A stretch of 62,860 nt of DNA, counting the filler, from Nitrospinae bacterium RIFCSPLOWO2_12_FULL_45_22 (GTDB taxonomy: Bacteria > 2-12-FULL-45-22): the NCBI GenBank assembly GCA_001803565.1. It is 3 parts of 3 records of this genome, joined end to end, with 100 filler letters (N's around TTAATTAATTAA, not from the genome) between each part and the next. Parts side by side here need not be neighbours in the genome. Positions count along the whole stretch, not along the records: positions 29,575 to 48,380 come from MHDQ01000266.1; 2 more parts are not named here. One strand, given 5' to 3'. Made by a program: the position numbers and the translations under genes. Below are positions 1 to 62,860 of this stretch, one piece after another. Position 1 is the first letter of the stretch; each line of letters starts with the position of its first letter. The notes under the pieces are model-generated. The model was not told the DNA's origin. It searched no databases and saw only the letters and a list, made by a program, of their open reading frames with translations.

Positions 1-387
1 GTTTTTAAAGGAAAAAAATAACTCTTTGTGCCTTAGTGCCTTTGTGGCTAATACAAGTTTTTATTGTATACTTTTTTATGAAACGCTCTACTGGTTCCAA
101 GATATGGTGGTATAAGGGAATAATATACTACAAAATGATTTTGCTATCACCCCTTATTCTTTCCCCGGGCCACCCTGGAATGGTAGATAACTGTGCCCGT
201 CTCCTCGAGGTACTGTTACGGACGGAGCAAAGCGTAGTCATAGAATCAGGACTATCCTGTATGGTATTGACATATTTTGCAATTATGATAATTTGTGCAT
301 CAAAAATAAACATCTCAGATTCTTCTCCCCAGTTGCAAGCACATATTGGCGAAAGCTCGGAATAAAAAGGTATTTTCAGAGGAACAG

Positions 388-1764
388 ATGAAGAATTGCT
401 ATCAGATTCTATTGGTAGACGATGACAAGACCTTCTCTTATGTGCTGAAAAAGGAGATCGGGCGTATGGGCCATGAAATAACCCTGGCTGGAGATGGTAA
501 TGAGGCGCTAGAGAAGCTTAGAGAAGGTAATTATGATCTAGTATTATTAGATCAGAGGCTACCGGGGCAGGACGGTAAAGCTGTCCTGACAGAAATGAAG
601 AAGCTCGATCCCATGATAGAGGTAATTATCCTGACCGGTTATGGGACTATAGAAAATGCAGTAGAGGCCATGAAGCTAGGCGCTTATCATTATCTCACCA
701 AGCCATGCAAGCTCTCGGAGCTTGAGGTGGTGCTAAATAAGGCCTATGAAAAGAAAGCCCTTAAGGAAGAAAACCTGAATCTTAGGAATACCTTAGAAAG
801 GAAGAGACCAGACTATGAAATCATCGGCGAAAGCCCTGCTATAAAGGCAGTCTTAGAAAGGATAGAAAAGATTGCGCCAGTAGATTTACCCGTATTAGTA
901 CACGGAGAGAGCGGGACAGGTAAAGAACTGGTAGTACGGGCTATACATCAGAAGAGCCACCGGGCCCATAACCTCTTACTAACTATTAATTGTAGCGCTT
1001 TGCCAGAGACTCTGCTAGAAAGCGAATTATTTGGCCATCAAAAAGGGGCCTTTACCGGCGCAATAGAGAATAAAAAAGGGCTCTTTGAAATGGCGCATAA
1101 AGGCACCCTTTTCCTGGACGAGATCGGGGAGATGAGTCCCTCTATGCAAGCTAAGCTGCTAAGGGTACTGCAATTTGGTGAGCTAAGGCGACTGGGCGAT
1201 ACCCGGACAATCAAGGTAGATGTTCGGGTTATTGCCGCTACCAATCGGAATCTAGAAGAGGAGATAATGGAGGGTAGGTTCCGCCAGGACCTTTACTACC
1301 GTTTAAATGTATTAAATATCTCTCTGCCGCCTCTTCGTACTATTCCGGATGATATTCCCTTACTGATAAGACATTTCCTCCGGAACAGCCGGGTGAGTGG
1401 CAGAAAGGTAATAAATATAACCAATGAGGCATTAAGATACTTACAAAATTACCCCTGGCCAGGTAATATCCGGGAGTTAGAAAATACAGTGGAGCGATTA
1501 ATAATCCTTTCTCAAAGCGATATTATTACCTTGAAAGATGTGCTGGATAATATCCCCCTGCACCTCACCTCCCAACCAGATAATGACTCTTGCTCATTGT
1601 CCCTTAGAGAGATGGAACGTACCCAGGTACTAAAAATACTCGCCCAAAACAAGGGAAACAAGACTAAAACCGCTAAGGACTTAGGTATTACCTTAAAGAC
1701 CCTGTATAACAAACTCTATGCCTACCAGAAAGGTGATCCCTCAACTCCTTCACAATTGCAATGA
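388..1764 (+). CDS. Sigma54-dependent NtrC/AtoC-family response regulator (REC-AAA+-HTH)
   Basis: N-terminal receiver (LLVDDD...LLDQRLP), Walker A GESGTGKE, ESELFGH..GAFTGA, WPGNIRELEN, C-terminal Fis-type HTH. ATG at 388 follows AGAGG. Confidence 0.95.
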   Translation: MKNCYQILLVDDDKTFSYVLKKEIGRMGHEITLAGDGNEALEKLREGNYDLVLLDQRLPGQDGKAVLTEMKKLDPMIEVIILTGYGTIENAVEAMKLGAYHYLTKPCKLSELEVVLNKAYEKKALKEENLNLRNTLERKRPDYEIIGESPAIKAVLERIEKIAPVDLPVLVHGESGTGKELVVRAIHQKSHRAHNLLLTINCSALPETLLESELFGHQKGAFTGAIENKKGLFEMAHKGTLFLDEIGEMSPSMQAKLLRVLQFGELRRLGDTRTIKVDVRVIAATNRNLEEEIMEGRFRQDLYYRLNVLNISLPPLRTIPDDIPLLIRHFLRNSRVSGRKVINITNEALRYLQNYPWPGNIRELENTVERLIILSQSDIITLKDVLDNIPLHLTSQPDNDSCSLSLREMERTQVLKILAQNKGNKTKTAKDLGITLKTLYNKLYAYQKGDPSTPSQLQ

Positions 1765-1839
1765 CTATGATATTTGATTCCGACAATATGTTGATCTATT
1801 GAGGGTCTGGTGTGGCTTATGCGTTATTCAGGCCCGTCT

Positions 1840-3519
1840 CTAAAAAGGATACTCCCTTTCCCCTGCCCAATCATACTCTAGCCCATCATTCATCCTCAGA
1901 ACACCAATTATCTCCGCAAAGGTAGCATCGGCTTCTAGGGCTTCGAATACGTAAGGAACGAGATTCGTGCCGGGATCAGAAGCTGCCTTTTTTAAGTTCT
2001 TGATCTTTTCCCTAAGGTTCTTGTAATTCCTCGTTGACTTAAACTTCCCATATTTATCCAGATACTCATCCACATCTGAAGTATCTGGAGCGTATAGCTT
2101 GGGTTTGAAGTCCTCTTCAGGAGGTATCTGGAAACGATTTACACCTACAACGGTTCTCTCTCCGCTCTCAATCTTCTTCTGAATATCCAATAGCCCCTTC
2201 TTCAGCTCTTCATGAACCCAGCTACTCTGGAGGGCTGCCATCCAGCCGCCCATCCTTTCTATCTTGTCAACCACAGCTTGAATCTCTTCCTCAATCTTTG
2301 AGGTCAACCACTCAACATAATAAGAACCTGCCAAGGGGTCCGCGACGCTTGTAACTCCTGATTCGTAACGTAACACCTGCTGGGTCCTTATGGCCACTCT
2401 TTCTGCTTCTTCTGTCGGAGTAGACAATGCTTCGTCATAACAGGCGACTTGGAGGCCCATGCAACCACCAAGAATACCGGCCAGAGCCGCTATGGCGCCC
2501 CGCGCGATATTGACGAGAGGTTGTTGACGGGTACACACAGTGCCCACTACATTTCCGTGAGTTCGCAGACACATAGCCCTGGGATCTGTGGCACCCCACT
2601 TTTCTTTCATAGTCCGCGCCCAAATCTTCCGAGCAGCCCTCAGTTTGGCTATATGTTCAAAGAAATCCCGATCTAAAGCAACTGTAGGGCTCAACCCCCG
2701 CCCTATAGCATTTATGTCGACACCCCTCCTAAGCATCTCTCGAATGAGTTCATCTCGACAGGCGATTATGAATGCAATTTCTTGGACTGCATTTGCACCC
2801 GACTCGCAGAAAGCAGCTCCGTCAGCGTACCATATGTTCCACTTTGGCAAATTCCTGAGTATATACTCACAAAAATCATTACCCCATCTTGCCAGCGTGG
2901 AAAACCGGCCATCAACATATAGAACTTCAGGCCAACTTGGTGTGTAAACAAAAAGATGAAGGTATAATGCCGAATGGACTACTCTGAGGTCGCTGATATT
3001 ATAGCCCCGCCTCTTGGCTGCCAATATATAAGCCTGAGATAGCGCGGGGAGCGGATAATTCCAGCACATGCTTAATGCGTCCAAGGGTAGATCCTCCGTC
3101 ATAACTTCAACATCCCTCAAAGTATGCAAAGCTACACCACAAACCCCAAATTGACCCTCAGCATAGGGCTGGTCAGGCTCGATGCCATACCATGTTGGAC
3201 TATCCATCTCACAGTCCACAGCATTTGCGCCTTGCGATAGTACAAACTTGAGCCTCTCGTTTTGCCTTTCTGGTGTTGATAAGCCGATGATCTGTCGGAT
3301 GTTCCAGAGTTTACCCCTATACATTTTGGGATGATGACCTCTGGTAAAAGGATATTGACCGGGGAGACCAATATCGCTGTGGAACTCGATATGGGAGATG
3401 TCACTCGGGGTATATACCTCGTTGACTGGAATACCTGAGGGAGTGGTGAAATCAGTGGTCGCCTCTCGATATGCATCTCTGATTTTTTCTCTTCGGATTT
3501 CTTCAACTTGTGTACTCAT
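1840..3519 (-). CDS. Adenosylcobalamin-dependent acyl-CoA mutase, substrate-binding large subunit (methylmalonyl-CoA mutase family), divergent active site
   Basis: GLPGQYPFTRG, AKLRAARKIWA, YDEALSTPTE, RTQQVLRYESGVTSVADPLAGSYYVEWLT. No C-terminal DxHxxG B12-binding domain. RBS GAGGAGG. Confidence 0.92.
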   Translation of the reverse strand: MSTQVEEIRREKIRDAYREATTDFTTPSGIPVNEVYTPSDISHIEFHSDIGLPGQYPFTRGHHPKMYRGKLWNIRQIIGLSTPERQNERLKFVLSQGANAVDCEMDSPTWYGIEPDQPYAEGQFGVCGVALHTLRDVEVMTEDLPLDALSMCWNYPLPALSQAYILAAKRRGYNISDLRVVHSALYLHLFVYTPSWPEVLYVDGRFSTLARWGNDFCEYILRNLPKWNIWYADGAAFCESGANAVQEIAFIIACRDELIREMLRRGVDINAIGRGLSPTVALDRDFFEHIAKLRAARKIWARTMKEKWGATDPRAMCLRTHGNVVGTVCTRQQPLVNIARGAIAALAGILGGCMGLQVACYDEALSTPTEEAERVAIRTQQVLRYESGVTSVADPLAGSYYVEWLTSKIEEEIQAVVDKIERMGGWMAALQSSWVHEELKKGLLDIQKKIESGERTVVGVNRFQIPPEEDFKPKLYAPDTSDVDEYLDKYGKFKSTRNYKNLREKIKNLKKAASDPGTNLVPYVFEALEADATFAEIIGVLRMNDGLEYDWAGEREYPF

Positions 3520-3903
3520 CGGGACCTCCTCTTTGCCTTCAGATTGAACTTAATTGTTTTAGTTCAGAGCGCCCCTAGGGGGTGGAGCGGCGGTTCTCCC
3601 CCGGTCCTCTCCTAGTGTGCCATGGCCAAACCTCCGTATACAATTTTCTCAGACTATAGTCAATCACGTCATTAGTAAAACCGAGACCTCTTTCCCGTGA
3701 CCGGTGTGCAAATAACTTCTGTATCATGCCCCACGTGCTGCACGTATCACTCGTCTAGTTGGTTTCCTGAAGAGTAATATCTAAAGGGTGAAAGTATTAT
3801 TTTAAAGATGATAGATGATAAGATGAGATGATAAGGAATTGCATTTTTGTTTAAGAAAAATTAACACATCGACAAGGAAAATTGCAACCCTTTTTTCCGT
3901 AAA

Positions 3904-4051
3904 ATAGCGATTGATTTTCCAGAAATGCTAGACTCCTTTGTCATTCTGAGCGTTAGCGAAGAATCTATTGAGACCCTTCGCTTTGCTCAGGGTGACATTC
4001 ATAATAATGTGAGCCCTTTATTCGAGAGAGGTCATTGTTTTCAATCGCTAT
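3904..4051. repeat. Nested palindromic element: 11-bp inverted repeat shell enclosing a GTCATTCTGAGC...GCTCAGGGTGAC palindrome
   Basis: ATAGCGATTGA (3904-3914) / TCAATCGCTAT (4041-4051). Inner imperfect palindrome at 3939-3997. Confidence 0.7.
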
Positions 4052-4072
4052 CTTTCTGAACATTAGCCTGGC

Positions 4073-4101
4073 TTGACAAAGATAGGGCTTTTAATTAAGC
4101 T
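4073..4101 (+). promoter_or_regulatory. Sigma70-type promoter for PGI/PMI-lepA-lepB
   Basis: TTGACA-N17-TAAGCT upstream of the 4151 ORF. Confidence 0.6.
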
Positions 4102-4150
4102 AACAATTTAATAGTTTATAGGCTAAACAAAGGAGAAGGCGATATTCGGG

Positions 4151-5209
4151 ATGGACCTGGATAATATAACGGAGATAAAAGAGATTGATAAGAGTGGCAT
4201 GGCCACTCTCCTCCACGGTTTTTCTGAGCAATGCCAACAAGGGATAATCCTGGGCCAGGGAGCAGAAGTTCCTTTCAAAAAAGGAGCTATTAAGAATATT
4301 ATCATAACTGGATTAGGTGGCTCAGGTATCGGGGGAGACTTATTAAGGATTAGCTCAGTTAACCAACTCTCCATACCACTTTATATTAACCGTGGCTATC
4401 ACCTACCAGGCTTTGCCGGTGAAGAATCATTGGTCTTCGTAGTAAGCTATTCGGGTAATACTGAGGAGACTATCAGTGCCTTACAAGGAGCCATAAAAGC
4501 CGGTTGCCAGATAGTCATCATTAGCAGTAATGGTTTGCTAGAGAAAGTCGCCCAGGAAAAGAGCCTCCCTTTACTTAGAATACCGAAAGGTTATCCCCCC
4601 CGGACTGCCTTAGGTTATCTGTTCTTTCCTATTCGGAAGAGTATAGAAAAGTTGGGTTATATTCCTGAGCAAAAAGGGGCGGAAGAAGAAACCATATCCC
4701 TCTTGCAAGATTTAGCCAGACAATATTCTCTGGAACAGCCTTTATCTTCTAATCCAGCAAAACAACTGGCACAAAGGCTCTTTAATAAAATCCCGGTAGT
4801 CTATGGGACTTTGGATAATACTGACGTTGTGGCATATCGCTGGAAGTGCCAGTTTAATGAGAATGCCAAGGCTTATGCTGCTTATCACGTCTTCCCTGAG
4901 CTTAATCATAATGAGATCGTGGGCTGGGAAAGGGCCGATGCTATAGCAAAGCAATTCGTGGTGACCATCTTTCGGGATAAGGGTGACCCAGCGAGGATCA
5001 AGCAGCGGATAGATATTACGGCCCGGATGCTGTCCGATAAAGTAGACCAGGTTATCCAACTTGATTCCCAGGGCGATTCTTTACTGGCTCGAATCTTTTC
5101 TCTAATTTATCTGGGTGATTATGTAAGCTATTATCTGGCTATATTGCGAGAGATTGATCCAACGCCAGTACAATCCATAAATTACTTAAAAAGTGAACTA
5201 AGTAAGTGA
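4151..5209 (+). CDS. Bifunctional phosphoglucose/phosphomannose isomerase (SIS fold)
   Basis: [60 protein letters not shown]. Confidence 0.93.
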
Positions 5210-5210
5210 T

Positions 5211-7013
5211 ATGAGTTTTCAGGAAAGGATCCGAAATTTTTCTATCATTGCCCATATTGATCATGGGAAATCTACCCTCGCTGATCGCCTCCTGGAAATT
5301 ACCGGCACCGTCTCTCCCAGGGAGATGGTGGACCAGATCCTGGATGATATGGAACTGGAGCGGGAACGAGGGATTACCATCAAAGCCCGGGCCGTGCGCA
5401 TGGCCTACCGGAACGGCTATAGCCACGAGTATATCCTTAATCTTATTGATACTCCGGGTCATGTAGATTTTTCTTATGAAGTATCCCGGAGCCTGGCGGC
5501 TTGTGAAGGTGTCTTATTAGTTATTGATGCTTCTCAAGGGATAGAGGCCCAAACCTTAGCCAATTTTTATCTGGCCTTAGAAAATAACCTCCAGATCATA
5601 CCGGTAATTAATAAGATTGATCTGCCAGTAGCAGATGTACAAGGGGTGGAGCGACAGATAGAGGATATCCTGGGTTTAGATGCCAGTGATGTATTGCTCA
5701 CCAGTGCCAAGGAAGGGCTTGGTGTGCGAGAGATTCTGGACCAGATAATAGCCCGGATTCCACCTCCGCAAGGCGATCCCCAGACCCCTTTAAAGGCCCT
5801 GATTTTCGATTCCTGGTTCGACCAGTATCATGGCTCCGTGGTTCTGTTACGGGTATTTGAGGGCAGGGTGCGGCCCGGAGATAAGATCGTATTGATGTCT
5901 AGTGGCAAAGAGTTTGAGGTTCAACAAGTTGGTGTCCTTAGCCCGAAACCTAAACCTACCAAAGAGCTGACGGCCGGTGAAGTAGGCTATCTTATGGCTG
6001 GTTTTAAAAAGGTAAGCGATACCAAAATAGGTGATACTATTACTTCAGCCACAACCCCAGCCTCACAGCCACTGCCGGGCTACAAAGAGATTAAACCTAT
6101 GGTCTTCAGCGGGCTATACCCGGTAGAAAATACCCAGTATGAATCCTTGAGGGATGCCCTGGAAAAACTCCACCTCAATGACTCGGCCTTCAAATATGAG
6201 CCGGAAACTTCTCTAGCCTTAGGGTTTGGCTTCCGGTGTGGTTTTTTAGGCTTGCTCCATATGGATATTGTCAAAGAGAGGTTGGAGAGAGAATTTGGTC
6301 TCGCTTTGCTCAACACCGCCCCTACCGTCGTCTATCAGGTTACTACTACCAAAGGAGAAAAGATGAGGGTAGAAAACCCGGCTAAATTACCTCCACCGCA
6401 TGAGACCTTGAAGATAGAAGAACCTATCATCTCGGCCACTATCATTCTGCCACCAACATATTTAGGCCCGGTATTGAGTTTAGTCCAGGAGAGGCGCGCT
6501 ATCCAGAAGAGTTTAGAATACCTGGACAGGGATAAGGTATTGCTTACTTATCATATCCCCCTCAACGAGATTGTCATGGATTTTTATGATAAACTTAAAT
6601 CTTTAAGCCGGGGCTATGCCTCTTTTGATTATGAATTTTTGGGGTATAAAGAAGCGCCTCTGATAAAGCTAGATATCCTCCTTAATGGTGAGTCAGTAGA
6701 TGCCTTATCTATGATTGTCCATAAAGATAAGGCCTATTTCCAGGGCCAAGAGATGGTGAAGAGGATGCGGGAGGTAATACCCAGACAACTTTTTGAGGTA
6801 ATTATCCAGGCCGCTATTGGCAACAAGATTATTGCTCGCGACTCTATCAAGCCTTTACGCAAGCATGTAACCGGTAAATGTTATGGTGGCGATATAACCC
6901 GGAAACGAAAGCTTCTGGAGAAACAAAAGGAAGGTAAGAAACGCATGAAGCAGTTGGGTAAGGTACAGATACCGCAAGAGGCTTTTCTGGCCTTACTCAG
7001 GGTATCTATTTAA
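5211..7013 (+). CDS. lepA: Translation elongation factor 4 (LepA)
   Basis: [49 protein letters not shown]. Confidence 0.99.
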
Positions 7014-7025
7014 AGGCAAATACCT

Positions 7026-7124
7026 GGCCACAGATTCACGCAGATAGCCCCTGATCACCACAGAGATCACAGAGTGATAGGCAATTGCCAATAGCCCTTT
7101 ACCGATCCGCGTAAATATGTGGCT
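7026..7124. repeat. Intergenic CACAGA-type imperfect inverted repeat element
   Basis: GGCCACAGATTCACGCAGAT ... ATCCGCGTAAATATGTGGCT, with an internal CACAGAGATCACAGAG arm. Confidence 0.65.
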
Positions 7125-7145
7125 GAAGAGCTACTTTCTAACTAA

Positions 7146-7772
7146 ATGAAAGAGAAGGAACAGGCTATCAAGAAAAGTGTTTATAGAGAATATCTGGAGG
7201 CCCTGGCTTATGCCATTGTCCTGGCTTTATTCATCCGGGCTTTTGTGGTACAGGCATTCAAAATCCCTTCTGGCTCCATGATCCCTACCTTACAGATCGG
7301 TGATCATATCCTGGTAAATAAGTTTATCTACGGGATAAAGATTCCCTTTACTGATAAAAAATTATTTACTTTCAAAGAACCTAAACGGGGAGATATCATT
7401 GTTTTTAGATACCCCGGCGATGAAGACCGGGACTTTATTAAGCGGGCAATAGGATTACCTGGTGATACCATAGAGATAAGGGATAAGCAGGTATCTATTA
7501 ATGGTAAACCCTTAAAGGAACCTTATGCAATATTCAATGAGCATAATATCCTGGGCAACTCAGGATATTCCCGAGACAATTATGGCCCGGTAAAAATCCC
7601 GCCCCATCATCTCTTCGTGATGGGGGATAACCGGGATAATAGTATGGATAGCCGTTTCTGGGGTTTTCTGGATGAAAGTAAGGTCAAAGGAAGGGCCTTT
7701 ATTATTTATTGGTCCTGGGATAGCAACGATCATTGGGTACGTTGGCGAAGGATAGGAGATCTACTGCATTAA
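7146..7772 (+). CDS. lepB: Signal peptidase I
   Basis: IPSGSMIPTL (catalytic Ser), FIKR (Lys), GDNRDNSMDSRFWG. Follows lepA. Confidence 0.98.
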   Translation: MKEKEQAIKKSVYREYLEALAYAIVLALFIRAFVVQAFKIPSGSMIPTLQIGDHILVNKFIYGIKIPFTDKKLFTFKEPKRGDIIVFRYPGDEDRDFIKRAIGLPGDTIEIRDKQVSINGKPLKEPYAIFNEHNILGNSGYSRDNYGPVKIPPHHLFVMGDNRDNSMDSRFWGFLDESKVKGRAFIIYWSWDSNDHWVRWRRIGDLLH

Positions 7773-7785
7773 ACCCTTACTTTGT

Positions 7786-7929
7786 GACGCGGATGAACGC
7801 AGGTTATACTGCCCAGGGAATACAGGAGTCAGAATTCAGAAGTCAATATGAATGGAACAATCAACTTCCCTTCTGAATTCTGACTCCTGTATCCTAGTTA
7901 TCTGTGCGAATCTGCGGCAATCTGTGTCC
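7786..7929. repeat. Nested element: 10-nt-periodic ATCTG shell containing a perfect 22-bp heptamer-type inverted repeat
   Basis: Inner TACAGGAGTCAGAATTCAGAAG (7821-7842) / CTTCTGAATTCTGACTCCTGTA (7870-7891). Outer GACGCGGATGAACGCAG / ATCTGTGCGAATCTGCGGCAATCTGTGTCC. Confidence 0.85.
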
Positions 7930-7975
7930 TAATTGTAATTTCAGATGGACATTTGCTAGAGAAAGACGATTTATA

Positions 7976-9115
7976 ATGATGGACGGGACAGAGAAAATTC
8001 TGGATACTTTTGCTGCTAGCGTGAGAGACCCATTCAACCGGCTGAAAGAATATAAGGCAAGAGTTGGGAAAAAGGCCATTGGTTATTTTCTGACTGATTT
8101 TCCTGAAGAGCTTATCCATGCTGCCAGCATGATTCCCATAGCTGTTTTAGGCAATAATGAAAATATCTCCCTGGCCGATGCCTATTTCCAAAATTTTGCC
8201 TGCTCGCTGGTACGCAGTACCCTGGAGAGCAAATTAAATCATACCCTGGATATCCTGGATGGGATGGTTATTCCCCATATATGCGATACCACCCAATGCC
8301 TGGCCAGCATATGGAAGATAGCCTTTCCGGGGGGCTATTTTGATGAGCTGGTTTTTCCTAAAAAGAGACATACCCCCAGTGCCCGTACTTATCTCCTCAA
8401 TGAGCTGAGCCGTTTCAAAAAAGGGCTAGAAGAATATGCTGGGGTAAAGATAACAGATGAGAGTCTATGGGATAGCATCCGGCTATACAACAACCATCGG
8501 GAGTTACTAAGAAAACTTTATGCCTTCAAGCGCGATCATCCCCAGGCATTGCATGAACGGGAATTCTTTACTATTATAAGGGCTTCTATGCTGATGGCCA
8601 AAGAGGAACATAGCCAACTGCTATCTCAGATGATGACTGGCTTAGCGGAGCGGACAACAAAGCCGGAAAAGAAAGTGAGGCTGGTTGTTTCCGGGATGGT
8701 ATGCGAGCCCCTACAGGTCCTGGATCTGATTGATGAGCTAGGGGGCGCCATTGTCAATGATGATCTCTGCACAGGCTCCCGATATTTCCTGGAAGATATT
8801 GAGCTGAACCATAACCCCTTAGAAGCCATTGTTGACCGGCAGTTGAAAAAAAACCCTTTTCCAGGATACCATATCGTTTCCGATGAAGCCGGGGATTCCC
8901 TCCTAGATATGGTTGAAAAAACCGATGCCCATGGGGTTATCTTCTTGCACCTCAAATTCTGCGAGGTGCATAACTTTGACTACCCGGATTTGAAGAAGAG
9001 ACTAGAGGAGAGGAAAATACCCCATCTGCTCCTGGAGACCGAGCTCCAGATGACTTCTTTGGAACAACTCAGGACCCGCCTCCAGGCCTTTATAGAAATA
9101 CTGGGGAGAAGATAG
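7976..9115 (+). CDS. 2-hydroxyacyl-CoA dehydratase / benzoyl-CoA reductase C-type subunit (HgdB/BcrC family)
   Basis: PEELIHAA, FACSLVRS, PHICDT, DDLCTGSRY, KFCEVHNFD, RTRLQAFIE. Start reassigned to ATG 7976 because the longer ORF begins inside a repeat. Confidence 0.88.
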   Translation: MMDGTEKILDTFAASVRDPFNRLKEYKARVGKKAIGYFLTDFPEELIHAASMIPIAVLGNNENISLADAYFQNFACSLVRSTLESKLNHTLDILDGMVIPHICDTTQCLASIWKIAFPGGYFDELVFPKKRHTPSARTYLLNELSRFKKGLEEYAGVKITDESLWDSIRLYNNHRELLRKLYAFKRDHPQALHEREFFTIIRASMLMAKEEHSQLLSQMMTGLAERTTKPEKKVRLVVSGMVCEPLQVLDLIDELGGAIVNDDLCTGSRYFLEDIELNHNPLEAIVDRQLKKNPFPGYHIVSDEAGDSLLDMVEKTDAHGVIFLHLKFCEVHNFDYPDLKKRLEERKIPHLLLETELQMTSLEQLRTRLQAFIEILGRR

Positions 9116-9191
9116 AACCCCATTAACAATGGTAGTGGGAGAGCTTGCTCTGCATCGGCCTTCATTAGAAATACTAAGGACAAGATAAAAC

Positions 9192-10406
9192 GTGGGAAAA
9201 GGAGAAGGTAAAAAAATTACTACCTCAGAATTACAAAGAGAGCTTATAGGCAATTATTATTTGGAGGCGAAAGAAGCCCATCAGCTCCAGAAGAGAGTGG
9301 CCTGGGTTACCGCGGCCTTCCCGGTAGAGGTCTGCTATGCCATGGATATTATCCCGATCTACCCAGAGAACCATGCCGCCGTAATCGGTGCCCGGAGGAT
9401 GGGCCAAACTATTATTGAAATAGCTCAAGAAGCCGGTTATTCGCAGGACTTATGTAGCTATGCCCTGTGTGACTTCGGCTCTATCTTTAGTGGTCAGAGC
9501 CCTATAGGTGGGTTGCCCAGCCCGGATATCCTCCTCTGCTGCAATAACCAATGCGGCACAGTAACCAAATGGTACGAAGTACTGAGGAGGCATTTTAAAG
9601 TCCCGCTGGTAGTCCTGGATGCCCCATTTATTGCCCGGGACCTGAATCATAACATCCTTAATTACTTCAAAGAACAATTGGAAGAGCTTATCTCTGCCCT
9701 GGAAGCCCTTACGGGTAAATCGCTGGATAGGGACCGGCTCAAAGAGGTATTAGAAATATCTAATGAGACCAGTAACCTATGGCGACAATATCTGGAAATG
9801 GGCACCCATATCCCGTCACCTATCACCTGCTTTGATGGCTTTATCCATATGGCTCCGATAGTGACCCTGCGGGGTACTCTGAAGGCCCGTGACTATTACC
9901 AGTTACTCATTACCGAGACGAAGGAAAAGCTGGCAAAAAGATTGAGTGCGGTGTCAGAAGAAAAATATCGCCTCTTCTGGGATAACCTGCCTATCTGGTT
10001 TCAGTTGAGGGGACTTGCGGAGAAGTTTGCCCGCCACCACGCCAATATTGTCGGGGCATCATATACCAGCTTATGGGCATATAGTTTTGATGCCAGTGAG
10101 CCTATGGAGACCCTGGCCTGGAACTATTGTGATGTTTTGATCAATCGTGGGATAAAAGATAGGGCTACCTTTGCTATACAGATGCTGGAGAAGTATGCTG
10201 CCCATGGCCTGGTTATGCATTCCAACCGCAGTTGCAAACCCTATTCCTTTGGGCAATATACCATCAAAAAGATCGTCCAGGAGCAAGTCGGCAAACCCTC
10301 CCTCGTATTAGAAGCAGATATATGTGATCCCAGATTCTACCAGGAAGAGCAAATAGATGAGGCCATTGATTCCTTCTTCGACACCTTAACAGCAACCCAT
10401 AATTAA
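9192..10406 (+). CDS. 2-hydroxyacyl-CoA dehydratase / benzoyl-CoA reductase B-type subunit (HgdA/BcrB family)
   Basis: YPENH, GYSQDLCSY, NNQC, HSNRSCK, EADICDPR; Fe-S cysteines present. Confidence 0.88.
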   Translation: MGKGEGKKITTSELQRELIGNYYLEAKEAHQLQKRVAWVTAAFPVEVCYAMDIIPIYPENHAAVIGARRMGQTIIEIAQEAGYSQDLCSYALCDFGSIFSGQSPIGGLPSPDILLCCNNQCGTVTKWYEVLRRHFKVPLVVLDAPFIARDLNHNILNYFKEQLEELISALEALTGKSLDRDRLKEVLEISNETSNLWRQYLEMGTHIPSPITCFDGFIHMAPIVTLRGTLKARDYYQLLITETKEKLAKRLSAVSEEKYRLFWDNLPIWFQLRGLAEKFARHHANIVGASYTSLWAYSFDASEPMETLAWNYCDVLINRGIKDRATFAIQMLEKYAAHGLVMHSNRSCKPYSFGQYTIKKIVQEQVGKPSLVLEADICDPRFYQEEQIDEAIDSFFDTLTATHN

Positions 10407-10427
10407 CTTTTTATCAAAAGCTTTATC

Positions 10428-10833
10428 CTTACAAGGACACTTATTTTTATAACGCTCGGACCTTAAGCCTTTTCTTTCTATGCGAGAGAAAGGCCAAATG
10501 GTTTTTCTTCTGAATCCAGCGCCCCAACTCTATTGTGTTTTCAATATCGAAAGTCCTAAGTGGTAACACGACTTTCAGTAAAATCCTAAGCTGCGACAGC
10601 GTAATAGATGGTGCTTTTTTCCCCCAACCTTATCTTCAAGTGCCAAAGGAAAAATGGGCCAGCATGCAAGTCAGAATATGGTGATTCCATCCTGGGTATT
10701 TTCTTACCTCATATTGTTTCTTTCTCGTAATCGGTCTTTGTAGCCAGCACAGTGTATTGGCTGGGATGGATACAAAATAGATCGTTCCTACACAACCCTC
10801 TATGGCATCAATAAATTCTGGACTATTGCCATA
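10428..10833 (-). pseudogene. IS701-family transposase remnant (internally deleted, frameshifted) with a probable terminal inverted repeat
   Basis: Minus strand reads YGNSPEF...YFVSIPANTLCWLQRP, then YEVRKYPGWNHHILTCMLAHF, then after frameshifts LWHLKIRLG/KKAPSITLSQLRILLKVVLP...KNHLAFLSHRKKR*. Ends in AAGTGTCCTTGTAAG. Confidence 0.75.
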
Positions 10834-10908
10834 AGTTGAACTATTATGCCAGAAACTGGCATTAAAGAATTTTACTATTCTCAAGAATAGAGTCAAAGTA
10901 TAAAAATT

Positions 10909-11172
10909 TTATAGGAAGGCTATAGGGATATAAGGGAACTCGCACGCCTTACAGGTAGTTGCCTGGGCTATTATTTGTAGTTTTGGCAGACTAAAGACAA
11001 TTACTGCGGCTACTGCCAGGTTGGTATACCGGATATAAGCCAGGTCTGCCCCGGCAATTAGAGAGAATTCTTGTTGGGGTCTCTCTATTTTTACTAATTC
11101 GGAAAGTTGTTCTTGTAAAACTTTTGCGGCTGCGGGTTCAAGGTTCCAGGTATGGAGCTTGTGATAATTCAC
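10909..11172 (-). pseudogene. nfi: Endonuclease V, truncated (N-terminal ~83 aa only)
   Basis: HTWNLEPAAAKVLQEQL, IAGADLAY, AVAAVIV, FPYIP followed shortly by a stop. The canonical continuation (GLLSFRE...DG.G..HPR) is missing. Confidence 0.85.
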
Positions 11173-11484
11173 TTGTATACGGCCTTTTTATAAATTAACT
11201 GCGAAAGGACCAGGATCGCCGAGGTAATTGCGCGATTCGCGTCCATTGTCACTGTGTCTGTAAATAGAAGAGTATCAATTAGTCTTTAAAAGAATGACCC
11301 AAAAAATTAAAGTATCCATCCCTCCCCCAGGGAGCAGCCACCACGTAGGAGCAAATGAGATTATGAACCCCCTTGCCCCTCTCTCTTTGATAAGGTAACA
11401 TATAACCCATATCCAAATTCGGAGAGGAAGAATTATGAAAACCTTAATTATGTTTTTGTTTTTACTATAGGTAGGTAGTTAAGG

Positions 11485-12705
11485 ATGGCTATATGCAAAG
11501 ATTTTGATAAACAGTGGGAATTAATTACCCGGGGCGCGGTAGAGATTCTAGTCCCAGAAGACTTAGAAAGAAAGCTTAAAAACTCTATATCATCTAATAT
11601 GCCTTTAAGAATAAAAGCTGGTTTTGATCCTACTGCACCGGATTTACATCTGGGCCATACCGTCCTTATCCAGAAATTAAGGCACTTTCAGGAATTAGGA
11701 CATGAGGTGATATTCCTCATTGGAGATTTTACTGGCATGATTGGTGACCCTAGCGGCCAATCAGAGACCCGTCGTCCGCTTACCCAGGAAGAAGTGATGG
11801 ATAATGCCAAGACCTATAAACAGCAAATATTTAAGCTCCTGGACCCAGAAAAAACCGTTATTGAATTTAACACTCACTGGCTGGGAAGGATGAGTGCCGG
11901 GGAATTGATCCGATTAAGTGCCCGATATACTGTGGCTAGGATGTTGGAAAGAGATGATTTCCAAAAACGATACCATGACCAGAAACCCATCAGCATTCAT
12001 GAGTTTCTTTATCCACTACTCCAGGGTTATGATTCCGTGGCCCTAAAAGCTGATGTGGAGTTGGGTGGAACCGATCAGAAATTTAACCTCTTAGTAGGGA
12101 GAGATTTGCAAAGGGATTATGGGCAGGAACCACAAGTAGTTATTACCTTGCCCTTACTCGAAGGAACTGATGGGGTGCAAAAGATGAGTAAAAGCCTGAA
12201 TAATTATATAGGGATTGAAGAACCACCCAGAGAGATTTTCGGCAAGATTATGTCCATTTCGGATCGTTTAATGATGCGCTATTATGAACTTCTAAGTGAT
12301 CTCGATTTGGCCGAAATAAACAAGTTAAAAGAGGACATGAACAAAGGTTACATAAATCCTAAAGACGTTAAAGCTCGGCTGGCTAAAGAGATTGTCCAAA
12401 AATTTCATGATAAAGCTAAAGCAGATACAGCGGCCAGAGAGTTTGACCAGATTTTTAAAGATAAAAAATTGCCAGAAATAGTACCGGAGTATAAATGGCG
12501 ATGGGATAAAGATAGGATGTGGGTGCCTTATATTCTAAAGGATCTAGGAATAACTTCGGGAACCTCCGAGGCTCTTCGGTTAATTAAGGAAGGAGCTGTG
12601 AAGGTGAACGGAGAAAGGTTATTAAAAACTGATGCAGAATTATCAAATTCACAGGAATATATCATCAAAGTGGGGAGAAAAAAATTTGTAAAAATCGTCC
12701 CCTAA
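11485..12705 (+). CDS. tyrS: Tyrosine--tRNA ligase
   Basis: [35 protein letters not shown]-terminal S4 domain. Confidence 0.99.
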
Positions 12706-12724
12706 AAAATTTTAAATTTTTCTC

Positions 12725-12752
12725 TTGACACTTTTTAAATAAGAATTATACT
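12725..12752 (+). promoter_or_regulatory. rRNA operon promoter
   Basis: TTGACA-N16-TATACT with an AT-rich upstream tract. boxA-like GTTCTTTGAAA at 12769-12779. Confidence 0.85.
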
Positions 12753-12833
12753 ATAGCCTTGTTAAATAGTTCTTTGAAATAAAGCGGGTGATCTATTGAT
12801 CAATGAGTCAGTATTTTCTTTTATTAAGAGTTT

Positions 12834-14434
<1,601 letters not shown>

Positions 14435-14606
14435 TAATTTCTTCTAGCTACTGGCTGGAAGGGGGATTCCTGAATGGTTGGCACTCCTGATCAATGGTCC
14501 CCGCTTTTTCTCCCAAATTTCTTTATCCTCCATTTCTTGGAGAGAGCTATAGGCTAGATATTTCTGTGAGTATAAGGGAAACAGAGGGAAGGATGAGTTT
14601 AAGTTA

Positions 14607-14683
<77 letters not shown>

Positions 14684-14689
14684 AAGTTT

Positions 14690-14762
14690 GGGGGTGTAGC
14701 TCAGTTGGGAGAGCGCCTGCCTTGCAAGCAGGAGGTCAGCGGTTCGATTCCGCTCATCTCCA
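14690..14762 (+). tRNA. tRNA-Ala(TGC), CCA not encoded
   Basis: GGGGGTGTAGCTCAG...TTGCAAG...CATCTCCA followed by TCA. Confidence 0.97.
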
Positions 14763-14779
14763 TCAAAACAAAGTAATTT

Positions 14780-14791
14780 TGCTCTTTGACA
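14780..14791 (+). promoter_or_regulatory. Spacer boxA antitermination element
   Basis: TGCTCTTTGACA just upstream of 23S. Confidence 0.8.
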
Positions 14792-14818
14792 ATTTGATAA
14801 TAATAAAGAAAGGGTAAT

Positions 14819-17925
<3,107 letters not shown>

Positions 17926-17950
17926 TAACCCTTTCTTGAAGAAATTATTG

Positions 17951-18070
17951 GTCACGGTGGCCATAGCGAAGGGGAAACACCCGTTCCCATCCCGAATACG
18001 GAAGTTAAGCCCTTCTGCGCCGATGGTACTGCATGGGTAACTGTGTGGGAGAGTAGGATGCTGCCGTGGC
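17951..18070 (+). rRNA. rrf: 5S rRNA
   Basis: CACCCGTTCCCATCCCGAATACGGAAGTTAAG, GCCGATGGTACT, GGGAGAGTAGG; terminal stem GTCACGG/CCGTGGC. Confidence 0.98.
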
Positions 18071-18075
18071 AAGGG

Positions 18076-18112
18076 AAAAGCCCATATAGATATTCTATAT
18101 GGGCTTTTTTTT
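18076..18112 (+). terminator. Rho-independent terminator of the rRNA operon
   Basis: AAAAGCCCATATAGA-TAT-TCTATATGGGC followed by a run of 9 T. Confidence 0.92.
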
Positions 18113-18227
18113 CTATCTCCAAAGTCTTCTCCCCTATTTCCCTCCGGTGATTTATACTTTACAACCCTTAATGCTTTATGTTAGTATTTTAACCAGTAAA
18201 AAAATACGATTTCTATCAACCTTTCGT

Positions 18228-18355
18228 AATTAGTTGCCACTGCAAAATGGGGTGTCGGGTAAGTTCGGCGCTACATGCATTATGAAGACGATATTGCTAT
18301 AAAAATAGGTAGTGGCAAAGCTTGCTTTGCTGGTTTTTTTCAGTGGCAACTGATT
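18228..18355. mobile_element. MITE-like element with 20-bp terminal inverted repeats containing a GTAG-REP
   Basis: AATTAGTTGCCACTGCAAAA / TTTTTCAGTGGCAACTGATT (18/20 complementary). Internal GTAGTGGCAAAGCTTGCTTTGC at 18309-18330. Confidence 0.7.
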
Positions 18356-18415
18356 AAAGTTGTTTAAAACTGATAAAATTAGATCAATACAAAGGATTTT
18401 AGAGAGAGGGATATA

Positions 18416-19165
18416 ATGTCAGGCCATTCTAAATGGGCGAGTATCAAACACAAAAAGGCGGCCGTAGATGCCCGCCGAGGTAAGGTTTTTACCAAGTTGA
18501 TAAAAGAGATTACTGTAGCGGCCAGGTTAGGAGGTGGGGATCTAGAGGCAAACCCTCGCCTGAGGACAGCAATCCTGGCGGCTAAAGCAAACAATATGCC
18601 TCAGGATAATATTCAGCGTGCTATTAAAAAAGGGACGGGTGAATTGCCCGGTACTTCTTATGAGGAGGCATCTTATGAGGGGTATGGTACTGGCGGGATA
18701 GCGGTGCTGGTAAATATCTTAACCGAGAATAAAAATCGTACCCTCTCGGAGATTAGATATATCTTTTCAAAAAATGGTGGTAGCCTGGGGGAGGCGGGCT
18801 GTGTATCATGGTTATTTGAGAAGAAGGGGCAGATATTAGTAGAAGAAGGCAAGGTGGATGAGGATGAGTTATTTATGGTAGCTCTGGAGGCGGGGGCGGA
18901 AGATGTAAGAAAAGATGGTAGCACCTATGAGATCATTACGCAGGCTAAGGACTTTGAAGTAGTCAAAAAGGCATTAGAAGCTCATGGGGTAGAAGTCTCG
19001 GTAGCGGAAATTACTATGTTACCCCAAACTACCGTCAAACTAGAAAGTAAGCAGGCCCAGCAGATGCTCAAACTGATGGAAACTTTAGAAGATCATGATG
19101 ATGTTCAACATGTCTATGCCAATTTTGATATTCCCGAAGAGGTTATGGCCGAGATGATCGCTTAG
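18416..19165 (+). CDS. yebC: YebC/PmpR family protein
   Basis: [32 protein letters not shown]; upstream of ruvC. Confidence 0.97.
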
Positions 19166-19174
19166 GTATTAGCC

Positions 19175-19690
19175 ATGCGGGTTTTAGGGATAGATCCAGG
19201 GACCATTGTAACAGGTTATGGGGTTGTAGAAGAGAAGGGAGGGAAGTTATGGGCATTGGACTGGGGAGCTATTCAGACAGCAACCGATCCTTTGCCTTTT
19301 AGGTTAAAGAAGATTTATAAAGGCTTAGAAGAAATCCTGGAAAAGTTTAAACCCAACACGGTAGCCGTAGAGAGCATTTTTTATGCTAAGAATGTAAGAA
19401 GCGCTCTAAAGCTAGGTCAGGCAAGGGGTATTGCTCTTCTTTCGGCTGCGTCTTATGATGTAGAAGTCGTAGAATATACACCACTAGAAGTCAAACAGGC
19501 AGTAGTAGGATATGGTAGAGCAGGGAAGGAGCAGGTGCAAGAGATGGTGGCTTTTCTTCTAGGATTGAATAATTCTTTAACTTCTACTGATGCTTCTGAT
19601 GCCTTAGCCCTAGCTATCTGTCATATTCATTCCTACAAGGTGAAGCATGCTTGTGGAGCGATAAAATATCCTCCCAAAGTCTCCAAATAG
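19175..19690 (+). CDS. ruvC: Holliday junction resolvase RuvC
   Basis: LGIDPG, AVESIF, LGQARG, VKQAVVGYGRAGKEQV, DASDALALAICH. Confidence 0.98.
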   Translation: MRVLGIDPGTIVTGYGVVEEKGGKLWALDWGAIQTATDPLPFRLKKIYKGLEEILEKFKPNTVAVESIFYAKNVRSALKLGQARGIALLSAASYDVEVVEYTPLEVKQAVVGYGRAGKEQVQEMVAFLLGLNNSLTSTDASDALALAICHIHSYKVKHACGAIKYPPKVSK

Positions 19691-19714
19691 CTTAAAAAGC
19701 ATCCCGGGGCCAAG

Positions 19715-20332
19715 TTGATAGGGAAGATTACGGGAAGACTTTCATACCGATCTTTAAATCAAATAATAGTAGATGTTAATGGTGTAGGATATCAAATCTT
19801 CATACCGCTCTCCACTTATTATCACCTTCCCGATCTCAATGAGTCACTAACCCTCTTTATCTCTACCTATGTGCGTGAAGATACCCTAAACCTGTTCGGT
19901 TTTTTTGACCTGGAAGACAAGGAGATGTTTGAGTCTCTACTCCGTATCAGCAAGATTGGTCCCAAGCTGGCCCTTAATATCCTATCTGGCATACCAGTTA
20001 AGGAACTTAAGGAGGCAATAAGCAGAGGGGACATACAAAGGCTTCACTCTATCCCGGGGATTGGCTTAAAGACGGCTGAGAGGATATCCCTGGAATTGAG
20101 GGATAAGTTAGGCGCCAGTAGGACTCCAGATAGGTCTTATCCAGCTCAAGACATGAGGGGAGGGGAGGATCAGAAGTTCCAAGATGCTCTCTCAGCCTTG
20201 ATAAATCTCGGTTACCATAAAACTCAAGCAGAGAAGGCTATTGAGAAAGTTAGATCCGCTTCCGGTGAGGAAATTTCATTGGAAGAATTAATAAAAGAGT
20301 CATTAAAAATTTTAGCCCGGCATAAGCTATGA
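19715..20332 (+). CDS. ruvA: Holliday junction branch migration protein RuvA
   Basis: [45 protein letters not shown] start. Confidence 0.97.
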
Positions 20333-21351
20333 AAAAAGAAAAAGATAGCCTATTATTCCCCCAGAGAGAAGAGGGCGAGCAGGAATTAAATTTTGAAGCG
20401 GGTATTAGGCCAAAAAGCCTGGATGATTATGTTGGCCAGGAGAAGCTCAAGGCCAATCTAAAGATTTTCATTGAGGCCGCTAAAGCCCGGTGTGAGCCCC
20501 TAGACCACGTCCTTTTCCATGGACCACCGGGCCTAGGAAAGACCACCTTAGCCCATATAATCTCTTATGAGATGGGGGTTAATATTAAGGCTACCTCTGG
20601 TCCCGTTATAGAGCGAGCGGGAGACTTAGCGGCTATCCTGACTAACTTACAAGACAAAGATGTGCTATTTATTGACGAGATCCATCGCCTGAATCATGTG
20701 GTCGAAGAGATTCTTTATCCTGCGATGGAAGATTTTAAGCTGGACCTCATTATTGGTCAGGGCCCCAGTGCCAGGATAATCAAATTAGAGTTACCGCGCT
20801 TTACCCTTATAGGGGCTACTACCCGGGCGGGTCTAATGACTTCCCCTCTCCGGGATCGTTTTGGTATGATTAGCCGATTAGAGTTTTATAATCACCCGGA
20901 GTTGCAGATAATTATTGAACGGTCTGCCCGGATTTTTGATATAGCGATAGATAGCCAGGGGTCCTGGGTGATAGCTTGCCGGTCTCGGGGGACTCCCCGG
21001 GTTGCTAACCGCTTATTACGCCGCGTGAGGGATTATGCCCAGGTAAAAGCCGACGGCTTTATCACCCAGCAGATAGCCCAGGAGGCTCTGGATCTACTGG
21101 AGGTTGACCATAATGGCTTGGACAAGATGGACCGGAAATTACTTTCCACTATCATAGAAAAATTTAATGGTGGCCCGGTGGGTATAGAGACTCTATCGGC
21201 TGCTATAAATGAAGAGAAGGATACCATTGAGGACGTCTATGAGCCTTATTTACTACAGGAAGGCTTCATAGATCGTACCCCCCGGGGTAGAGTAGTTACA
21301 CCTCTGGCTTATAAGCATTTAGGATACCAGGTCAAAGAATGCAAAGATTAA
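20329..21351 (+). CDS. ruvB: Holliday junction branch migration ATPase RuvB
   Basis: [44 protein letters not shown]. Confidence 0.99.
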
Positions 21352-21410
21352 AGCGAAAAGCGCAAAATTAAGGAATTATTCCTTAACTTTACACATTGCA
21401 TCTTTAGCTT
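21348..21410. repeat. Heptamer-type dispersed repeat, copy 1 (copy 2 at 58052-58121)
   Basis: TTAAAGCGAAAAGCGCAAAATTAAGGAATTATTCC matches 58052-58086 at 33/35 positions. Confidence 0.85.
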
Positions 21411-21417
21411 CCTTGAG

Positions 21418-22350
21418 GTGGGCATGGGGTCTTCTTATCTGGATTTATTAGAAAAAGGTGAACTAGAAAGACGGGTAGAGGAAGGGTATAACCTTTTGGG
21501 TAGTTGCCGGGTTTGTCCGAGAAGTTGTGGAGTAGACCGGTTAAGAGATGAGAAAGGCTTTTGTCGTTCCGGTTTTCTCCCGATGGTTGCTAGTTATACC
21601 CTCCATTATGGCGAAGAGCCTCCATTAAGCGGCATTAGGGGTTCGGGCACGATATTCTTTTCTAATTGCAACATGCGTTGTGTATATTGTCAGAATTATC
21701 CCATAAGTCAGCTAGGGGCTGGCCGTATTGTAGGGCTAGAAGACCTGAGCAAAATGATGCTCAGTTTGCAAGAAAGGGGTGCCCACAATATTAATCTGGT
21801 TACCCCTTCCCATTTTGTTCCCCAGATTCTTGCTGCCTTACTGCTTGGTGCCAGGGCTGGCTTGCGGCTCCCACTAGTATATAATACCAGCGGGTATGAT
21901 GGACTAGATTCCTTGCGGCTCTTGGAGGGAGTTTGCGATATGTATCTGGCAGATTTTCGCTATTTTGATTCCCATATGGCATTGAAATATTCTGCTACAG
22001 AGAACTACCCCCAGGTAGCTAGAGTAGCCATAGAGGAAATGTATAGGCAGGTAGGGTATTTAATCCTGTCGCCCGAAGGGATTGCCCAGAGAGGTTTAAT
22101 AGTAAGGCATCTTATATTGCCTAATGATATAGCCGGAACCAGCAAGGTCTTGCATTCCCTACTTTCAGAGATATCTCCTGAGCTCTACCTGAGTGTAATG
22201 AGCCAATATTTCCCTGCTTATAATGCCTTTGATTATCCTGAACTCAGTAGGCGTATATCCTGGGACGAGCATCAAGCAGCATTAGGGATTATTGATCAGA
22301 TCGGCATATCTAATGGCTGGATTCAAGAAGTCGAAGCAGAAGTAAAGTGA
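21418..22350 (+). CDS. Radical SAM protein, PflX-like
   Basis: CRVCPRSC, HYGEEPPLSG..GSGTIFF, CNMRCVYCQN, AHNINLVTP, RHLILP. Confidence 0.9.
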   Translation: MGMGSSYLDLLEKGELERRVEEGYNLLGSCRVCPRSCGVDRLRDEKGFCRSGFLPMVASYTLHYGEEPPLSGIRGSGTIFFSNCNMRCVYCQNYPISQLGAGRIVGLEDLSKMMLSLQERGAHNINLVTPSHFVPQILAALLLGARAGLRLPLVYNTSGYDGLDSLRLLEGVCDMYLADFRYFDSHMALKYSATENYPQVARVAIEEMYRQVGYLILSPEGIAQRGLIVRHLILPNDIAGTSKVLHSLLSEISPELYLSVMSQYFPAYNAFDYPELSRRISWDEHQAALGIIDQIGISNGWIQEVEAEVK

Positions 22351-22360
22351 TACTGAGGGC

Positions 22361-22897
22361 ATGAGACCATTATTATTACATGTCTGTTGTGCTAATTGCA
22401 CTCCGTTCCCCTGGCAGAGATTAAGGGAGGCGGGATTTTCTGTAAAGTGTTACTTTTATAATCCTAATATCCATCCCTATCAAGAATATCATCGCCGACT
22501 GAACACTTTTTTGCAACTAGCTGACCAATGGGCTCTAGATATAATATTAGCAGAAGATTATGAATTAGAAGAATTTTTGCGCGGGGTGGTCTCTTGCGAA
22601 GGGGATCGCTGTATCTACTGCTATACAATGCGACTCCGAACCACGGTCGAGTTAGCAAAAAGAAGTCAATATGACTCTTTTTCTACGACACTGCTTTATA
22701 GCAAATATCAAAAGCACGATAAGATAAAGGCCATAGGTGAAGAATTAGCCCGGCAGTACGGGCTTGAATTTTATTATCAGGATTTCAGAGATGGCTGGCA
22801 AGAGGGTGTAGAGCTTTCTAAGAAGATGGGACTGTATCGCCAGAAATATTGTGGCTGCATATATAGTGAAAAAGAGAGGTATTATCAGCCGTGTTAG
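22361..22897 (+). CDS. queH: Epoxyqueuosine reductase QueH (DUF208)
   Basis: LLHVCCANC, YNPNIHP..EY.RR, RCIYCY..RL, YRQKYCGC. Confidence 0.93.
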   Translation: MRPLLLHVCCANCTPFPWQRLREAGFSVKCYFYNPNIHPYQEYHRRLNTFLQLADQWALDIILAEDYELEEFLRGVVSCEGDRCIYCYTMRLRTTVELAKRSQYDSFSTTLLYSKYQKHDKIKAIGEELARQYGLEFYYQDFRDGWQEGVELSKKMGLYRQKYCGCIYSEKERYYQPC

Positions 22898-23973
22898 CAA
22901 GGCACAAACCTCATTTAACCATGGAGGGGAAATTATTCCTTTTGTTTACCCTGGCAGTGGGAGTGGCTTCACTTAATACTGCCGTGAACCTCCTCTATAT
23001 GATCTTTTCTATGTTACTAGCGGTGTTCATAATAAGCTGGATTATCCCCAGGGTACTGGTTGAGGGGTTAGAGCTAAAAAGGTCTTTGCCAGGCTCTATC
23101 TTTGCCCAAGAAGAGTTTCAAGGAGAAATCACTCTGTATAACAAAAAAAGGTTCTTTTCTACTACCTCTTTGTTGGTAGAGGAACAAATCCCTTCCCCAT
23201 ATTTCTCTTTCCCGCAAGCCTATGCCTTACAAATCCCAGCAAAAGGTAAAATAACCCTTCGGTATAGAGCTAGCATAGCAAAAAGAGGGGTTTATCAACT
23301 TAATGGTTTTCGGGTGCTATGCAGCTTCCCCTTTGGATTGTTTAACCAACAAAAGGAATACTCTTACCCCGCTACCTTATGGGTGTATCCTAAATTAGGC
23401 AAGATCTTAGCCCCTATCAGTTTCAATAACGGTCAAGGGCCTTTGGCTATGGTAGCCTGGGGAACTGGAGGAGAAGAATTTCATGCCTTAAGGGAATTTC
23501 GTCCGGGAGATAATCCTAAATGGATCCACTGGAAATCATCGGCCCGTGCGGGAAAATGGATGACTAAGGAGTTTGAACGGGAACACCCCGAGAAAGTTTC
23601 TCTGTTGCTCTATAACTATATATTAAGTACCGAAGAAGTGCTGGAGAAGTCCATAAGCCTCTGCGCTACCCTGGCAAGATATTTGTTAGATGCAGGGTAT
23701 CCTTTACAATTCTCCACCTTTAACCCAAATCCGGTCAGCCTATCCTTAGCCCCCAATTCCCAGGAAGATTTCCAACTCCTACTAAGAACTTTAACCCTAC
23801 TTAAGCCGTCACCCAGACCGGTAGACATAAAGTCTTTGATTAAATCTGATACTGAGACCATCCTGATCCTTCCGGGCAAAGATAGTACAGATAAGGGATG
23901 GGAAGAGAATGTCGGGCGGCTACAAATTATTGATGTAACCCAGCCGGAATTCGATGTTATGTATTCCGATTAA
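22891..23973 (+). CDS. DUF58 domain membrane-anchored protein
   Basis: N-terminal TMs with NTAVNLLY, FPFGLF, EFHALREFRPGDNPKWIHWKSSAR. Confidence 0.9.
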   Translation: MLARHKPHLTMEGKLFLLFTLAVGVASLNTAVNLLYMIFSMLLAVFIISWIIPRVLVEGLELKRSLPGSIFAQEEFQGEITLYNKKRFFSTTSLLVEEQIPSPYFSFPQAYALQIPAKGKITLRYRASIAKRGVYQLNGFRVLCSFPFGLFNQQKEYSYPATLWVYPKLGKILAPISFNNGQGPLAMVAWGTGGEEFHALREFRPGDNPKWIHWKSSARAGKWMTKEFEREHPEKVSLLLYNYILSTEEVLEKSISLCATLARYLLDAGYPLQFSTFNPNPVSLSLAPNSQEDFQLLLRTLTLLKPSPRPVDIKSLIKSDTETILILPGKDSTDKGWEENVGRLQIIDVTQPEFDVMYSD

Positions 23974-23997
23974 TCCTGAATCCTGGATCAAGAGCAG

Positions 23998-26004
23998 ATG
24001 AGTTTAATCAAAGTGTTCAATTTTACCACTTGTCTGATGGTAATGGCAGGGGCTTTATCTCTTGCGGTAGCTGAAGAATCCCTGACTTATACTACTATAA
24101 TCCTGGTGGGAGTAATTACTAGTTATTTTTGGGTAGAGGAGAAAAAAGTCTTTTATCTAAGTGAGAGATTAAAAACCCCCCTCACTATTATTTATCTCCT
24201 CTTTGCCTTCCTTGATATGTCTCTCTTCTCCCGCTCTTTTGTTATGACCCTAGCCCATTTGCTCCTTTTAATCCAGCTTACAAAGCTGCTGGGGAAGAAA
24301 TCGGATGGCGATTATTTCCAGATTTATCTTATAAGCCTGGCACTTCTTATTGTAGCAGCCGTAATTACAGTAGAGCTATATTTTTTCTTCTTCTTTATCG
24401 GTGTTGTTATTTTCGGTTCAGTTGCCCTGGCTCTGTTCCAGATCAAGCGGCAGGCCCCTTCTGAGAACCTACCCCCTGGGACCTTTCTTGGGGCTACTAT
24501 TTGTCCAGCTATCTCCGTTCTTATCTTTACCACCTTCCTGTTCTTTCTCGTCCCTAGAATAGGCTTTGGGTTTTTGCAGCGGAACTTCAAAGGGCCCTCC
24601 CTGACTAGTGGCTTTTCCGAGGAAGTAGAATTGGGCGCTATCGGTAGCATTAAAGAAGGGTATGAGGTAGTTATGCGGATAAAACCGGGTAAGACGGCTA
24701 AGCGCCTGCCTGAAGCACGACTCTGGAGAGGAATAGCCCTAACCGACTATGATGGCGGTAAATGGCGGGTTGATTCTAATAAAATTAAAAGAGTTAGGGC
24801 CAATAAAAAAGGAGTTATCACACTGAAGGAAGTAGACGGCCAGAACCTATATTGGGAAGAGGTTATCCTTAATCCAATGGACTCAAAGGTAATATTTGTC
24901 CCTTATCAGACCAGCTATATCCAGAGCGATCTGCCGATTATCGAGGTGGATAATACTTCTTCCTTATTTGGCCCCGGGCCCCACTATCGCGGGCGAGAAT
25001 ATTCAATATATCTTTTACCTGGAGAGGAAAAACAGACGTTCTTAGCTGGTGGCGAGGAGTCTTGCCTTAGGCTTTCTCATCCCTTTACCAGGGTGAGGGA
25101 GCTGGCTTCAAAGATAACCCAGGGCACCCATGACCCATGGGAAAAAGGCAAAAGGATAGAGGCTTATTTAAAGAACAACTTTGGCTATACCTTAAAACTT
25201 ACCCAGAGCCGGGGTCTTGATCCAGTGGAGGATTTTTTGTTTAATAGGAAAAAGGGCCACTGTGAATTTTTTGCCTCAGCTATGGTAATAATGCTTCGGA
25301 GCTTGAATATCCCGGCACGGGTAGTGAATGGTTTTCTGGTAGAAGAATGGAATGATTTTGGTGGGTATTATTTAGTGAGGGAGAAAGACGCCCATAGCTG
25401 GGTAGAGGCCTATATAGCCGGAAAGGGGTGGATTGTTTTTGATCCAACACCACCGCAGGCTGGCTTCTGGCTCCGCGATACCTTATTCCCACTGGTTTAT
25501 CAACTATATGATTATCTGGAGCTTAACTGGGATTCTTATGTGGTGGCCTATAACATCTGGGATCAAAGGCGTATGGTCCAGTCTCTTCTAGACACCCAAA
25601 ACCGTCTCCTGGTATGGACTGAAACCCAACTAAGGGCCTTAGTAGATCATATTTCCCGGGTTGAATTTTCTACTAGCATATTTTTACTTACTAGCTTAAT
25701 TTTATTTGTCTTCGGCCTTCTGTATAGAGCCTGCAGGCTGCCCTTTTCCTTAAAAAGGCATCCAGGAGTTACAAAATTCTACCTAAGACTCTTGTCTATC
25801 CTGGCCAGGAAGGGGATTAGTAAGGAAAGGCATCTGACACCCTGGGAGTTTGCCCAGCAAGTAATAGACGAGAAGGGGGACAAATTTGCTTGTGTGGGAC
25901 TCATAACTCAGAGATATTATCAGAGCCGTTATGGTGGCTATAGACTATCCCAGAACGATCTGAAACAGATAGATGATCTATTAAAAGGATTAGTTACATT
26001 ATAA
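23998..26004 (+). CDS. TgpA-like transglutaminase (DUF3488 + transglutaminase core + DUF4129)
   Basis: Multi-TM N-terminus, SGFSEEVELG, GHCEFFASAM, AHSWVEAY, FDPTP (Cys-His-Asp triad). Confidence 0.92.
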   Translation: MSLIKVFNFTTCLMVMAGALSLAVAEESLTYTTIILVGVITSYFWVEEKKVFYLSERLKTPLTIIYLLFAFLDMSLFSRSFVMTLAHLLLLIQLTKLLGKKSDGDYFQIYLISLALLIVAAVITVELYFFFFFIGVVIFGSVALALFQIKRQAPSENLPPGTFLGATICPAISVLIFTTFLFFLVPRIGFGFLQRNFKGPSLTSGFSEEVELGAIGSIKEGYEVVMRIKPGKTAKRLPEARLWRGIALTDYDGGKWRVDSNKIKRVRANKKGVITLKEVDGQNLYWEEVILNPMDSKVIFVPYQTSYIQSDLPIIEVDNTSSLFGPGPHYRGREYSIYLLPGEEKQTFLAGGEESCLRLSHPFTRVRELASKITQGTHDPWEKGKRIEAYLKNNFGYTLKLTQSRGLDPVEDFLFNRKKGHCEFFASAMVIMLRSLNIPARVVNGFLVEEWNDFGGYYLVREKDAHSWVEAYIAGKGWIVFDPTPPQAGFWLRDTLFPLVYQLYDYLELNWDSYVVAYNIWDQRRMVQSLLDTQNRLLVWTETQLRALVDHISRVEFSTSIFLLTSLILFVFGLLYRACRLPFSLKRHPGVTKFYLRLLSILARKGISKERHLTPWEFAQQVIDEKGDKFACVGLITQRYYQSRYGGYRLSQNDLKQIDDLLKGLVTL

Positions 26005-26034
26005 TCCATCCTTGTATGAGCAAAGAGTACGGTT

Positions 26035-26093
26035 GAATTCAGGAGTCAGCATTGTGAAAACAGCTTTTATTCTGACTCCTAACTCCTGAATTC
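26035..26093. repeat. Heptamer-type inverted repeat (same family as 7821-7891)
   Basis: GAATTCAGGAGTCAG ... CTGACTCCTAACTCCTGAATTC. Confidence 0.8.
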
Positions 26094-26124
26094 TCAATTC
26101 CATTTGAGGGGTAATATTTGAGCC

Positions 26125-26304
26125 ATGATAGCCGTATATATATTAATGATATGCAGTGGGGTGCTTATGATAGGCTGGGGCTTCTGGGCCAGCTATAATG
26201 CCCGAAGACCAGTAGATGTGATCGGGGCAATTATGACTCCAGTAGGATTATTATTGACCCTGACTGGGATTATCCTGCTCTGTATCCCCAATTTCTTCTG
26301 GTAA
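26125..26304 (+). CDS. Small 59-aa two-TM membrane protein (absent from the ORF track)
   Basis: MIAVYILMICSGVLMIGWGFWASYNARRPVDVIGAIMTPVGLLLTLTGIILLCIPNFFW*. Fills the gap co-directionally. Confidence 0.7.
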   Translation: MIAVYILMICSGVLMIGWGFWASYNARRPVDVIGAIMTPVGLLLTLTGIILLCIPNFFW

Positions 26305-26340
26305 CCAAGCGGGTTATTAGATAATAAGATGGAGAAGGGT

Positions 26341-27378
26341 ATGCAAACTTTAGTAATAGGTGGGGCGGGGTTCATAGGTTGTCAGGTAGCGGATCATTAT
26401 TTAGCGAAAAACCATCAAGTAACAGTAATAGATAATTTCTCACGGCCTGGTACTTTAGCTAATATACGCTGGTTGGGAGAGGGGCATAGCAAGCGCTTAC
26501 GCATCGTACCAGCCGATATCAGGCTGGATAACCGTATCCTCCAGGAAGAAACGAGCCAGGCTGACATAGTATTTCATATGGCTGCCCAGGTGGCAGTGAC
26601 TACTTCTGTCGTTAATCCCAGGGAAGATTTTGAGATCAATGCCCTCGGTACCCTTAATATCCTGGAAGCAGTACGGCAATCGCCCAATGAGCCTATCTTG
26701 ATATTTGCCTCGACCAACAAAGTTTATGGTAATCTGGAGGATGTGCCTCTGGTAGAGAAGGATAAGCGGTATGAATTTAAAGGGTTAAAGAACGGGATAA
26801 AAGAAGAACATCCCCTGGATTTTCACTCGCCCTATGGCTGTAGTAAAGGGGCCGCAGATCAGTACGTAAGGGACTATGGTCGCATCTATGGCCTTAAAAC
26901 TATTACTTTTCGTCAGTCCTGTATCTACGGCCCACGGCAATTCGGTATAGAAGATCAGGGGTGGGTAGCCCATTTTGCTATTTCGGCATTATTCGACCGG
27001 CCTATAACTATTTATGGCAATGGCAAGCAGGCACGGGATGTGCTAGAGATTAAAGACTTGATCCGTGCTTATGATCTAGCTATAGACCAGATAGCAATTA
27101 CCCAGGGACAGATATATAATATTGGCGGGGGGCCCAATAATCAACTATCCCTGCTGGAACTAATCTCTTATCTGGGAGGGCTCTTAGGGAAAAGGATAAC
27201 CCATCAGTTTGCCGACTGGCGGCCTGGGGATCAAAAAATCTTTGTAGCCGATATTTCTAAGGCCAAAAAAGATTTTGCCTGGGAGCCCAATATTCCCTTT
27301 GCTGAAGGGATAAAGGGTCTGGTAGAATGGGTAGAAGGAAATAAGGAGACTGTAGCCAGTTTTGTTCCTAAAAAATAA
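26341..27378 (+). CDS. NAD-dependent epimerase, CDP-paratose 2-epimerase (RfbE)-like
   Basis: GGAGFIG, AAQVAVTTS, STNKVYG, SPYGCSKGAADQYVRDY, FGIEDQGWVAHF, WRPGDQK. Confidence 0.9.
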   Translation: MQTLVIGGAGFIGCQVADHYLAKNHQVTVIDNFSRPGTLANIRWLGEGHSKRLRIVPADIRLDNRILQEETSQADIVFHMAAQVAVTTSVVNPREDFEINALGTLNILEAVRQSPNEPILIFASTNKVYGNLEDVPLVEKDKRYEFKGLKNGIKEEHPLDFHSPYGCSKGAADQYVRDYGRIYGLKTITFRQSCIYGPRQFGIEDQGWVAHFAISALFDRPITIYGNGKQARDVLEIKDLIRAYDLAIDQIAITQGQIYNIGGGPNNQLSLLELISYLGGLLGKRITHQFADWRPGDQKIFVADISKAKKDFAWEPNIPFAEGIKGLVEWVEGNKETVASFVPKK

Positions 27379-27424
27379 ACAAACGTCTCTTAGCCAATAG
27401 CCATAATCAAAGGAGATAATAAGG

Positions 27425-28543
27425 ATGGGGAAAAAGGTTCTGGTAACAGGCGGTGCCGGCTTTATTGGTTCTTTTACAGTAGACGCCCTGCTAGAAAAGG
27501 GTTATCAGGTAAGGGTTTTGGATAATCTTGATCCGCAGGTGCACCCCCGTGGCGAAATACCCCGGTACCTGAACAAAGGGGTGGAATTTATCAAGGGGGA
27601 TGTCCGCAACTACCAGCAGTTGAAAAAGGCATTGAAGGACATGGAATTAGTCGTGCACCTGGCAGCCGCAGTAGGGGTAGGACAATCACAATATCAGATC
27701 AAACACTACATAGAGGTCAATATAGGCGGTACGGCTAATCTCTTAGATATAGTCGTTAATACCAAAAATAAGGTAGAGAAAATAGTAATAGCAGCCTCCA
27801 TGAGCAGCTATGGAGAGGGTTGTTATTATTGTCACAAGTGCGGTGAAGTAAGGCCACCATTGCGTACTGAAGAGCAACTGTCTGATAGCAGGTGGGAGCT
27901 ACCCTGCCCTCATTGCCAGGAAGCCTTAAAGCCAGTCCCTACACCAGAACCGGCCGAACGGCACTGCAATTCCATCTATGCCATGACCAAACGGGATCAG
28001 GAAGATATGGTATTGAATATCGGGAAGACCTATAAAATACCGGTAGTTGCGCTGCGCTACTTTAATGTTTATGGCCCTCGCCAGTCCCTCTCTAACCCTT
28101 ACACTGGCGTAGCAGCGATATTTATGAGCCGAATCAAAAATGATAATCCGCCGGTAATCTATGAAGATGGATTACAGACCCGGGATTTTGTCTCGGTACA
28201 CGATATAGCCCGGGCTAATCTCCTGGCCCTCGAGGCAGGCGACTACCATTATCAGGCATTTAATGTAGGTAGTGGTGTCCCACGGACAATAGAAGAAGTC
28301 GCAGAGCTTCTAGCCAGTCTTTACCAAAAAGATATTGCACCCATAATAACCAATAAGTTCCGAAAAGGTGATGTAAGGCATTGCTATGCCGATATTAGCA
28401 AAATAAAGAGCTGCCTGGGTTTTGAGCCTAAAATGAGTTTCGCTATAGGGATGAAAGAGCTGATTGAATGGGCTCATGAGGTAGAAGCAGAGGACCGCTT
28501 TGACCAGGCTGCCCAGGAATTAGCCCACAAAGGCCTGATATAA
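27425..28543 (+). CDS. NAD-dependent epimerase/dehydratase with a CxxC...CxxC insertion
   Basis: GGAGFIG, YAMTK, NVYGPRQSLSNPYTGV; CHKC...CPHC. Confidence 0.9.
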   Translation: MGKKVLVTGGAGFIGSFTVDALLEKGYQVRVLDNLDPQVHPRGEIPRYLNKGVEFIKGDVRNYQQLKKALKDMELVVHLAAAVGVGQSQYQIKHYIEVNIGGTANLLDIVVNTKNKVEKIVIAASMSSYGEGCYYCHKCGEVRPPLRTEEQLSDSRWELPCPHCQEALKPVPTPEPAERHCNSIYAMTKRDQEDMVLNIGKTYKIPVVALRYFNVYGPRQSLSNPYTGVAAIFMSRIKNDNPPVIYEDGLQTRDFVSVHDIARANLLALEAGDYHYQAFNVGSGVPRTIEEVAELLASLYQKDIAPIITNKFRKGDVRHCYADISKIKSCLGFEPKMSFAIGMKELIEWAHEVEAEDRFDQAAQELAHKGLI

Positions 28544-28547
28544 CTCA

Positions 28548-29312
28548 ATGATATACCTGGACTATGCTATATTTATCTATCTCTTCATTATAGGCAATAT
28601 TGTAGGTAGTTTTTGTAATGTCTGTATTTATCGCCTGCCACGGCAAGAGTCTATTATCTTCCCAGGCTCCCACTGCCCCCATTGCCAAACACCTATCTAC
28701 TGGTATGATAATATCCCGCTCCTGAGTTTTTTGCTCCTGAGGGGCAAGTGTCGTACCTGTTCTCAGCCGATCTCCTGGCACTATCCCCTGGTAGAGTTTG
28801 TTTCTGGGGTTAATTTCTTGACCTTTTACTGGCTATTTAGCCTCTCAACACCTTTCTTTATCTATATTTTTCTTACTACTGCCTTAATCATTATTACCTT
28901 TATAGACTTAGAGCATAAGATTATACCAGATATCATAACCCTTCCCGGGATACCGTTAGGCATCCTCTTCAGTACCCTGTTCCTACAGCAAAGCCTCTGG
29001 CATAGCCTTATGGGGATATTATTGGGTGGTGGCATCTTCTATTTAGTAGCTTTGCTCTCCCGGGGTGGCATGGGTGGAGGGGACATAAAACTGGGGGCCA
29101 TGATCGGGGCCTTTATTGGCTGGCGCTATATCTTGCTGACCATCTTTGTAGCGGTTTTTAGTGGCTCTATTATTTCTATCGCCCTGCTTATTGCCGGGAA
29201 GAAAGGCAGAAAAGACATGGTCCCCTTCGGTCCCTTTTTGGCCCTGGGGACCTTTGTCTCAATCCTATGGGGAGAGACTATTATCCACTGGTATCTCGCC
29301 TGGCATTATTAA
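28548..29312 (+). CDS. pilD: Prepilin peptidase
   Basis: GSFCNVCIYRLP, SHCPHC, GKCRTC, FIDLEH, GMGGGDIKL, PFGPFL. Confidence 0.96.
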   Translation: MIYLDYAIFIYLFIIGNIVGSFCNVCIYRLPRQESIIFPGSHCPHCQTPIYWYDNIPLLSFLLLRGKCRTCSQPISWHYPLVEFVSGVNFLTFYWLFSLSTPFFIYIFLTTALIIITFIDLEHKIIPDIITLPGIPLGILFSTLFLQQSLWHSLMGILLGGGIFYLVALLSRGGMGGGDIKLGAMIGAFIGWRYILLTIFVAVFSGSIISIALLIAGKKGRKDMVPFGPFLALGTFVSILWGETIIHWYLAWHY

Positions 29313-29334
29313 TTATTCCCCATTCCTTATTTTA

Positions 29335-29474
29335 TTATTTTGACCTTTCCTTTCTCAAATTATGGAGCTCAACCGAAAGGGCTACTGTCTTCCGGGTGGT
29401 TTTTCTAAGCCTTTCTACCAAGGTCTTTATGATTTCTCGAACATCCGCTGAAAGTTTATTGAATTCACCATCCA
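29335..29474 (-). CDS. C-terminal fragment of a gene cut by the contig end
   Basis: Open minus frame DGEFNKLSADVREIIKTLVERLRKTTRKTVALSVELHNLRKERSK*, convergent on pilD. Confidence 0.55.
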
Positions 29475-29574
29475 NNNNNNNNNNNNNNNNNNNNNNNNNN
29501 NNNNNNNNNNNNNNNNNNTTAATTAATTAANNNNNNNNNNNNNNNNNNNNNNNNNNNNNNNNNNNNNNNNNNNN
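29475..29574. other. Artificial contig linker
   Basis: N44-TTAATTAATTAA-N44, giving stops in all six frames. Confidence 0.97.
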
Positions 29575-31066
29575 TGATAAATATCCTGGGAGGATTAGTA
29601 ATAGGGGTATTCTATAAAGGTATGGGGATAGCCGAAGCTGCCCAGACCTATACCCTCTTAACTATCGGTGATGGCCTGGTAGCCCAGATACCCGCTTTGA
29701 TCGTATCTACTGCGGCTGGTATAATAGTGACCCGGGCGGCTTCAGAGACTAACCTGGGTAATGAAATGGTAGGTCAATTAGTAGTACATCCCCGGGCTTT
29801 GTCGGTAGCGGCTGCTATCATCCTCTTCCTTGGCCTAATGCCCGGCTTACCTACCTTCCCTTTTTTACTCCTCGCGGGCTTTGTTGGTGTGGTTTCTTAT
29901 ACTATTATCCAGTCAGAAAAAAAGAGTTTTCTACAAGAAGAAACAGCCCGTGGGAAGAGGGGGGGAGCCGCTGGGGAAGAGAGACCGGAATCCCTCCTGG
30001 CTTTAGATTACCTGGGTTTAGAAGTGGGTTACGGGCTCATACCCTTAGTAGATATTGATCAGGATGGCGAACTACTAGAGCGGATAAAATCTTTGCGCCG
30101 GCAATATGCCTTAGAGATGGGCTTTATTATTCCCACTTTGCACCTCCGGGATAACCTTCNNNNNNNNNNNNNNNNNNNNTCCGGGATAACCTTCAGCTCA
30201 AACCGGGCGGTTATTCTATCCTCCTCAAAGGGATCGAGATAGCCAGAGGCGAACTAATGCTAAATCACTTCCTGGCCATGGACCCTGGTACCGTCGAAGA
30301 AAAGATCACTACCGGTATCCCTGCTAAAGAACCCGTTTTTGGTCTACCGGCCCTCTGGATACCTGAACGAGACCGGGAAAAAGCCCAGTTTGCTGGCTAT
30401 ACCATCGTGGATGCCGCCTCTATCATTGCTACCCATCTCTCGGAAATAATCAAGAATTTTGCCCACGAATTATTGGGTAGGCAAGAGACACAAAACCTGC
30501 TGGATAACCTGGCTCAACACTATCCTAAGGCCGTGGAAGAATTAGTGCCAAAAGTCCTGACTTTAGGGGGTGTGCAGAGGGTGTTGCAAAACCTGCTCCG
30601 GGAGGGAGTCTCTATAAGAGACCTGCTGAGTATTGTAGAAATACTGGCTGATTATGCCCCTCTTACCAAGGATCCAGAGGTCTTGACCGAGTATGTGCGG
30701 CAGAAGCTGGCGCGCACTATCTGCCGTCCGTATCAATCACCAGAAGGTATTCTTACCGTAATGTCCCCGGAGCCCAAGCTAGAGGAATGGATTTCTGAGG
30801 CTATCCAGCACACCGAGCAAGGAACCTATTTAGCCCTGGAGCCCAGATTAGCGCAAAAGATACTCCTGAAGACAAAAGAATCCTCAGAGAAATTTCAGAT
30901 ACAAGGCTTACAACCCATAATCCTCTGCTCTCCTATTATCAGGAGCCACCTCAAGAAGCTAACAGAACGATATCTCCCTCGGTTGGTAGTCTTGTCCCAT
31001 AATGAGATAGCAGAGAACATCCAGATTCAATCTCTGGGAGTTATAGGACTAGCCGATGAAAATTAA
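29575..31066 (+). CDS. flhA: Flagellar export protein FlhA (5'-truncated; internal assembly gap)
   Basis: YTLLTIGDGLVAQIPAL, LEVGYGLIPLVD, EPVFGLPALWI, VLQNLLREGVSIRDL. TCCGGGATAACCTTC is duplicated on both sides of the N gap, so collapsing it restores one frame. Confidence 0.96.
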
Positions 31067-32267
31067 GCGTTATGAAGCGATAGATATGCAAGAGGCCATC
31101 AACCAGATCAAACAGGACTTAGGTCCTGATGCCCTTATCCTCTCCGTAAAAAAGATAAGACGGGGCTGTAAGGCCTTTAGCCTCTTCAGCCGGCCTATCC
31201 TGGAGGTAACGGCTGCACACGATATCCCCCCTCCTGGCGAATTGCCGCAAAAACAGGAGTATTATGGGACAGAATTATTGCTTGAATCCCTGCAAAGGGA
31301 ATTTATGGAATTGAAAACGCTCCTATTACCTAAGTCCTATGAAAGAGAGATTTATACCGAACTCCGGGAACTAAAGGAACTAATATCTTTACTGAGGCCA
31401 AAGAATGGGTCGGGCTCCTCTCCCACTAGCCCAACCCTTCTTTCCCAGCATCTGATCGCCCAGGGGATAGATAGCCCTATAGCCCACGAATTACTATTAA
31501 GAGTGAGAAAGCATCTTAAAAATAAGAGGAAGATCAAACCTGATCAATTGAGGCTACTCTTGTTAAATGAGGCACAAAATATGCTGCCTACTCGACCAGC
31601 CCATGAAGGACAAAGGGTAATGGTCTTGCTGGGGCCAACAGGTGTGGGTAAGACCACTACTATAGCTAAACTGGCTGGAGAATATGGGTTGGTAAAAAAA
31701 CAAAAGGTAACTATAATAACCATTGACACCTATCGGGTAGCTTCCATAGAGCAGCTTAAGATATATGGAAATACCCTTGGACTGCCGGTTCATATTGCCT
31801 TGAGCCCATCTGACCTGAAACGATTCTTATCTATTAATAATGATAAGGACTTGATCTTGATTGATACGCATGGTTGTAACCCCAAAGATAAGGATCAATT
31901 GTTAGAGATGCAAAGGTTCTTACCCCTAAACCCCGCTATCGAAAACCATTTAGTCTTAAGCATTACTACCAAAGAGAAAGATTTGAAGAGTATAATCAGC
32001 CGGTTTCATACCATACCTATTCATTGTCTACTCTTTACTAAGTTGGATGAGAGTGATTCTTATGGTGCTATCTTTAATCAAGCTATTTGGGCAAAAAAAC
32101 CCGTCTCTTTTCTGACTACCGGTCAGAAAGTACCGGAGGACATTGAAATAGCAACCCCGGAACGAATAACACAGTTAGCGTTAAATATCCCTTTTAACCT
32201 TTGTCATGAGGAGGAGCCCATTTATGGCCCAGAAGCAGTGTATGGAGGCAGAGAAATACCCCTCTAA
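31056..32267 (+). CDS. flhF: Flagellar SRP-family GTPase FlhF
   Basis: MKIKRYEA..MQEAI..IK..LGPDALIL, GPTGVGKTTT, TKLDE, GQKVPEDI. Confidence 0.95.
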   Translation: MKIKRYEAIDMQEAINQIKQDLGPDALILSVKKIRRGCKAFSLFSRPILEVTAAHDIPPPGELPQKQEYYGTELLLESLQREFMELKTLLLPKSYEREIYTELRELKELISLLRPKNGSGSSPTSPTLLSQHLIAQGIDSPIAHELLLRVRKHLKNKRKIKPDQLRLLLLNEAQNMLPTRPAHEGQRVMVLLGPTGVGKTTTIAKLAGEYGLVKKQKVTIITIDTYRVASIEQLKIYGNTLGLPVHIALSPSDLKRFLSINNDKDLILIDTHGCNPKDKDQLLEMQRFLPLNPAIENHLVLSITTKEKDLKSIISRFHTIPIHCLLFTKLDESDSYGAIFNQAIWAKKPVSFLTTGQKVPEDIEIATPERITQLALNIPFNLCHEEEPIYGPEAVYGGREIPL

Positions 32268-33108
32268 GGTAATAAAATTTCCTCAGAAGGGAAAAGTGGA
32301 GCGATGTAAAGTTATTGCTGTGACTAGCGGAAAAGGTGGCGTGGGTAAGACCAATGTGGTGGTTAACCTGGCCCTGGCTCTCATAGAGCTAGGTAAGCGA
32401 GTAATGATCCTGGATGCGGATTTGGCCCTGGCTAATATAGATGTATTGCTGGGACTGGTGCCTAAATTTAACCTACAACATGTCTTAACCGGACAAAAGA
32501 AGCTATCAGATATCCTGGTAGAGGGCCCCAGGGGAATAAAAATCCTCCCGGCTAGTTCCGGTATAATGGAAATGGCCCAGCTTACTGAAAGCCAAAAATT
32601 AATCCTATTGAATGGACTAGATGGCCTGGAAGAAGAGTTTGATCTATTGTTAATTGACACCGCGGCTGGTGTCTCTTCTAATGTAGTCTATTTTAACCTG
32701 GCAGCGGAAGATATATTAGTCATTGTCTCACCAGAGCCTACCGCTATCACTGATGCTTATGCTTTAATGAAGATACTGTTTACCAGATACCAGGAAAAGA
32801 GTTTCAGGTTATTAGTTAATTCTGTGCATGATTCCAGAGAAGCTGACGAAGTATATAGGCGGTTGAGTTTGGCGACTGAAAGGTTCTTACAGATATCTTT
32901 AGATTATCTAGGATATATCCCGCTGGATGATAATATCCCCAGGGCCGTAAAGCAGCAAAGAGCTGTTGTAGAAGCTTATCCTTATAGCCAGGCCAGCCGA
33001 TCCTTTTTCCAGATTGCCAGGAGTATATGCCAGCTTCCACCAGCTCCCTTCCCTAAAGGGAATATCCAATTTATGTGGCAAAAATGGCTGGAATGTTCAC
33101 AAAAATAA
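32224..33108 (+). CDS. flhG: MinD-like flagellar number regulator FlhG/FleN
   Basis: SGKGGVGKT, DADLALANID, PEPTAITDAYALMK. Confidence 0.95.
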   Translation: MAQKQCMEAEKYPSKVIKFPQKGKVERCKVIAVTSGKGGVGKTNVVVNLALALIELGKRVMILDADLALANIDVLLGLVPKFNLQHVLTGQKKLSDILVEGPRGIKILPASSGIMEMAQLTESQKLILLNGLDGLEEEFDLLLIDTAAGVSSNVVYFNLAAEDILVIVSPEPTAITDAYALMKILFTRYQEKSFRLLVNSVHDSREADEVYRRLSLATERFLQISLDYLGYIPLDDNIPRAVKQQRAVVEAYPYSQASRSFFQIARSICQLPPAPFPKGNIQFMWQKWLECSQK

Positions 33109-33158
33109 TGACCGTTGTCAACAATTATAGAGATAACCAACGAGATTAGCTAGAGAAG

Positions 33159-33926
33159 ATGGAAACAGCAATAAATCCCTGGACTAAACTGACTCAAAAA
33201 GCCAAGCTCAGTCAGAACTTGAGAAATCAATTAATAGAAGAATATTCTCCTCTAATAAAGTATATTGCCCAGCGCATGATGCGGAGACTACCCCGCCATA
33301 TAGAACTGGATGAGCTGATCAACTCTGGTGTTTTAGGCTTAATGGATGCGATAGAGAAGTTTAATCCTTCCAGGAATATTCAGTTTAAGACCTATGCCGA
33401 GGTAAGGATCAGAGGGGCCATTTTGGATGGCCTACGGGCTCAGGATTGGATACCGAGATCCCTCAGGCAAAAAGCTAACAAGATGGCTTCTACTTATGCT
33501 CAAGTAGAACAGAAGCTCGGCCGGCCTGCCTCCGTGGAGGATATAGCGGACGAGCTGGAGGTGGAGGTAGGAGAAGTAGAAAATATCCTTACCCAACTGG
33601 AAAGCATACATTTAATAAAACTGGAGGAGATTATTACTGATCCTCAACCGGAAGCCAAAGAGTCCCTAAGTCACCGCCTGTTAGGCATTAGTGGGGAGGA
33701 TTCTCTTTCTCTATTAAACCTGGCACAGGTCAAAAAGGCTATCGGCCAGGCAATAGACCAACTACCACCTAAAGAGAAGATGGTTGTAACCTTATATTAT
33801 TATGAAGAATTAACCATGAAAGAGATTGGTAAAGTGCTGAACATTACTCAATCCCGGGTATCCCAACTCCATACCCAGGCTATCTTAAGACTAAAAGGCA
33901 AATTAAAAAAATTTCTGGCAGAATAG
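33159..33926 (+). CDS. fliA: RNA polymerase sigma-28 FliA
   Basis: FKTYAEVRIRGAILDGLRAQDWIPRSLR, LYYYEELTMKEIG, SRVSQLH. Confidence 0.97.
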   Translation: METAINPWTKLTQKAKLSQNLRNQLIEEYSPLIKYIAQRMMRRLPRHIELDELINSGVLGLMDAIEKFNPSRNIQFKTYAEVRIRGAILDGLRAQDWIPRSLRQKANKMASTYAQVEQKLGRPASVEDIADELEVEVGEVENILTQLESIHLIKLEEIITDPQPEAKESLSHRLLGISGEDSLSLLNLAQVKKAIGQAIDQLPPKEKMVVTLYYYEELTMKEIGKVLNITQSRVSQLHTQAILRLKGKLKKFLAE

Positions 33927-33932
33927 TTAGAG

Positions 33933-34058
33933 TAAGTTATCAGCCATCAGTCCATAGCTTTAAGCAAATTCGGTGTCCGTGTCCATCGGGCACGCTTCAC
34001 GGTTAACAGAAAAACGGAGTTTCGCTGACCGCTGATTGCTGATAGCTGAATGCTGAAT
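33933..34058. repeat. GCTGAnn heptamer inverted repeat element with an internal CCGTGTCC/CACGG element
   Basis: TCAGCCATCAG left arm; five tandem GCTGAnn at 34024-34058. Sister copy at 44319-44462. Confidence 0.8.
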
Positions 34059-34096
34059 TTTGTAATTGTTTAGCCAATCAAAGTCTCCGATCTTAT

Positions 34097-34298
34097 TTAG
34101 CCACAGAGGCACAGAGGACACAGAGTGTAGGGACGTAGCTGCTATGTCCCTACTAACTTTCAGCCTCGGAAAGTGTTAGCAAAGGATGTAGCGTGAAAGC
34201 TTGCTTTCATAAATGCGAGCAAGCCTTTGGCCTTCAAGGCCAAAGGCTTGCATGTTACATCTCATTTTCTCTGTGCCCTCTGTGTCTCCGTGGCTAAA
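34097..34298. repeat. Multi-layer nested palindrome: 9-nt CACAGAG shell > GTAG-REPs > inserted micro-palindrome
   Basis: TTAGCCACAGAGGCACAGAGGACACAGAG / CTCTGTGCCCTCTGTGTCTCCGTGGCTAA. REP at 34127-34153, REP pair at 34188-34259, insert at 34225-34247. Confidence 0.85.
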
Positions 34299-34366
34299 CT
34301 GTTACCAATTTTAATGATTGACTCCTTAAGTTAAAAATGGTATAGGTAGAAGCCAAAAAAGGGGGG

Positions 34367-34651
34367 GTGATGGTCTTGGACAAAACCATAGATAAACCCC
34401 AGGGGTTATTACCGTGGTTAAACATAAAAGGAGTTTCTCAAGATGAAAAGTATTCCGGGGGGGAACATAAAAAGTTTGGTCAAGAAAAGAAAAAACCTCC
34501 CCCACAAAAAGAAAAAGTATCACTATCCCTAAGGGATGGTAAAGATAAGGAAGGAGAACCCGCGTATAGCAAAACCAGTACCGATAAGAAGGGCAAAGAG
34601 GATAAGTCGCCTGCCGGCACCCAGGGTAAACAAATAGACATAACTATTTAA
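34367..34651 (+). CDS. Small Lys-rich hypothetical protein ending GKQIDITI
   Basis: 94-aa ORF co-directional within the flagellar cluster; C-terminal GxxIDI motif. Confidence 0.65.
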   Translation: MMVLDKTIDKPQGLLPWLNIKGVSQDEKYSGGEHKKFGQEKKKPPPQKEKVSLSLRDGKDKEGEPAYSKTSTDKKGKEDKSPAGTQGKQIDITI

Positions 34652-34846
34652 CTGCTACTAAAAACATATAAAAACATAATATACTTTACTTTTGCACTTC
34701 TCCATGATACCGTGGTTAAAGTGTACGTCTCACCCGTCCTCTTATATACTTATATACCGGGCAAGATAGCCGGCATATAGGAACTTTTGAAGAAAATCTG
34801 TGAAAGTATAATATACAACTTCCCCACCTTTATTGGAGGGTTTGTT

Positions 34847-36214
34847 ATGGAAAACAAGAAAATCCTGGTGGCGGATGATGATCGGACTAATGGTCGGTTG
34901 TTGGCAGAAGTCTTAGCGGGTGAAGGGTTTCAAACGGCTACTGCCTGGGATGGTGAACAGGCCCTGGGCATGCTGGAGAAAGAATTGTTTGATATTGTCT
35001 TAACAGACCTCAAAATGCCTAAGGTAAATGGTATTGAGGTACTGGAATATTTAACCCGCACTAATCCCACTGCTATTGGTATTGTTATTACTGGATACGG
35101 TACTATAAAATCTGCTATTGAAGCCATGCGTGCTGGGGCTTATGACTATATTACTAAACCAATACATCTCGACGAAGTAAAGCTAACTATAAAAAGGGCA
35201 CTGGAACATCACTCCCTCATAAAAGAGAACATTACCTTGAAACAGCAGCTTAAGGGTAAGTATAAATTTGAAAATATCATCGGTGATAGTGAGGCCATGC
35301 AGGAGGTCTTTAGCCTGGTTGAGAAAGTGGCGGATAGTGACATTACCGTACTGATCTATGGCGAGAGTGGCACCGGCAAAGAATTGATAGCCCGGGCTAT
35401 CCATTATAATGGTCCCAGGTCAGATGGCCCCTGGATACCAGTGAATTGTGGCGCTATCCCCGAAGGGCTATTAGAGAGCGAGCTCTTTGGCTATGAGAAA
35501 GGGGCCTTTACCGGAGCAACCAAGACCCGCTTGGGACGCTTTGAATTGGCCCATCGAGGTACTATCTTCCTGGATGAGGTATCAGATATGAGTCCCGCTT
35601 TACAAGTTAAACTCCTGAGGGTTCTCCAGGACCAAAGTTTTGATCGAGTAGGCGGGGTGAAGACCATCAAAGTAGATGTGCGTATTGTTGCTGCTACCAA
35701 CCGAGAGCTAGAAGAAGAGGTAGCCAAGGGTAGATTTCGGGAGGATCTATTCTATCGTCTCAATGTTATACCTGTGTTTCTACCACTCCTGCGGGAGCGT
35801 AAAAGTGATATACCTTTATTGATCCGGCATTTTTTGAGCCGACAAAACTCTAACAAGGAACGAAATATAATTGGCATCACCCCTGAGGCTATGGAGCTCT
35901 TAATGAATTATTCCTGGCCAGGTAATATCAGGGAGCTAGAAAACCTGATAAATAGACTGTTAGTATTATATAGTGGCCATATGGTAACGGCAAAAGATTT
36001 GCCAGAGAAATTTGTGAATGGCAAGGACACCTGTCCCACAATAACACATGCCTTTTCCCCTAATGGTATTTGTTTAAAGAGCGCAGTAAATGAATTCGAA
36101 AAACAGCTTATATTAAAGGCCCTGGAAAAGACAAAAGGGGTAAAAAAACGCGCTGCTAACCTCTTAGGCCTGAACCGAACTACGCTGGTTCAGAAGATAA
36201 AAAAACTAGGTTAG
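34847..36214 (+). CDS. Sigma54-dependent response regulator, probable flagellar activator (FleQ/FlrA/FlgR-like)
   Basis: REC domain, GESGTGKE, GAFTGA, C-terminal LGLNRTTLVQKIKK. Directly upstream of the sigma54 promoter of flgB. Confidence 0.92.
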   Translation: MENKKILVADDDRTNGRLLAEVLAGEGFQTATAWDGEQALGMLEKELFDIVLTDLKMPKVNGIEVLEYLTRTNPTAIGIVITGYGTIKSAIEAMRAGAYDYITKPIHLDEVKLTIKRALEHHSLIKENITLKQQLKGKYKFENIIGDSEAMQEVFSLVEKVADSDITVLIYGESGTGKELIARAIHYNGPRSDGPWIPVNCGAIPEGLLESELFGYEKGAFTGATKTRLGRFELAHRGTIFLDEVSDMSPALQVKLLRVLQDQSFDRVGGVKTIKVDVRIVAATNRELEEEVAKGRFREDLFYRLNVIPVFLPLLRERKSDIPLLIRHFLSRQNSNKERNIIGITPEAMELLMNYSWPGNIRELENLINRLLVLYSGHMVTAKDLPEKFVNGKDTCPTITHAFSPNGICLKSAVNEFEKQLILKALEKTKGVKKRAANLLGLNRTTLVQKIKKLG

Positions 36215-36356
36215 GGGCAGGGAAAAAAGCGGAAAAAATTGCCTACTTGAGAAGGATTAATATTTCTACTTTTGTCACTTTAATTACTTTTTCCTCCTTA
36301 TAGAAGTTTCCTCCCATCCCTTTCAGTTAGTTAATCTCACATGAAAATTGCTGCCA

Positions 36357-36372
36357 TGGCACATTCTTTGCT
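36357..36372 (+). promoter_or_regulatory. Sigma54 (-24/-12) promoter of the flgB operon
   Basis: TGGCAC-ATTCT-TTGCT matches TGGCAC-N5-TTGCW exactly. Confidence 0.9.
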
Positions 36373-36427
36373 CCCCCTATCGTATAAAAAATTTTAACCG
36401 CAAAGGACACAGAGGGAGGCGGGTGGT

Positions 36428-36838
36428 ATGGCTTCTCCTATATTGTTTGATTCAACCATCAAAATTTTAGAAATAGCCATAGATTTACGGGCTAAACGAC
36501 ACCAGCAGATCGGTACCAATATAGCTAACCTGGATACGCCAGGCTATAAACCTCAACCCCTGGGCTTTGAAGAGCAATTAAAGAGAATACCAGAATTATT
36601 GGAGACGGCTTCTTTAGGGGTAACTCAGAAAAGACATTTCCCAATCAATGAAGCTAATATCTCTTATACCACTGCCCAGGTGGCTTCTACTTCTACCTGG
36701 GAAGATGGTTCCGATTCTGTTAGCCTGGAGGAAGAAATGACCAAACTGGCAGAGAACAACCTCATGTATAATGCCCTGGCCAAAATCCTAAGAGGGAAGT
36801 TTGACAAGTTAAGGCTCGCTATTAGAGAAGGGAGGTAA
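36428..36838 (+). CDS. flgB: Flagellar basal-body rod protein FlgB
   Basis: NIANLDTPGYK, VSLEEEMTKLAENNLMY. Confidence 0.95.
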   Translation: MASPILFDSTIKILEIAIDLRAKRHQQIGTNIANLDTPGYKPQPLGFEEQLKRIPELLETASLGVTQKRHFPINEANISYTTAQVASTSTWEDGSDSVSLEEEMTKLAENNLMYNALAKILRGKFDKLRLAIREGR

Positions 36839-36843
36839 TCAAT

Positions 36844-37263
36844 TTGGATTTTTTAACCGCTATGGACATAAGTGCATCAGGGCTTACGGCCCAGCGCTTA
36901 CGAATGGCAGTAATTGCCAATAATATGGCTAATATCCACTCCAGCCGTACTACTCAGGGTGGTCCCTATCAAAGAAAACAGGTTATTTTTGCTGCGTTAC
37001 CCATAACAGAAGCTACTGCAGCCAGCTTTGATCAAGCCCTCCAAGAGGTAAGGGTGGTTGGGGTAGTAGAGGATATGCGGGAACCTAAAAAGGTCTATGA
37101 CCCAGGGCATCCTGATGCAGACCCTCAGGGAATTGTCCTTATGCCCAATATAAATCTCATAGAAGAGATGGTTGATCTGTTATTAGCTAGCCGGGCTTAT
37201 GAAGCAAATGTCACTGTGATTAATGCTGCCAAAAGTATGGCCCAGAAAGCCCTAGAAATATAA
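36844..37263 (+). CDS. flgC: Flagellar basal-body rod protein FlgC
   Basis: SASGLTAQRLRM, YDPGHPDAD, EMVDL..ASRAYEAN; TTG start. Confidence 0.97.
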   Translation: MDFLTAMDISASGLTAQRLRMAVIANNMANIHSSRTTQGGPYQRKQVIFAALPITEATAASFDQALQEVRVVGVVEDMREPKKVYDPGHPDADPQGIVLMPNINLIEEMVDLLLASRAYEANVTVINAAKSMAQKALEI

Positions 37264-37277
37264 CAACGGGAGGAACG

Positions 37278-37589
37278 ATGAGAGATTTAGAAATCCAGGG
37301 CCTTATTAAAGCCCCTATAAATCTACCTGGTTCAACAAAAGATACTAAAGAAAAAGGGGATGCAAAAGGGCCCTCATTTGGTGAGATATTAAAAAATTCT
37401 ATCGAAGAGGTTAACCGACTACAGAAAGAGGCAGATACGGCTATCCAGGAACTGGCTACTGGTAAGGGCAAAGGTATCCATGAGACTATGATTGCCCTGG
37501 AAAAGGCTGATACATCCTTCCAAATGATGATGCAGATAAGAAATAAGATAATAGAGGCCTACCAGGATATAATAAGAATGCAAATCTAA
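37278..37589 (+). CDS. fliE: Flagellar hook-basal body protein FliE
   Basis: SFGEILKNSI..VN, IHETMIALEKA, RNKIIEAYQDIIRMQI. Confidence 0.96.
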   Translation: MRDLEIQGLIKAPINLPGSTKDTKEKGDAKGPSFGEILKNSIEEVNRLQKEADTAIQELATGKGKGIHETMIALEKADTSFQMMMQIRNKIIEAYQDIIRMQI

Positions 37590-37607
37590 TTTGGGTGATA
37601 AGTAAGA

Positions 37608-39254
37608 ATGAATCTTATAGCGCCATTCCTTAATCTTGAAGAGGGAATCTTAACGGGCGGTTCAAGAGGAGAGGGAGCGGATTTAAAATCTGTCCCTTCT
37701 TCTCTCACAGATAATTTCTCCAGTATCATAGCCGGGCTGTTGCCATCAATCCCTGGTATAGCTGCGGCCCCAGATATGGTTGCTGCTGTACCGGACATCA
37801 AATACCATTTGGTACCGGTTTATCAGGCTGAAGAAGGAGTAACTAAAGCTCCTGAGCGAGATACAGAAGGTACGGTTGAGGAAAACCATAGCGGGAAAAG
37901 ATATCCTATAGACGCAGGAAAATTTATCTTCCCTTATACTATAGGTAGGGCTGACTTTAGTTGTCCCGTAGGGCAAACTAAAGATTCTCCTACGCAAGGG
38001 GAGGAAATAGGACCGGGAAACTCCGTTGCCCGGCTTGGGGCAAGCCCCATTGATTTAGCAGAAGATATGGGAATGAAGGCAGAGAAAAACTGGAATATTA
38101 GCAGATTTACTGGGGAAGGCTTAGAAGATTTATCACCCCACCCAGCAATAGAACAAAGCATATCTTTACCGCACCAGGAAAAACCCGTTATTGATTTGCC
38201 AAAAAGCTTACTAGCGAGCTTAGAGATAGACCTTTGTACCGCCGATTTTAATGAAGCAATCTCGCCCGTGGCCGGAAATCCATTACCAGGACAGGGGATA
38301 AGCCCAGGTCTTACTGAATACCCTGAAGAAAGCCTATCAGGGGTAATAGGACGCAGATTTACGCAGATAAACACAGATAGCCTTACTGAATCTCTTGAAG
38401 AAGACCTATCAACCGACCTTCCAAAAACCCTGACCCACCAGACAAAGGGAGAGCAGATAAAAGAAGGGCTATCCTCAGCCGGATACGAAAAACCTGTTAT
38501 TGATCTATCGGAGAACCCAGCGTTTAAAAAGGGGATAAAACCTGGCGCTACCGGTCCCCCGGAAGAAAGCCCTCCAGACGCTCTTCCAAAAACCCTGACC
38601 CATCAGACAGAAAAAATATTGTCTTCAGGTAGATCGGATGATGGGGAGATTTATTATTTAAAAGACCTCTTGCCCGAGTATAAGTTGAAAACCAGAAAGG
38701 AAACTCCAGGGGAAGGACTATTGTCAGCCAATACCGCTAAACCGCTCCGGGAAACCCCTGAAGTATTAGTTAATAATCTTTTTACCAAAGACCATCCTAA
38801 CTCCATTGCCAATAGTTCGTATAACAACATACTGGAAGAAAAGGTCCTGGATCAGGTGGTGAAATATGCCCGGCTTAATCTTAAAGAGGGCATCTCAGAG
38901 GTAGAAATTCATCTCAAGCCAGAATTATTGGGCTCACTGAGGATAAAAGTTGCCGTGGAAGGGCAAGAGGTTAAAGCCAGCTTCTTTGCCGATACTCCTT
39001 TAGTCAAAGAAATAATCGAGACCCATCTCCCTAGCCTTAAGCAGGCCTTTCTTGCTCAGAATCTAGATATCCAGAAGTTTTCAGTGTCTGTAGGGTATCA
39101 TCCGGGCAGAGAAGATGTGGGCAACAATAACTTAAAAGACCTCCTTAAGGATAAAGAGGGTTATAAGAACAAAGAAATCAAGAAATCCCCGGAGCTTCAC
39201 GAGGTTAGGAAGCCGGAGTACCATAGCTTAAACCTAATAGATTGTTTCGTATAA
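37608..39254 (+). CDS. fliK: Hook-length control protein FliK
   Basis: C-terminal IHLKPELLGSLRIKV...VKEIIETHLPSLKQAFLAQNL; low-complexity N-terminus; precedes flgD. Confidence 0.85.
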   Translation: MNLIAPFLNLEEGILTGGSRGEGADLKSVPSSLTDNFSSIIAGLLPSIPGIAAAPDMVAAVPDIKYHLVPVYQAEEGVTKAPERDTEGTVEENHSGKRYPIDAGKFIFPYTIGRADFSCPVGQTKDSPTQGEEIGPGNSVARLGASPIDLAEDMGMKAEKNWNISRFTGEGLEDLSPHPAIEQSISLPHQEKPVIDLPKSLLASLEIDLCTADFNEAISPVAGNPLPGQGISPGLTEYPEESLSGVIGRRFTQINTDSLTESLEEDLSTDLPKTLTHQTKGEQIKEGLSSAGYEKPVIDLSENPAFKKGIKPGATGPPEESPPDALPKTLTHQTEKILSSGRSDDGEIYYLKDLLPEYKLKTRKETPGEGLLSANTAKPLRETPEVLVNNLFTKDHPNSIANSSYNNILEEKVLDQVVKYARLNLKEGISEVEIHLKPELLGSLRIKVAVEGQEVKASFFADTPLVKEIIETHLPSLKQAFLAQNLDIQKFSVSVGYHPGREDVGNNNLKDLLKDKEGYKNKEIKKSPELHEVRKPEYHSLNLIDCFV

Positions 39255-39268
39255 AAAGGAGGAGCACA

Positions 39269-39934
39269 ATGGCCTCAGTAGATGCTGTGTATAGAACTGA
39301 AAATTCTGATCCGGGCACTGTCAACAAAAATAAAGGTATGCTGGGCAAAGAGGATTTCTTACGCCTTTTGTTAGCTCAGCTCCAATACCAGGATCCATTA
39401 GAACCCTTAAAGAATGAGGAATTTGTTGCCCAGTTAGCTCAATTCAGCAGTCTGGAGCAACTCTTTGGCCTTAATAATAACCTCTCGCAGCTTCAGAGGT
39501 ATGCCGCATCTCTGAATAATTCCCAGGCCGTGGGCTTTATCGGGAAAGAGGTTAAGGCCCTGGGCGATTCCCTCTATATAAACGCTGATGGTACCAGTAG
39601 TGGTGTCATGGATTATAAGCTGGCAGAAGATGCTAGAGCCACTACTATTGCTGTCTACAATTCCAGGGGGGAATTAGTAAAGACTATAGAACGTGGCTCC
39701 CAAAAGGCCGGGGAATATGAATATACCTGGGAGGGAAAGGATGATAAAGGCAAAACCGTGCCCGAGGGAGAATATACCTATAAGGTGACGGCTACCAATA
39801 GCCAGGATGAAAAGATAAAAACTACTACCTATGTGACAGGAGCTGTTACCGGACTGGCTTTTGAGGATGGGATTAGTTATTTGTTATTAGGAAAACGAAA
39901 AATAGCCCTGGGTAACGTGATCAAGGTTTCTTAG
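39269..39934 (+). CDS. flgD: Hook capping protein FlgD
   Basis: LGKEDFLRLLLAQLQYQDPLEP, AQLAQFSSLEQL. Confidence 0.97.
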   Translation: MASVDAVYRTENSDPGTVNKNKGMLGKEDFLRLLLAQLQYQDPLEPLKNEEFVAQLAQFSSLEQLFGLNNNLSQLQRYAASLNNSQAVGFIGKEVKALGDSLYINADGTSSGVMDYKLAEDARATTIAVYNSRGELVKTIERGSQKAGEYEYTWEGKDDKGKTVPEGEYTYKVTATNSQDEKIKTTTYVTGAVTGLAFEDGISYLLLGKRKIALGNVIKVS

Positions 39935-40024
39935 GGTAGCTGCAGGGTCGTTCCCTGCCCTGGTCTTAGTCGAGTAACATGATCAAGGTGTCTTACGATA
40001 GTAAGGAGAGGAGGTTGTTGAGCT

Positions 40025-41236
40025 ATGTTAGGATCATTATTTACTGGTATTACGGGGATGAATGCCAATAGTCGGGTTATGAGTGTTATTGGTGATAACA
40101 TTGCTAATGCCAATACAACAGGCTATAAGAGTGGCCGGGCATCTTTTGAGGATATCCTGGGCCAGAGTATTGGCGGTAGACGGGGCCAGATTGGTCGGGG
40201 TGTTACCCTCAGTAGTATCAATCGGGTCTTTAGTCAGGGCGCCTTATCTAGTACTGAACGGGTGACGGATATGGCTATTAATGGTAATGGTTTCTTTACG
40301 GTTAAGGAGGCCTCGGGGGTTTATTATACCCGGGCCGGAGAATTTACCCTGGATGAAAATGCCAAATTAGTCAATCCTAATGGCCTGGTCGTACAGGGGT
40401 GGATGGCCGATAGCAGCGGCAATCTCACTACTACCAACGCTACTACGGATATTAACCTGGCCAATACCAACTCCTCACCTAAGGCCACTACTGCCTTCAC
40501 TATTGGGGCAAACCTGGATGCCCAGGCCGCAAATGGTGATACTTACACTACCTCGATAACGGGTTATGACTCTAAAGGGAGTAAAGTAACCCTGACCCTG
40601 GATTTTACCTATGACAGTACCAATGATGAATGGGATTGGACCGCTTCGGCCTCTGATGGAGCTACGACAAACACCGGCAGCATTAGCTTTGATGCGAATG
40701 GTAACCTGAACTCTCCTGTCACTGACCCTACTATTTCTATAACTGGTCTCTCCTCTGGAGCTGCGGACCTATCCCTTACCTGGGATTTAGTAGATGCTAG
40801 CGGGACCAGTAATGGTGATATTACGGGCTACGCCTCGGCTTCTACGACTACTTCTCAGTACCAGGATGGTTATAGCGCCGGCTCCCTCCAGAATATAACG
40901 GTGGATGAGAATGGTGTAGTTACTGGGCTATTTTCTAACGGTCAGATCAAGGACTTGGCCCAGGTAGCCCTGGCCGATTTTAACAATCCGGCTGGCCTGA
41001 TCAGTATGGGTGGGAACCTATTTGCGGAGTCCCGTGCCTCCGGCTCCGCCATTATCGGCCCAGCCAGTACCGCGGGCCGGGGCAGTATTACATCAAATTC
41101 TCTGGAGCTGTCCAATACTGACCTGGCCAATGAGTTTGTTAATATGATTACTGCCCAGCGGGGGTTCCAGGCCAATGCCCGGGTTATTACCGCTAGCGAT
41201 GAGTTATTGACTGAATTAGTCAACTTGAAGCGATAA
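40025..41236 (+). CDS. flgE: Flagellar hook protein FlgE
   Basis: IGDNIANANTTGYK, YTRAGEF, LELSNTDLANEFVNMITAQRGFQAN. Confidence 0.97.
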   Translation: MLGSLFTGITGMNANSRVMSVIGDNIANANTTGYKSGRASFEDILGQSIGGRRGQIGRGVTLSSINRVFSQGALSSTERVTDMAINGNGFFTVKEASGVYYTRAGEFTLDENAKLVNPNGLVVQGWMADSSGNLTTTNATTDINLANTNSSPKATTAFTIGANLDAQAANGDTYTTSITGYDSKGSKVTLTLDFTYDSTNDEWDWTASASDGATTNTGSISFDANGNLNSPVTDPTISITGLSSGAADLSLTWDLVDASGTSNGDITGYASASTTTSQYQDGYSAGSLQNITVDENGVVTGLFSNGQIKDLAQVALADFNNPAGLISMGGNLFAESRASGSAIIGPASTAGRGSITSNSLELSNTDLANEFVNMITAQRGFQANARVITASDELLTELVNLKR

Positions 41237-41240
41237 AATT

Positions 41241-41280
41241 ACAACAATAAACAATAAACAATAACTAATAACCAATAACC
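41241..41280. repeat. Tandem heptamer array (ACAATAA-like)
   Basis: ACAACAATAAACAATAAACAATAACTAATAACCAATAACC. Confidence 0.75.
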
Positions 41281-41287
41281 AGATAGT

Positions 41288-42382
41288 ATGATAGTTTCGA
41301 CCGACCCTATAAGCGGAAAAACTGTAACGATTCCAGGTACCAATGAACCGCGTGCCCTTAGAGGTCTGCTCTCACAATTGGTGATAGGTGAAGTGTTGGA
41401 GGGCAGGACTATAGAGCACCTGGGGGATCAGAGGATTCTGGTAAGCCTTAAAGATAAATGCGTAGTGGCTGAGACGCAGAGGGCTTTACTGCCCGGAGAG
41501 ACCTTCATGGTACAGGTAAAGCAACTTAGCCCAAAGATAGTGCTAAGTCTCCTATCAGAGCCTATTCCCCTGGGCAATAAATTAGTATCTCAGATAAAGA
41601 CCTTACTCACTTACCAGATAGCCCTGGGACGACTCATCGAGGATTTGCAGAAAAATATTGTATTAAACCAGCAATTAGAGTGGGATGGGAAAGAAAAGCT
41701 CCAGACTATCCTTTCTTCCCTGGTCTTTAACCAAAGTCAAGGAGACTATCTCAAGGCTTTTATCTCTGCCTCAGGACTGCTCTATGAGAACAAGATAATG
41801 AGATATTTATCCGGTGCCAGTAAAGAGTTGCCGCTGGACGACTTAAAAGGCCTATTGCTGCGGCTAGTTAGTGAGTTGAATGTGGGGTCATCTAACAACT
41901 CATCGCTGGCAAATCTGGTCTCTTCCGGGGTAAAAAATATTGAGCTTCAGCAATATCTCAATCTACTGAGTAAAGAGACCGGGGATTTTTATCTTCTCCA
42001 AATCCCGGTTGCGTTCTCTCAAACTATAGAGACTGTTCACCTTTATCTCTATGACCAGCGCGACAAGTCAGGACGAAAGGAGAAAAAAGATTGTTTTACT
42101 CTGGTTTTCTTACTAAGCCTGGAAGGTTTGGGGGAGGTAAAGATAGTGACCTTTATAGCGGATAAGAATATCCTTTGTCGAGTCACGGTAGCTCAGGAAA
42201 AGCAAGCGGAATTTATCCAGCGCCTCTTACCCCAACTAAAAGATCGGTTAGAAAACTTTGGGTATCAGGTAGAGGCCCTGAGCTGCTCGGCTGCTAAAGA
42301 AACCCCTGATCAGCTGCCATTACCTGGCTTAGACCTGGATGCTATTTTAGAAAGAATTAATTCCCTAAACTTATGGATATAG
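41288..42382 (+). CDS. Flagellar-associated protein with a FliK-like C-terminal domain
   Basis: SGLLYENK, DLKGLLL, LQIP, FLLSLEGLGEV; precedes the FlhB-cytoplasmic-domain gene. Confidence 0.65.
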   Translation: MIVSTDPISGKTVTIPGTNEPRALRGLLSQLVIGEVLEGRTIEHLGDQRILVSLKDKCVVAETQRALLPGETFMVQVKQLSPKIVLSLLSEPIPLGNKLVSQIKTLLTYQIALGRLIEDLQKNIVLNQQLEWDGKEKLQTILSSLVFNQSQGDYLKAFISASGLLYENKIMRYLSGASKELPLDDLKGLLLRLVSELNVGSSNNSSLANLVSSGVKNIELQQYLNLLSKETGDFYLLQIPVAFSQTIETVHLYLYDQRDKSGRKEKKDCFTLVFLLSLEGLGEVKIVTFIADKNILCRVTVAQEKQAEFIQRLLPQLKDRLENFGYQVEALSCSAAKETPDQLPLPGLDLDAILERINSLNLWI

Positions 42383-42392
42383 CACTTGTAAT

Positions 42393-42449
42393 CGTTCACC
42401 GCCGAGAGCGCAGAAAACACTTTTCTCTGTGTGCTCCGCGGTGAATGGC
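42393..42449. repeat. TTCACCGC...GCGGTGAA palindromic element
   Basis: GTTCACCGCCGAGAGCGCAGAAAA ... TTTTCTCTGTGTGCTCCGCGGTGAAT. Related arms at 45388-45412 and 51709-51727. Confidence 0.75.
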
Positions 42450-42467
42450 TGTGGGAGTAATTATTCT

Positions 42468-42761
42468 ATGGGCAGGAAGAGCACCTTAAAAGAAGCAGTT
42501 GCTCTGAAATATTCTCCACCAAAAGACGCTGCCCCCAAGCTAATGGCTAAAGGCCGGGGTTTGGTAGCAGAAAAGATCATAGAATTAGCCAGGAAACACG
42601 GTATCCCTATACAGGAAGACCCGGACTTAATAAAGATTCTTGCTCAATTAGATCTGGAGGAAGAAATACCACCTTCAGTCTATCAGGTAGTGGCAGAAAT
42701 CTTAGCCTTTGTTTACTCTCTCAATGCCCAATGGCAAGAGAGGAATATTAGGGGAGGTTGA
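42468..42761 (+). CDS. Stand-alone FlhB cytoplasmic-domain protein (FlhX/YlqH-like)
   Basis: AVALKY....APKLMAKGRGLVAEKII, EIPPSVYQVVAEILAFVY. Confidence 0.92.
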   Translation: MGRKSTLKEAVALKYSPPKDAAPKLMAKGRGLVAEKIIELARKHGIPIQEDPDLIKILAQLDLEEEIPPSVYQVVAEILAFVYSLNAQWQERNIRGG

Positions 42762-42765
42762 CAAA

Positions 42766-43509
42766 ATGGAGGGTATTTATCCCGCTATCTCTGGTAGTCT
42801 ACTCCAGGAAAAGCGATTAGAAGTTCTGGCTAATAACCTGGCTAATATCAATACCATAGGTTTTAAAGAAGACCGGTCGGTATTCGAAACCTATATCATG
42901 GGTAATGTCTCGTCCTACCAGCCTTTAGCGCCTACCAGGATTATTCCAGAGGAGGCTTACGCAGTATTTACTGGGATTAATACCGTTTTTTCCCAGGGAG
43001 AATTACGCTATACCCGCAATCCTTTGGACCTGGCTATTGATGGGAACGGGTTCTTCGTTACAGAAACGCCCCAGGGAAAGGCATATACCCGCAAAGGGAA
43101 CTTTACTATTAACAAGGAAGGTCTATTAGTTACGCAGGAGGGCTTATCGGTACTGGGTAGGGGAGGAACTATTACTATTCGGGGCAGCCAGGTAATTATT
43201 GATAATGAGGGAAACATCTTAGTGGATGATAAACGAGTGGATACTATATCTGTAGTGGATTTCCCTAAGCCTTATCCCTTACAGAAAATCGGCGATTCAC
43301 TCTTTGTCCTTAATAATACGGAAATAGAAGAGATTACCCCTACGGGTATTACCATCCAGCAAGGCTACCTGGAGCTGTCCAATGTCCAGGCCACCAAGGC
43401 TATGGTAGAGATGATTGATATTTTACGAGCCTATGAGGCATATCAAAAGATTATCCAGTCATTTAATGATGAGGCATTAAAGACTATTAATGAAGTAGGT
43501 AAACCATAA
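42766..43509 (+). CDS. flgF: Flagellar rod protein FlgF
   Basis: [35 protein letters not shown]; upstream of flgG. Confidence 0.93.
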   Translation: MEGIYPAISGSLLQEKRLEVLANNLANINTIGFKEDRSVFETYIMGNVSSYQPLAPTRIIPEEAYAVFTGINTVFSQGELRYTRNPLDLAIDGNGFFVTETPQGKAYTRKGNFTINKEGLLVTQEGLSVLGRGGTITIRGSQVIIDNEGNILVDDKRVDTISVVDFPKPYPLQKIGDSLFVLNNTEIEEITPTGITIQQGYLELSNVQATKAMVEMIDILRAYEAYQKIIQSFNDEALKTINEVGKP

Positions 43510-43521
43510 GGAGGTGAGGTT

Positions 43522-44310
43522 ATGATTCGGGGACTATGGACTTCGGCCTCGGGTATGGAGGCACAGCAACTCAATATTGGTATTATTGCCAATAACCTGG
43601 CCAATGTTAATACCATAGGCTTTAAGAAGAGTCAGGCGGATTTTCAGGATCTACTCTATCAGACCCTTCGTACCCCAGGGGCTACCTCTGCCCAGGGCAA
43701 TGAAATCCCTACTGGTATGCAATTGGGTCAAGGGGTCAGACCCGTAGCCATCCAGAAGATATTCTCGCAAGGCGATTATCAACAGACTAAGAATGAGTTA
43801 GACGTGGCTATAGAAGGAGATGGGTTCTTTCAAATATTACAGCCCAATGGTGAGATAGCCTATACCCGCGCCGGCTCCTTCAAGCTGGATAGCCAGGCCC
43901 GGCTTGTTACCTCTGATGGCTACCCCCTGGACCCAGAGATCGCTATCCCACCAGATGCTACAGAGATCACAATTGGTATAGATGGGACAATATCCATCAT
44001 CCAGGCAGGGCAAAGCCAGGCCAGTGAGATAGGTGCTATTCAGTTAGCCAGGTTCCCTAACCCGGCTGGCTTGAATGCCATCGGACGTAATCTCTTTCTA
44101 CCTACGACGGCGTCTGGTACGGCGGAAACCGGCATAGCCGGTGAGAGCGGTGTCGGTACTATTGCCCAGGGTTATTTAGAATTGTCTAATGTCAGTGTCG
44201 TAGAAGAGATGGTAAATATGATCGTTGCCCAGAGGGCCTATGAAGTCAATACTAAAGCTATCCAGACCGCAGATGATATGCTCCAGTATGCCAACAATAT
44301 TAAGCGGTAA
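43522..44310 (+). CDS. flgG: Flagellar distal rod protein FlgG
   Basis: [33 protein letters not shown]. Confidence 0.98.
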
Positions 44311-44318
44311 GATTAAGA

Positions 44319-44462
44319 TAAGTATTCAGCCATCAGCAAGACTTACCGTAAGGTGTCAGGGGTAAGGCGTAAGGAGAAATTTTTCTCACCCCTTACCCTC
44401 TCACTCCTTACGCCTCACGATCATTTTAACTGAAAGCTGAAGGCTGATAGCTGAAGGCTTAC
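44319..44462. repeat. Nested heptamer elements: GCTGAnn shell containing a nGTAAGG/CCTTACn inverted array
   Basis: Inner CGTAAGG-TGTCAGG-GGTAAGG-CGTAAGG (44347-44374) / ...CCTTACG-CCTCACG (to 44419). Confidence 0.85.
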
Positions 44463-44484
44463 AAATAAAGGAGGCAGGAATAAA

Positions 44485-45252
44485 TTGACGAGAAGCTGGG
44501 TTTTTCTATTGTTAGGTTTGTTTTCTATCACCCTACCTGGTTCTATTTGTCTGGCTGATAACCGGGTAGCGGTTCGACCCCAGACCACCAGCGAACAGTC
44601 CTACCAAAGGGTTACAGAAAAAGAGATACAGGAAATAGTGAGAGAGTCTATAACAGATAATATGCCGGGAGAGTTAGGCCAGATTAAGATAAAGGACATT
44701 AAGATCTACCCGGCTAAAGAGGTGGTTTTGTCCCCGGGAAAGCTATCCTACCAGGTTTTCGCCCAGAGGGGGAGCAACTTTCTGGGCCCTACCTATTTTG
44801 ATATCCTGTTTAACATTGATGACCGTTTGGAGAAGAAGGTTAGGGCTATGGCTTACCTGGAGGCAATAGAAAAAGTTGTGGTTACCCGAAAACCACTGGG
44901 CCGCCACCAGCTAATTACCCCGAACGATATCATTAGTAAAGAAATGAACTTGGCCAAACTTCCTTCAAACGTCATCCTTGACCCCAGTCAGGTTATAGGA
45001 AAAAGGACTAAGGCTATTGTTGATCCCTATACACCATTGACAGCAGCCATTATAGAGCTGCCACCATTGGTAAAAAGACGAAAATTAGTAAAGATTGTGG
45101 CAGAGACTGAAAATCTTAGGGTAACAACTTTGGGCGAAGCTCGGCAGGATGGTCGGGAAGGGGAGGTCATAAAAGTGCTTAATACTTCCTCGCAAAAGGA
45201 GATCTATGGCCGGGTGATAGATGCCAATACCATCAAAATAGAACTTTATTAA
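44485..45252 (+). CDS. flgA: P-ring assembly chaperone FlgA
   Basis: Signal peptide, SAF domain, PPLVKR..LV.I, GEARQDGREGEVIKVLN. Confidence 0.92.
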   Translation: MTRSWVFLLLGLFSITLPGSICLADNRVAVRPQTTSEQSYQRVTEKEIQEIVRESITDNMPGELGQIKIKDIKIYPAKEVVLSPGKLSYQVFAQRGSNFLGPTYFDILFNIDDRLEKKVRAMAYLEAIEKVVVTRKPLGRHQLITPNDIISKEMNLAKLPSNVILDPSQVIGKRTKAIVDPYTPLTAAIIELPPLVKRRKLVKIVAETENLRVTTLGEARQDGREGEVIKVLNTSSQKEIYGRVIDANTIKIELY

Positions 45253-45273
45253 GTTTTTTAATAATTCATGTAT

Positions 45274-45412
45274 AACTGCAGACGCCGAGGCGCGGAGAAT
45301 AAAGTTGATGCCGTGTCCGTTAAGAGAGTTACCTTTTCTTCCCACGGACACGAATCACAGATACGGATCACGAAAGTATGTTTTCTCTGCGTCTCTGTGC
45401 CTCTGCGGTGAA
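45274..45412. repeat. Nested palindrome: 9-nt GCAGAG-type shell with an internal CCGTGTCCG/CACGGACACG element
   Basis: AACTGCAGACGCCGAGGCGCGGAGAA / TTCTCTGCGTCTCTGTGCCTCTGCGGTGAA. Confidence 0.75.
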
Positions 45413-45442
45413 AGATTGTGTTAAATGAGAGAGGATATTCTT

Positions 45443-46156
45443 ATGAAGAAATTGAGTCGACTGATCTCAGGGTGCTGGATTATTATCTTCATGCTCTGCA
45501 TCGGATGCGCCACTACCCGCAAACAAGTTGATACTGAAGAGAGCTATGGCAGGGTCACTGCGGGACAGCCAACCCAGAAAACACTCCCTCAGACCGAAGG
45601 ATCTCTATGGCCCGGTGAGAACCAGTTCAATACCATGTTTATGGATAGTAAGGCCCGCCGGGTAGGTGATATTGTTACTATCCGGGTGGTAGAGGTAGCG
45701 GAGGCATCCAAAGAAGCTACTACTTCCACCGGCCGTAATTCCACCATTGATGTAGGGATAGATAGTATCTTTGGTATAGAAAAAAATATTGCCACTATAA
45801 ATAAGGGCATTGACCCGTCCAAATTAATAGCAACCCGAGCCAGTAGCGGTTTTGAGGGTACGGGTGCTACTACCCGGAAAGGGAGCCTCACTACTTCTAT
45901 CAGCGCTATTGTCAAAGAGACACTTCCTAATGGGAATCTAATTATAGAAGGCAGACGAAAACTTGTGGTAAACAATGAGACCCAAATCCTTATCCTGCAA
46001 GGCATGGTCAGGCCAGAAGACATATCACCGGCTAATGTAGTATTATCCACGGCCATTGCTGATGCTAAAATAGTCTATACCGGCAGAGGTATTATCGCCG
46101 ATAAGCAGAGGCCGGGTTGGTTTATTCAGATTTTAGACCTGATTTGGCCTTTCTAA
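45443..46156 (+). CDS. flgH: Flagellar L-ring lipoprotein FlgH
   Basis: Lipobox CIGC, GSLW, DSKARRVGDIVTI, GMVRPEDI, WPF C-terminus. Confidence 0.96.
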   Translation: MKKLSRLISGCWIIIFMLCIGCATTRKQVDTEESYGRVTAGQPTQKTLPQTEGSLWPGENQFNTMFMDSKARRVGDIVTIRVVEVAEASKEATTSTGRNSTIDVGIDSIFGIEKNIATINKGIDPSKLIATRASSGFEGTGATTRKGSLTTSISAIVKETLPNGNLIIEGRRKLVVNNETQILILQGMVRPEDISPANVVLSTAIADAKIVYTGRGIIADKQRPGWFIQILDLIWPF

Positions 46157-46167
46157 TGAAACGGTGG

Positions 46168-46250
46168 GAACACGAATTACACAAATATGCGAATAGCACG
46201 ACTGAGAAGGGCCATAAAAGCTATTGGTGTTATTCGGCCATTCGTGGTTA
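46168..46250. repeat. CACGAA/TTCGTG-type palindromic element
   Basis: AACACGAATTACACAAATATGCGAATAGCACGA ... TATTCGGCCATTCGTGGTT. Confidence 0.55.
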
Positions 46251-46287
46251 AATCTTTGATTTTGTGCTTCTACACAAGAAGGTTACT

Positions 46288-47400
46288 ATGAAAAGGATAT
46301 TATTTCGACTTCCAGCTATGGTTTGTCTGCTAGCGTGGCTGATCCATGCTGGGCCGGCATGGGCTATAAGGGTTAAAGATATCGCTCAGATAGGGGGGGT
46401 CAGATATAACCAATTAGTAGGTTACGGCCTGGTAGTGGGGTTAAGTGGTTCTGGAGACCGGGAAGGGACCGAGTTTACGGTTCAGTCTCTAGTGAGTATG
46501 TTGCGAAAAATGGGTGTTACTGTGGATCCTCAAGAAGTAAAAGTAAAGAATGTAGCAGCCGTGATGGTCACAACTAACCTACCCCCCTTTGCTAAACCCG
46601 GTAGCCGGATAGATGTTCAGGTCTCTTCCATGGGAGATGCCCGTAGTCTCCAGGGAGGCACCTTGCTCCTTACACCCATGCGGGGTGCTGATGGGCAGGT
46701 GTATGCTGTTGCCCAGGGGCCACTATCTATCGGCGGCTTTAGTTTTGGTGGTGCCGCAGGGGGTGGTGTACAAAAGAATCATCCTACCGTTGGCCAGATA
46801 CCCGCTGGGGCTATAGTAGAAAAGGTTGTTCCAGGAGAATTTGATGACAAGAAAACCCTTACTGTCTCTCTCCATGGCCCGGATTTCACCACCGCCCAGC
46901 GTCTGACCTGGGCCATCAACAGCCGGTTTGGTAAACAAATGGCCCGGGCGATTGATTCTAATACGGTTGTGGTACAAATTCCTGATTATTATCCTGGGGG
47001 CGCAGTGGAGCTTGCCGCCGCCATAGAAAACTTAGATATAGTCCCTGATGCGGCTGCTAAAGTAGTTATTGATGAGCGGACAGGGACAGTAGTCATGGGG
47101 GAAAATGTCCGTATCTCTACTCTAGCTATCTCTCACGGCAACCTTACTATAGAGATAAAAGAGCAACCGCGGGTATCTCAACCCTTACCTTTCTCTGGCG
47201 GGACAACCCAGGTGATTCCTGAGTCTGAGGTCACGGTTAAAGAAGAAAAAAATAATCTGATAGTGGTCCCAGCCGGAGTGAGTATAGGAGAAGTAGTAAA
47301 AGCCCTGAATGCCATAGGCGCAACTCCCCGGGACCTTATTGCCATCCTCCAGGCTATTAAAGCCGCTGGGGCCTTACAGGCAGAGTTAGAAATTATGTGA
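46288..47400 (+). CDS. flgI: Flagellar P-ring protein FlgI
   Basis: RVKDIAQIGGVRYNQLVGYGLVVGL, ERTGTVVMG, ILQAIKAAGALQAEL. Confidence 0.98.
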   Translation: MKRILFRLPAMVCLLAWLIHAGPAWAIRVKDIAQIGGVRYNQLVGYGLVVGLSGSGDREGTEFTVQSLVSMLRKMGVTVDPQEVKVKNVAAVMVTTNLPPFAKPGSRIDVQVSSMGDARSLQGGTLLLTPMRGADGQVYAVAQGPLSIGGFSFGGAAGGGVQKNHPTVGQIPAGAIVEKVVPGEFDDKKTLTVSLHGPDFTTAQRLTWAINSRFGKQMARAIDSNTVVVQIPDYYPGGAVELAAAIENLDIVPDAAAKVVIDERTGTVVMGENVRISTLAISHGNLTIEIKEQPRVSQPLPFSGGTTQVIPESEVTVKEEKNNLIVVPAGVSIGEVVKALNAIGATPRDLIAILQAIKAAGALQAELEIM

Positions 47401-47413
47401 GAGGGGGAGAGAA

Positions 47414-48380
47414 ATGGCTATAAATCCGGTTATATCGGGTGGAAATTATTGGCCAAAACAGGGTGTAGAGACCAGAGTCAGGGATCTCCAGGAGGCTTCT
47501 GTCCTTGCCCAGGACCTTCCCCAGCCTGAAGAGAGTCTGGACCTACAAAAGGCCTGTCAGGAATTTGAATCCATCTTTATCCACTTTCTTCTGAAAACCA
47601 TGCGAGAATCTATCCCGACCGGGACTCTTTTAGACAAAGCTCCGGGCGAAGATATGTATGCTAGTTTGTTTGACCAGGAGCTAGCTAAAAATATAGCTCA
47701 GCGGGGTGGGATAGGTATATCTCAGATGCTGCTACGAGAATTATCTAGCCCGAATCACATAATCAAGCCCCTTGATACTACCCTACCTTGTCTGATAAAA
47801 CCTCTGGGAGATAAAGAGCAGCCCGGAGAAGGGGACTCTTTATCGCAGGCTGCTGTTCTTCCAGGGCCTGATCTAACTCCTGCTATACCTTCTGGAGATA
47901 AACCGAAAGAGACAAGCGACAATTACCCCATCAAGACCTGGCTCAGCAATGGGGTAGGGAGGATAGAAGAAAAAGCAAATGAAACAGGCAAAAAATATCC
48001 AGGATATGTCCTGAATTTAAACGGAGAGCTAACCTCCCCCTTTGGATTGCGGAAGGACCCCTTTAATGATAAGGTCTGCTTTCATGCAGGTATTGATCTG
48101 GCAATGGCTGTTGGTTCAGAGGTTAGGGCTGCCTATTCCGGTAAAGTGATATTTAGCGGCTGGAGGGGTGGCTATGGGAACATGGTTGTTTTGCAACATG
48201 ATAACAATTATACTACTTCATATGCCCATAATGCCAAAAACCTGGTTAGTGAAGGTGATGTAATAGAAGGGGGGCAAGCTATTGCCCTGGCAGGAGATAC
48301 TGGGCGGGCTACTGGCCCTCACCTCCATTTCGAGCTTAGAGAGAGTGGAATTCCTATTGACCCGGCAAAAGTTGTTGACT
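47414..48380 (+). CDS. flgJ: FlgJ rod-binding domain fused to an M23 peptidase (3'-truncated by the contig end)
   Basis: LQKACQEFESIFIHFLLKTMR...GIGISQML, then SPFGLRKDPF, HAGID, YAH, TGPHLHFE. Confidence 0.88.
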
Positions 48381-48480
48381 NNNNNNNNNNNNNNNNNNNN
48401 NNNNNNNNNNNNNNNNNNNNNNNNTTAATTAATTAANNNNNNNNNNNNNNNNNNNNNNNNNNNNNNNNNNNNNNNNNNNN
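48381..48480. other. Artificial contig linker
   Basis: N44-TTAATTAATTAA-N44. Confidence 0.97.
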
Positions 48481-51400
48481 GCTTCCTTCTATATCATAGT
48501 TTTTAGAGGCATACCCTACATAGATATTGTAATGATCTATATCTGTCTCCTTATTGGCTTGCCATTGGATAAAAACGGTCTTACCTTCGACCGCCGCCTT
48601 TAAACCCGTAGGTGCACTGGGGGCCTGGATAGAAGGAGCAGTAGTGGTAAAACTCCATACTGGCCCCACTATGAAGGCCCCATGATTATCAAAGGCCACT
48701 ATCTGCCAGTAATAGGTAGCGGAATAATTTAGGGTACCAGGATTAAAACTGGTGGTGCCATGTTCGTGCTTTACTTCGGGAGGGTTGCTGGTGGTACCGA
48801 AATAGAGGTTATAGATAACCGTATCGCCAGCATCAGGATCACCGCTGGACCACCTCAGTACAGTATTAACAGCAATGCCTGTAGAGCCATGGGCGGGCTC
48901 AAGGATAGTGGGTATATCAGGGGGATGGTTATCATTAATCTGAGAGTATTTAATGATGGTATAATCAAAGATATTGTCCCCGGTCCGACTACTAGAACCA
49001 GCCACATATATGTTACCATTGTTATCTAATGCTAGGCCATTAGGTATATCAGAGCCTCCATCATATCTGACCACCCATAGCCTATTCCCTTCGGTATCAA
49101 ACTTGATTGTTATAAAATCAGAACTGGAATTTGTGGACACATATACGTCACCACTTANNNNNNNNNNNNNNNTATATCTAAGGCCATGGAACAATTTGAG
49201 CCGCTATAATCTGTGAAATCGCCTGTTCCTCGCCTTTTCCATATCTGGTTTCCATCTTTGTCATATTTACTAATATAGTTACAAGCATTACTTAAGACAT
49301 AGACGTTATCACTGCTATCTATCTTCAGTGACTTACCAGCAAATTCCGTTTCCCATACCTGTTTTCCATCCTTATCATACTTGGCGGTTCCAGTGGGGCT
49401 AGTGACGAAGAGGTTGCCACTGCTATCCGATACTAAACCAAACCCTACGGAATAAAACCCGCTCCCCTCGCCCCTATTAATTTTCCAGAGTTGGTTACCA
49501 TCTGGATCATATTTTATAATAATTGAGCCCAAATACCCCACTGTCGGATACGTGCCTATATAGACATTACCCATGCTGTCCGCCGCCAATGCAATGGAAT
49601 CAATTTTTACAAGATCAGCATAGCCTAAAAGATAGGTCTTTATCCAGAGCTGGTTTCCGTTGGGGTCATGTTTGCTAGTAAGCATATATAAGCAACTCTC
49701 CCCCATCCCACCACTGCACCTACCAGTACTTATTCCGGTTACATAGACATTGCCGCTATTATCTATGGCGATCTTATAAGGCCGGTCAGCAAGATTATAG
49801 TAATAACCATATAATTCATATCCTCCGTCGTCTATAGCTACCCAGAGCTGGTTTCCATCGGGATCATATTTGATAGTAGTAAAATCATAGGAGGAAGTAT
49901 CTACGTTATAGCGAGTCCCGGTGACATAGATATTGTCCCTATTATCTATAACCACGGCTTGGACCTTATCGCCCTTTGTGCCTGAATCATACCTGGCTAC
50001 CCAGACTTGTTTACCCTGAGGGTCATACTTGATAGTAGCGGAATAAGAGGCAGTATCTTGGCTGCTGCTATAGCCAGTTACATATATATTACCCTGGCTA
50101 TCTAAAGCCAGATCAGTGATATAGTCATTACCTCCCGCAGGATTATCATAGGTAACCTGCCATATTTTATTCCCATCAGTATTGTATTTGATGGTGGCAT
50201 AGTCATCATTCACGGATCCCCCCATATAGACATTACCATTGCTATCAACCGCCAACTTAGTAGGAGATTTATTAGCATTCGGGATACTGTCTTCCCAGAG
50301 CATTTTGCCATCGGGGGAATATTTGATAGTTATTATGTTATAGCCTGAATCACTACTGTTAGCTATATATCCACTGACATATAGATTCCCAGCGCTATCT
50401 ACGGCCAGAGCAGTGGGCTGGGCCTTACCTTCGTAGCGATTTACCCAGAGTTCATTGCCATTAGGGTCATACTTGATAATATTGATATGGTTTCCAGGAT
50501 CATAACGAGCACCACCTGCTATGTAGACATTACCGCCTTTATCTACCGCCAGCGCCGTAGCCATGCAGACATGACCGCACTCGCTATAAGTGGGTTTATA
50601 GCGGGCTACCCAGAGCTGATTCCCTTCAGGGTCATATTTGATGGTACCATATCCTGCTGGGATTGGGCCATACATACTATAGCCAGTGATATAGATATTA
50701 TTGTTGGTATCTATGACGAGGCTACTTGGATAATCACCAATCCCCCCATCGTAGGTGGCTATCCATATCTGTCTCCCATCGGAATCATACTTAATGGTGC
50801 AATAATCCTCATAATATCCGTTGTTATCAGGAACCCATCCACTCACATAAATATTGTCATTGCTATCTACTGCGATATCACGGGCTTCCCCATAAATATA
50901 CCCGCCTACTCTTTGCTTACTGTATCTGCTTATCCATTGCTGGCTCCCATGAGAATCATATTTGATAGTAATAATCTCAGTAGAGTTACCAGTAGCACCT
51001 GTCACAGCCATATAGATATTGCCTTTACTATCCGCAGTTAGGAAATTGCGCTCCCGAGGAACGACTTCAGCATATCTGGCCACCCAAAGTTGATTACCAT
51101 TAGGATCGTAATTAATAATGTCATACCCTTGGGAGCTGGCTCCGGTAACATAAACATTTCCACTAATATCTATAGCCATGTCCATAGCAGAGTCACTACT
51201 TCCTGAATCATACCTGGTAACCCAGAGTCGATTACCTTGAGAGTCATATTTGATAGTGGCATAGTCATTATCACTGGTTCCTGTGACATAGAGATTTCCG
51301 CTATCATCTATGGTCATGGCAACAATAGTATCAGACCCACCTAAGGGACTATCATAACTTGCTACCCATTCTTCCTTCACCACCTCATGGGCCATAACCA

Positions 51401-51509
51401 AAGGGATAAATAAAGGCAGAGTCAATAGAAAAACACCGAAGATACAGGTAACGAATCTTTTGCCAAACAAATAAGCTCCGTGTCGCCAAAGTTTCGAGAT
51501 CTTTATCAT
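48481..51509 (-). CDS. Secreted SBBP-type beta-propeller repeat protein with C-terminal Fn3-like domains (3'-truncated)
   Basis: Signal peptide; 16 repeats of D..GN.YVTG...TIKYD..GNQLW; then NHPPDIP...YYWQIVA..VWSFTT and APSAPTGL. The two ORFs join (ALDI-SGDVY) if the gap at 49158-49172 is collapsed. Confidence 0.88.
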
Positions 51510-51580
51510 TATCAATTGGTTAAAGAGGTTTTCTCGGGAGCATGACCGTTAATTTTACCCATTAATTTTGGCCTCAAAGA

Positions 51581-51708
51581 GATATGCGCGGCCGCATTAC
51601 TCCTAGATATGCTTCTGGTTTCTCCGTAAGACCAGCTCGCGCAGGGTTGAGTTCCACGTACCGTGTAGCAACCAATAGATAGCTATCATCCATAGGAAAT
51701 GAGGCAAA
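51581..51708 (-). pseudogene. REP-associated tyrosine transposase (RAYT/TnpA-REP, Y1 HUH) fragment
   Basis: FASFPMDDSYLLVATRYVELNPARAGLTEKPEAY, then a frameshift to RSNAAAHI, matching the RAYT signature YxxxNPxxAG...Y.WSS. Confidence 0.85.
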
Positions 51709-51758
51709 TTTTCTCTGCGGTGAACGGTCACCATTTGTGGCCGTAAGGCCATGAAGGT

Positions 51759-52880
51759 TTACTCGAATTTGTTTTTGCCAGGTAAAAGCACTAGGGCCTT
51801 CCCCTGGGCAGTAGTCTCGCCCCGTTGGTTCTCAGCCCATACCTGACATTCTACCATAGGTGACCCATCTTGTAGATATTTGTTGATCACCTTGCCGCGG
51901 CACCAGGTAGTATCCCCCACTATATTAAAGCGGCGCACTTCTACCTCCAGCTTCCGCAAGAATCCGTCGTCGCCCATCCAGTTAGTCATCAACTGGCCTA
52001 ACCACGAAATCCTCTGCGGACCGTAGTCGTATGCGGCCGGGGCCCCTACTTGCCGGGCAAAGTCATTGTCCCAATGGACCCGTTCTGGTACATCGGGTAT
52101 GCCATAAGGGTCGGGTAGAGCTGCTGCGGGGTGACGGAGGCGGTATTCTAAACCCCGGCGATGGGCCCGGATGAAAAGCCCACCCCATCCCATGAGCCAG
52201 GCTAGCATATCAGTGATAGTAAGAGGCCCTTTAACGATGGGGGTTAACTCGTCCCCACAGTCTACCTCTTCCCAATAGCGGGGTTGGGCGCCCCGGACCT
52301 CTTCCCGATCATAATCGGTCTCAATGGCTTTCAATTGCTCATCGGTATAACTCTGCCGGGTTATAGCTTTATATTTCCCTTTCTCCCTGGCAGTATCCCG
52401 CTCTGACCTTATACAGAAGGACTCAGCCCGGGCCACTATCTCCTGAGCCTGGTTTCTGAAGACCGTTTCATATCCCTGCAGAAAAGTACGGCCAGCAAAC
52501 TCACTCCGTTTCTCTTCTAACCGGCTCAAATAGCTACTCCCAATAATATGGTCCCCTAGCTTAACGGGCAAGAACCACTCCCAATTAGTCCCGGCAAACA
52601 TGGCATGAACCCCCGGTAATCCCCCCACATTACCGCTGGCAATAAGATCGGTGCTGTATAATATGCATGGTGGAGCTATTATGGTTTTATATCTGCTTTT
52701 CCGGGCATATTCTTCATCCGTCCATAGGGGATTAGTATCACCTATGCCGTAAACAAAATGTCTAATCGCGTCTTTGCTAATCCTTTCTATATGGGGCTGC
52801 TGTCGTGGGACTTCTATCCCAATCCGCTTGCGCAATATAGCCAACTCTTCATCGTTTATCCGGGCATAACGGCTCTCCAT
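51759..52880 (-). CDS. Double hot-dog MaoC-like dehydratase
   Basis: DAIRHFVYGIGDTNPLW, APP, AGTNWEW; second domain RVHWDNDFARQVG...YDYGPQR, GDTTWCRGKV. Confidence 0.88.
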   Translation of the reverse strand: MESRYARINDEELAILRKRIGIEVPRQQPHIERISKDAIRHFVYGIGDTNPLWTDEEYARKSRYKTIIAPPCILYSTDLIASGNVGGLPGVHAMFAGTNWEWFLPVKLGDHIIGSSYLSRLEEKRSEFAGRTFLQGYETVFRNQAQEIVARAESFCIRSERDTAREKGKYKAITRQSYTDEQLKAIETDYDREEVRGAQPRYWEEVDCGDELTPIVKGPLTITDMLAWLMGWGGLFIRAHRRGLEYRLRHPAAALPDPYGIPDVPERVHWDNDFARQVGAPAAYDYGPQRISWLGQLMTNWMGDDGFLRKLEVEVRRFNIVGDTTWCRGKVINKYLQDGSPMVECQVWAENQRGETTAQGKALVLLPGKNKFE

Positions 52881-52997
52881 ACTATTGCCTCCTATGGGAA
52901 AATCTGGTTGACAGAAATGCTATTTATATGCTAAAAAAATGCCTGAATTCATAAGGGTGTGACTATTCTTTATTATAAAGCCTATGTAATGTAATTT

Positions 52998-53049
52998 GTA
53001 GTGGTCGAGCTTGCTCGACATTCCTTGGCAGAGCAAGCTTTGCCACTAG
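52998..53049. repeat. REPIN-like inverted pair of GTAG-REPs
   Basis: GTAGTGGTCGAGCTTGCTCGAC-ATTCCTTG-GCAGAGCAAGCTTTGCCACTAG. Confidence 0.85.
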
Positions 53050-53128
53050 GTGAGGGGGGATTTGATATCAACTTATTTATATCGTTTACTATAGTTCTAT
53101 TACTTATTACTTTGATGGAGGATACTGG

Positions 53129-53419
53129 ATGGATATGAGCGATCCCTTTAAAGGACTGGTTACCCGGAAGATGACCCTGGAGGAACTGGCCCGGGCTATC
53201 CGCCAGGATATCGCTGCAGAGCTAGATGCCATAAACCTTTATCAAGCCCATATTGATGCTACAGACAATGAGCCGGCCAAAAAAATTTTAGCCCATGTCC
53301 GGGACGATGAGAAAGAGCATGTAGCCGAGTTTATGGAGCTATTAAGGATATTGGACCCAGGCCAGGCCGAAAAGCTAGACCTGGCTCCGGCCGAAATTAA
53401 AAAGGCCCTCTCTGAATAG
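53129..53419 (+). CDS. Ferritin-like protein, encapsulated-ferritin (EncFtn/Flp) type
   Basis: RAIRQDIAAELDAINLY...HVRDDEKEHVAEFMELLRILDP two-helix half-ferritin; RBS GGAGG. Confidence 0.88.
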   Translation: MDMSDPFKGLVTRKMTLEELARAIRQDIAAELDAINLYQAHIDATDNEPAKKILAHVRDDEKEHVAEFMELLRILDPGQAEKLDLAPAEIKKALSE

Positions 53420-53467
53420 TACACAATAGCGCCAGTTTAGCTAAATAAAGTGTCCAAAAAGTCTTTT

Positions 53468-53574
53468 GTAGTGGTCGAGCCTTCGGCCTCGAGAGCTTGC
53501 CCTGAGCCTCCCGAAGGGGCCTCAGCCCGAAGGCTTGCTCGACATCTTTACGCAGAGCAAGCCCTGCCACTACA
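53468..53574. repeat. Same REPIN as 52998-53049, carrying nested insertions
   Basis: GTAGTGGTCGAGC[CTTCGGCC...GCCCGAAGGC]TTGCTCGAC...GCAGAGCAAGCCCTGCCACTACA. Confidence 0.85.
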
Positions 53575-53750
53575 GATTCCTCTCGACCATTAGGTTATTT
53601 ATTTCAGTATTAACCAAATTTACTTATTGGCAACACTAACACCTCTTCCTTTCTCCCCCAGCCCGATAAAATGCGACCCTGGAATCTGTTTGACTTAGTT
53701 AACAGGCCCTGTTAGATTAATTTTAGGGTAAATTTATAGGGTAGATTTAT

Positions 53751-54680
53751 ATGAATGGGATTATTTGTCTGGAAAATATCCGAAAACAATATGGCAATTT
53801 GGTAGCCGTAGAGGATATCTCTTTTGAACTAGAACCCGGGAGTATCTTCGGTTTATTAGGACCCAATGGTGCGGGGAAAACCACCCTATTAAAGATTCTG
53901 ACTACTTTGTTAAGGCCCACCTCGGGTAATGCCTATATCTTTAATTATGATATTGCCCGGGAGGGACTAAAGATCAGGCGCTTGATTGGGGTAGTATTTC
54001 AGGAAAACAATCTGGATCGCTACCTTACGGCCCGAGAAAACCTTGTCCTACATGCTAAGATGCACCGGATGGCTAAGAGGGATTATCAGAAAAAAATCTC
54101 TGAGCTGTTGACCTTGACCGGGTTAAGCAATCGCCAGGACGAATATCCAGACAAGTTTTCTGGTGGTATGCAGCGCCGGCTAGCCGTGGCCCGGGCCTTA
54201 GTCCATAGTCCTAAATTATTATTCCTGGATGAGCCTACTACCGGCTTAGACCCACAGGCTAAAAGAGTGGTGTGGGATTATCTGGTCTCCCTGAAAGGAC
54301 AAACCACTATCTTTCTTACTACCCACAATATGGAAGAGGCGGAAGAGCTATGCGACCGGATAATTATCATGGATCATGGCCGGGCCTTAATTGATGGTCC
54401 TAGCTCTAAACTCAAGACTATTATCGGAGATTCTTGCTTATATGAGATCGAATTTATAGACAAGGAAGAATATTATCTTCACCGGCTGAAAGAGCTGGAT
54501 TATATAGAACGGTATCGGACGGTAAATGGCCGGGTTGAGATTGTTTTTAAAAACCCTGAATCTATCAAGTCCCTGCTCTCGATATTGGATTTCAGGGATA
54601 TAAAGAAGCTAGGCATCAAAGAGCCTTCTCTTGAAGATGTCTTTCTCTACCTTACCGGGAAGGAGATAAGAGAATGCTGA
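53751..54680 (+). CDS. ABC-2 exporter ATP-binding subunit (DrrA/NodI-like)
   Basis: GPNGAGKTT, FSGGMQRR, LFLDEPTTGLDP, EPSLEDVFLYLTG. Confidence 0.95.
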   Translation: MNGIICLENIRKQYGNLVAVEDISFELEPGSIFGLLGPNGAGKTTLLKILTTLLRPTSGNAYIFNYDIAREGLKIRRLIGVVFQENNLDRYLTARENLVLHAKMHRMAKRDYQKKISELLTLTGLSNRQDEYPDKFSGGMQRRLAVARALVHSPKLLFLDEPTTGLDPQAKRVVWDYLVSLKGQTTIFLTTHNMEEAEELCDRIIIMDHGRALIDGPSSKLKTIIGDSCLYEIEFIDKEEYYLHRLKELDYIERYRTVNGRVEIVFKNPESIKSLLSILDFRDIKKLGIKEPSLEDVFLYLTGKEIREC

Positions 54681-55429
54681 GGGGGGCTTACTGCATCTGG
54701 GAGCGAGATTTAAAAGTCTTCTCCCGTAACCTATTGCCTGAACTAATAACTGTCGTAGCCTTTCCTATTACCTTTTTTCTGGCCTTTGCCCTGGGGCTAC
54801 AAAATTATATCCTGGATATCGAGGGAGTACCTTATGCGATCTTTGTGGTACCGGGATTGATCTCTATGACCGCAGCTATGGGGGCCTTTGATGATGGGGC
54901 CTGGGGACTCTGGTTCCATCGGGTAGTACAGGGCACTATAAGCGAATACCGCTGCAATCCCATTACCGTATATGACATTATTTTGGGTAAGATCATTTCT
55001 GGCTTTACCATAGCCTGCCTCAAGGGTAGTGCCATTGGGATTATCTTGTTCTTGCTGGTAGATTTCCCCTTTCGTACCCCTTTTCTGTTGAGCTATTCCC
55101 TTTTTATCTTTTTAGGCTCTATGATTTTTTCTTGTATCGGTTCTATCTGTGGCACAGTAATAGATAAGCCCGAGAACTTAGGCCGGCTAGAAGCTGTGGT
55201 AATCTGGCCACTGATCTTCCTGGCCGGATTATTCTTCCCTCTGTCGGTCTATCCCCAGAAGCTCCTACCCTACATAAAATTAGTCCCTACTACCGCCCTC
55301 TTTGATGGGGCTAGAACTGCCTTATTGGCAGGGAAGATAGATATAGGATATTTGATGATTTTGTTCTTTTGTGCTGGCCTTAGCTTTATATCGGCAGTAA
55401 TAATATTTGAAAAGAAGATGCACCAATAA
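54674..55429 (+). CDS. ABC-2 type permease (DrrB/NodJ-like)
   Basis: About 6 TMs, YAIFVVPGL, IILGK, FLAGLFFP. Confidence 0.92.
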   Translation: MLRGAYCIWERDLKVFSRNLLPELITVVAFPITFFLAFALGLQNYILDIEGVPYAIFVVPGLISMTAAMGAFDDGAWGLWFHRVVQGTISEYRCNPITVYDIILGKIISGFTIACLKGSAIGIILFLLVDFPFRTPFLLSYSLFIFLGSMIFSCIGSICGTVIDKPENLGRLEAVVIWPLIFLAGLFFPLSVYPQKLLPYIKLVPTTALFDGARTALLAGKIDIGYLMILFFCAGLSFISAVIIFEKKMHQ

Positions 55430-55430
55430 G

Positions 55431-55507
55431 AAGGTGCAAGGTTCAACGTTCAATGTGCTAAGTCCTAAGTTCGACATTGCACCTTGAACTTTGTACCTTA
55501 TACCTTT
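55431..55507. repeat. Heptamer-periodic inverted repeat between convergent genes (possible terminator)
   Basis: AAGGTGC-AAGGTTC-AACGTTC-AATGT ... ACATT-GCACCTT-GAACTTT-GTACCTT-ATACCTT. Confidence 0.8.
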
Positions 55508-57899
55508 AATGGGCAGGGGATATTTCCTGGAAGGCTTCGGGAAAGGCTATTCGCTCTTCTCTAAGTTCTTCTTTTTCTTCTAACTCAAAATCTTGCAACG
55601 CATTCGCCAATACTTCATCCATATTCTCTACTAATATTATCTTCACAACCTTTCTTATCTTTACGGGTATCTCCTTGAGATCCTTCTCATTATCTCTCGG
55701 TAGGATGACGTAAGAGATACCATAGCGGTGGGCAGCCAATATCTTTTCCTTCACACCACCAATAGGTAATACCCTTCCCCTAAGGGTGATCTCTCCCGTC
55801 ATAGCCACATCGTTCCGGACAGGTCTTTTAGTTAAAGCAGATACCAGGGCCGTGGCCATAGTAATGCCTGCGGAAGGGCCATCTTTAGGGATCGCTCCTT
55901 CGGGAACGTGGATATGGATATCTTTTTTCTGATAAAAATATTTCTCTAAACCTAATTGCCTGGAGCGAGAGCGGACATAGCTCAAGGCTGCCTGGGCTGA
56001 TTCCTGCATGACTTCACCCAGCTTACCGGTCAATATTAGTTTGCCTTTGCCATCCATTATAATAACCTCGGTAAGGAGCAATTCACCGCCAAACTCTGTC
56101 CAGGCTAACCCGGTAGCCAGGCCTATTCGACTCATCTCCTCTGTCTTTTCTGGGCGATATTTTGGCACCCCTAAATACTTAGTCACTCCCTGAGCACCTA
56201 TCTTTATCCTGGTCTTTTTCCCTTTTTTGGCTACGTCTTTGGCCACCTTGCGGCATATGGCCGCAATCTCCCGGTCCAGGTTCCTTACGCCAGCTTCCCG
56301 GGTATACTCCTGAATGATTCTCCTGATAGCATTGCGGGAAATAATCATATTCTTTTCTGTTAAACCATGTTCCGCAAGTTTTTTGGGAATCAGGAAATCT
56401 TCTGCAATCTTTATCTTTTCATAGTCAGTATAGCCCGGAAGCCTCAGGACCTCCATCCGGTCTTGCAATGGTTGAGGGATAGAGTAAAGGACATTAGCCG
56501 TGGTAATAAATAATACCTCTGAAAGGTCAAAGTCTACTTCTAAGTAGTGATCGCTGAAAGAATGGTTCTGTTCTGGGTCTAAGACCTCTAGCAAAGCAGA
56601 GGAAGGGTCCCCCCTAAAATCCGTACTCATCTTATCTACTTCATCTAACAAGAAGACTGGATTCTTTGATCCGGCCTTCTTCATAGATTGTATTATGCGA
56701 CCCGGTAAAGCCCCAATATATGTGCGGCGATGTCCCCGGATTTCCGCCTCGTCCCGGACGCCACCCAGTGATAACCGGACAAAACTTCGTCCCATAGCCC
56801 GGGCAATAGAACGGCCTAAAGAGGTCTTCCCTACCCCCGGAGGGCCTACAAAACAAAGGATAGGCCCCTTCATCTTTTCTACTAACTTTCTGACAGCCAG
56901 GTATTCAACGATCCTCTCTTTTACCTGGGACAAGCCATAATGGTCTTCGTTGAGGATCTTTTCTGCTTCCTTGATATCCAGCTTGTCCTGGGTTTTTTTC
57001 TGCCAGGGCAACTCTGCAAGCCAATCAATATAATTACGTACTACTGTGGCCTCGGCCGCCATAGGGGGCATCATCTCCAGTCTCTTCAACTCGCTGAGGG
57101 CCTTGTCATTTACGTCTTTGGGCATCTTGGCCTTTTTGATCTTATCTTTTAACTCTTCGATCTCGGACTTAAAATCATCGTGTTTACCTAGCTCTTTCTG
57201 AATAGCCTTCATCTGCTCCTGAAGATAATATTCTTTCTGGCTCTTCTCCATCTGCTTCTTGATCCGTCCTCTCACCCTTCTCTCAATCTTAAGTATCTCT
57301 ATCTCAGACTCAAGGATCTGGCTAATTTTCTCAAGCCTTTGGGTTAGGTCGAGGGTTGCTAATATGTCTTGCTTATCAGTGATCTTTAAGGGCAGATGGG
57401 CTATTACCATATCCGAGAAATGACCCGGATCATTGATTTTAATCAGAGAAGCTACTAATTCTTGTGGAAGTTTCTGGCCTAGCCGGGCATATTGCTCAAA
57501 CAGGGAACTGCTATGCCGGTATAAGGCCTCTATCCCGCGGGTAATCTCTTCTGATGGAGTAAGCCGTCTAATATTGACTTCAAAGAATTCTTCCTTAGGA
57601 GTAAAGCTAAGAATCTTCGCGCGGCATACCCCCTCAACCAAAACCTTTACTGCACCCTCGGCCATCTTCAATGTTTGTAATATATCTCCTACAATCCCAA
57701 TATCATAAATGTCTTTGGATGCCGGCTCCTGAATCTTGGCCATCTTTTGGGTAGCCAGTACAATATTCTTGTTGTCGGTCATAGCCTGGTCAATGGCCTT
57801 GATCGACTTAGCACGGGCTACAAAAAGGGGGATGATCATTTGAGGAAAAACAACAATATCTCGTAGCGGTACCAGGGGTAAAGTCTCTACCTTTTTCAT
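55506..57899 (-). CDS. lon: ATP-dependent protease La
   Basis: [27 protein letters not shown] (Ser), IGGVKEK (Lys). Confidence 0.99.
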
Positions 57900-57926
57900 C
57901 CAGTATCATTCCTTAATAGTTAAATT

Positions 57927-57951
57927 AACGCAGGCTAAAGCCTGCGACTAC
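57927..57951 (-). repeat. Single GTAG-REP
   Basis: Minus strand GTAGTCGCAGGCTTTAGCCTGCGTT. Confidence 0.75.
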
Positions 57952-58051
57952 CACAAAACCGCATTAAAAAAATGAAAATTCCTATACAATCAAGGTAATA
58001 CAATCGCGCATCACCTCTGCACGCAGAGGCAACCGCGATAAAATCTAAAGC

Positions 58052-58121
58052 TTAAAGCGAAAAATGCAAAATTAAGGAATTATTCCCTGGTTTCACACTT
58101 TGCGCTCTACACTTTTAGCCT
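58052..58121. repeat. Heptamer-type dispersed repeat, copy 2 (within a degenerate CGCAGAG shell)
   Basis: 33/35 identity to 21348-21382. Confidence 0.85.
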
Positions 58122-58219
58122 CCTTTTGTATCCTATATCAGCGTTCTTTGCGCCCTCATCTGTAATCTGAATCTGGATTGGAAACTAATTAGTGCCACGA
58201 TTTCATTTATGGATGGGCA

Positions 58220-59464
58220 CTAACTAGCCTGTTTCTCATATAGAATGAGGGGTTTTTCCTGACGGGTAATGACTTCCTCGCTAATAATACATTCTTTAAT
58301 ATTTTTCTGCGAAGGTATCTCATACATCATATCCAACATGATCTCTTCCAGGATAGCCCGGAGGCCCCGCGCCCCGCTCTTTCGCTTCATAGCCTCTCGG
58401 GAAATGGCCCGTAAAGCACTCTCGGTAAATTTAAGTTTGACCTTTTCAAATTCGAACATCTTCTGATACTGCTTTATTAAGGCATTCTTGGGTTCAGTCA
58501 AAACCTGTACCAGCGCCCCTTCATCAAGTTCATCTAAAACCGCTATTACCGGCAGACGGCCAATCAGCTCCGGAATTAAGCCATATTTTAATAAATCTTC
58601 TGGCTGTATCTGATGCAGAAGTTGACTAATACTTTTATCGTCTTTAGTCACCAGTCCCGCCTTAAACCCGACGGTTTTATTCCCTAGTCTGTGAGAGACA
58701 ATATTTTCTAACCCTACAAAAGCGCCACCACAGATAAACAGGATATTAGTAGTATCCACCTGGAGGAATTCCTGATGGGGGTGTTTACGACCGCCCTGCG
58801 GGGGCACATTAGCTGTAGTCCCTTCCATTATCTTCAGGAGGGCCTGTTGTACCCCTTCTCCTGAAACATCCCGGGTAATGGAAGGGTTGTCAGATTTCCT
58901 GCTAATCTTATCTATTTCATCAATATATATAATCCCTCGTTCGGCCTTTTCTACATCATAATCCGCTGCCTGAAGTAATTTCAGCACAATATTTTCTACA
59001 TCCTCTCCCACATACCCGGCCTCTGTCAAACACGTAGCATCCGCAATAGTGAAGGGGACGTTCAGGATTCTGGCTAAGGTTTGAGCCAGCAGTGTCTTAC
59101 CTGAGCCGGTAGGACCAACCATGAGGATGTTACTCTTTTGTAGTTCTATATCATCCATTCTTATATTGGACTCAATCCGTTTATAATGGTTATGGACGGC
59201 TACAGATAATATCTTTTTGGCCTTTTCCTGTCCAACTACATATTCGTCTAATATGGTCTTTATCTCTTTAGGTTTTAGTAACTTTTTAAATTCTTCCCCT
59301 TTATCCTCTACCCATTCTTCCACAATAATATCATTGCACAGATCCACACACTCATCGCAGATATAGACTGAAGGGCCAGCGATAAGTTTCTTTACCTCAT
59401 CCTGGCTCTTGCCGCAGAAAGAACACCTGTAGGTTTCAGTATTTCCACCGGTTCTCCTGGCCAT
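58220..59464 (-). CDS. clpX: ATP-dependent Clp protease ATPase ClpX
   Basis: [14 protein letters not shown] zinc finger, [17 protein letters not shown] 59464 follows AGGAGG. Confidence 0.99.
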
Positions 59465-59475
59465 GAATCTCCTCC

Positions 59476-60090
59476 TCATCTTTTCTCAAGCAGCTTTGCC
59501 GCATCTCTAGAAGTGATTACCTCATCAATAAGACCATATTCCTTTGCCTGGATTCCACTCATAAAAAAATCCCTTTCGGTATCCTGCCGGATCTTTTCTG
59601 GCGGTTGACTCGTGTGCCGCACTAATATATCATCCAGGGTCTGGCGCATCCGAATGATCTCCTGGGCTTGTATCGCAATATCAGTGGCCTGGCCCTGAAA
59701 ACTACCCATAGGCTGATGGATCATAATACGGGCATGGGGCAAGGCAAACCTCTTACCTTTTGCCCCGGCTGTTAATAACAGAGACCCCATACTAGCGGCC
59801 TGACCTATACAAATAGTAGAGACATCAGGTTTTATATATTGGATAGTATCATATATAGCAAGCCCGGAAGTTACATAGCCTCCAGGACAATTCAGATAGA
59901 GAAAGATATCCCGCTCGGGTTCCTCTGCCTCTAAGAACAATAGCTGGGCGATTATAAGATTAGAGATATTATCATCAATAGGCATACCCAAAAAGATTAT
60001 CCTATCTTTTAATAAGCGGGAAAAAATATCATATGCCCGCTCACCTCTGCTGGTCTGCTCTACGACAATAGGTACCAAATAATCTATCAT
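59476..60090 (-). CDS. clpP: Clp protease proteolytic subunit
   Basis: [36 protein letters not shown]. Confidence 0.99.
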
Positions 60091-61394
60091 GAGACCAATT
60101 CCTCCTCTACTTTCTCTTCGGAAGGTTCCTCTGGGTCAATAATATCTTCTTGAATCTTGCTCTTTTTTACTAAAAGCTCCAGGGTCTTACGACGGCCCAA
60201 TTGGTTCCTTAATCCTTCACCCATCTCTTTTCTAATAGCCTCCTCACTTTGTTTTAAACCAGCAGCGGCTAGCTTGATCTCTTTATCCACTTCTTCTTCT
60301 GAAACCTCTACCGCTTCCAATTCCTTAATCTTTTCCAGGATAAGTTCTGTCTGAATATTTCTGAGGGCAGACTCGCGAAAGTTTTCCCGGTAGGACTCAG
60401 GGTTTACTAATTTCATCCCTTGTAGTTTTAGCCGGGTCTCCATATTATGCAGCATCCGCTCCATCTCAGCTTCTATTAGAGCTTCCGGCACGGGAAAAGG
60501 GTTCTCTTCTAATAACCGATCCACGATTTCCTTTTCCAAAAGGGCCCCTGCCCTATGGGCCGCATACTCTTCTAACTCTTTAAATATCTTTTCCCTTAAC
60601 TCCGCCACGGTTTCTACCTGCTCCCGTACTTCTTTGGCAAATTCATCATTCAGTTCTGGTAACCGTTTTACCTTAATCTCATTCAACTGAGCTTCAAACA
60701 AAACCTCTTTTCCCGCTAGCTCTTCTTGGTGATAATCCGGCGGAAAAACCACCCTGATATTTTTCCTCTCTCCTGCATTCATACCTACTAATTGTTCTTC
60801 AAAAGAATCCGGGAGAGAATTAGATCCAATGATTACCTGGAGGTTTTCGGCTTTCAGCTCGGGTAATTTTTCTCCCGCCAAATAACCCTGGTAATTGAGG
60901 ACTACATAATCCTCTTCCCTGGCTGTACCATCCGAAGCATCCCATTGGGCATGGATTTCCCGCAATCGTTCCATTTCTTTTGTTATCTGTTCGTCAGTTA
61001 CACGGACTGTCTTCTTGGTAAGCTCCCAACCACCATATTCTTTTAAAGAAATATCTGGAATGACATCCACAATAGCCGTAAACCGTAAAGGCTTATCCTC
61101 TCCTAAGTCAACCTCATCCAACCGGGGGGTACCTATGGCTTTTATTCCGTTTTCCTGGATAACCTTGGTACAAGTATCAGGTATAACCTTATTTATCAGC
61201 TCGTTTTCTACCTCAGCCTTATATAGTCTCTCTAAGAGGCCCCTAGGAACCTTTCCGGGCCGAAAGCCTTTAACCTTTACCTTCTTTTGGAAATCCCGGT
61301 AAATGTTATCCAGTTCCTTTTTCACCACTTCAGGAGGTATCTCAACCTCTAACCTCTTTTGACATGCATTGATCTCTTGTACCTCGATCTTCAT
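60087..61394 (-). CDS. tig: Trigger factor
   Basis: [12 protein letters not shown]-like domain, [10 protein letters not shown]; tig-clpP-clpX-lon order. Confidence 0.97.
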
Positions 61395-61413
61395 TTCGCT
61401 CCTCTGTGGTTAG

Positions 61414-61493
61414 TGCGAGGAGGGGGACTCGAACCCCCACAGTTGCCCACTGGAGCCTAAGTCCAGCGCGTCTGCCAATTCCGCCATCCTCGC
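61414..61493 (-). tRNA. tRNA-Leu(TAG), CCA not encoded
   Basis: GCGAGGATGGCGGAATTGGCAGACGCGCTGGACTTAGGCTCCAG...CCTCGCA followed by CTA. Confidence 0.96.
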
Positions 61494-61495
61494 CC

Positions 61496-61571
61496 TGGTG
61501 AGCCGCGAAGGGCTCGAACCTTCAACCTACGGATTAAGAGTCCGGTGCTCTACCAATTGAGCTAGCGGCCC
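61496..61571 (-). tRNA. tRNA-Lys(CTT)
   Basis: GGGCCGCTAGCTCAATTGGTAGAGCACCGGACTCTTAATCCG...GCGGCTCACCA. Confidence 0.96.
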
Positions 61572-61605
61572 AAATTAAGAAAAATCCATCTCCTAATTGG
61601 CATTC

Positions 61606-61634
61606 TTTTTAACACCTTTTACGGGGTTTGTCAA
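61606..61634 (-). promoter_or_regulatory. Sigma70-type promoter for the tRNA-Lys/Leu-tig operon
   Basis: Minus strand TTGACA-N17-TAAAAA with extended -10 TG. Confidence 0.55.
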
Positions 61635-61646
61635 TGAATAGAAGGG

Positions 61647-62450
61647 CTAAAAACCCAGCACATCCTTCATATTATAGAGGCGTCCTGGGGGTTGATTGAT
61701 GATCCACCTGGCGGCTTGTAGAGCGCCCTGGGCAAAGTTCTGCCGGCTATGGGCCCGGTGGATAAGCTCTATTCGTTCACCCGGACCAGCAAAGATTACC
61801 TGATGTTCCCCTACAATATCTCCTCCCCGCACCGCATGGATAGCGATCTCCTGCTGCCCCCTTTGACCGACCTGCCCTTTCCGGCCATAGACCCCAACTT
61901 CACCTAATTGGCGGCCCAGGGTTTGGCACACAATCTCGGCCATCTTCAAGGCCGTGCCACTAGGGGCATCTACCTTGAGGCGGTGATGGGTCTCGATAAT
62001 CTCTATATCATAACCATCCGCTAGAGTCGCGGCAGCCTTTTCCAGGAGGGCGAACAGCAGGTTCACCCCGATACTCATATTAGGCGAAAGCAGGCAAGAT
62101 ATCTGTTGGGCGGTACTATTTATAGTCTGAAGCTGTTCTTGAGAGAAACCAGTAGTGCCGATAACCATGGGTTTTGAATGAGCAACCGCAATAGCAAGGG
62201 TGTCTAAAGTAGCCACTGGGCTAGTGAAGTCTATTAGCACATCTCCCTGGGGGGCTACCTGGTTTAAATCATCTGTAATGGAGATGCCTAATTTCTTTAC
62301 TCCTATTATCTCACCGAGGTCCTGTCCGATAGCTTCCGAGCCTTTCCTCTCTGAAGCGCCAGCCAGCTCAAACCCCGGGCTCTCCAAAACCGTTTGACAA
62401 ATAGTCTTACCCATCCGACCCGCCACCCCTATTACTATTACTTTTACCAT
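61647..62450 (-). CDS. dapB: 4-hydroxy-tetrahydrodipicolinate reductase
   Basis: GVAGRMG, IDFT, IGTTG, ETHHRLKVDAPSGTA. Confidence 0.98.
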   Translation of the reverse strand: MVKVIVIGVAGRMGKTICQTVLESPGFELAGASERKGSEAIGQDLGEIIGVKKLGISITDDLNQVAPQGDVLIDFTSPVATLDTLAIAVAHSKPMVIGTTGFSQEQLQTINSTAQQISCLLSPNMSIGVNLLFALLEKAAATLADGYDIEIIETHHRLKVDAPSGTALKMAEIVCQTLGRQLGEVGVYGRKGQVGQRGQQEIAIHAVRGGDIVGEHQVIFAGPGERIELIHRAHSRQNFAQGALQAARWIINQPPGRLYNMKDVLGF

Positions 62451-62498
62451 CTTATCCTCCCATATATAACCCTGCGTTATACCCCGGGTGCTTGCCGT

Positions 62499-62860
62499 TC
62501 ATTTTGTAAGCTCCATGAAGACTTCGGATCTTACTCTCTCTCTAATTTTGCGATTTAAGACGGTTTCAAGATAAGAATTAATGATCTCGTCCATCCGGGT
62601 TTTTAATCGTTCTAACTCCGGAAGGATGCTTCTTAGGTATTCATCATCTTTTGGCACATAAACCTCTGGCATCTCCGCATCAAAGAAGACCCTTAGATAA
62701 CGAGCCTCTTCCCTTGACCGACATTCAAGGAACCTCCGTTTCTTTCTGCCGACTCTAGTATAATATAGTTTCCAGCCGAAGAGGTCCCTCTCTATCTTCA
62801 TATTTTCCAGAGAGGAATAAGGGGCCTCCCGCTTAGTTCGCAACTTCTTTGGTAAAGAGA
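62499..62860 (-). CDS. C-terminal part of a gene running off the window; resembles C-termini of type IIG restriction-modification enzymes
   Basis: Frame is open to the window edge; LECRSREEARYLRVF...VYVP followed by an amphipathic helical tail. Family assignment is from recollection only. Confidence 0.4.
   Translation of the reverse strand, partial: SLPKKLRTKREAPYSSLENMKIERDLFGWKLYYTRVGRKKRRFLECRSREEARYLRVFFDAEMPEVYVPKDDEYLRSILPELERLKTRMDEIINSYLETVLNRKIRERVRSEVFMELTK

Follow-up and report, generated by a model that had tools for sequence, protein, structure and literature searches.

How very small repeats move, what moves them and where the intervening sequences (IVS) of 23S rRNA originate are questions long open. 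The 203 bp at 34096-34298, in the gap that separates fliA from a sigma-54 activator gene, bear on them, giving exact junctions for inserts in hairpin loops. The first-pass annotation had described nested palindromic micro-elements which fill intergenic space and had proposed that they use each other's loops as landing sites. We analysed the locus within the window, i.e. the whole stretch of 62,860 nucleotides, and asked how such a stack may have arisen.

Three layers of hairpins behind fliA

The focal stack is composed of the following features, with a strand named where there is one:

34096-34125, plus strand: left arm of the shell, TTTAGCCA, then three CACAGAGG-type units (tandem period 8, 2.8 copies)
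34269-34298, minus strand: right arm of the shell, inverted-repeat partner of 34096-34125
34127-34153, plus strand: GTAG-tagged hairpin in the shell loop, GTAGGGAC...GTCCCTAC, paired in DNA and RNA folds
34156-34174: small 6-bp hairpin in the shell loop, ACTTTC...GAAAGT, from DNA and RNA folds
34185-34261: REPIN, two inverted GTAG-REP units, from the REP pattern match at 34188, alignment and folds
34188-34209, plus strand: left unit of the REPIN, uninterrupted REP pattern
34215-34258, minus strand: right unit of the REPIN, interrupted
34224-34246: 23-nt micro-palindrome in the right unit, CCTTTGGCC-TTCAA-GGCCAAAGG, from comparison with uninterrupted units

The shell arms, 30 nt each and 90% complementary, enclose an interval of 143 nt; each comprises about three tandem CACAGAGG-type units with a period of 8-9, and the left one aligns with arms from Bacteroides finegoldii and Nostocales. 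Nested hairpins account for all of the 143-nt loop, and no listed ORF lies inside it. Within the right REP unit the micro-palindrome is situated between GCAAG and CTTGC, which is the loop of the unit, and 34219-34234 pairs with 34236-34251 as a palindrome with 16-nt arms that are 100% complementary. The locus is therefore built of three layers, a shell around a GTAG hairpin and a REPIN, with a micro-palindrome innermost. Folded as single-stranded DNA, the stack reached -62.8 kcal/mol (z -11.5, none of 200 shuffles as good) and every layer was recovered; the RNA fold gave -116.4 (z -13.1). The layering of shell, REP pair and micro-palindrome noticed in the first pass is thus present in the folds throughout.

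A promoter and terminator scan returned promoter-like sites at chance level and found no terminator-like T-run after the focal hairpin. No bacterial family in Rfam fits the focal gap or the shells found in other genomes; only sub-threshold matches to generic hairpin models were obtained, e.g. eukaryotic miRNA/snoRNA precursors and one bacterial sRNA.

Recurrence of the elements in the window

Repeat-derived hairpins make up roughly one quarter of the DNA between genes in the window, which bears on operon prediction and MAG assembly: the 22 curated elements span 1842 of the 6823 intergenic bases (~27%) and are present in 19 of the 32 gaps that measure 40 nt or more. An all-against-all blastn of the intergenic gaps yielded 10 inter-locus HSPs, compared with 0-5 (mean ~1.5) in twenty shuffles. 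As a negative control served 42 unrelated loci (677 kb) from a genome scan with FlgE, taken with 10-kb flanks; the scan itself found no close relative, the best of the 42 being 47% identical (Actinomycetota MAGs). The double-unit arm pattern occurs eight times in the window versus once in the control, the TCAG heptamer pair twice versus not at all, and the REP pattern four times versus not at all. Together with the inverted repeats and the fold z of -11.5, this enrichment over shuffles and control establishes the nested intergenic palindromes as real, and the families (a), (b) and (c) of the earlier description do recur in the window. Twelve elements begin -4 to +30 nt from the gap start, i.e. 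just past the upstream gene end (strands read by hand), and repeat hairpins occupy gaps within the co-directional flagellar cluster which the window bears.

Shells with CACAGAGG-type arms (family (a)) and related features are found at these further sites:

23-52, minus strand: lone CACAAAGG-type arm with GCTAA as its end, where contig 1 begins; a partner arm would lie beyond the contig
7027-7125: shell with CACAGAT/CGCAGAT-type arms, 14 nt past the lepA stop
7786-7925: shell with CGCGGAT/CGCAGGT ... ATCTGTGCG/ATCTGCGGC arms of 35 nt, 86%; gap fold z -5.5
42395-42445: empty shell with 23-nt arms TTCACCGC...CGCAGAAAA and a 5-nt loop
45274-45412: shell with right arm TTCTCTGCGTCTCTGTGCCTCTGCGGTGAA, from arm alignment; gap fold z -3.9
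58005-58041: small CGCAGAGG-type palindrome adjoining the heptamer palindrome 58052-58125

CACAGAG occurs 12 times, compared with 4.44 +/- 1.78 in shuffles, of which none among 100 reached 12; in a strand-collapsed 7-mer count ten placements are intergenic and one is coding. The inverted arms recur as described before, whereas the units have a period of 8-9 nt in the window instead of 9/10 nt. The number of units varies between tandem arms, and arms within one copy are more alike than arms of different copies. Loop lengths extend from 5 nt in the empty shell at 42395-42445 up to 143 nt in the filled focal one. The loop at 7027-7125 contains two CACAGAG units and a GGCAATTGCC palindrome, the shell at 7786-7925 surrounds a family (b) palindrome (7820-7892, TCAGGAG/TCAGAAT units), and the one at 45274-45412 surrounds a hairpin CCGTGTCCGT...ACGGACACG.

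Heptamer palindromes (family (b)) and one further shell comprise:

18227-18356: inverted-repeat shell with 21-nt arms (90%) around the REP singlet 18309-18330; gap fold z -5.1
21348-21410: AAAGCGA/AAAGCGC units, 58052 family, overlapping the ruvB stop codon
26035-26093: TCAGGAG units, outside any shell
33933-34056: inverted array of ATCAGCC / GCTGATA-type units beginning 7 nt past the fliA stop codon; TRF period 7 at 34031-34056
44319-44470: heptamer shell, TCAGCCA/TCAGCAA ... GCTGATA/GCTGAAG, periods 7, 14 and 15; gap fold z -3.6
55431-55505: AAGGTGC/AAGGTTC units, occupying the entire gap; gap fold z -5.5
58052-58125: palindrome of the 21348 family and part of 58005-58125, from blastn and gap fold

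TRF periods of 7 and 14 at 7823, 34031, 41245, 44347 and 44430 reflect tandem 7-nt units, all intergenic. The palindrome at 21348 is 94% identical to 58056-58086 over 31 nt. A small GTGTCCG hairpin lies in the loop of the array at 33933-34056, and the shell at 44319-44470 surrounds a second heptamer palindrome (44347-44416, GTAAGG units). With 23 of 28, most of the sites listed in the first-pass annotation are as described there; among the exceptions are 36397 and 51709, single units or solo ends lacking a partner arm, and 41241, a direct CAATAAC x5.3 array that is not inverted and ends 6 nt before the start codon at 41288. A proposed family (d) had to be given up, since its two shells (3895-4060 and 18227-18356) are true inverted repeats yet mutually unrelated singletons.

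GTAG-tagged hairpins and REP units occur outside the focal stack as follows:

9132-9153, plus strand: REP singlet GTAGTGGGAGAGCTTGCTCTGC, from pattern match and all-against-all blastn
39936-39965, plus strand: GTAG-tagged hairpin, sequence unlike the main REP family, 2 nt past the flgD stop codon
52998-53049: intact REPIN with units 52998-53016 (plus) and 53031-53049 (minus)
53468-53573: REPIN with filled left unit, whose hairpin loop holds an inserted composite palindrome of 54 nt (53480-53533); gap fold z -3.6
57927-57951, minus strand: GTAG-tagged hairpin GTAGTCGCAGGC...GCCTGCG

The REP family GTAGYGG-NN-RAGCTTGCTY has eight units at five loci on all three contigs, all of them intergenic. 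The unit GTAGYGGNNRAGCTTGCTY has six matches with at most one mismatch each, where 0.78 are expected at up to three mismatches; GAGCAAGC with one mismatch is not enriched in the window (46 versus 46.3), the enrichment being confined to the full REP pattern. Five of the six uninterrupted units are headed by GTAG and one by CTAG (53031), while the two interrupted ones begin with GTAG and GTAA. Three doublets (34185-34261, 52998-53049 and 53468-53573), each inverted, with a spacer and forming one hairpin, are accompanied by two singlets (9132 and 18309). Of the hairpins previously grouped by their GTAG head, 34127, 39936 and 57927 are GTAG-tagged but differ in sequence from the main REP family.

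Comparison of the copies bears on the proposal that loops serve as landing sites. Six REP units are empty and two are filled, and in alignment the REPIN at 53468-53573 matches the one at 52998-53049 except for a palindromic insert of 54 nt in the left hairpin loop. This insert and the focal one of 23 nt, two cases only, occupy the same AAG^CTTGC loop position and have like ends (CCTTYGG...CCRAAGG); the three pairs of junctions read show no duplication of the target site. The proposal gains direct support from these copies, while filled and empty REP units cannot by themselves separate insertion from precise deletion. Of ten elements that can be recognised independently, four are located in shell loops, with p = 0.106 each (binomial P = 0.016, an underpowered test); with two elements of the same loop counted once, the result is borderline at P = 0.062, with few copies in the window.

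Related arms in other phyla and the host lineage

CACAGAGG arms and TCAGGAG heptamer arms match plasmid records of Nostocales, Bacteroides finegoldii and Gemmatirosa, where nested shells are present as well. A 38-nt arm query (blastn) hit 21 plasmid records, nine of Nostocales, seven of B. finegoldii and two of Gemmatirosa; the region of the shell 7786-7925 also matches Nostocales plasmids. Since single arm matches are weak (blastn E 0.01-5), the cross-phylum case is based on taxonomic clustering and common architecture. In B. finegoldii all three inspected loci are shells with loops of 103-120 nt, two of them with an inner palindrome, and in Gemmatirosa (L064) a CGCAGAGG shell surrounds a CACAGAGG shell. 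A GCTGA-type heptamer run resembling the array at 33933-34056 is present in Anabaena cylindrica (L044). The same plasmid search gave no match at E <= 1 for the REPIN region 52881-53750, and at E <= 10 only scattered matches for REPIN and micro-palindromes, in unrelated taxa and mostly in coding sequence; the micro-palindrome inserts had no Nostocales match, although many Nostocales are included among the plasmids. These searches represent an internal control for the arm search. Judged from the matches, families (a) and (b) are not private to the Nitrospinae genome.

Of 15 plasmid loci sampled for their four-helix-bundle (S23p) genes, outside rRNA, 12 have inverted short-unit arrays on both sides of the gene. 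Where these arms are of the TCAGGAG or AAGGTTC type, they share their units with window elements; in Riemerella (L059), for example, the gene is flanked by AAGGTTC units as at 55431-55505. A pair of Nostoc plasmids provides a filled and an empty site for family (b): a four-helix-bundle gene of Nostoc N6 is interrupted by a 182-nt heptamer-armed insert, from which the N. punctiforme homologue is free. As this insert sits in coding sequence, it adds no support for a preference for loops. Through the focal locus, two types of repeat from a lineage that is uncultured and not cyanobacterial are connected with arms of Nostocales, Bacteroides and Gemmatirosa and with those of four-helix-bundle genes.

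The host is not a cyanobacterium, as follows from the flagellar cluster and from LepA of contig 1, closest among named relatives to Tectomicrobia/Nitrospinae MAGs (76-77%); relatives at 83-100% identity occur in metagenome-derived protein sets. Because the arm sequences match Nostocales and the window consists of three contigs with N spacers and further internal N runs, cyanobacterial sequence might be suspected to have been mis-assembled or mis-binned into a non-cyanobacterial MAG. Such an artefact is extremely improbable, and cyanobacterial contamination was rejected: the repeats sit between flagellar genes on the same contig, the lineage-specific REP family is found on all three contigs, the matches span 25-45 nt and not cyanobacterial genes, and the affinity of LepA points the same way.

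Origin of the stack and comparison with known systems

Structure, recurrence, arm identity across phyla and the exact junctions that filled copies show against empty ones are demonstrated, and we read the focal 203 bp as three kinds of small non-coding hairpin repeats, stacked as each new element inserted into the tip of a hairpin already present (probability about 0.6). The outer layer would be an ORF-less foldback shell, made of inverted tandem arrays of CACAGAGG-type units ending in TTTAGCCA, a type with nearly the same arm sequence in B. finegoldii, Gemmatirosa and Nostocales; it is read as a gene-less IVS-like element, since its arms are built like those flanking four-helix-bundle (S23p) genes. 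The GTAG hairpin and the REPIN would have entered the loop of this shell, and the 23-nt micro-palindrome in turn the loop of one REP unit. RAYT acting on single-stranded hairpins is the established model for GTAG REPs, and the REPIN was probably moved by such a RAYT-type HUH transposase, whereas shells and micro-palindromes may have been moved in trans by an activity preferring hairpin tips. The near-identical repeats in cyanobacteria, Bacteroides and Gemmatimonadota point to small mobile elements. The ORFs of the 62.9-kb window include neither a RAYT nor a four-helix-bundle gene nor any other candidate for a mobiliser. Of the gene partners suggested in the first pass, four-helix-bundle genes, putative mobilisers at most, are flanked by arms in other genomes; to our knowledge no transposase activity is known for their protein, and we know of no parent IS of the shell elements. 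Overall, the earlier interpretation stands in its recurrence, layering and loop inserts, while a mobiliser is not in the window.

An origin in place, with slippage expanding the units and hairpin-templated strand switching copying the arms, is unlikely. It would suit the tandem arms with their variable unit number and their greater likeness within copies, and the heptamer number in the Coxiella IVS stem is reported to differ between strains (PMC4990558), but near-identical arms and end motifs recur at unrelated loci and in four phyla, unrelated sequence is inserted with discrete boundaries at the same loop position of two REP units, and one Nostoc homologue has a discrete 182-nt insert which the other lacks. 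We also regard it as rather improbable that host regulatory structures (3' mRNA stabilisers, terminators, RNase III sites) were selected in place and repeat by common function: neither a T-run terminator nor an Rfam family match was found in the focal gap, and inserts in inserts, the interrupted Nostoc gene and the sharing of arms across phyla are left unexplained, even though twelve elements start just past upstream gene ends, the hairpins are highly stable in the folds and gaps of the co-directional flagellar cluster are occupied. Regulation and insertion are compatible with each other, and it may be conjectured that the stack, as a very stable 3' mRNA structure after fliA, stabilises the transcript or lets a double-strand RNase process it upstream of the sigma-54 activator gene.

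It is very unlikely that the periodic arms serve as repeated binding sites of a sequence-specific protein, be it a post-transcriptional regulator, as proposed for TAACTGA repeats, or the four-helix-bundle protein. Short units recurring with a constant period would suit this reading, as would the direct CAATAAC array close before a start codon, and MacGregor 2015 made such a proposal for heptamer repeats, described there as common to Beggiatoaceae, Cyanobacteria and Bacteroidetes (PMC4679880); against this, the units vary widely within the genome (CACAGAGG, TCAGGAG, GCTGATA, AAGGTTC, GTAAGGC), and inversion and nesting are unnecessary for binding.

The insertion reading can be tentatively extended: it is possible, if doubtful, that the periodic-arm shells belong, as forms without a gene, to an IVS-like foldback superfamily extending across phyla, of which the full-length form would carry a four-helix-bundle (S23p/Avd-like) gene and which would spread into hairpin tips (REP loops, shells, operon spacers, 23S helix 45). 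If true, this would explain the origin of rRNA intervening sequences and the near-identical 7-9-nt arm units in Nostocales, Bacteroidota, Gemmatimonadota and the Tectomicrobia/Nitrospinae-like lineage. Provided that the elements belong together, one mechanism could cover heptamer palindromes, gene-less shells and rRNA intervening sequences, in which case tractable Nostoc or Anabaena strains could serve for its study.

In comparison with known systems, the locus is a composite of known kinds, namely a REPIN and an SDR-like micro-insert, and of an ORF-less IVS-like foldback shell for which no description was found in the literature searched; nothing relevant on dispersed four-helix-bundle cassettes or CACAGAGG shells was found there either. 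Under the REP and REPIN definitions given in PMC3116915 and PMC3733652, the first of which treats REPINs as the replicative unit, the window units are alike in being GTAG-headed, short (20-40 bp), imperfect, extragenic palindromes in inverted doublets and singlets. They differ in the lack of a RAYT in the window, in a Tectomicrobia/Nitrospinae-like host that belongs to none of the phyla for which PMC3733652 lists GTAG REPs, and in two units with further palindromes in their own loops. REP dimers within longer palindromes are mentioned for A. variabilis, T. roseum and H. neapolitanus (PMC3733652).

Two cases in the window, the inserts of 23 and 54 nt, may be comparable to SDRs, judged by the description of these as very small (~23 nt) palindromic modules placed precisely in a short palindromic target. 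Elhai and colleagues reportedly described in 2008 that Nostocales SDRs are modules of ~21-27 nt placed precisely in a conserved short target, besides heptamer STRR arrays. The arrays of the window are likewise heptamer-periodic with arms matching Nostocales plasmids, in contrast to a host which is not a heterocystous cyanobacterium. STRR arrays, with STRR1-3 as classical units, have heterocystous-cyanobacterial hosts; the STRR1-3 motifs and TAACTGA had no tandem occurrence in the window. For SDR5, insertion between nucleotides 3 and 4 of HIP1 is described (PMC4390886).

MITEs, e.g. Nezha, ERIC and NEMIS/Correia, are described as non-coding, intergenic, with inverted ends and folding in transcripts (PMC3733652). 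All of this applies to the window elements, which are predicted to fold in transcripts, but the three pairs of junctions lack a duplication of the target site, a transposase gene is missing from the window, and the shell arms are periodic arrays instead of unique TIRs. Eukaryotic foldback (FB) transposons have long inverted arms of short tandem subrepeats around a variable middle, empty or gene-bearing; the likeness is one of architecture only, across another domain of life and another size scale, with no evidence of relatedness.

IVS with an S23p ORF have terminal inverted repeats, tandem GACAGAT heptamers in Coxiella, and are excised by RNase III (PMC4990558). The focal shell shares with them terminal inverted repeats forming a long stem, short tandem stem units and insertion at a hairpin tip. 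Unlike them it lies between protein genes and not in helix 25 or 45, and it is without an S23p/four-helix-bundle ORF, the ORF-bearing forms occurring only in other genomes. The window's own 23S gene contains a separate helix-45 insert of ~75 nt (~16112-16186), which differs in sequence from the shells.

Architecture of the hairpin stack 3' of fliA

The focal locus (34096-34298) in the gap behind fliA consists of nested hairpins. Most probably, non-autonomous hairpin elements of three kinds were inserted here one after another. The stack and the array in front of it are composed as follows:

33933-34056: heptamer-periodic inverted array, immediately upstream of the shell, beginning 7 nt past the fliA stop codon
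34096-34125 and 34269-34298: shell arms, 30 nt each, 90% complementary, 143 nt between them
34127-34153: GTAG hairpin, first element in the shell loop
34156-34174: 6-bp hairpin, second element in the loop
34185-34261: REP doublet, third element in the loop
34188-34209: left REP unit of the doublet, intact
34215-34258, minus strand: right REP unit, split between GCAAG and CTTGC
34224-34246: 23-nt palindrome CCTTTGGCC-TTCAA-GGCCAAAGG, which interrupts the right REP unit

Each shell arm is built of TTTAGCCA and three subsequent CACAGAGG-type units with a period of 8-9. Every layer was reproduced by single-strand folding (DNA z -11.5, RNA z -13.1), and for the mRNA the stack probably serves as a stable 3' structure. 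Within the gap no Rfam family was matched and no terminator-like site was detected in a terminator scan. According to the proposed account the REPIN, an inverted REP doublet, would have been moved by a RAYT (HUH tyrosine transposase) encoded outside the window, and the shells and the micro-palindromes in the REP loops by some other activity.

An extra 21-nt inverted pair (34056-34076 / 34291-34311, 81%) lengthens the stem outward. The left side holds two copies of the end motif TTTAGCCA, spaced by 27 nt (34069-34076 / 34096-34103), and this doubling may be a leftover of a second arm. Between the stack and the sigma-54 activator gene lies a K/E/G-rich ORF of 94 aa (34367-34651), which gave no match in Pfam and may not be a real gene.

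In architecture the shells resemble eukaryotic foldback elements. GTAG REPs and REPINs are well-known elements and the RAYT model is an accepted one (PMC3116915, PMC3733652), and REP dimers within longer palindromes have already been published (PMC3733652, section 7). For Nostoc, the pertinent part of PMC4390886 describes very small modules which insert precisely into a short palindrome. The locus is a variation on known kinds of element and no separate category; what makes it valuable is that the junctions are exact and that it connects, across phyla, to arms of the type of intervening sequences (IVS). In the literature searched, which covers few subscription journals, we found neither a family of CACAGAGG-type shells, nor its occurrence in four phyla, nor gene-less shells and heptamer palindromes as kin of the arms of four-helix-bundle genes.

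Recurrence of the families and probable insertion into loops

CACAGAG occurs 12 times in the window versus 4.4 expected occurrences (strand-collapsed 7-mer count: 10 intergenic, 1 coding), and the REP pattern has six near-exact matches versus 0.78 expected, in addition to two interrupted units. An all-against-all blastn of the intergenic gaps yielded 10 inter-locus HSPs compared with 0-5 in 20 shuffles and independently recovered the REP family, the pairs 21348/58052 (94% over 31 nt) and 7820/26035 (TCAGGAG), and the TTCACCGC end common to 42393 and 51712. Across 677 kb from 42 unrelated loci, three diagnostic patterns were counted 1, 0 and 0 times, as opposed to 8, 2 and 4 times in the window. 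The 22 curated elements are distributed over 19 of the 32 gaps that measure 40 nt or more and account for 27% of the intergenic bases; 12 of them start -4 to +30 nt from the gap start, just past the end of the upstream gene. Ten of the 32 gaps have a fold z of -2.6 or below against mononucleotide shuffles.

The recurring families and layered elements reported in the first-pass annotation are confirmed, with 23 of its 28 sites fitting. Two positions listed there as inverted arms, 36397 and 51709, have no partner arm, the array at 41241 is direct instead of inverted, and the two MITE-like shells grouped as one family are unrelated to each other. The direct array, with 5.3 CAATAAC units (41245-41281), stops 6 nt upstream of the ATG of a FliK-like ORF (41288) and recalls the heptamer repeats directly upstream of start codons which the relevant part of PMC4679880 describes for Beggiatoaceae.

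The same annotation regarded hairpin loops as landing sites, and this reading stands in part, namely for the nesting and for the insertion into loops. The REPINs 53468-53573 and 52998-53049 align end to end apart from 54 additional bases (53480-53533), which are located in the loop of the left REP hairpin of the former. This insert and the 23-nt insert of the focal stack occupy the same AAG^CTTGC position and have the ends CCTTYGG...CCRAAGG in common; by its sequence the longer one looks like the same micro-palindrome with more hairpins inside its own loop. Insertion is the more economical explanation, since the remaining six REP units are unbroken. Shell loops range from 5 nt (42395-42445) to the 143 nt of the focal shell. 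Four of ten independently recognizable elements lie within shell loops (chance 0.106 each, P = 0.016; P = 0.062 with the two focal-loop elements counted once), so that in this small window nesting above random placement is suggestive. A small gene of the encapsulin-cargo ferritin-like EncB family (53129-53419) is flanked by the two REPINs, which are of the same family.

Related arms in other phyla and four-helix-bundle genes

Searching 72,556 plasmid records with a 38-nt left-arm query gave matches with individually weak E-values in 21 records: nine of Nostocales, seven of Bacteroides finegoldii, two of Gemmatirosa and three others. The aligned arms have the pattern TT-(A/C)-CCACAGAGG-CACAGAG-R-ACACAGAG in common, and the architecture is reproduced as well. 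All three B. finegoldii loci inspected are shells between housekeeping genes, with arms of 22-41 nt, loops of 103-120 nt and, in two of them, an inner palindrome; in Gemmatirosa a perfect CGCAGAGG shell surrounds a CACAGAGG shell. The heptamer palindrome 7820-7892 matched 13 Nostocales plasmid records, and heptamer repeats common to Beggiatoaceae, Cyanobacteria and Bacteroidetes are reported in the section concerned of PMC4679880. With the same method the REPIN and the micro-palindromes gave scattered matches only, mostly in coding sequence; the signal of the CACAGAG and heptamer families is therefore no by-product of the search.

On N. punctiforme pNPUN01 a gene for a four-helix-bundle (S23p/IVS) protein lies exactly between inverted TCAGGAG/TCAGAAT arrays; adjoining it is a palindrome composed of these units that contains no gene. 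With this protein tblastn detected 31 plasmid records. Among 15 loci examined (14 fetched beyond pNPUN01), inverted arrays of short tandem units flank the gene in 12, including Riemerella (AAGGTTC units, as at window position 55431), Azospirillum (GACAGAGGACGGA units) and Gemmatirosa (GGGCAGGA units). The three remaining loci have no arrays of this kind (L054), direct heptamer arrays (L055), or tandem heptamers on either side which are not inverted (L057).

A 182-nt insert in the Nostoc N6 homologue, missing from that of N. punctiforme pNPUN02, is a heptamer-armed shell with inner hairpins and gives a filled/empty pair for the heptamer family. At this locus (L061 440-625, pNPM1) the shell, containing three inner hairpins, breaks a four-helix-bundle gene which is itself flanked by heptamer arms; it is a Russian-doll arrangement in Nostoc. 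Four-helix-bundle genes are also situated within CRISPR-Cas operons on plasmids of Picosynechococcus (L052), Anabaena sp. 90 (L053) and Pseudanabaena (L055), between cas10 and cmr3, beside cas4, and between cas6 and cas4, respectively.

Avd, the accessory protein of DGRs, also belongs to the four-helix-bundle fold. According to PMC4990558, the classical 23S rRNA IVS of Coxiella has an S23p ORF, GACAGAT heptamers in tandem and a terminal stem of 28 bp and is excised by RNase III; transposition is named there as one old hypothesis of its origin. The 23S gene of the window (14819-17926) comprises 3108 nt versus 2925 model positions. An insert of ~75 nt (16112-16186) in helix 45, where IVSs classically lie, folds as an extended hairpin whose 7-nt spacing is CCCTTA/TAAGG-like (RNA z -4.6), and smaller expansions lie around model positions 282, 312 and 583.

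Contigs and host lineage

The three contigs are joined by N...TTAATTAATTAA...N spacers, with N runs within 29475-29574 and 48381-48480, and carry the following genes:

Contig 1: lepA, lepB, rRNA operon, ruvCAB
Contig 2: flagellar cluster flhA, flhF, flhG, fliA, focal gap, sigma-54 activator, flgB, flgC, fliE, fliK, flgD, flgE; further along after flgE, flgF, G, A, H, I, J
Contig 3: lon, clpX, clpP, tig

The overall G+C of 45% compares with 41% for the intergenic bases, 6823 in number. The same lineage-specific REP family is present on all three contigs, which is consistent with a single genome; a cyanobacterial host is ruled out by the flagellar genes. Metagenome protein sets contain LepA copies of 99-100% identity. 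The closest named relatives of this LepA are from one MAG labelled 'Candidatus Tectomicrobia' (77%) and one labelled 'Nitrospinae' (76%); Thermodesulfovibrionales and Nitrospirota come next at ~70%.

Short internal N runs (30160-30179, 49158-49172) interrupt flhA (29622-30242 / 30257-31066) and an SBBP-repeat gene. The FliK hook-length-control domain is found in two ORFs flanking flgD-flgE (37608-39254 and 41288-42382). An 87-aa ORF (10909-11172) adjoining a 502-nt gap (10407-10908) matches only the first ~77 of 216 endonuclease V positions and is probably a truncated gene.
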